DNA from: Delftia acidovorans NBRC 14950
Lineage (GTDB): Bacteria; Pseudomonadota; Gammaproteobacteria; Burkholderiales; Burkholderiaceae_C
Direction of reading: 5' to 3'
Assembly: GCF_001598795.1 (NCBI RefSeq)
Contig: NZ_BCZP01000014.1
Location: 120,001 to 152,000 of the forward strand
Length of the DNA stretch: 32,000 bases
Under the pieces are notes generated by a model. It was given only the letters and a program-made list of their open reading frames with translations. It made no database searches and was not told the DNA's origin. This document shows positions 1 through 32,000 of this stretch, piece by piece; positions within the stretch are counted from its first letter, which is position 1; each line of letters begins with the position of its first letter. The position numbers and the translations under genes are program-made.

Positions 1-84
1 TTCATGAAGATGGAGCAGGTGGTTCAGGCGGTCGAGGCGGCCGGCAAGGATGACGGTTGCAAGCAGGAGGCCGCATGCTGCTGA
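1..84 (+). CDS. murF: 3' end of UDP-N-acetylmuramoyl-tripeptide--D-alanyl-D-alanine ligase (MurF), truncated by the window edge
   Basis: Frame 1 is open from base 1 to TGA at 82-84 ([27 protein letters not shown]). Its position directly upstream of mraY matches the canonical dcw order. Only 27 aa are visible, so the call rests mostly on synteny. Confidence 0.45.
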
Positions 85-1253
85 TGCTGTCCCAATGGCT
101 GCAGGGCCTGTCCCCCGAGTTCGGCTTTCTGCGCGTCTTCCAGTACCTCACGATGCGCGCCGTGATGGCCGCGCTCACGGCCCTGGTCATCGGACTGCTG
201 GCCGGGCCGCGCCTGATCCGCATGCTGACCTCGCTCAAGATCGGCCAGCCCGTGCGCGGCTACGGCATGGAGACCCATCTGGCCAAGAGCGGCACGCCCA
301 CCATGGGCGGGGCGCTGATCCTGCTGTCCATTGCCGTTTCCACGCTGCTGTGGTTCGACCTGTCCAACCGCTTCGTCTGGATCGTGCTGCTGGTCACGCT
401 GGGCTTTGGCACCATCGGATGGGTGGACGACTGGCGCAAGGTGGTCAACAAGGACCCCGAAGGCATGCGCTCGGGCGAGAAGTATTTCTGGCAGTCCGTC
501 ATCGGCCTGCTGGCCGCGCTGTACCTGGTGTTCTGCATTTCCGAGAACTCCAATGCCCAGGTCTTCGAGCTGTTCGTCACCTGGGTGCAGTCCGGCTTTG
601 CGCTGGACCTGCCGCCCAAGGCGGGCCTGCTCGTGCCTTTCTTCAAGGAAGTCAGCTACCCGCTGGGCGTGCTGGGCTTCGTGATCATGACCTACCTGGT
701 CATCGTGGGCGCCAGCAATGCCGTGAACCTGACCGACGGGCTGGACGGCCTGGCGATCATGCCCGTGATCATGGTGGGCTCGGCCCTGGGCATCTTCGCC
801 TACGTCACCGGCAATGCCGGCTACGCCAAGTACCTGCTGTTCCCGCACATCCCGGGTTCGGGCGAGCTGCTGGTGTACTGCGCGGCCATGGCCGGCGCGG
901 GCCTCGCCTTCCTCTGGTTCAACGCCCACCCGGCCCAGGTGTTCATGGGCGACGTGGGTGCGCTGGCGCTGGGCGCCTCGCTGGGCACCATTGCCGTCAT
1001 CGTGCGCCAGGAAATCGTGCTGGCCATCATGGGCGGCATCTTCGTGGTGGAGGCGCTGTCGGTGATGCTGCAGGTCACCTGGTTCAAGTTCACCAAGAAG
1101 CGCTACGGCCAGGGACGCCGCCTGCTCAAGATGGCGCCGCTGCACCACCACTTTGAAAAGAGTGGCTGGAAGGAGACCCAGGTCGTGATCCGCTTCTGGA
1201 TCATCACCATGCTGCTGTGCCTGTTGGGCCTGTCCACGCTGAAGCTGAGGTGA
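75..1253 (+). CDS. mraY: phospho-N-acetylmuramoyl-pentapeptide transferase
   Basis: The track ORF is 57..1253. I prefer ATG 75 because AGGAGG at 65-70 precedes it and [10 protein letters not shown] is a usual MraY N-terminus. The protein is polytopic membrane with motifs [23 protein letters not shown] and APLHHHFE. Confidence 0.95.
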
Positions 1254-1257
1254 GTGC

Positions 1258-3210
1258 ATGAACACCGAAGACTTCAAGACCGACCTCCACGCACTGCCGG
1301 CCACCGAGCCCGCCGTTCCGGCGTCCCCTGCCGAGCTTGTCGAGCTGGCGGACCCGGCCGGAATGCCGGGCCTCGCTCCCGAGGGGCAGGTGGTTGCGGA
1401 CCCGGTCCTGGACGATTCACCGGCTCCCGTGCCAGTTGGCGACGGCGAGGCGGAGCCTCCGGCCGCCGAGGTGCCGCCGGCGCCGCAGGTGCCTGTGGCC
1501 CTTGCCGAGCCCGTGCCCGACATCGCCACGCTGACGGCGGCCAAGGATGCTGCGGCCTTCGTGGCCCAGATCTTTGCGGACCCCAGCATCTCCGACTCGT
1601 CCGATGCCGAGGTCACGCCCCTTGCCGCCGAAGAGGCGGTTGAATCCGAACAGGTGCTGCCGCCCGTGGCTGCCGGCTGGCCCGGCGAGCAGGTCCAGCA
1701 CCTGCAGGGCCAGCGCGTGCTCGTGCTGGGTCTGGGTGCCTCGGGCCTGGCCATGGCACGCTGGTGCGTGCGCTGCGGCGCCGAAGTCATCGTGGCCGAT
1801 ACGCGCCAGGCGCCGCCCCAGCTGCAGCAGCTGTCCACCGAATTGCCTCAGGTGCGCTTCGTGCCCGGCGAGTTCACGGCGCAGCTGGTGGACGGCCAGA
1901 GCCTGGGCTTGGTCTACCGCTCGCCCGGCCTGAGCCCGGCCGCCGTGGCGCCCGTGGTCGATACCGCGCGCGCCCAGGGCCTGCCCGTGGGCGGCGAACT
2001 CGATCTCTTCGCCATGGCGCTCAAGGCCCTGGCCGCAGCCCATGGCTACCGTCCCACGGTGCTGGGCATCACCGGGACCAATGGGAAGACCACGGTCACC
2101 TCGCTGACCGGCCAACTGCTGGAGCATGCGGGCCTGCGCGTGGCCGTGGCCGGCAATATCGGCCCCACGCTGCTGGACACGCTGACCCAGGCCATCGATG
2201 CCGAAACGCTGCCCCAGGCCTGGGTGCTGGAGCTGTCCAGCTTCCAGCTCGATGGCGTGCAGATGTTCGAGCCCACGGCCGCCGCCGTGCTCAACATCAC
2301 CCAGGACCATCTGGACTGGCACGGCAGCCTGCGCGCCTATGCCGATGCCAAGGCCTGCATCTTCGGCAGCAGCGGCACCATGGTGCTCAACCGCGAAGAC
2401 CCCGAGGTCATGCGCATGCTGCCGGCGCCCGTGGTGCCGCCGGGCAAGCGCCAAAAGCCCCAGCAGCGCGCCCACATCACCTTCGGCGGCGACATGCCGC
2501 GCCGCCCCGGCGACTTCGGCCTGGAAGTGGTCAGCGGCATGACGTGGCTGGTGCGCGCCCATGAGGCCGACGAAACCGCCAAGGGCAAGAACGCCGAAGA
2601 CCTGTACATCCAGCGCCTCATGCCTGCCGACGCACTGCGCATCCGCGGCCGGCACAACGCCATCAACGCCCTGTCCGCCCTGGCCCTGGCCAGCGCGGGT
2701 GGCTGCACGCTGGCGCCGCTGCTCTATGGACTGCGTGAGTACCGGGGCGAGCCGCACCGCGTCCAGCCCATTGGCCGCGTCAACGGCGTGGAGTACTACG
2801 ACGACAGCAAGGGCACGAACGTGGGCGCCACCGTGGCCGCGCTGTCCGGCCTGGGACCTGACCACCGCATCGTGGTCATCCTGGGTGGCGATGGCAAGGG
2901 CCAGGATTTCTCCCCGCTGGTCGCGCCCGTGTCGCGCCATGTGCGCACGGCCGTGCTGATCGGTCGCGACGCCGGCCGCATCCGCGCCGCCCTGCAGGAC
3001 TGCGGCGTGCCCCTGGTCGATGCCACCACCATGGCCGACGCCGTGGAGCTGGCCGCCTCGCGCGCCCATGAGGGCGATGCCGTGCTGCTGTCGCCCGCCT
3101 GTGCCAGCCTGGACATGTTTCGCAACTACGAGGACCGGGCCCACCAGTTCGTCGATGCCGTGCGCGCGCTGGCGCTGGATGCCGGGCATGAACTCGGAGG
3201 TGCTGCATGA
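1258..3210 (+). CDS. murD: UDP-N-acetylmuramoylalanine--D-glutamate ligase with an unusual ~145-aa acidic Pro/Ala-rich N-terminal extension
   Basis: The Mur ligase core starts near aa 150 ([13 protein letters not shown]) and includes [10 protein letters not shown] and [14 protein letters not shown] 1258 lies 4 nt after the mraY stop. There is no ATG or GTG close to the canonical core start. The stop overlaps the ftsW start (ATGA). Confidence 0.85.
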
Positions 3211-4472
3211 CCGCCGTATCGCAGGTCCTGGGCCGCATGCGCTCCTGGTTCGGAGGTGCGCAGGAGAAGGCCATCGACGTGCTGCCCGTGCGCCTGGGCG
3301 GTCCCCAGTACCACCGGCCCACGCAGACGCCGGCCAGCGTGCTCGGCCTGGACCAGGCCCTGATCTGGGTGGTCATAGGCCTGCTGGCCTGGAGCCTGAT
3401 CATGGTGTATTCGGCGTCGATCGCCATGCCGGACAACCCGCGCTTCGGCAAGATCGCGCCCACCCATTTCCTGATGCGCCATGCCATGTCCATCGGCATG
3501 GCCTTCGTCGGCGCGCTGCTGGCCTTCCAGGTGTCCATGGCCACCTGGGAGCGCATGGCGCGCAAGCTCTTCCTGGTGTCCCTGGTCCTCCTGGTGGCCG
3601 TGCTGATCCCGCACGTGGGCACCGTGGTCAACGGCGCGCGGCGCTGGCTGTCGCTGGGCATCATGAATTTCCAGCCGTCCGAACTGGCCAAGTTTGCCGT
3701 GCTCATCTATGCGGCCGACTACATGGTGCGCAAGATGGAGGTCAAGGAGCGCTTCTTCCGCGCCGTGCTGCCCATGGGGCTGGCCGTGGTGCTGGTCGGC
3801 GTGCTGCTGCTGGCTGAGCCCGACATGGGCGCCTTCATGGTGATCGTGGTGATCGCCATGGGCATCCTGTTCCTGGGCGGTGTCAACGCACGCATGTTCT
3901 TCCTGATCGCGGCCCTGGTGGTGCTGGCCTTCGTGCTGATCATCGCCACCTCCGAATGGCGGCGCGAGCGCATCTTTGCCTACCTCAATCCCTGGGACGA
4001 AAAGCATGCCCTGGGCAAGGGCTACCAGCTGTCGCATGCGCTGATCGCCATCGGTCGCGGCGAGATCTTCGGCGTGGGCCTGGGCCGCAGCGTCGAGAAG
4101 CTGCACTGGCTGCCCGAGGCGCACACCGACTTCCTGCTGGCCGTGATCGGCGAGGAATTCGGCCTGGTCGGCGTGCTCTTGATCGCCGTCACCTTCCTGT
4201 GGCTGACGCGCCGCATCATGCTCATAGGGCGGCAGGCCATTGCGCTGGACCGGGTGTTCTCCGGCCTGGTGGCCGAGGGCATTGCGATCTGGATGGGTTT
4301 CCAGGCCTTCATCAACATGGGCGTGAACCTGGGCGCGCTGCCGACCAAGGGGCTGACGCTGCCCCTGATGAGTTTCGGGGGCTCGGCCATTTTGATGAAT
4401 CTGATAGCGATAGCGGTGGTGTTAAGGGTGGACTACGAGAACAAGTTGCTGATGAAGGGAGGGCATGCATGA
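3207..4472 (+). CDS. ftsW: SEDS-family cell-division peptidoglycan polymerase FtsW
   Basis: Multi-TM protein with [20 protein letters not shown] and [17 protein letters not shown]. It sits between murD and murG, with ATGA overlaps at both ends. Confidence 0.93.
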
Positions 4473-5563
4473 CACAGCAGCCCATCTCCCAAGGCACGCA
4501 ACGCCAGCGCACGGCCCTGATCATGGCCGGCGGCACGGGCGGACATATCTTCCCGGGCCTGGCCGTAGCCCAGGCCCTGCGCGAGCGCGGCTGGAACGTG
4601 CGCTGGCTGGGCGCGCCCGGCTCCATGGAGTCGCGCATCGTGCCGGCCCAGGGCTTCCCGCTGGAGACCATCGAGTTCTCGGGCGTGCGCGGCAAGGGCA
4701 TCATGACCCTGGCCTTTTTGCCCATGCGCCTGCTGCGTGCCTTCTGGCAGGCGCTGGCCGTGGTGCGCCGCGTCAAGCCCGACGTGGTGGTCGGTCTGGG
4801 TGGCTACATCAGCTTCCCCGGTGGAATGATGGCCGTGCTGGCCGGCAAACCCCTGGTGCTGCATGAGCAGAACTCCGTGGCCGGCATGGCCAACAAGGTG
4901 CTGGCCAGCGTCTCCCACCGCATCTTCACCGCCTTCCCCAACGTGTTCCCCAAGGGCCGCTGGGTCGGCAACCCCTTGCGCCAGGCCTTCACCGAGCAGC
5001 CCGCGCCCGAGCAGCGCTTTGCGGGCCGCAGCGGTCCGCTGCGCCTGCTGGTGGTGGGCGGAAGCCTGGGCGCCAAGGCGCTCAACGAGATCGTGCCGCA
5101 GGCGCTGGCCCTGATTCCTGCCGATGTGCGGCCCGTCGTGCTGCACCAAAGCGGCGCCGCGCAGATCGATGCCCTGCGCGCCAACTACGCGGCGGCAGGC
5201 GTGCAGGCCGAGCTGACGCCCTTCATTGACGATACGGCGCGCGCCTTTGCCGAGGCCGATGTCATCGTCTGCCGTGCTGGCGCCAGCACGGTCACCGAGA
5301 TCGCGGCCGTGGGCGCCGCAGCCATCTATGTGCCCTTCCCGTCCGCCGTGGACGACCACCAGACCACGAACGCGCGTTTCCTGGTCGATGCCGGTGGTGG
5401 ATGGTTGATGCAACAAAGCGCACTGACTGCCCAAAGCCTGGCCGAAATGCTACAAAATATGCAGCGTGCGACGCTGCTGGAGCGCGCTGGAAAAGCCAAG
5501 AAAATGCAAAAGACCGATGCCACCGCCGAGGTGGTCGCCGCCTGTGAGGAACTGGCCGCATGA
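4469..5563 (+). CDS. murG: undecaprenyldiphospho-muramoylpentapeptide beta-N-acetylglucosaminyltransferase
   Basis: Start MTQQPISQG at ATG 4469 (ATGA overlap with the ftsW stop). The track's 3956 start lies inside ftsW. Motif [17 protein letters not shown] and a C-terminal GT28 domain ([14 protein letters not shown]). Confidence 0.93.
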
Positions 5564-6993
5564 AGCACGCCATTCATCACATCCATTTCGTCGGCATCGG
5601 CGGCGCCGGAATGAGCGGCATCGCCGAGGTGCTGCACAACCTGGGTTACGCCATCTCGGGCTCGGACCTGTCCGACAGCGCCACGCTGCGCCGGCTCGCC
5701 GGCCTGGGCATCGCCACCCACGTCGGCCATGCGGCCGCGCACATCGAAGGGGCTGACGCCGTCGTCACCTCCACCGCCGTGCAGTCCGACAATCCCGAGG
5801 TGCTGGCCGCGCGCGAGCGCAAGATTCCCGTCGTGCCGCGTGCGCTCATGCTGGCCGAGCTCATGCGCTTCAAGCAGGGCATCGCCATCGCGGGTGCCCA
5901 TGGCAAGACCACGACCACCAGCCTGGTGACCAGCGTGCTGGCCGAGGCCGGGCTGGACCCGACCTTCGTCATCGGCGGCAAGCTCAACAGCGCGGGCGCC
6001 AACGCCAAGCTGGGCCAGGGCGACTACATCGTGGTCGAGGCCGACGAGTCCGATGCCTCCTTCCTGAACCTGCTGCCCGTGATGGCCGTCGTCACCAACA
6101 TCGACGCCGACCACATGGAAACCTACGGCCATGACTTCGGCCGGCTCAAGGGCGCCTTCGTCGATTTCCTGCACCGCATGCCGTTCTACGGCCGCGCTAT
6201 CGTCTGCGTGGACAGCCCGGCCGTGCGCGAGATCCTGCCCCAGGTGGCCCGCCCCGTGACCACCTACGGCTTTGCCGAGGACGCACAGGTGCGCGCCCTC
6301 AACGTGCGCGCCGAAGCTGGCAGCATGCATTTCACGGTGCGCCGCAGCAACGGCCAGAGCTATCCCGACCTGGACGTGGTGCTGAGCCTGCCGGGCGAGC
6401 ACAACGTGCTCAACGCGCTGTCGGCCGTGGCCGTGGCCATGGAGCTGGAGATCTCCGACGACGCGCTGCTGCGTGCCTTCGAAAGCTTCAAGGGCGTGGG
6501 CCGGCGCTTCCAGCGCTATGGCGAACTGGCGACTGCCGACGGCGGCAGCTTCACCGTCATCGACGACTATGGCCACCACCCCGTCGAGATGGCGGCCACG
6601 CTGGCCGCCGCGCGCGGCGCCTTCCCGGGCCGTCGCCTGGTGCTGGCATTCCAGCCGCACCGCTACAGCCGCACGCGCGACTGCTTCGAGGATTTCGTCA
6701 AGGTCATCGGCCTGGCCGACGCCGTGCTGCTGACCGAGGTCTATGCGGCCGGCGAGGCGCCCGTGGTGGCGGCCGACGGCCGCTCGCTGACACGCGCCCT
6801 GCGCGTGGCCGGTCGTGTCGAGCCGGTGTTTGTGGAAAACGTTGCCGAGCTGCCGGCGGCCATTGCCGTCAATGCCCGCGATGGCGACGTGTTGTTGTGC
6901 ATGGGGGCAGGCTCGATTGGCGCCGTGCCCGGAAAGTTGGTTGAAATGCTTCAGAAACAAGAGCTGCAGGCGCAGCAGGGAGCTGCGCAATGA
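5560..6993 (+). CDS. murC: UDP-N-acetylmuramate--L-alanine ligase
   Basis: Motifs [28 protein letters not shown] and DDYGHHP. ATGA overlaps with murG and ddl. Confidence 0.95.
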
Positions 6994-7970
6994 GCAGCTT
7001 CGGCACCCAGATCGATGTCAAGGCCCTGGGCAAGGTGGCCGTGCTGTTGGGCGGCCGCTCGGCCGAGCGCGAGGTCTCGCTGATGTCGGGCACGGGCGTG
7101 CTCAAGGCCCTGCTGTCGCATGGCGTGGACGCCCATGCCTTCGACCCCGCCGAGCGTGACCTGGGCGAGTTGAAGAAGGACGGGTTCGACCGCTGCTTCA
7201 TCGCGCTGCACGGCCGCTACGGCGAAGACGGTACGGTGCAGGGCGCGCTGGAGCTGCTGGGCATCCCGTACACGGGCCCCGGCGTGATGGCCTCCAGCAT
7301 CGCCATGGACAAGATCATGACCAAGCGCATCTGGCGCTTCGAGGGCCTGCCCACGCCGGACTGGCGTCTGGTCGCCAGCGCAGACGAGACGCGCGCCGCG
7401 CTGCAGGCGCTGGGCGCGCCCATGATCGTCAAGCCCTCGCGCGAGGGCTCGACCATCGGCCTGACCAAGGTCTGGACGGCCGAGGAATGCGAGCAGGCCT
7501 ATGTGCTGGCCTCCCGCTACGACCCCGAAGTGCTCTGCGAAGAGTTCATCGAAGGCGACGAGACCACCTGCCCCGTGCTCGGCACCGGCGAGGGCGCCCA
7601 TGCGCTGCCCGTGATCCGCATCGTCGCCCCCGAAGGCAACTACGACTACCAGAACAAGTACTTCACCGACGACACCAAGTACCACTGCCCCAGCGGACTG
7701 CCTGTCGAGGAAGAGGCCGAGATCCGGCGCATCGTCGTGCGGGCCTTCCGCACGCTGGGCTGCCGCGGCTGGTCGCGCGCCGACATCATGATCCGCGCCA
7801 GCGATCGCAAGCCCTTCCTGCTGGAGATCAACACCTCGCCGGGCATGACGGGCCACTCGCTGGTGCCCATGTCGGCCCGCGCCATCGGCGTGAGCTACGA
7901 AAACCTCTGCCTGGGCATCCTGGCCAGCGCCGCGCTGGACGCCGCGCAACCGGAGCAGGAGCACGCATGA
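6990..7970 (+). CDS. ddl: D-alanine--D-alanine ligase
   Basis: ATP-grasp protein with [25 protein letters not shown] and EINTSPGMT. It occupies the dcw position between murC and ftsQ. Confidence 0.95.
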
Positions 7971-8767
7971 GCTACTCCCTGCCGGCCCCCTTCGACGTCA
8001 AGCTCATGAACGTGACCGCCACGGTCCTGTTCGTGGGCGTGGCTGCGCTGGGGCTGGCAGCGGTGAGCTGGTGGGCGCTGCGCCACCCGGCCTTCAACAT
8101 CGGCCGCATCGTGGTCGAGGGCGAGCTGGTGCACAACAACACGGTGACGCTGCGCGCCAACGTGGCGCCCGTGCTCACGGGCAACTTCTTCACCGTGGAC
8201 CTCAAGGGGGCCAAGGCGGCATTCGAGCAGGTGCCCTGGGTGCGCGAGGCGCAGGTGCGCCGCGACTATCCCAACAGCCTGCGCGTCATCCTGCACGAGC
8301 ATGTGGCCGAGGCCTTCTGGGGCCCCGATTCGGGCACCGGCCTGATCAACAGCTTTGGCGAGGTCTTCGAGGCCAACCTGGGCGAGCTCGACCGCGACGG
8401 CCTGCCGCGCCTGCAGGGCCCCGAGGACAGCGCCCCGCAGATGCTGCAGATGTACCGGCTGCTGGTGCCGGCGCTGGGGCCGCTGGATGTGGAGATCGAT
8501 GGGCTCACGCTCAATGCGCGCGGAAGCTGGCAGCTCAGGCTGGCCAATGATGCACAGATCGAACTGGGTGGCGGCAGCGTGGAAGCCGTGCTGCAGCGCG
8601 TGCAGCGCTTCGTGCGCACGCTGCCCCAGATCACGACCCAATACAAGCGCAAGGCCGACGCCATCGAGTCGGCCGACCTGCGCTACGAAGACGGATATGC
8701 GCTGAGGCTGCGCGGTGTGACCACCGGCACGGCCAAGGCGCCGGCTGCAGTGCGTCCCCGACGCTGA
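7967..8767 (+). CDS. ftsQ: cell division protein FtsQ
   Basis: Start MSYSLPAPF at ATG 7967 (ATGA overlap with the ddl stop). The track's 7487 start is inside ddl. It has a single N-terminal TM segment ([21 protein letters not shown]) followed by a POTRA-like region, and it lies between ddl and ftsA. Confidence 0.85.
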
Positions 8768-8851
8768 AGACGAGGGAGGAAAGACCTATGTACACGCACA
8801 CCATGCAGCGACACAGCGACAGGACAGAACCAACCGGGGGCGGATGCTGAT

Positions 8852-10081
8852 ATGGCAAGAGAATACAAAGATGTGATCGTCGGACTGGACATCGGCACGG
8901 CCAAGGTCATGGTCGTGGTCGCCGAGGTCCTGTACAACGGCGAACTCAAGCTCGCCGGCCTCGGCGTGGCCCCGAGCAACGGACTCAAGCGGGGCGTGGT
9001 GGTGAACATCGACGCCACCGTGCAGAGCATCCAGCAGGCCTTGAAAGAGGCCGAGCTGATGGCCGACTGCAAGATCCAGCGCGTGTGCACCGGCATCACC
9101 GGCAGCCACATCCGCGGCCTGAACTCCAGCGGCATGGTGGCCATCAAGGACAAGGAAGTCACGGCCACCGACGTGGCGCGCGTGATGGAGACGGCCAAGG
9201 CCATCAACATCTCCTCGGACCAGCGGCTGCTGCTGGTCGAGCCGCAGGAATTCGTGATCGACGGCCAGGAAGTGCGCGAGCCCATCGGCATGAGCGGCAT
9301 CCGCCTGGAGGCCAAGATCCACATCGTCACGGGCGCGCAGAGCGCGGCCGAGAACATCATCAAGTGCGTGCGCCGCTGCGGCCTGGAGGTCGAGCAGCTG
9401 CTGCTCAACCCGCTGGCATCGAGCCAGGCCGTGCTCACCGACGACGAGCGCGAGCTGGGCGTGGCCGTGGTCGATATCGGCGCGGGCGCCACCGACGTGG
9501 CCATCTTCACGGGCGGCGCCATCCGGCACACGGCCGTCATCCCGATCGCGGGCGACCTGATCACCAGCGACATCGCCATGGCGCTGCGCACACCGACCAA
9601 GGACGCCGAGGACATCAAGGTCGAAAGCGGCTATGCCAAGCAACTGCTGGCCGACCCCGATGCCCAGGTCGAAGTGCCGGGCCTGGGCGACCGCAGCCCG
9701 CGCATGATCAGCAAGCAGGCGCTGGCCGGCGTGATCGAGCCGCGCGTGGAAGAGATCTTTTCTTTGGTGCAGCAGGTGGTGCGCGATTCCGGCTACGAGG
9801 AAGTTCTGTCCTCGGGCATCGTGCTGACCGGCGGCAGCGCCGTCATGCCGGGCATGGTGGAACTGGGCGAGGACATCTTCCTCAAGCCCGTGCGCCGCGG
9901 CATCCCCAAGTATTCGAGCGCTCTGGCAGACATGGTGGCCCAACCCCGCGCCGCCACCGTGATGGGATTGCTCGAAGAGGCCCGCCTGGCTCGCCTGCGC
10001 GGTTTCAAGGTGGCACAAAAGAGTGGGTCGATGAAGACCGCTTTTGGCCGTTTCAAAGACTTCATCGTGGGGAACTTTTGA
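8852..10081 (+). CDS. ftsA: cell division protein FtsA (actin-like ATPase)
   Basis: Motifs VGLDIGTAKVMVVVAE, VVDIGAGATDVAIF and GIVLTGGSA, plus a C-terminal amphipathic tail FGRFKDFIVGNF. Confidence 0.95.
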   Translation: MAREYKDVIVGLDIGTAKVMVVVAEVLYNGELKLAGLGVAPSNGLKRGVVVNIDATVQSIQQALKEAELMADCKIQRVCTGITGSHIRGLNSSGMVAIKDKEVTATDVARVMETAKAINISSDQRLLLVEPQEFVIDGQEVREPIGMSGIRLEAKIHIVTGAQSAAENIIKCVRRCGLEVEQLLLNPLASSQAVLTDDERELGVAVVDIGAGATDVAIFTGGAIRHTAVIPIAGDLITSDIAMALRTPTKDAEDIKVESGYAKQLLADPDAQVEVPGLGDRSPRMISKQALAGVIEPRVEEIFSLVQQVVRDSGYEEVLSSGIVLTGGSAVMPGMVELGEDIFLKPVRRGIPKYSSALADMVAQPRAATVMGLLEEARLARLRGFKVAQKSGSMKTAFGRFKDFIVGNF

Positions 10082-10200
10082 TATGTGCTTTCATCGACTG
10101 CGCATTACCGGCCCGCCCACCGGCTTCCGAATACCGGACAGAAGACAGAATTTTCCCCAGACGGTGGTGACCACTTACAGAGAGCTACAGGAGAACCAAC

Positions 10201-11439
10201 ATGCCCATCGACATGATTGAAGTTGAAGAATTCAACCAGGGTACGCAGATCAAGGTGATCGGCGTTGGCGGCGGCGGCGGCAATGCCGTCGAGCACATGA
10301 TTGCGCGCAACGTGCAGGGTGTGGAATTCGTCTGCGCCAACACCGACGCGCAGGCGCTGCTGCGCAGCAGCGCCCACCGCACCATCCAGCTCGGTGGCAG
10401 CGGCCTGGGCGCGGGCAGCAAGCCCGACAAGGGCCGCGAGGCTGCCGAAATGGCCGAGGACGACATCCGCACCGCCATCGAAGGCGCGCACATGCTGTTC
10501 ATCACGGCCGGCATGGGCGGCGGCACGGGCACGGGCGCTGCGCCCGTGATCGCGCGCGTGGCCAAGGAAATGGGCATTCTCACCGTGGGCGTGGTCACCA
10601 AGCCCTTCGAGTGGGAAGGCGGCCGACGCATGGCCAACGCCGACAGCGGCCTCAACGAGCTCGAAGCCAATGTCGATTCGCTGATCGTCGTGCTCAACGA
10701 GAAGCTGCTGGACGTGCTGGGTGACGACATCTCGCAGGACGAGGCCTTTGCCCATGCCAACGACGTTCTCAAGAACGCCGTGGGCGGCATTGCCGAGATC
10801 ATCAACGAGTACGGCCATGTGAACGTCGACTTCGAAGACGTGCGCACCGTCATGGGCGAGCCCGGCAAGGCCATGATGGGCACGGCCAAGGCCGCCGGCC
10901 CCGACCGCGCGCGCATCGCCGCCGAGCAGGCCGTGGCCTGCCCGCTGCTGGAAGGCATCGACCTGTCGGGCGCCAAGGGCGTGCTGGTGCTGGTCACGGC
11001 CGCCAAGGGCAGCCTCAAGCTGTCCGAGTCGCGCCTGGCCATGAGCACCATCAATGCCTATGCCTCGCCCGACGCGCACGTGATCTACGGCGCCGCCTAC
11101 GACGACACCCTGGGCGACGAGATCCGCGTCACCGTGGTCGCCACCGGCCTGTCGCGCCCCAGCGCACGCCGCCAGAACATGCAGGTGGTGCAGGGCGGTC
11201 TGCGCACCGGTACCGACAACATGAGCTACCAGCTGCCCTCGGCCTCCATGGGTGCCGCCACGGCAGCCGGCGGCCTGGTCGGCGGTGCCGCCGGCGGTGC
11301 CGACTATGCCAACAACATGTCGGTCCCCAGCGTCTGGCGTACCAACCGCACGCAGGCCGCTGCCCGCGTCGATGCCCTGGCCTCCGGCGGCATGGACGAT
11401 CTGGAAATCCCGGCCTTCCTGCGCAAGCAGGCTGACTGA
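10201..11439 (+). CDS. ftsZ: cell division GTPase FtsZ
   Basis: GVGGGGGNAV, the tubulin signature GGGTGTGAAPV, and the conserved C-terminal peptide DDLEIPAFLRKQAD. The RBS is ACAGGAGAA upstream. Confidence 0.97.
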   Translation: MPIDMIEVEEFNQGTQIKVIGVGGGGGNAVEHMIARNVQGVEFVCANTDAQALLRSSAHRTIQLGGSGLGAGSKPDKGREAAEMAEDDIRTAIEGAHMLFITAGMGGGTGTGAAPVIARVAKEMGILTVGVVTKPFEWEGGRRMANADSGLNELEANVDSLIVVLNEKLLDVLGDDISQDEAFAHANDVLKNAVGGIAEIINEYGHVNVDFEDVRTVMGEPGKAMMGTAKAAGPDRARIAAEQAVACPLLEGIDLSGAKGVLVLVTAAKGSLKLSESRLAMSTINAYASPDAHVIYGAAYDDTLGDEIRVTVVATGLSRPSARRQNMQVVQGGLRTGTDNMSYQLPSASMGAATAAGGLVGGAAGGADYANNMSVPSVWRTNRTQAAARVDALASGGMDDLEIPAFLRKQAD

Positions 11440-11511
11440 GCAGCGGCCCATACGGTCGCTGCATAGCCGTGATAGCGAAAGCCGTGCCAGGGCCATGCCC
11501 TGCGCACGGCT
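11440..11511 (+). terminator. two GC-rich hairpins directly after ftsZ (possible partial terminator or RNA processing structure)
   Basis: The first hairpin is GCAGCGGCC-CATAC-GGTCGCTGC (11440-11462). The second is AGCCGTGCCAGGGC-CAT-GCCCTGCGCACGGCT (11480-11511, one bulge). Only a weak T tract follows (GTTCT). Confidence 0.35.
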
Positions 11512-11532
11512 GCCGCGTTCTAAAATAGCCGG

Positions 11533-12456
11533 ATGCTCCAACAACGCACCATCAAGACGATCACCCGTGCCGTTGGCGTGGGCCTGCACAGCGGCCAGCG
11601 CGTCGAATTGACGCTGCGACCCGCGCAGCCCGACACCGGCATCGTGTTCCGTCGCGTGGACCTGCCGGAGCCTGTGGACATCCCGATCTCGGCCGAAGCC
11701 GTCACCGACACGCGCATGGCCTCCACCATCGGCACCGGCGGCGCCAAGGTGCATACCGTGGAGCACCTGATGTCGGCCATTGCCGGCCTCGGGCTCGACA
11801 ACATCTATATAGACATCACCGCCGAGGAAGTGCCCATCCTCGACGGCTCCTCAGCCTCCTTCGTGTTCCTGCTGCAAAGCGCGGGCATCGAGCTGCAAAA
11901 GGCTCCCAAGCGCTTCATCCGCGTCATCCGCCCCGTCGAGGTGCGCGAGGGCGAGGGCCAGAACCTCAAGTGGGCACGCTTCGACCCCTACCACGGCTTC
12001 AAGCTGCGCTTCGAGATCGACTTCGCCCATCCGGCCGTGGACTCCACGGGCCAGTGCGTGGAGTTCGACATGGGCGAGGACAACTACACGCGCGACATCG
12101 CACGCGCGCGCACCTTCGGCTTCACCAAGGACGTGGAAATGCTGCGCAGCCATGGCCTGGCGCTGGGCGGCGGCATGGACAACGCCATCGTCATGGACGA
12201 CTACAAGGTGCTCAACAGCGACGGCCTGCGCTACGACGACGAGTTCGCCAAGCACAAGATCCTCGACGCCATCGGCGACCTGTACCTGATCGGCAGGCCG
12301 CTGCTGGCCGCCTACAGCGCCTTCCGCTCGGGCCACGGCATGAACAACCAGTTGCTGCGTGCCCTGCTGGCCCAGCCCGACGCCTGGGAACTGGTCAGCT
12401 TCGACAGCGAGCGCCAGGCACCCAAGGGCTTCGCCCAGCCCGCGCGGGCCTGGTGA
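11533..12456 (+). CDS. lpxC: UDP-3-O-acyl-N-acetylglucosamine deacetylase
   Basis: MLQQRTIK N-terminus, with [22 protein letters not shown] and [12 protein letters not shown]. It lies after ftsZ, as in most proteobacteria. Confidence 0.95.
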
Positions 12457-12469
12457 GGCGAGCGCCGCC

Positions 12470-12646
12470 ATGCTGATCTTCCGCTGGCTGGCCACCCTGC
12501 TGCTGCTGGCCTCGGCCGTCTCCTTCGCGTTCTACCTGGGCACGGGCCTGCCGCACTACAAGCGCTGGGGCTTCATCATCCTCAAGTGGACCGTGATTGC
12601 CGGCGTGACCTTCTTCGCCGTTCTGTTCTTCGGCCGCATCGTCTGA
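12470..12646 (+). CDS. small (58 aa) predicted two-TM membrane protein, function unknown
   Basis: ATG 12470 lies 13 nt after the lpxC stop. The product is MLIFRWLATLLLLASAVSFAFYLGTGLPHYKRWGFIILKWTVIAGVTFFAVLFFGRIV, with two hydrophobic stretches separated by a basic loop. I recognise no family. Confidence 0.5.
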   Translation: MLIFRWLATLLLLASAVSFAFYLGTGLPHYKRWGFIILKWTVIAGVTFFAVLFFGRIV

Positions 12647-12786
12647 GGGCAGCTCTGACTCGCATCCCATCCAACGCAATTGCGATAGCGAGATCGAGAC
12701 CATGGCGCTTGCGGGGGGCGCGCTCAGGCGAGAGACAGCAAGCAAGGGCCGCCCCGCAGCTAGGCTGTCGTCCCCCTCAGGGGGAG

Positions 12787-13335
12787 TCAATACACCCTGC
12801 CGCCCTTGTAGACCGCATGCTGGCGGCGCTGCAGCTGCGTGACCTCGGCCATCTTCGACATGGCGGCGCCCGCATGGGCGTGGGTGATGGCCAGGCCCAG
12901 GGCGTCGGCTGCGTCAGTGCCGGGCAGGCCGGGCAGTTGCAGCAGGCGGCGCACCATTTCCTGGATCTGGCTCTTGGCCGCGCGGCCGTGGCCTGTCATG
13001 GCCTTTTTCATCTGCAGTGCCGTGTATTCGGCGACCGGCAGGCCTGCATTGACCAGGGCCGTGAGCGCGGCGCCGCGCGCCTGGCCCAGCAGCAGCGTGG
13101 ACTGGGGGTTGACGTTGACGAAGACGATTTCCACGGCCGAGGTGTCGGGCTGGTAGCGGCTGGCGACTTCCGAGATGCCGTCGAACAGCAGCTTGAGCCG
13201 GCCCGGCAGGTCGCCGAGCGCGATGCCGGTGGTACGGATGGTGCCGCTGGCCACATAGGCCAGGCGGTGGCCGTCGACGTCGATCACGCCGAATCCCGTG
13301 GTCTGTAGCCCGGGGTCGATTCCAAGAATGCGCAT
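12787..13335 (-). CDS. ruvC: crossover junction endodeoxyribonuclease RuvC
   Basis: The true start is [19 protein letters not shown] (ATG at 13335). The track ORF extends spuriously upstream to 13803. The 182-aa size and the [11 protein letters not shown] motif fit RuvC. Confidence 0.93.
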
Positions 13336-13352
13336 GGCGTGACTGTAGCCGT

Positions 13353-14069
13353 TCAGGGGATGACGGCGCTGGGCATTCTTTGCATGACCGTGCGCGTGCG
13401 CTGCAGCAGATAGCCGGAGTTGGGCAGCTTCTCGAAGCGCTTGGGCTGGGGCAGCATCACGGCCAGGCGTGCGGCCTCGGCCGCGCTGAGCTGGGAGGCG
13501 CTCTTGCGGAAGTAGTGGTGGGCTGCAGCCTCCGCGCCAAACACGCCCTGGCCCCATTCCACGCTGTTGAGGTAGATCTCCAGGATGCGCTGCTTGCTCA
13601 GCATCAGTTCCAGCAGCTGGGTCAGCACCAGTTCCTGGCCCTTGCGCAGCAGGCTGCGTTCGCCCGACAGCAGCAGGTTCTTGGCCAGCTGCTGGGTGAT
13701 GGTGGAGCCGCCGTAGATCTTGGGCGCCTTGCCGTTGTCTGCCTTCTGGGCACGGGCTTCGGCGCGCTGGTTGCGCTGCCAGGCCTTCTCGATGGCCTCC
13801 CATTGCACCCCGTGGTGTTCGGTGAAGCTATCATCTTCGGAGGCGATGACGGCGCGCTTGAGCGTGGGCGCGATGCGGTCGTAGGGCAGCCATTGCTGGC
13901 TCCAGTGCAGGCCTTCGGAGCTGCGCAGCATCTGCCAGGCCTCGGAGCGCTGAAAGGCCGTGGATTCAGGATCGACCACCACCATCAGCGCAATGCGCAG
14001 CACAAAGAACAGCTGCAGCAGCAGGCCGGCGCACAGCACCAGCAGCAGGGCGCGTGCCAGGGATTTCAT
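13353..14069 (-). CDS. mtgA: monofunctional biosynthetic peptidoglycan transglycosylase (GT51)
   Basis: N-terminal TM segment, then [25 protein letters not shown] and [13 protein letters not shown]. The start is either ATG 14069 (preferred, 7 nt after the aroE stop) or TTG 14093. Confidence 0.9.
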
Positions 14070-14076
14070 AAAGCGC

Positions 14077-14934
14077 TCAGCCGCCTTGAGCAATATGGGC
14101 GCGCAGCTCGTTCAGCACCTGGGCCGACGGGGGGCGCACGCCGCGCCACAGCGCGAACGATTCGGCGGCCTGCTCCACCAGCATGCCCAGCCCGTCGCGG
14201 GCCTGGGCGCCATGGTGCTCGGCCCATTGCAGGAAGCCCTGGGCTGCGGCGCCGTACATCATGTCGTAGGCCAGGCTGCCAGGCCGCAGCACGCGGGCCG
14301 GCACGGGCACCTCGGCACCGGCCAGGCTGCTGGCGGTGGCGTTGATGACCACGTCGAAATCCTCATCCACGGCCTGCTGCTCCAGCGCCACCAGTTCCAC
14401 GCCATGGTGCGCGGCGATGGCGGCATGGCGCTGCACCAGGGCCTGGGCGCGCTCGAAGGTGCGGTTGACCACGGCGATGCGGCGCGGGCGCTCGGCAAGC
14501 AGCGAGCCCAGTGCGCCGGCTGCGGCGCCACCCGCGCCCAGCAGCAGCAGGTCGCGCCCGGCCAGCGGCACGCCCGCATTGCGCACGATGTCGGCCACCA
14601 GGCCCAGGCCGTCGGTGTTGTCGGCATGGATGCCGTCCGCCGCCAGCACCAGGGTGTTGGCGGCGCCGGCCAGTTGCACGCGCTCGCTGGAGGTGGTGGC
14701 CAGCTGTGCGGCTTCCAGCTTGAAGGGCACGGTGACATTGCAGCCGCGTCCGCCTGCCGCGACGAAGCCGCGCACAGCCTCGGCAAAGCCTTGCAGCTCC
14801 ACATGCTGGCGCTCGTAGTGCAGGTCCTGCCCGCACAGTTCGGCAAAGCGGGCATGGATCCAGGGCGAACGGCTGTGCGCGACGGGGTTGCCCATGACGC
14901 AGTAGCGGTCGGATGAGGTGGCGGCGGAAGTCAT
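14077..14934 (-). CDS. aroE: shikimate dehydrogenase
   Basis: Motifs GNPVAHSRSPWIH, NVTVPFK and LLLGAGGAAAG (NADP site). The length of 285 aa fits. Confidence 0.93.
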   Translation of the reverse strand: MTSAATSSDRYCVMGNPVAHSRSPWIHARFAELCGQDLHYERQHVELQGFAEAVRGFVAAGGRGCNVTVPFKLEAAQLATTSSERVQLAGAANTLVLAADGIHADNTDGLGLVADIVRNAGVPLAGRDLLLLGAGGAAAGALGSLLAERPRRIAVVNRTFERAQALVQRHAAIAAHHGVELVALEQQAVDEDFDVVINATASSLAGAEVPVPARVLRPGSLAYDMMYGAAAQGFLQWAEHHGAQARDGLGMLVEQAAESFALWRGVRPPSAQVLNELRAHIAQGG

Positions 14935-14972
14935 GTCGGAAAAGGAGGGTGCGCGAAGAGAGGAGGAGGGCG

Positions 14973-15836
14973 CTACTGCACGGTCGTCTGCAGCGTCTGC
15001 TCGCGGGTGAACTTGAAGCGCGAGACCACGGCGATCTGGTCGGCCTTGGCGCGCATGGCGGGGCCGAAATGGCCGAAGGGGCCGGCCGCACGCGCAATGG
15101 CCTCGGCGCGGGTGTCCAGCAGGCGGTTGCCCGAGCCCTGCACGATCTCGGTGGACAGCACGCGGCCGTCGTGGTTGACGGTGAGGATCATGACCAGCTC
15201 GCCGTAGAGCTTCTTGCCGGCCTGCTCGGGGAAGTTTTCCGTGCCCTTGTCCTCGACCTTGCGGCGCAGGCCGTCGTAGTAGATGGCGTAGACGGCCTCG
15301 CGCGTGGACGGGCTGATATAGCGCTTCTTGGGGCGGGCGTTTTCCTCGTTGATGCGCTTTTCGATCTCGGCCAGCAGCTTGACCAGCTGCTGGCGCTTTT
15401 CCTGCTGGGCCTGCTGCTCCTTGGTCTGCTTGGCCGCCTCGCGCGGGTCCAGCGGCGGCAGGGCCGCGACCTGCTTGCGCAACTGCGTCAGCAAGACGGT
15501 CTGCTGCTCCTGCATGGAGTCGATCTGGCGCTGGCGTTCCTCGAAGTCGTCGCCCACGGCCGTGAGTGCCGAGTAGGGCATGGGGCTGGAGGCCCGGCCC
15601 TTGTCGGCCTCGCCGCCTCCGGCCAGCGAGGTCTGCGCTATGGCCTGCGCCTTGTCGGGCTGCTCGTTGGCGCGGGCATTGACCAGGATGACTTCCAGCG
15701 GCGTGTCCTGGAACACGCGGTCGAAGCGCTCCGGGTCGATGAACCGGAACGAGAACAACCCGGCATGCAGGGCGATGGAAACGCCCAGTGCCAACTGCAG
15801 CGTGCTCAGGGAACGGAGGGCGGTAGGCAGTTTCAC
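14973..15836 (-). CDS. TonB C-terminal-domain protein (energy transducer TonB family)
   Basis: GTG start, N-terminal TM segment (LSTLQLALGVSIALHAGLF), a long Q/E/K-rich coiled region, and a C-terminal TonB-like fold (YGELVMILTVNHDGRVLSTEIVQGSGNRLLDTRAEAI). Confidence 0.6.
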   Translation of the reverse strand: MKLPTALRSLSTLQLALGVSIALHAGLFSFRFIDPERFDRVFQDTPLEVILVNARANEQPDKAQAIAQTSLAGGGEADKGRASSPMPYSALTAVGDDFEERQRQIDSMQEQQTVLLTQLRKQVAALPPLDPREAAKQTKEQQAQQEKRQQLVKLLAEIEKRINEENARPKKRYISPSTREAVYAIYYDGLRRKVEDKGTENFPEQAGKKLYGELVMILTVNHDGRVLSTEIVQGSGNRLLDTRAEAIARAAGPFGHFGPAMRAKADQIAVVSRFKFTREQTLQTTVQ

Positions 15837-15872
15837 GTCAGATCTGGGGCAGTTGCTCGGATGTGAGGCAGG

Positions 15873-17951
15873 TCAGGGCTGGGCGGGGTCGGCCGCCGGT
15901 GTGCCATCGGTCTCGTTCATGTCCACGGCGATGGCGATGGGGCCGGCCACGGCTTCCTCGTCATCCTCGGCGCTGTCTTCGTTGCCGTCGGCAGCGGCCG
16001 CCGCATCGCCATCCAGGCGCTCGATCAGCGTGCCCGAGACATCGAGCGCGATCTCGTCGATCTCGCCCAGGCGCACGCGCACATGGGCGCCGCGCGGCAG
16101 GCCGGTGACGCCCAGCACGGGGAAGACCAGGGGCAGGTCATCGGCGCGCACCAGCAGGCCGCCGCCCATGCCTTCCTTGATGACGGTGGCCGTCAGCTCG
16201 GTGATGGCGTGCTGCTGCAGGTACTTGAGCGTCCAGAACCGTTCCATGCCGGCCTGGTAGCCGTTGTAGGCGCTGTAGGCACCGTCGAAGCTGCTGATGA
16301 TGCCGAACAGCTCGGCATCCTTGGGCTTGAACGGCGCGGCCAGGGCGGCGGTCTTGCCGTGGCGCGCGCAGGCAATGATCTGCCACTGGTTGACCAGGTC
16401 CACGTAGCGGCGCAGCGGCGAGGTGGCCCAGGCATAGCTCTTGACGCCGATGCCTGCATGGGGCTGCGCCTTGGTGGACATGCGCACCTTGATGCCGGGC
16501 GCCAGGCTGGCCTGGCTGCGGTAGATGCCGGGCACGCCGAGCTCGGCCATCCAGCCGCCCCAGGTGCTGTTGGCCACGATGGCGGCCTCGGCCACGATCA
16601 GGTCCAGCGGCGCGCCGCGCTTGCGCACGCTGATCTCCACCTGCTCGTTGCCGCGGGGCTCGGCGCCGCCGTTGCCCACGAGGCGGAAGTTGTAGTCGGG
16701 GCGGTTGAAGTTCTCGGGCTTGCCGCGCACCAGTTCGCGCCCGGCCTTCAGGTGCTTGGCCCAGCGCTGCAGGAACGTCAGTTCGGCGCGCTTGCCTTGC
16801 AGCACTTCGGGCGTGCCCTCGACCTCGAAGGAGGGGTCGGCCAGCCACTGCTCGGTGACGATGTGGTCCAGCTTGTCATGGCGGAAGTTGACCTGCACGG
16901 GCACGCGCTCCAGGCGCGTCTCGCTGGCCGTGGTCTCCAGCGTGGCCTCGTCCACGGTGACGTACAGCGATACGGCGGGGTTGGCGCGGCCTTCGTCCAG
17001 CGTGTAGATCTGCACCACCTCGTCGGGCAGCATGGTGATCTTGTAGCCGGGCATGTAGACGGTGGACAGGCGCGAGCGGCCGAGCTGGTCCAGCGGCGTG
17101 CCCGGCACGATGGCCAGACCGGGCGCGGCAATGTGGATACCCACGGTGACCGTGCCCGTGCCCAGGCCGCGCACCGACAGCGCATCGTCGATTTCGGTGG
17201 TGGCCGAGTCATCGATGGAAAACGCCTGGACCTCGGCCAGCGGCAGGTCGGCCGGTGGCTGGGGTGCCTGCAGGGCCGGGAACTGCGTGCCCTTGGGGAA
17301 GTGGTCGAACAGGAAGCGCTTCCAGTGGAACTCGTAGGCCGATTCAATGGCGCCGGCCCTGTGCAGCAGGTCCAGCGGGGCCAGGCGCGTGGCGCGGCTG
17401 GCCTCGACCACGGCCTTGTATTCGGCGGCGTTCTTGTCGGGGCGGAACAGGATCTTGTAGAGCTGCTCGCGGATGGGGCCGGGGCATTCGCCGGCGCCCA
17501 GCTGTTCGGCCCAGGCCGTGATCTGGGCCTGGATCTGCTTTTTCTTCTCTATGCCGGCCAGCGCCTGCTGCAGGATCTCGGCCGGCGCCTTCTTGAAGCG
17601 GCCCTTGCCGGAGCGGCGGAAGTAGTGCGGTGCGTCGTAGAGGCGGAACAGCGCGCCGGCCTGCTCGGCCAGCGTGGCCTTGTCCGAGAAATAGTCGCGT
17701 GCAAGGTCGGCAAAGCCGAATTCCTCCTCGGGGGCGAATTCCCAGGCCAGGTCCAGATCGATCTGGGCGGCCTGCGCCTGTGCCTGGGCGATCAGTTCGG
17801 CAGGCGCCGGCTTGTCGAACTTGAGCAGGATGTTGGCCGACTTGACCTTGACCCGTTTGCCCGAGTCCAGCTCCACCTGGGCGGAGGTGTCGGCTTCGGA
17901 GAGGATGCGGCCGGCCAGGAACTTGCCGGATTCTTCAAACAATGCGTGCAT
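15873..17951 (-). CDS. rnb: RNB-domain 3'-5' exoribonuclease (RNase II family)
   Basis: I prefer ATG 17951 (MHALFEESGKF) because GGGAGAA lies upstream. RNB catalytic region SIDDSATTEIDDALS, RAIGxx-type motifs, and an acidic C-terminal tail. Confidence 0.85.
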   Translation of the reverse strand: MHALFEESGKFLAGRILSEADTSAQVELDSGKRVKVKSANILLKFDKPAPAELIAQAQAQAAQIDLDLAWEFAPEEEFGFADLARDYFSDKATLAEQAGALFRLYDAPHYFRRSGKGRFKKAPAEILQQALAGIEKKKQIQAQITAWAEQLGAGECPGPIREQLYKILFRPDKNAAEYKAVVEASRATRLAPLDLLHRAGAIESAYEFHWKRFLFDHFPKGTQFPALQAPQPPADLPLAEVQAFSIDDSATTEIDDALSVRGLGTGTVTVGIHIAAPGLAIVPGTPLDQLGRSRLSTVYMPGYKITMLPDEVVQIYTLDEGRANPAVSLYVTVDEATLETTASETRLERVPVQVNFRHDKLDHIVTEQWLADPSFEVEGTPEVLQGKRAELTFLQRWAKHLKAGRELVRGKPENFNRPDYNFRLVGNGGAEPRGNEQVEISVRKRGAPLDLIVAEAAIVANSTWGGWMAELGVPGIYRSQASLAPGIKVRMSTKAQPHAGIGVKSYAWATSPLRRYVDLVNQWQIIACARHGKTAALAAPFKPKDAELFGIISSFDGAYSAYNGYQAGMERFWTLKYLQQHAITELTATVIKEGMGGGLLVRADDLPLVFPVLGVTGLPRGAHVRVRLGEIDEIALDVSGTLIERLDGDAAAAADGNEDSAEDDEEAVAGPIAIAVDMNETDGTPAADPAQP

Positions 17952-18006
17952 AGCCCGACATTCTCCCATGCTGCGGCTGGCAGCTGCCGCGCAGTCTTGC
18001 GCGGCA

Positions 18007-18591
18007 TCAGGCCAGATTCAGGAACTCGTCCAGCTGAGGCAAGTACTCCTCGAAGTTGCTCAGCGCGTGATCGCCGCCCTCCTGGATGATCTGCAGTGCA
18101 TGCGGATAGCGTGCGCTCATCTCGCGCCAGTCCAGCACCTCGTCGCCCTCGGCCGCCAGCAGCATTTCGGGGGCGGCCGGTGTCATATGGCGCGTGTCCA
18201 GCGCGCGCAGCTCCTCGATGTATTCGCGGCGGAAGAAGAAACGCTCCTCCGGGTTGTGCCAGGAAGTCTGCTCGCCGATGTACTTTTCAAGATCGCGCGC
18301 CGGGTTGACGGCCGGGTTGATCATCACGCTGCGGCAGCGCGCCAGCTGGGCCACCCAGCTGGCGTAGTAGCCGCCCAGCGAGGAGCCGATCACGGCCATG
18401 GTCTCGCGCGGCCAGCTGCCGATGCCATCGGCAATCAGGGCAGCCGCTTCGCGCGGGGAAGGGGGCAGTTGTGGGCTCCACCAGCGCACATGGGGATGGC
18501 GCGTGGCCACATGCTCGGCCAGGCGCCGGGCCTTGTTGGATTGGGGAGAGGAGCGAAAGCCGTGCAGGTACAGCAAATGGGTGGTGGTCAT
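18007..18591 (-). CDS. yqiA: YqiA-family alpha/beta esterase
   Basis: Start MTTTHLLYLHGFRSSPQS at 18591, with AAGGAGA upstream. The track's 18765 start is an upstream extension. Motifs GSSLGGYY (nucleophile elbow) and GDEVLDWRE, with close resemblance to E. coli YqiA over its full length. Confidence 0.85.
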   Translation of the reverse strand: MTTTHLLYLHGFRSSPQSNKARRLAEHVATRHPHVRWWSPQLPPSPREAAALIADGIGSWPRETMAVIGSSLGGYYASWVAQLARCRSVMINPAVNPARDLEKYIGEQTSWHNPEERFFFRREYIEELRALDTRHMTPAAPEMLLAAEGDEVLDWREMSARYPHALQIIQEGGDHALSNFEEYLPQLDEFLNLA

Positions 18592-18803
18592 GGCGGGCGC
18601 TCTCCTTTGCGTTGCTGGGGCCGGGCGCGGGATGCGGCCCGGACGGCTCATGGCCCATTGTGGCCGCTGCGGCAGGCGGCGCCCAGCAGGGAAGGCCCGG
18701 GCCGACAGCTGGATGACAACCGCCTCCGTGGGCAACCCTGCGCCGGGCTGGGCCGCATGCGCCACGGGATAATGGCGGCCCGTGCCCGCGACCGACCATC
18801 CCC

Positions 18804-19973
18804 GTGACCGAATTCGACAAGCCCTCCCTCTGGCAACGTGTTGCCCCGCTGCTGCGGGGCTTTGACTTCTGGTTGCTGCTGTTCGTGGGCATGCTGGCGT
18901 CGGCGGGGCTGATCGCCATGTACTCCTCGGGCTTCGACCACGGCACGCGCTTCACCGACCATGGGCGCAACATGCTGATCGCGGCGGCCATCCTCTTTGT
19001 CGTGGCCCAGATTCCCCCGCAGCAGCTCATGAAGGTGGCCGTGCCGCTGTACATGCTGGGCGTGGCGTTGCTGGTGGCGGTGGCGCTGTTCGGCATCACC
19101 AAGAAGGGGGCGCAGCGCTGGGTCAACGTGGGTGTGGTGATCCAGCCCAGCGAACTGCTGAAGATCGCCACGCCGCTGATGCTGGCCTGGTGGTTTCAGC
19201 GCCGCGAGGGCCAGCTGCGCGGCACGGACTTCGTGATCGCCATGGTCCTGCTCCTGGTGCCCGTGGGGCTGATCATGAAGCAGCCCGACCTGGGCACCTC
19301 GCTGCTGGTGATGGCCGCAGGCCTGTCCGTGATCTTTTTCGCGGGCCTGCCCTGGAAACTCATCGTGCCGCCCGTGCTGGCCGGCGCCATCGGCATCACG
19401 CTTATCGTGCTGTACGAGCCCCAGCTATGCGCCGACGGCGTGCGCTGGCCCGTGCTGCATGAATACCAGCAAACCCGTGTCTGCACCCTGCTGGACCCCA
19501 CGCGCGATCCGCTGGGCAAGGGATTCCACATCATCCAGGGGATGATCGCCATCGGTTCGGGCGGCGTCTGGGGCAAGGGCTTCATGGCGGGCACCCAGAC
19601 CCACCTGGAGTTCATCCCCGAGCGCACGACCGACTTCATCTTCGCGGCCTATTCCGAGGAGTTCGGATTGGTCGGCAACCTGTTCATCATCGTCTCCTTC
19701 CTGCTGCTGGTCTGGCGCGGGCTGGCCATCGCCATCCAGGCCAACTCGCTGTTCGCGCGGCTCATGGCGGCAGCCGTGGCCATGATCTTCTTCACCTATG
19801 CCTTCGTGAACATGGGCATGGTCAGCGGCATCCTGCCCGTGGTCGGCGTGCCGCTGCCCTTCATCAGCTATGGCGGCACGGCCATGGTCACGCTGGGGCT
19901 GGCGCTGGGCGTGCTGATGTCGGTGGCGCGCTCGCAGCGGCAGCTGCCGGGCGAGGGCGGCGGGCCGCTCTGA
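18804..19973 (+). CDS. rodA: SEDS-family elongasome peptidoglycan polymerase RodA
   Basis: GTG start. Motifs TDFIFAAYSEEFGLVGN and NMGMVSGILPVVGVPLPFISYGGTA, the RodA-type signature. Confidence 0.9.
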   Translation: MTEFDKPSLWQRVAPLLRGFDFWLLLFVGMLASAGLIAMYSSGFDHGTRFTDHGRNMLIAAAILFVVAQIPPQQLMKVAVPLYMLGVALLVAVALFGITKKGAQRWVNVGVVIQPSELLKIATPLMLAWWFQRREGQLRGTDFVIAMVLLLVPVGLIMKQPDLGTSLLVMAAGLSVIFFAGLPWKLIVPPVLAGAIGITLIVLYEPQLCADGVRWPVLHEYQQTRVCTLLDPTRDPLGKGFHIIQGMIAIGSGGVWGKGFMAGTQTHLEFIPERTTDFIFAAYSEEFGLVGNLFIIVSFLLLVWRGLAIAIQANSLFARLMAAAVAMIFFTYAFVNMGMVSGILPVVGVPLPFISYGGTAMVTLGLALGVLMSVARSQRQLPGEGGGPL

Positions 19974-19980
19974 ATCGCAC

Positions 19981-20006
19981 TTTGCGGCGCCAAAGGTGCC
20001 CGCAAA
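19981..20006 (+). other. stem-loop 8 nt after the rodA stop
   Basis: TTTGCGGCGCC-AAA-GGTGCCCGCAAA gives 11 bp with one bulge and one G-T pair. No T tract follows. Confidence 0.3.
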
Positions 20007-20213
20007 TGTCAAAGAGTCTGGATGCCTGCGGTATCGGGCGTCGCATTCCTTCCTGCGATTTGGCTTGGAAAATGAGACGCCAAAAGCGCTGGTTGCTCCT
20101 TTTTTGATAGCTTCTGCGGGAGTCTGCTCACTTGCCACCGCCGCCAGGGCAGGCTACAAAGCAGGTGCGGACATGGGCCAGCATGTTCGCCATCCACGCG
20201 GATGCATGCCTAC

Positions 20214-20256
20214 GGAATGCCGCTCAGCCTGGTGGAGCGGCATTCCGTTCTTTTTT
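20214..20256 (+). terminator. strong Rho-independent terminator with no annotated gene ending at it
   Basis: A perfect 12-bp stem GGAATGCCGCTC / GAGCGGCATTCC with a 9-nt loop, followed by GTTCTTTTTT. It lies 241 nt after the rodA stop and 70 nt before the tldD start. Confidence 0.8.
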
Positions 20257-20325
20257 GTGGGTTGGCAAGCCGCTGGCCGCAGCCGTTGCACGGCGAGGGC
20301 ATGGCCGGCTCTCTACAATGCGTGA

Positions 20326-21786
20326 ATGATCTCCCGCGAACCCACCATTGAACGCCTGGCCACAGCGCGCCAGTTGCTGCTTGAGCCCTTCGGGCTCGAT
20401 GAAACCCATCTCGCGCGCGCACTGGCCGAGATCCGCAGCCACCAGGTCGACGACGCCGACCTCTACTTCCAGTACACCCGCGCCGAAGGCTGGAGCCTGG
20501 AAGAGGGCATCGTCAAGACCGGCAGCTTCAGCATCGACCAGGGCGTGGGCGTGCGTGCGGTCAGTGGCGAGAAGACGGCATTTGCCTATTCCGACGATAT
20601 TTCCGAAGCCTCGCTGCTGGATGCCGCGCGCACCGTGCGCTCCATCTCGGGCGCGGCCCAGAGCAAGCGCGTGCGCGCCAATGCTCCCAAGATTGCGCAA
20701 AGCCGCTCGCTGTATCCCGGTCTGGACCCCATCGCCACGCTGGACAGCACGGCCAAGGTCGAGCTGCTGGGCAAGGTCGAGAAACTGGCCCGCGCCAAGG
20801 ACCCGCGCGTGGTCCAGGTCATGGCCGGCCTGGCCAGCGAGTACGACGTGGTGCTGGTGGCCCGTGCCGATGGCACGCTGGCGGCCGACGTGCGGCCGCT
20901 GGTGCGCCTGTCGGTTACCGTGATCGCCGAGCAAAAGGGCCGGCGTGAGGTGGGCTCTGCCGGCGGCGGTGGCCGTTTCGGGCTGGCCTATTTCAGCGAC
21001 GAGCAGATCACCCAGTACGTGGACGAGGCCGTGAGCGCGGCCCTCACCAACCTGGAATCCCGTCCCGCGCCGGCTGGCGAGATGACCGTGGTGCTTGGCC
21101 CCGGCTGGCCCGGCGTGCTGCTGCACGAAGCCGTGGGACACGGTCTGGAAGGCGACTTCAACCGCAAGGGCGCCAGCGCCTTCAGCGGCCGCATCGGCCA
21201 GCGCGTGGCTGCCAAGGGCGTCACCGTGCTGGATGACGGCACGCTGGCCGATCGCCGCGGCTCGCTCAACGTCGATGACGAAGGCTGCACCAGCCAGAGC
21301 AATGTGCTGATCGAGGACGGCATCCTCAAGGGCTACATCCAGGACGCGATGAATGCCCGCCTGATGGGTGTCAAGCCCACGGGCAACGGCCGCCGCGAAA
21401 GCTATGCCCACATTCCCATGCCGCGCATGACCAACACCTACATGCTCGGTGGCGACCGGGAGCCGCAGGAAATCGTGGCCTCGATCAAGAAGGGCCTGTA
21501 CGCCACCAACTTCGGCGGCGGCCAGGTCGATATCACCAGCGGCAAGTTCGTGTTCTCCGCCAGCGAGGCCTATTGGGTCGAGAACGGCAAGATCCAGTAC
21601 CCCGTCAAGGGCGCGACCATCGTGGGCAGCGGCCCGGAATCGCTCAAGCACATCACCATGATCGGCAACGACATGCGCCTGGACAGCGGTGTGGGCACCT
21701 GCGGCAAGGAAGGCCAGAGCGTGCCCGTGGGCGTGGGCCAGCCCACGCTGCGCATCGACGGCCTGACGGTGGGCGGCACGGCCTGA
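20326..21786 (+). CDS. tldD: metalloprotease TldD
   Basis: Motifs [27 protein letters not shown] and HEAVGHGLE (zinc site). The 486-aa length fits. Confidence 0.93.
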
Positions 21787-21879
21787 CGGTCCCATGCCCG
21801 CGCCCTGCACGGCAGGCCGGGCCCTGTCCTGCCTGACGCGGCCCGCCGCGTTCGGTGGGCGCCGCCCGGCGCCGATTCC

Positions 21880-22500
21880 ATGACCCAGCTTTCCTTTTCC
21901 TCCCGGCCAGGCCCGCGGACCTCCGTCCATCCCCTGCGCAGCCTGCCGAAGCAATGGCGTGCCTGGGCCGGCGAGTCGCGGCTGAGCCGCTTCTGGCAGC
22001 ATGAGCTGATCGTGGGCGACCTGCAGCCCATGCACCAGCAACTGGCCTTGCTGGCCGTCGCGCTGGACGAGTCCGTGCGCGTGCGCTATGCGGGCAGCCC
22101 GCGCCCCGCGGTGGAAGACGCCATACAGCAGCTTGACCTGGCGGTGCTGGACCACCAGCACTTTCTCACCACGCTGGCCACGGGCTGGCATGCCCTCTAC
22201 GAATTTCCTGCCTACCAGCGTCTGCTCAAAGGCTTCAGGGAGGCCGTCCACGCCTGGCAGCAGTCCGTGCTGGTGGGCGATGCCCAGGAGCCCGAGCACT
22301 TCCGGCGCTGCGAGCGCCTGGGCTGGCGTCTGCTGGGCGATGCCTGCCTGCTGACGGACATGTTTGCCGAATCCGCTGCCGTGGCCGGCGAAGCCGATGT
22401 GACTTCCATCCTGTCTGGTTACAAGGCGCGCCGATGGCAACCCTTGAGCGCCGTGCGCCTGGCCCTGCGCAGGCTGCGTGACGCGTTGCTGCGGCGTTGA
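21880..22500 (+). CDS. hypothetical protein (206 aa, Trp/His/Leu-rich, probably helical)
   Basis: The high third-position GC is typical of the real genes here, and the ORF is open only in this frame. There is no obvious SD and I recognise no domain. Confidence 0.55.
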   Translation: MTQLSFSSRPGPRTSVHPLRSLPKQWRAWAGESRLSRFWQHELIVGDLQPMHQQLALLAVALDESVRVRYAGSPRPAVEDAIQQLDLAVLDHQHFLTTLATGWHALYEFPAYQRLLKGFREAVHAWQQSVLVGDAQEPEHFRRCERLGWRLLGDACLLTDMFAESAAVAGEADVTSILSGYKARRWQPLSAVRLALRRLRDALLRR

Positions 22501-22714
22501 TCGCGCCCCTGCGTGACGCGCAGATGCATCATTTCCCGGGGTTTGCACGTTTTCATGGCTGATGGCAATAAAACTGCATGGCAACGTGATTTTCTACATA
22601 TGCCTGAAGAATTTTTGCGTGAAACTGAGAAAAAAGCAGTTTTTTTGCGTCAATGATTTTGTGCTTTCTCTCTGTGGCACGGTGAAGGGCTGCTTCCCCG
22701 CCCTCATGTCCATG

Positions 22715-22744
22715 TTGCACTGCGAAAAATGACTGTGCTACATT
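22715..22744 (+). promoter_or_regulatory. candidate sigma70 promoter for the aromatic leader transcript
   Basis: TTGCAC (22715-22720), an 18-nt spacer, then TACATT (22739-22744). The leader ATG is at 22753. Confidence 0.35.
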
Positions 22745-22752
22745 CGATCCCC

Positions 22753-22815
22753 ATGCAAGCCCGTGCCTCCTTCTACTTTTACTTTTGGTTCTCCTCCCCG
22801 GCGGAAGAGAGGTAA
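22753..22815 (+). CDS. candidate attenuator leader peptide MQARASFYFYFWFSSPAEER
   Basis: ATG..TAA spans 20 sense codons. Codons 7-13 (22771-22791) are TTC TAC TTT TAC TTT TGG TTC, i.e. F Y F Y F W F. It lies 125 nt upstream of the DAHP synthase start and directly upstream of an intrinsic terminator. Confidence 0.7.
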   Translation: MQARASFYFYFWFSSPAEER

Positions 22816-22842
22816 GCGCGCGCACCCGAACAAACCTCCCTC

Positions 22843-22883
22843 AAAACCGCCGAAGCTGTAAAGCCCGGCGGTTTTTTGTTTTT
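22843..22883 (+). terminator. attenuator terminator in the DAHP synthase 5' leader
   Basis: AAAACCGCCG (22843-22852), a 13-nt loop, CGGCGGTTTT (22866-22875), within the T tract TTTTTTGTTTTT (22872-22883). Confidence 0.8.
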
Positions 22884-22940
22884 CCCTCCCGATTCTTCGC
22901 TCCGTTTTCCACGATCCATCTTTCCTCACGAAAGCAAGCA

Positions 22941-24098
22941 ATGACTGCTCATCAAGCTTCCCTCGCCGATTCCTGGTATCGCGGCGGTTCCCAAAAGACT
23001 GGCCAAACCGACGACGCACGTATCAAGGACATCACCGTGTTGCCCCCTCCCGAGCACCTCATTCGCTTCTTCCCCATCCGCGGTACGGCCGTGGAAACCC
23101 TGATCGGCGACACCCGCCGCACCATCCACAACATCATGGCTGGCGAGGATGATCGCCTGCTGGTCATCGTCGGCCCCTGCTCCATCCACGATCCGGCAGC
23201 CGCCATCGAGTACGCACGCCGCCTGGCGCCCATACGCGAGCAGTACAAGGACACGCTGGAGATCGTGATGCGCGTGTACTTCGAAAAGCCGCGCACCACC
23301 GTGGGCTGGAAGGGTTTGATCAACGATCCCTACCTGGACCAGAGCTACCGCATCGACGAAGGCCTGCGCATTGCGCGGCAACTGCTGATCGACATCAACC
23401 GCCTGGGCGTGCCGGCCGCCAGCGAGTTCCTGGACGTGATCTCGCCCCAGTACATTGCCGATCTGATCAGTTGGGGCGCCATCGGTGCGCGCACCACGGA
23501 AAGCCAGGTCCACCGTGAACTGGCCTCGGGCATCTCGGCGCCCATCGGCTTCAAGAACGGCACGGACGGCAACATCCGCATCGCCACCGACGCCATCCAG
23601 TCGGCCAGCCGCGGCCACCACTTCCTGTCCGTGCACAAGAATGGCCAGGTTGCCATCGTGAACACGGCGGGCAACCAGGATTGCCACGTCATCCTGCGCG
23701 GCGGCAAGACCCCCAACTACGACGCGGCCAACGTGGCCGCTGCCTGCGAGGATCTGGAAAAGGCCGGCCTGCCTCCCACGCTGATGGTGGACTGCAGCCA
23801 CGCCAACAGCTCCAAGCAGCATGAGCGCCAAAAGGATGTGGCACGCGACATCGCCGGACAGATCAGCGGCGGCTCGCGCAGCGTCTTCGGCGTGATGATC
23901 GAAGGCCATCTCGTGGGCGGCGCCCAGAAGTTCACGCCCGGCAAGGATGAGGTGGCTGCGCTGACCTATGGCCAGAGCATCACCGATGCTTGCCTGGGCT
24001 GGGATGATTCCCTGGCAACGCTGGCCGAGCTGTCCGACGCCGTGCAGCAGCGCCGCGTCAAGCATCCCGAGCCGGCTGCGGCCCTGGTTGCCGCCTGA
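22941..24098 (+). CDS. aroG: class I 3-deoxy-D-arabino-heptulosonate-7-phosphate (DAHP) synthase
   Basis: Start MTAHQASLADSWY at ATG 22941. The track's 22785 start is a non-ATG upstream extension across the attenuator. Motifs LLVIVGPCSIHD, RVYFEKPRTTVGWKGL and DCSHANS. Feedback specificity (Phe, Tyr or Trp) cannot be read from the sequence. Confidence 0.92.
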   Translation: MTAHQASLADSWYRGGSQKTGQTDDARIKDITVLPPPEHLIRFFPIRGTAVETLIGDTRRTIHNIMAGEDDRLLVIVGPCSIHDPAAAIEYARRLAPIREQYKDTLEIVMRVYFEKPRTTVGWKGLINDPYLDQSYRIDEGLRIARQLLIDINRLGVPAASEFLDVISPQYIADLISWGAIGARTTESQVHRELASGISAPIGFKNGTDGNIRIATDAIQSASRGHHFLSVHKNGQVAIVNTAGNQDCHVILRGGKTPNYDAANVAAACEDLEKAGLPPTLMVDCSHANSSKQHERQKDVARDIAGQISGGSRSVFGVMIEGHLVGGAQKFTPGKDEVAALTYGQSITDACLGWDDSLATLAELSDAVQQRRVKHPEPAAALVAA

Positions 24099-24108
24099 GC
24101 CGGAAAAG

Positions 24109-24136
24109 AAAACGGGGCATGCATGCCCCGTTTTTT
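24109..24136. terminator. bidirectional intrinsic terminator between convergent aroG and yqcC
   Basis: Palindrome AACGGGGCATGCATGCCCCGTT, flanked by an A-rich tract upstream (GGAAAAGAAAA) and TTTTTT downstream. Confidence 0.8.
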
Positions 24137-24156
24137 CCATGTCCCGGTTTGCTTGT

Positions 24157-24525
24157 TCAGTGTGGCGGCGTGGCGTCCGGCGGGGTCAGTCCGCCCTGGT
24201 TCAGCGTGTCGTCTATGCCCAGCAGCAGGACCAGCAATTGGCGCTTGTCGAATGCCACGGGCTGGCTCCATTCGTGCTCGGCCAGTGGATGCACGTGGCT
24301 TTGGCAGGGCAATTGGCCGCGGGCATCGACCACGGCACGCAGCCGGGGCAGGAAAACCCACTGCAGCCATTCCTGCAGCTTGAGCGTGTCGTACATGAAC
24401 GGCATGGTCGATGCCATGGCCTCAGGGCTGGGCGCCACGGCCGACCAGAGGCTCTGGCTGCGCAACTCGTCTTCGAGTTGCTGCAACTGGTCGAGCAGTT
24501 TCTGGTGCGTGGTGTCGGTTGTCAT
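24157..24525 (-). CDS. yqcC: YqcC-family protein (DUF446)
   Basis: Start MTTDTTHQKLLDQL at 24525. Motif PFMYDTLKLQEWLQWVFLPRL closely parallels E. coli YqcC (PFFMDTMEPLEWLQWVLIPRM). Length 122 aa. Confidence 0.8.
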   Translation of the reverse strand: MTTDTTHQKLLDQLQQLEDELRSQSLWSAVAPSPEAMASTMPFMYDTLKLQEWLQWVFLPRLRAVVDARGQLPCQSHVHPLAEHEWSQPVAFDKRQLLVLLLGIDDTLNQGGLTPPDATPPH

Positions 24526-24784
24526 GCGGTGAGGTCCATGAAAAAACGGGGCCAAATTTGTCGGCCATTGTACGTTTGCACCTTTGGGCAGGCGCTGGCA
24601 GGCCTTGAAACACCTGCTGGCGGCAGTGCCGACTCCAGCGCCGGTGCCAGTCTCTGGCACTTGAGGCATGTCAGCTTGCCCGGGGTGTGGAAAAGGCGCT
24701 TGCGGTTAAGCTCAGGGCATGAGTGACAGCCCTGTCTGCATGAGCAGGCACAGGGTCGTATCCCGTAATGAAGAGAGGAGTTCC

Positions 24785-25102
24785 ATGCGCAGCGAAGTGA
24801 TTGTGGTGTTGGATGCCGGACAAGAGTACCGCACGGACACCAGCGGGCTCACCCCCATGAGTTCCGATGAAGGACGGCATTGGCTGGACCAGCAGTTCAT
24901 CTCCATGGACTGCGAACCCCTGCGCGCCAGCGGCAAGGTTCTGCTGGCCGACAAGCTGGTGGTGGTGGCGCGTGCGGCGCGTTCGCGCTCCGGGCTGTTC
25001 GACGACGAGCAATGGCGCAACAGCTATGCCGTGGCCGCCCAGGCCGTGCTGTCCAAGCCGCTGATCCGTGTCGATGTGCCGGCCATGTCCATCAGTTACT
25101 GA
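24785..25102 (+). CDS. hypothetical protein (105 aa)
   Basis: ATG 24785 is preceded by GAGAGGAG. Coding-like codon bias, followed by an intrinsic terminator. I recognise no domain. Confidence 0.55.
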   Translation: MRSEVIVVLDAGQEYRTDTSGLTPMSSDEGRHWLDQQFISMDCEPLRASGKVLLADKLVVVARAARSRSGLFDDEQWRNSYAVAAQAVLSKPLIRVDVPAMSISY

Positions 25103-25125
25103 CGACGGACAGATCGAGATACAGC

Positions 25126-25156
25126 AAAGAAGCCTGGGCATGACCCGGGCTTTTTT
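25126..25156. terminator. intrinsic terminator between the convergent 105-aa ORF and mpl
   Basis: Stem GCCTGGG / CCCGGGC (one G-T pair) with loop CATGA, an A-rich 5' flank and TTTTTT 3' flank. Confidence 0.7.
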
Positions 25157-25176
25157 CATTGGGGGCCGTGCCCGGT

Positions 25177-26616
25177 TCAGCCTGTGGCTTGCAGCGCCGC
25201 CAGCAGCTTGGGGTGAATGCCACCGAAGCCGCCATTGCTCATGCACACCACGTGGTCACCGGGGCGGGCGGCTGCGCGGATCTGCCCGATCAGCGTATCG
25301 ATGTCTGCAGCCACCTGCGCCTTGTGACCGGCTCCCACGCCCAGGGGGCGCAGCGCCTCGGCAGCATCCCAGTCCAGGCCGGCCGTGTGGCAGAACACCA
25401 GATCGGCGCTTTCCAGGGCCCAGGGCAGTTGCGACTTCATGGTGCCCAGCTTCATGGTGTTGCTGCGCGGCTCGAACACCGCCAGGATGCGCGTCTGGCT
25501 GGCGAGCTTGCGGCGCAGGCCGTCCAGCGTGGTGCGGATGGCCGTGGGATGGTGGGCGAAGTCGTCGTAGACGGACACGCCACCCGCCATGCCGCGTAGC
25601 TCCATGCGTCGCTTGACGTTCTGAAAGCGCGCCAGCGCTTCGCAGGCCTGCGCCGGCGTCACGCCCACATGCTCGGCCGCTGCAATGGCGGCCAGCGCAT
25701 TGAGCTGGTTGTGCTCTCCGGTCAGTGCCCATTCCAGGCGCGCGACCTTGTGGCCACGGTGCAGTACGTCGAAGGCGCCGGGATCGCCCTGGGCACTGAA
25801 ATCGCTGACCACCGCACCGAAGCTGGAGACCTCGCTCCAGCAGCCCTGGTGCAGCACGCGGGTGATGCTTTCCTCTATGCCGTTGACCACCAGCCGCCCG
25901 GAGGCGGGAACGGTGCGCACGAGATGGTGGAACTGGCGTTCGATGGCACCGAGGTCCTCGAAGATGTCGGCGTGGTCGAACTCCAGGTTGTTGAGCACGG
26001 CCGTGCGCGGGCGGTAGTGCACGAACTTGCTGCGTTTGTCGAAGAAGGCCGTGTCGTATTCATCGGCCTCGATGACGAAGACGGGCTCCGCGCCGGCCGG
26101 CCCCTGGCCTGGCGTCGGTCGGCTGGATGCGCCCAGGCGGGCCGAGACGCCGAAGTCCAGCGGCACGCCGCCGACCAGAAAGCCGGGAGCCAGGCCTGCG
26201 CATTCGAGAATCCAGGCCAGCATCGACGTCGTGGTCGTCTTGCCGTGGGTGCCGGCCACGGCCAGCACATGGCGCGGGCAGGACGGATGGTGCAGCACCT
26301 GTTCGCAAAGCCATTGCGGACCGCTGGTGTAGGGAGCGCCGCTTTCAAGAATCGCCTCCATCAGCGGGAACTTGGGGCTGCCGTCGGGCAGCCGCGCGCG
26401 GCTGACCACGTTGCCCACGACATACATGTCGGGTTGCAGGGCCATCTGGTCGGCGCCGTAGCCCTCGATCAGGTCGATGCCCAGTGCACGCAACTGATCG
26501 CTCATCGGCGGATAGACGCCGGCGTCGCAGCCTGTGACGCGGTGCCCAGCCTCGCGCGCCAGTGCGGCCAGTCCGCCCATGAAGGTGCCGCAGATGCCCA
26601 GAATATGTATGTGCAT
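25177..26616 (-). CDS. mpl: UDP-N-acetylmuramate:L-alanyl-gamma-D-glutamyl-meso-diaminopimelate ligase (murein peptide recycling)
   Basis: Start MHIHILGICGTFMGGLAALA at 26616. The track ORF runs spuriously upstream to 27156. Motif [11 protein letters not shown], and the N-terminus is nearly identical in pattern to E. coli Mpl. Confidence 0.92.
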   Translation of the reverse strand: MHIHILGICGTFMGGLAALAREAGHRVTGCDAGVYPPMSDQLRALGIDLIEGYGADQMALQPDMYVVGNVVSRARLPDGSPKFPLMEAILESGAPYTSGPQWLCEQVLHHPSCPRHVLAVAGTHGKTTTTSMLAWILECAGLAPGFLVGGVPLDFGVSARLGASSRPTPGQGPAGAEPVFVIEADEYDTAFFDKRSKFVHYRPRTAVLNNLEFDHADIFEDLGAIERQFHHLVRTVPASGRLVVNGIEESITRVLHQGCWSEVSSFGAVVSDFSAQGDPGAFDVLHRGHKVARLEWALTGEHNQLNALAAIAAAEHVGVTPAQACEALARFQNVKRRMELRGMAGGVSVYDDFAHHPTAIRTTLDGLRRKLASQTRILAVFEPRSNTMKLGTMKSQLPWALESADLVFCHTAGLDWDAAEALRPLGVGAGHKAQVAADIDTLIGQIRAAARPGDHVVCMSNGGFGGIHPKLLAALQATG

Positions 26617-26860
26617 GGCCGGGCATTCTACGGTTGCCGTCATGTCCGGGAGGGCTGTCCTGCAAAAACAGGAGCTTGCGGCCCAGCAGGCGCGGGGTCC
26701 CGGAAACACAAGGTTGCGAAATCGCCGTTGCAAGGCGCTGGCGGGAACGTGCAAAGCCCGTCTGCGGCCGGCGGTGCCGCGGCTTGGGTCACAATGGCCC
26801 GGGGCCATCCGCAGGGAAGGCCTCTTATATATATGTAGGGATACAGCGGATCGGAAAGCC

Positions 26861-27469
26861 ATGGACCAAGCCACTGCCGAAATTGCCCAGACCGCGGCCC
26901 GCCTCGTGGTCGAGGAAGGGCTGGAATGGGGGGCTGCCAAGCACCGCGCACTTCGCCAGCTGGGGCTGCCCGCGCGCACCGCGCTGCCGGGAAACGACCT
27001 GGTGGAAGAGGCCGTGCGCGAATACATTGCCCTGTTCTGCGCCGACACCCAGCCCCAGGAACTGCAGGCCCTGCGCGAACTGGCCCTGCAATGGATGGAC
27101 CGCCTGGCCGAGTTCCGACCCCATCTGGCCGGCGCCGTCTGGCGCGGCACAGCCACCCGCCTGTCCGATATTTACCTGCAGCTGTTCTGCGACGACCCCA
27201 AGTCGGCCGAGATCGCGCTGATCAACCAGCATGTGGAGTACGAGCCCAGCACCGTCACCGGCTTTACGGGGCAGGCCGTGGAGGCCTTGAGCATCCACGC
27301 CTTCTGCCGCCCTTTGAACGAGTCCGTGGGCGTGCATCTGCTGGTGTATGACCATGATGATCTGCGTGGCGCACTCAAGCCCGACGGCCAGGGGCGCAGC
27401 CCGCGCGGCAGCGCCGAGGCGCTGCGCAGGCTGTTGGATCAGGATGAAGAGGAGGCCGACCGTGGCTGA
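26861..27469 (+). CDS. hypothetical protein (202 aa) with a degenerate Pol-beta-type nucleotidyltransferase-like motif
   Basis: ATG 26861 (MDQATAEIAQ). GAVWRGTATRLSDIYL resembles the minimal nucleotidyltransferase motif GSxxRGTAxxxSDIDL. The acidic C-terminal tail overlaps the next gene by 8 nt. Confidence 0.55.
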   Translation: MDQATAEIAQTAARLVVEEGLEWGAAKHRALRQLGLPARTALPGNDLVEEAVREYIALFCADTQPQELQALRELALQWMDRLAEFRPHLAGAVWRGTATRLSDIYLQLFCDDPKSAEIALINQHVEYEPSTVTGFTGQAVEALSIHAFCRPLNESVGVHLLVYDHDDLRGALKPDGQGRSPRGSAEALRRLLDQDEEEADRG

Positions 27470-28016
27470 TTCAGTGGATGCAGGGCAAAACACATCTTCC
27501 CGCCGCCGTTGGCTGATGGGCGGCGTTGCCGCCGCCGCAGGCCTGGGTGGGGCAGGGTTTGCGTGGTGGCGTTTTCAGCCGCACGCCATGGATGCCAGTG
27601 CCGAAGAGCAACTGTGGCAGCAGCGCTTCATCACGCCCGATGGCTCGGCCATGACGCTGTCGCGCTGGCGCGGCAAGCCGGTGCTGGTCAATTTCTGGGC
27701 CACCTGGTGCCCGCCCTGCGTGCGCGAGCTGCCCATGCTCGATGCCTTCTCGGCGCGCCAAAACCAGCATGGTATTCAGGTCATTGGCCTGGCCGTGGAC
27801 AAGCCGGAGGCCGTGCAGCGCTTCCTGGGTCGCACACCCCTGCGTTTCCCTGTGGCGCTGGCGGTGGAAGGCGGTCTGGGCCTGACCCGCTCGCTGGGCA
27901 ATCTGCAGGGCGGACTGCCCTTCACCGTGCTGCTCGGCGAAGATGGCATGGTGCAGCAACGTAAAATAGGTGAGCTTACTACCGAAGATCTGGCTTCCTG
28001 GAGCGCAAAAGGCTGA
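27462..28016 (+). CDS. TlpA/ResA-like periplasmic thiol:disulfide oxidoreductase with a twin-arginine signal
   Basis: GTG 27462 lies 6 nt after GAGGAGG (the alternative start is ATG 27444). Tat-like SSRRRWLMGGVAAAAGLGGAGFA, and thioredoxin active site WATWCPPC. Confidence 0.8.
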   Translation: MADSVDAGQNTSSRRRWLMGGVAAAAGLGGAGFAWWRFQPHAMDASAEEQLWQQRFITPDGSAMTLSRWRGKPVLVNFWATWCPPCVRELPMLDAFSARQNQHGIQVIGLAVDKPEAVQRFLGRTPLRFPVALAVEGGLGLTRSLGNLQGGLPFTVLLGEDGMVQQRKIGELTTEDLASWSAKG

Positions 28017-28161
28017 TTTTTCGCATCGCCGAAGCTGTGAAAGCTCAGGAAATGCCCTGAATTCCATGGCGACGTTGATGAAAAATATGCCTCAAAGCAC
28101 GCAGAAGGGCGAAATTGGAGTAAATTCGCGCCCTATTTAGTTGTTAGCCGCTGGAGCTCCC

Positions 28162-28626
28162 ATGGATTTGCGAAAACTCAAGACCCTCATTGATCTGGTG
28201 TCCGAATCGAACGTGTCGGAACTGGAGATCACCGAAGCAGAGGGCAAGGTCCGGATCGTCAAGAGCGAAGGCGCCGTGGTGCAGCATTATGTGGCAGCGC
28301 CCATGCAGGCTCCCATGGCCGCGCCGATGGCGGCACCCGTCGCCGCTGCCCCCGCAGCGCCCGTGGCGGCACCGGCCGAGGCAGCCGTCTCCGGCCACGT
28401 GGTGAAGTCGCCCATGGTCGGCACTTTCTACCGCGCCTCCAGCCCTGGCGGCAAGCCCTTCGTGGAAGTGGGCAACCAGGTCAAGGAAGGCGAGACCATC
28501 TGCATCATCGAAGCGATGAAGATTCTCAACGAGATCGAAGCCGACAAGAGCGGCACGATCACGCGCATCCTGGGCGAAAACGGCCAGGCGGTAGAGTACG
28601 GCCAGCCCCTGTTCGTGATCGAGTAA
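28162..28626 (+). CDS. accB: acetyl-CoA carboxylase biotin carboxyl carrier protein
   Basis: Start [12 protein letters not shown] at ATG 28162. It has a Pro/Ala linker and the biotinylation motif [11 protein letters not shown]. Confidence 0.95.
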
Positions 28627-28758
28627 CCTGCAGGCGAGCGATGCCGCAAGCGGCACGACGCCCTGGCGCGAACGCATGCCGCGGCGCGACAGAGCAATTG
28701 GCTCAACTGACGGCTTCGGCCTGCGTACCGGCGCAGGCACCAAGTCGCGAGGACCTTC

Positions 28759-30123
28759 ATGTTTAAGAAAATTTTGGTTGCCAACCGGGGCGAGATTGCC
28801 CTGCGCATCCAGCGCGCCTGCCGTGAACTGGGCATCAAGGCGGTGATGGTGTATTCCGAGGCCGACCGTGACGCAAAGTACGTCAAGCTGGCCGATGAGG
28901 CCGTGTGCATCGGCCCCGCGCCTTCGCCGCTGAGCTACCTCAACATGCCGGCCATCATCTCGGCCGCCGAGGTGACCGACGCCGAGGCCATCCACCCCGG
29001 CTACGGCTTTCTCAGCGAGAACGCCGACTTTGCCGAGCGCGTGGAAAAGAGCGGTTTCACCTTCATCGGCCCCACGCCCGAGAACATCCGCACCATGGGT
29101 GACAAGGTCTCGGCCAAGCAGGCCATGATCAAGGCGGGCGTCCCCTGCGTGCCCGGCTCGGATGGCGAGCTGCCTGACGATCCCGTGCAGATCCGCCGCA
29201 TCGCCAAGGCCGTGGGCTATCCGGTGATCATCAAGGCCGCAGGCGGCGGCGGTGGCCGTGGCATGCGCGTGGTGCATACCGAGGCGGCGCTGATCAATGC
29301 CGTGCAGATGACCAAGGCCGAGGCCGGTGCGGCCTTCGGCAATCCGGCCGTCTACATGGAAAAGTTCCTGCAGAACCCGCGCCATGTGGAAATCCAGATC
29401 CTGGCGGACAACCACCGCAACGCGGTCTACCTGGGCGAGCGCGACTGCTCCATGCAGCGCCGCCACCAGAAGGTCATCGAGGAAGCTCCGGCTCCGGGCA
29501 TTCCGCGCCGCCTGGTCGAGAAGATCGGCGAGCGCTGCGCCGCTGCCTGCAAGAAGCTGGGCTACCGTGGCGCCGGCACCTTCGAGTTCCTCTTTGAGAA
29601 CGGCGAGTTCTACTTCATCGAGATGAACACCCGCGTGCAGGTGGAGCATCCGGTGACCGAACTGATCACGGGCGTGGACATCGTGCGCACCCAGATCATG
29701 GTGGCCGCAGGCGAGAAGCTGCCCTTCACCCAGCGCCAGATCAATGCCCAGCTCAAGGGCCATGCGATCGAGTGCCGCGTGAATGCCGAGGATCCCTACA
29801 ACTTCATGCCGTCGCCGGGCCGCATCACCATGTGGCATGCCCCCGGTGGCCCCGGCGTGCGCGTGGACTCGCACGTCTACAACAACTACTTCGTGCCGCC
29901 GAACTACGACTCCATGATCGGCAAGATCATCGTCCACGGCGACACGCGCGAGCAGGCGCTGGCGCGCATGCGCACGGCGCTGCTGGAGACCGTGGTCGAA
30001 GGCATCAAGACCAATATCCCGCTGCATCAGGATCTGATGGTGGACGCCAAGTTCATGGAAGGCGGCACCAACATCCATTACCTGGAAGAGTGGCTGGCGC
30101 ACCGCAACGCCAACAAGCGTTGA
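28759..30123 (+). CDS. accC: acetyl-CoA carboxylase biotin carboxylase subunit
   Basis: [18 protein letters not shown]-terminus, with [10 protein letters not shown] and [22 protein letters not shown]. Confidence 0.97.
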
Positions 30124-30146
30124 GCAGGTCGCCCGATTGACCCTGC

Positions 30147-30187
30147 ATGCTGGCCCCCGGCGACGGCGGCCAGCATTTTCATTTATT
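30147..30187 (+). terminator. intrinsic terminator after accC
   Basis: ATGCTGGCC (30147-30155) and GGCCAGCAT (30168-30176), followed by TTTCATTTATT. Confidence 0.65.
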
Positions 30188-30207
30188 GCATAGAAAAGGA
30201 TGGGCCC

Positions 30208-31098
30208 ATGTTCGAGTTGAGCCTGCTGTGCCCGGAAGACCGGGTTGAGACCGTCAGCGATGCGCTGGATGCGCTGGACGCCCTGAGCGTATCGGTGGAG
30301 GATGCCGACGCGCAGACTGAGGCCGAGCAAGCCCTGTTCGGCGAGCCCGGCATGCCGCCGCCCAAGGACGGCTGGCAGCGCAGCCGCCTGGTGGCGCTGT
30401 TCCCCTCGCAGCAAGCGGCCGAAGAGGCGCGTGATCTGCTGCTGCCCCAGGACTTCTTCGAGGGCTGCAGCATCATCGCCGTCAAGCAGGTGCCGGAGCA
30501 GGACTGGGTGCGCCTGACGCAGTCGCAGTTCGCCCCGGTGGACATCACGCCCGAATTCTGGATTGTTCCCACCTGGCACGAGTTGCCGCCCGAGGCGCGC
30601 GTGAGCATCCGCCTGGACCCGGGCCTGGCCTTTGGCACGGGCACGCACCCGACCACGCGCATGTGCCTGCGCTGGATCGCCCGCCAGCCCCAAGGCAGTC
30701 TTGGCCGCACGCTGGACTACGGCTGCGGCTCGGGCATCCTGGCCATTGGCGCTGCCAAGTTCGGTGCCACCGACATCGACGCGGTGGACATCGACCCGGC
30801 AGCCGTGGAGTCCACGCGCTACAACGCCGATGCCAACGCCGTGCAACTGAAGGCGGGCCTGCCCGATGCCGGAAACGGCGAATACCGCACCGTGCTGGCC
30901 AACATCCTGGCCACGCCGCTCAAGGTGCTGGCGCCGCTGCTGTGCGGCCGCGTGGCAGCGGGTGGAAGCCTGGTGCTGGCCGGTATCCTGGAGCGCCAGG
31001 CCGACGAGCTCAAGGAGGCCTATGCGCCGTACCTGGCGCTGGAAGTGGCCGACAGCGAAGATGGCTGGATCCTGATGACCGCGCGCCGCGCGGCCTGA
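30208..31098 (+). CDS. prmA: ribosomal protein L11 methyltransferase
   Basis: FGTGTHPTTRMCL and the SAM motif LDYGCGSGILAIGAAKFGA. It follows accBC, as in many proteobacteria. Confidence 0.93.
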   Translation: MFELSLLCPEDRVETVSDALDALDALSVSVEDADAQTEAEQALFGEPGMPPPKDGWQRSRLVALFPSQQAAEEARDLLLPQDFFEGCSIIAVKQVPEQDWVRLTQSQFAPVDITPEFWIVPTWHELPPEARVSIRLDPGLAFGTGTHPTTRMCLRWIARQPQGSLGRTLDYGCGSGILAIGAAKFGATDIDAVDIDPAAVESTRYNADANAVQLKAGLPDAGNGEYRTVLANILATPLKVLAPLLCGRVAAGGSLVLAGILERQADELKEAYAPYLALEVADSEDGWILMTARRAA

Positions 31099-31172
31099 TT
31101 TCCGGCCCGAGTCCCCGCGCGGCCCCGCCTTCGTGGCGCGGGCCGCGAGCAGCTGCCTACAATCGATCGCTG

Positions 31173-32000
31173 ATGAGCCAAGTCACCCGCTGTCCTGCCT
31201 GTGGAACCCGCTTCAAAGTGGTGGCCGACCAGCTGCGAATTTCGCAGGGGTGGGTGCGCTGCGGCGTCTGCCATGAAGTGTTCGATGCCTCCGAGGACCT
31301 GCAGCCCCTGCCCACGGCACCTGTGAATGCGGCCGGCACCTCGGTGGCCGGCACTCCGGTGGCCGGCGGGGCATCACACAACCCGGCCGAATTCGAGGAC
31401 GATGACATCCGCGAATTCAGGGAATCCATGTGGCTGCCGACGGCGCCGAGCGGATTGCCGGGGCGGGGCGCATCGGGGCCTGCTGCACCTGTTGCGCCCT
31501 CTGTACCTGCCACACCTGCCGCACCTGCGGTATCCACCGCAACCACGGCTGCCGCTGCCAGTGCCGAGCCTTCGCCGTCCATGCCGCCGGCCGAGGTGCC
31601 GGCTCCAGAGGCTCCGCCTTCGCCCCCTGTGACCGCGAAGGACCCCTCCGCCAGCGCTGCCGAAGAGTCGGGCAGCGCGCTGCCTGGAGCGTCGCTGGTG
31701 GACGAGATCCTGGCTGCGTCCCGGGCAGCGCCGAAGTCCCCGCTCGCCGCCCATGCCGAGCAGGCCGTTGACGGCCTGCTCGGACCCGAGCCTGACACTG
31801 CGGCTCCTGTGCCCGCACCGGCAAAGGATGAGGAAGGCGCGCCGTTCACACGGCCCCATAAGCCATCCGACAAGCCATCCGACAAGTCGTCCGATGCGCC
31901 TGCGCCGTCCGTGCCAACCGGCCTGCTGCGGGAATCGGAGCCGCAGGCGCAGGCCTCCGTGCCTTCGCCGGAGTTTTCCCGCTGGCCGGACAGCGATGGC
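31173..32000 (+). CDS. zinc-ribbon (MJ0042-type) protein with a long Pro/Ala-rich region, probably DUF3426 family; 3' end outside the window
   Basis: Not in the supplied ORF track because no stop is reached. My manual translation from ATG 31173 is open for 276 codons to base 32000. The N-terminus is MSQVTRCPACGTRFKVVADQLRISQGWVRCGVCHEVF (CxxC..CxxC). Confidence 0.75.
   Translation, partial: MSQVTRCPACGTRFKVVADQLRISQGWVRCGVCHEVFDASEDLQPLPTAPVNAAGTSVAGTPVAGGASHNPAEFEDDDIREFRESMWLPTAPSGLPGRGASGPAAPVAPSVPATPAAPAVSTATTAAAASAEPSPSMPPAEVPAPEAPPSPPVTAKDPSASAAEESGSALPGASLVDEILAASRAAPKSPLAAHAEQAVDGLLGPEPDTAAPVPAPAKDEEGAPFTRPHKPSDKPSDKSSDAPAPSVPTGLLRESEPQAQASVPSPEFSRWPDSDG

Follow-up and report, generated by a model that had tools for sequence, protein, structure and literature searches.

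A conserved aromatic-codon leader and terminator upstream of aroG in Delftia acidovorans and its relatives: a probable ribosome-mediated transcription attenuator

How is the entry of carbon into aromatic amino acid synthesis controlled in Delftia and its relatives? In Escherichia coli, the aroF, aroG, and aroH genes are controlled by the TyrR and TrpR repressors (PMC5343134), and comparative regulon studies have found no TyrR/TrpR-type control of the DAHP step in the group formed by Delftia, Comamonas, Acidovorax, Variovorax, Limnohabitans, Polaromonas, and Aquincola. The question is posed here by a 32-kb stretch of D. acidovorans DNA (32,000 nucleotides, referred to below as the window), in which a DAHP synthase gene, aroG, is preceded by a short ORF and a hairpin. 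A search of positions 22300–23000 for a TyrR box (TGTAAA-N6-TTTACA, up to three mismatches, a consensus that is that of E. coli only) found none, and a TyrR operator was rejected as an explanation, no box-like site by this E. coli consensus lying near the promoter. The present analysis suggests that the element upstream of aroG is very likely a ribosome-mediated, leader-peptide transcription attenuator. The enzyme step regulated by aromatic amino acid availability would then be the same as under TyrR/TrpR control in E. coli, but the device would be RNA rather than a DNA-binding repressor.

The components of the region are collected in Table 1. A direct read of the window located every sequence feature that a preliminary description of this DNA had listed, and the attenuator that it proposed gained support when the upstream regions of aroG genes were compared. 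Twenty-seven nucleotides past the leader stop, AAAACCGCCG is followed by a 13-nt loop, by CGGCGGTTTT (22866–22875), and then by TTTTTTGTTTTT. The heptamer CCGGCGG occurs twice, once as the core of segment 2 and again at 22865–22871, and shorter motifs comprise CCTCCTTC (22766–22773), GAAGAGAGG (22804–22812), GAGG (22809–22812), and CCTC (22835–22838). An in-frame ATG farther upstream, at 22729, was rejected as the true leader start: it overlaps the −10 element and is unconserved. A promoter/terminator pattern scan gave no match under rules that exclude both a 13-nt loop and a 3-of-6 match to the −35, and the hairpin was missed by a simple terminator scan only because loops of at most 8 nt were allowed.

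Table 1. Features of the aroG upstream region, in window coordinates
Feature	Coordinates	Strand	Details
−35-like hexamer	22715–22720	+	TTGCAC; 18 nt upstream of the −10; weak, kept only in close relatives
Extended −10	22736–22744	+	TGcTACATT; TG 22736–22737, hexamer 22739–22744; invariant columns of alignment A1
Predicted transcription start	22751–22753	+	At, or 1–2 nt before, the A of the leader ATG; inferred from −10 spacing
Leader ORF	22753–22815	+	20 codons plus stop, translating as MQARASFYFYFWFSSPAEER; ATG 22753, TAA 22813–22815
Candidate segment 1	22754–22774	+	5′ part of the ORF; can pair with 22803–22824; in the minimum-energy fold
Aromatic run	22771–22791	+	Seven consecutive codons, TTC TAC TTT TAC TTT TGG TTC (4 Phe, 2 Tyr, 1 Trp)
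Segment 2	22798–22813	+	Core CCGGCGG 22798–22804; extension GAGAGGU 22807–22813
Segment 3	22834–22852	+	ACCUCCCUC 22834–22842 (pairs with the segment 2 extension); AAAACCGCCG 22843–22852 (terminator 5′ arm)
Intrinsic terminator	22843–22883	+	Hairpin 22843–22875; segment 4 CGGCGG 22866–22871; U tract TTTTTTGTTTTT 22872–22883
aroG	22941–24098	+	Class I DAHP synthase (AroG-like), 385 aa; TIGR00034 540 bits; NF006723 (AroG) 558 bits; Pfam PF00793

That this set of features exceeds chance is an argument from conservation, the same type of ORF and terminator recurring in 149 related loci. An F/Y/W-run ORF with a terminator lies 60–150 nt upstream of aroG in all 77 evaluable genome loci, in which aroG is 78–96% identical, and the same arrangement lies upstream of aroG in 72 of the 75 evaluable metagenome loci, one of which carries the exact AroG of Aquincola (Sphaerotilaceae). 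The aromatic ORF, the terminator, and the copy of the terminator 3′ arm, all noted in the preliminary description, are conserved across the Comamonadaceae and into the Sphaerotilaceae. A protein homologue search gave close relatives only, the AroG of the window being 99–100% identical to Delftia proteins. In Cupriavidus, Burkholderia, and Caballeronia, the aroG-like genes that were examined are not preceded by the element, and a DNA search of a plasmid collection with the leader region produced no match. At the gathering score, Rfam gave no match to leader families anywhere in the window, and with E-values up to 10 it returned no Phe_leader, Trp_leader, His_leader, Leu_leader, or Thr_leader in 22600–23000; an Rfam match to ohsC was rejected, as it corresponds only to the minus strand of the terminator hairpin.

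These loci also bear on whether the small ORF is translated at all. It could instead be silent, with the hairpin acting as an ordinary terminator (for example, that of the upstream gene) or as part of a leader controlled by a protein or metabolite, and with the aromatic codons a by-product of a U-rich element. Such an account would fit the lack of a Shine-Dalgarno sequence before the leader ORF and the capacity of the U-rich run to pair with the purine-rich GAGAGG. However, the gene upstream of the element varies, being orf206 in only 15 loci and tldD otherwise, while the element stays with aroG, and a conserved promoter separates the upstream gene from the ORF; on these grounds a terminator belonging to the upstream gene was rejected. 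Rfam supplied no riboswitch or leader family match in its favor. Moreover, it is the reading frame that has been retained: a start codon, an open run, and a stop within or just past segment 2 are kept in approximately 150 loci, the indels inside the aromatic run are multiples of three, and the UGG and UAY codons themselves are preserved beyond what mere U-richness would give. We regard an untranslated ORF as very unlikely.

The leader-peptide reading is also consistent with the composition of the run. The equivalent leader ORFs of the 77 genome loci and 72 metagenome loci encode 16–30 amino acids, and the 78 leaders compared contain on average 4.4 Phe, 1.7 Tyr, and 1.05 Trp residues, with Tyr retained in all 78, Trp in 77, and at least three Phe in 77. 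The order of F, Y, and W differs from genus to genus; such shuffling is typical of a codon sensor and suggests that the leader is one, rather than a folded peptide. Codon choice is skewed as well: 65% of Phe codons in the leaders are the rare TTT, vs. 18% in aroG, and the rare TAT codons are likewise enriched in the leaders.

Downstream of the run, it is the RNA segments that are held constant. GGCGG of segment 2, CCGCC of segment 3, and GGCGGUUUU of segment 4 are nearly invariant; in alignment A1, GGCGG and GAG.G of segment 2 form invariant columns, as does ACCGCC of segment 3, and the terminator GGCGGTTTT is invariant across 78 sequences. Segment 2 is translated as P-G-G in 129 sequences and as P-A/S-P-A in 18, including the window, and the leader stop codon falls at three different positions relative to it. 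To judge from these alignments, segment 2 is preserved at the RNA level across a change of frame. The C-terminal half of the peptide is unconserved as protein.

TnaC has a Trp residue and a terminal Pro-stop. The occurrence of W-F-S followed by Pro-Gly-Gly-stop in many genera gives the leader a superficial likeness to TnaC, and might suggest nascent-peptide arrest in response to free aromatic amino acids in the ribosome tunnel rather than to charged tRNA. This is extremely unlikely. The P-G-G is incidental to the RNA motif CCCGGCGG, the other frame gives another peptide end in the window and in 17 more sequences, and the stop codon lies at three distances from segment 2. The logic would also be inverted, because stalling under amino acid abundance would induce a biosynthetic gene. 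A TnaC-like arrest peptide with Rho-dependent control was rejected, since the C-terminal peptide changes with the frame and the region carries a strong, canonical intrinsic terminator together with an antiterminator, which is not a Rho-dependent design.

The compensatory stem changes that had been proposed as a check on the attenuator were found in one locus, L077, where all three segments have changed in a coordinated manner (CUGGCGG / CCGCCAG / CUGGCGG) and of which a relative, L052, is a G-U intermediate; elsewhere the core pairs never vary, and formal covariation is weak for that reason. Column-based covariation counts from the MAFFT alignment were uninformative, the extension helices being misaligned by indels, and with 57 diverse sequences RNAalifold found nothing beyond the invariant core. 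Apart from L077, therefore, the support comes from invariance and from the folding of individual sequences.

Folding supports two of the three helices of the 1:2 / 2:3 / 3:4 architecture that the preliminary description had drawn. The terminator hairpin of the window (3:4) has an energy of −18.4 kcal/mol (z = −4.6), and none of 200 shuffled sequences was as stable. The antiterminator (2:3; 22792–22853) reaches −18.8 kcal/mol (z = −2.1; 3 of 200 shuffles) and is competitive with the terminator, as it is over 78 sequences (means of −19.3 vs. −18.5 kcal/mol). When segments 2 to 3 are folded, the antiterminator core helix is part of the minimum-energy structure in 76 of the 78, and the antiterminator interior beats shuffled versions in 72 of the 78 (mean z = −1.39; this and the other statistical tests count related sequences as independent). 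In the extension, a sequence's own segment 2/3 partner pairs better than the partners from other sequences in 67% of cases. The 1:2 helix did not fare as well: the corresponding region of the window (22753–22826) folds at −19.8 kcal/mol with z = −0.43 and 67 of 200 shuffles as stable, which is not above chance; across relatives the mean z is −0.26 against dinucleotide shuffles, and in 68% of cases the partner from the same sequence slightly outperforms those from other sequences. The 1:2 helix is possible and does no better than chance, with no support beyond base composition. The terminated conformer is always the more stable at equilibrium, by approximately 8–10 kcal/mol, so antitermination must be kinetic, as in the classical attenuators. 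The nascent RNA without a ribosome already has the antiterminator as its minimum-energy fold, and thus the default of an untranslated transcript may be read-through rather than super-attenuation.

The promoter lies close to the leader in all but a few of the loci. A TAnnnT hexamer is present in 147 of 150, 146 of which also carry a TG two bases farther upstream, giving a conserved extended −10 consensus of TGnTACATT; the −35 region differs among genera, as would be expected where the −10 is extended. The distance from the −10 to the leader start codon is 6–9 nt with a mode of 7 (147 of 150 loci), and a pyrimidine directly precedes the start codon in 144 of the 147. A Shine-Dalgarno-like motif occurs before only 1 of 147 leaders vs. 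127 of 147 aroG genes. Because the extended −10 lies 6–9 nt before the ATG and a Shine-Dalgarno sequence is lacking, the leader ORF is probably leaderless, and efficient leaderless translation in the Betaproteobacteria is assumed as a premise of the model. The design of an extended −10, 5–9 nt, ATG, and an ORF of up to 45 amino acids has a single instance within the 32-kb window. The probable leaderless nature of the ORF went unrecognized in the preliminary description.

Ribosome positions were simulated with a footprint of 28 nt. With the A site at any codon up to and including Trp, the antiterminator forms; from the last Phe codon through the stop, it is blocked, in agreement with the earlier proposal that a ribosome at the stop masks segment 2. 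A companion proposal, that stalling at Trp would also partly cover segment 2 and leave a response mainly to Phe and Tyr, was not borne out, as only the last Phe codon blocks; with Trp in the A site segment 2 stays free, and there are no grounds for excluding a response to Trp. The distances that separate the stall site, segment 2, and the stop codon are conserved (147 sequences): of the 140 sequences with a Trp codon, 137 have the last one 14–21 nt ahead of segment 2, and in all relatives the leader stop comes 6–31 nt after segment 2 begins.

These data suggest the following sequence of events. Transcription would start from the extended −10, on or immediately beside the A of the leader ATG, and we infer that the ribosome loads directly on the 5′-terminal AUG. 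It would then translate the 20-codon ORF and, when charged tRNA-Phe, tRNA-Tyr, or tRNA-Trp is scarce, would stall within the seven consecutive aromatic codons. A ribosome so stalled would leave segment 2 (CCGGCGG-GAGAGG) outside, free to pair with segment 3 (CCUC...CCGCCG) once that is made; the resulting antiterminator would withhold the terminator 5′ arm, and RNA polymerase would read into aroG. When all three amino acids are plentiful, the ribosome would reach the stop and cover segment 2, segment 3 would pair with segment 4 (CGGCGG and the U tract), and the transcript would end after approximately 126–131 nt.

The scheme is that of pheL-pheA and trpL-trpEDCBA in E. coli: a short ORF enriched in end-product codons, a segment 2 able to pair with the 5′ arm of an intrinsic terminator, freed by stalling and covered by a ribosome at the stop, and a distance of approximately 14–21 nt from the regulatory codons to segment 2. 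Unlike those systems, the aroG leader mixes Phe, Tyr, and Trp codons, lacks a Shine-Dalgarno sequence and is probably leaderless, has a 1:2 helix without statistical support, controls the first enzyme of the common pathway rather than a gene of a terminal branch, and shows no sequence or structure match to the Rfam Phe_leader or Trp_leader up to E = 10. Aromatic-leader attenuation of a DAHP synthase, which the preliminary description had taken to be unusual, has a precedent in the actinobacterium Corynebacterium glutamicum, where ribosome-mediated attenuation is reported for aroR-aroF (Neshat et al. 2014, as cited in PMC11802643 and PMC4046766). That system likewise places an aromatic leader peptide before a DAHP synthase gene, a likeness of function only; the aroR leader contains Phe-Tyr-Phe only and is reported to respond to Phe and not to Tyr, whereas the aroG leader has seven aromatic codons including a conserved Trp. 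Given that C. glutamicum is an actinobacterium, the two are likely of independent origin. Leaderless leader ORFs also have precedents with mapped starts, namely trpL of Sinorhizobium meliloti, whose transcript, rnTrpL, starts at the leader ATG and functions in trans (PMC7298713), and the predicted leader peptides of Deinococcus deserti (PMC4007540). In both organisms, transcription starts either at the start codon or 1 nt ahead of it, and a Shine-Dalgarno sequence is lacking, an arrangement that for the aroG leader is predicted from the −10 spacing; the amino acids, genes, and phyla differ from those of the aroG element. A comparative regulon study of the Proteobacteria mentions no aroG attenuator for the Comamonadaceae (PMC5343134), and we found no description of a conserved aroG leader family in the literature, including Naville 2010, Weinberg 2010, and Leyn 2016. 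The aroG element is probably an undescribed variant of the classical mechanism.

If this is true, then the element explains how carbon entry into aromatic synthesis is controlled in a large, environmentally important group of Betaproteobacteria, and it is a natural three-input (Phe, Tyr, and Trp) RNA sensor on one gene. It would also be a proteobacterial example of attenuation through a translated leader ORF that has no 5′ UTR, which bears on the coupling of the lead ribosome to RNA polymerase. As a recognizable small ORF and RNA element it could be used in genome annotation, and it is a candidate target for deregulating flux through the shikimate pathway. A broader view, which we are as ready to hold as to doubt, is that an undescribed family common to the Comamonadaceae and Sphaerotilaceae uses one leaderless ORF to integrate the charging of the tRNAs for Phe, Tyr, and Trp, in this way gates the enzyme at the entry to the shikimate pathway, and replaces the enterobacterial TyrR/TrpR circuitry, and that the terminated RNA of approximately 130 nt might also act in trans like rnTrpL.

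A stronger form of this last point, that the terminated RNA or the 20-aa peptide acts also or mainly in trans and that attenuation of aroG is only part of its role, we consider improbable. The element is always immediately upstream of aroG (149 loci), and the peptide changes frame and is unconserved in its C-terminal half, as set out above. On the other side, a transcript that starts with AUG and ends at a strong terminator would be a discrete, stable RNA, and the products of the S. meliloti trp attenuator, rnTrpL and peTrpL, are a precedent, rnTrpL starting at the trpL ATG (PMC7298713). A function in trans would be compatible with attenuation, and the GAGAGG and GCGC blocks are conserved more strongly than the weak 1:2 statistics explain.

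The gene that begins at 22941 encodes an AroG-type class I DAHP synthase, with matches to TIGR00034 (540 bits), to the AroG model NF006723 (558 bits, slightly under its cutoff) and to Pfam PF00793, and with 99–100% identity to Delftia proteins, pointing to a Delftia-like Comamonadaceae source for the window. The protein bears an N-terminal extension of ∼20 aa (22941-23010, plus strand), the family profile matches beginning at residues 19–24. The elements from which the preliminary description had assembled a ribosome-mediated attenuator upstream of this gene, including the smaller complementary blocks, were all found in place when read from the sequence (see table). Collectively, the conserved aromatic ORF, the terminator, the competitive antiterminator, and the geometry of the leader support this interpretation, and the element is very likely a functional attenuator, one of classical mechanism in an apparently undescribed family.

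Sequence features of the aroG leader and its surroundings, in window positions
Feature	Position	Strand	Description
Leader ORF	22753-22815	+	20 codons, encodes MQARASFYFYFWFSSPAEER
Aromatic codon run	22771-22791	+	seven codons in succession
Terminator hairpin	22843-22875	+	AAAACCGCCG / 13-nt loop / CGGCGGTTTT, continuing into TTTTTTGTTTTT
CCGGCGG duplicate	22798-22804 and 22865-22871	+	read in sequence
Upstream genes: tldD, then 206-aa ORF (orf206)	21880-22500 (206-aa ORF)	+ (206-aa ORF)	206-aa ORF between tldD and leader
Downstream genes: DUF446 gene, an ORF, mpl		-	opposite strand

A protein-guided scan with one genome per species recovered 80 aroG loci, 78–96% identical and all from Comamonadaceae genera. 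Of these, 77 have an ORF of 16–30 codons that starts with ATG, contains a run of Phe, Tyr, and Trp codons, and lies 80–142 nt upstream of aroG; the remaining three have <185 nt of upstream sequence each. A consensus query midway between the Comamonadaceae and Cupriavidus AroG proteins yielded 80 further loci on metagenome contigs, and 72 of these have the aromatic leader ORF, a positive result for the suggested check on conservation of the aromatic run. Five others end at the contig edge, two of them showing the terminator, and three (L154, L160, and L161) have full upstream sequence and no aromatic leader ORF. L154 falls within a Cupriavidus protein cluster and L160 within a large cluster of freshwater Burkholderiaceae and Betaproteobacteria MAG proteins. 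L160 and L161, 72–73% identical to the window AroG and with neither aromatic ORF nor terminator in 400 nt upstream, stand at the border of the element's range. L143, where the leader is present, encodes exactly the AroG of Aquincola tertiaricarbonis/sp. J276 (Sphaerotilaceae). Neither an aromatic ORF nor a T run precedes the aroG-like genes of Cupriavidus sp. EM10 (75% identity), Burkholderia stagnalis, or Caballeronia insecticola. Leader presence and absence at these loci thus give the element a range that comprises the Comamonadaceae and at least part of the Sphaerotilaceae, ending before the Burkholderiaceae proper.

The hairpin might instead have been the terminator of the upstream gene. 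This is ruled out because the upstream neighbor varies (a relative of orf206 in only 15 of 83 loci, tldD in 65), while the element keeps its place at aroG. Neither Pfam nor NCBIfam matches orf206, whose standing as a real or conserved gene is doubtful.

The leader peptide appears, from its composition among relatives, to behave as a codon sensor. Of 78 leaders, one lacks Trp, none lacks Tyr, and 77 have three Phe or more, and the arrangement of these residues changes from genus to genus (FYFYFWF, YFFYFWF, FYFWFF, FYFAYFWF). In the leaders of the window and the genome loci (L001–L080), 65% of Phe codons are the rare TTT, vs. 18% in the adjacent aroG, and 37% of Tyr codons are TAT, vs. 19%; Fisher P values for this bias are indicative only because the sequences are related. 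The preference for TTT and TAT could tune the sensitivity of stalling or serve RNA pairing.

Terminator and antiterminator are well supported. Folded alone, the terminator hairpin of the window has an energy of −18.4 kcal/mol (z = −4.6), and 0 of 200 shuffles were as stable. The antiterminator (22792-22853), in which segment 2 (22798-22813) pairs with segment 3 (22834-22852), has −18.8 kcal/mol (z = −2.1), and across 78 sequences the means are −19.3 kcal/mol for the antiterminator stretch and −18.5 for the terminator; by energy the two structures can compete, as had been proposed. All five core bases between segments 2 and 3 are paired in the minimum-energy fold of 76 of the 78, and their alignment contains the invariant blocks GGCGG (22800-22804), GAG.G, ACCGCC (22846-22851), and GGCGGTTTT (22867-22875). 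Segment 2 is read as CCC-GGC-GGA (Pro-Gly-Gly) in 129 sequences and in another frame (Pro-Ala-Glu) in 18, including the window, and the stop codon lies 6, 13–15, or 21 nt past its start (in a few sequences up to 31 nt); its conservation is at the RNA level, not the peptide level. Compensatory stem changes, suggested as a check, were found in part: L077 carries a coordinated change in all three segments (CUGGCGG/CCGCCAG/CUGGCGG), with a G-U intermediate in its relative L052, but column-wise covariation statistics and RNAalifold gave no added support for the stems, tests that are uninformative here because the core is invariant and indels misalign the extension. Of 147 sequences, 128 retain the base pair flanking the core. 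The extension helix differs in sequence by genus (GAGAGG:CCUC in the window, CGAGA:UCUCG in Limnohabitans, GAGUUC...GAAUUC in the Curvibacter group); the antiterminator interior exceeds its dinucleotide shuffles in stability in 72 of 78 sequences (mean z = −1.39), and in 67% of cases the native partner pairs better than one borrowed from another sequence.

The 1:2 helix within the leader ORF, also part of the original proposal, can pair (−19.8 kcal/mol for the region in the window) and appears together with the terminator when the whole leader is folded to minimum energy, but its stability is at the level of shuffled sequence (window z = −0.43, mean z = −0.26) and the advantage of its own partner is slight; we infer it as a putative pairing. 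In many genera (for example, at loci L032, L039, L149, and L151) the antiterminator loop holds an extra small hairpin, ACGU...ACGU or GCGC...GCGC. The 5′ half of this hairpin coincides with the GCGC block able to pair with the ORF start, a hint of a further alternative pairing.

When a 28-nt ribosome footprint (A site −15 to +12) was masked on the window RNA, the antiterminator formed in the nascent transcript with the A site on any codon through Trp (22786) and was blocked with the A site from the last Phe codon on, stop codon included. In 137 of 140 sequences, segment 2 begins 14–21 nt after the start of the last Trp codon, a distance comparable to that in the Escherichia coli trp leader. 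This geometry does not support the earlier suggestion that Trp is perhaps not sensed. Without a ribosome, the minimum-energy fold of the nascent RNA is the antiterminator, which may make read-through the default for untranslated transcripts. The terminated conformer is favored at equilibrium in every case, by ∼8–10 kcal/mol; the outcome must therefore be decided by kinetics, as in classical systems.

The preliminary description overlooked an extended −10 and, with it, a probably leaderless leader ORF. Of 150 loci, 147 have the extended −10 motif TGnTAnnnT (TGCTACATT at 22736-22744; hexamer TACATT in 106 loci) 6–9 nt (mode 7) ahead of the leader start codon; 146 of these 147 include the TG, and a pyrimidine directly precedes the ATG in 144. 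The −35 region is not conserved in the 78-sequence alignment, as is expected of promoters with an extended −10, and the combination of extended −10, ATG, and short ORF occurs once in the 32-kb window. An SD-like motif is found in 1 of 147 leaders vs. 127 of 147 aroG genes. Because of the spacing between −10 and ATG, the transcript would very probably start at or within 1–2 nt of the leader AUG, in which case the leader ORF would be leaderless, as it probably is. Leaderless leader ORFs include trpL of S. meliloti (PMC7298713) and predicted examples in Deinococcus deserti (PMC4007540). An in-frame ATG at 22729 (22729-22815, plus strand; a 28-aa leader version, MTVLHSIPMQ...) overlaps the −10, is missing in almost all relatives, and is an unlikely start.

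Functionally, the element is like the classical pheL/trpL-type leader-peptide attenuators. Its target and Phe/Tyr/Trp composition are unusual for Proteobacteria, as had been argued, but a DAHP synthase under attenuation is already known, which tones down the novelty of the design: according to two reports, aroF of Corynebacterium glutamicum is controlled by an AroR leader (Phe-Tyr-Phe) that responds to Phe (PMC11802643, PMC4046766). A comparative regulon study of Proteobacteria (PMC5343134) describes aroF/G/H as being under TyrR/TrpR control in gammaproteobacteria, with no mention of a Comamonadaceae aroG attenuator. No TyrR-box-like site was found near the promoter (22300-23000, ≤3 mismatches to a consensus from E. 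coli only). The element matches no Rfam leader family (whole window at the gathering score; 22600-23000 at E-values up to 10), and no account of it was found in full-text literature and targeted papers; an earlier description elsewhere is possible.

Upstream of the leader, 22570-22680 is an AT-rich stretch (the window is 67% GC) with a weak hairpin and T run, AAACUG...CAGUUUUUUU (−13 kcal/mol, z = −0.85). It may terminate the upstream ORF or provide the leader promoter with an UP-element-like context. Minus-strand ORFs overlapping the leader have no family matches. Downstream, in the long mpl-containing ORF (25177-27156, minus strand), the match to the Mpl profile begins only at residue 182; mpl itself probably starts near 26610, and the ∼540 nt ahead of it within the ORF (about 26610-27156) may be part of something else.
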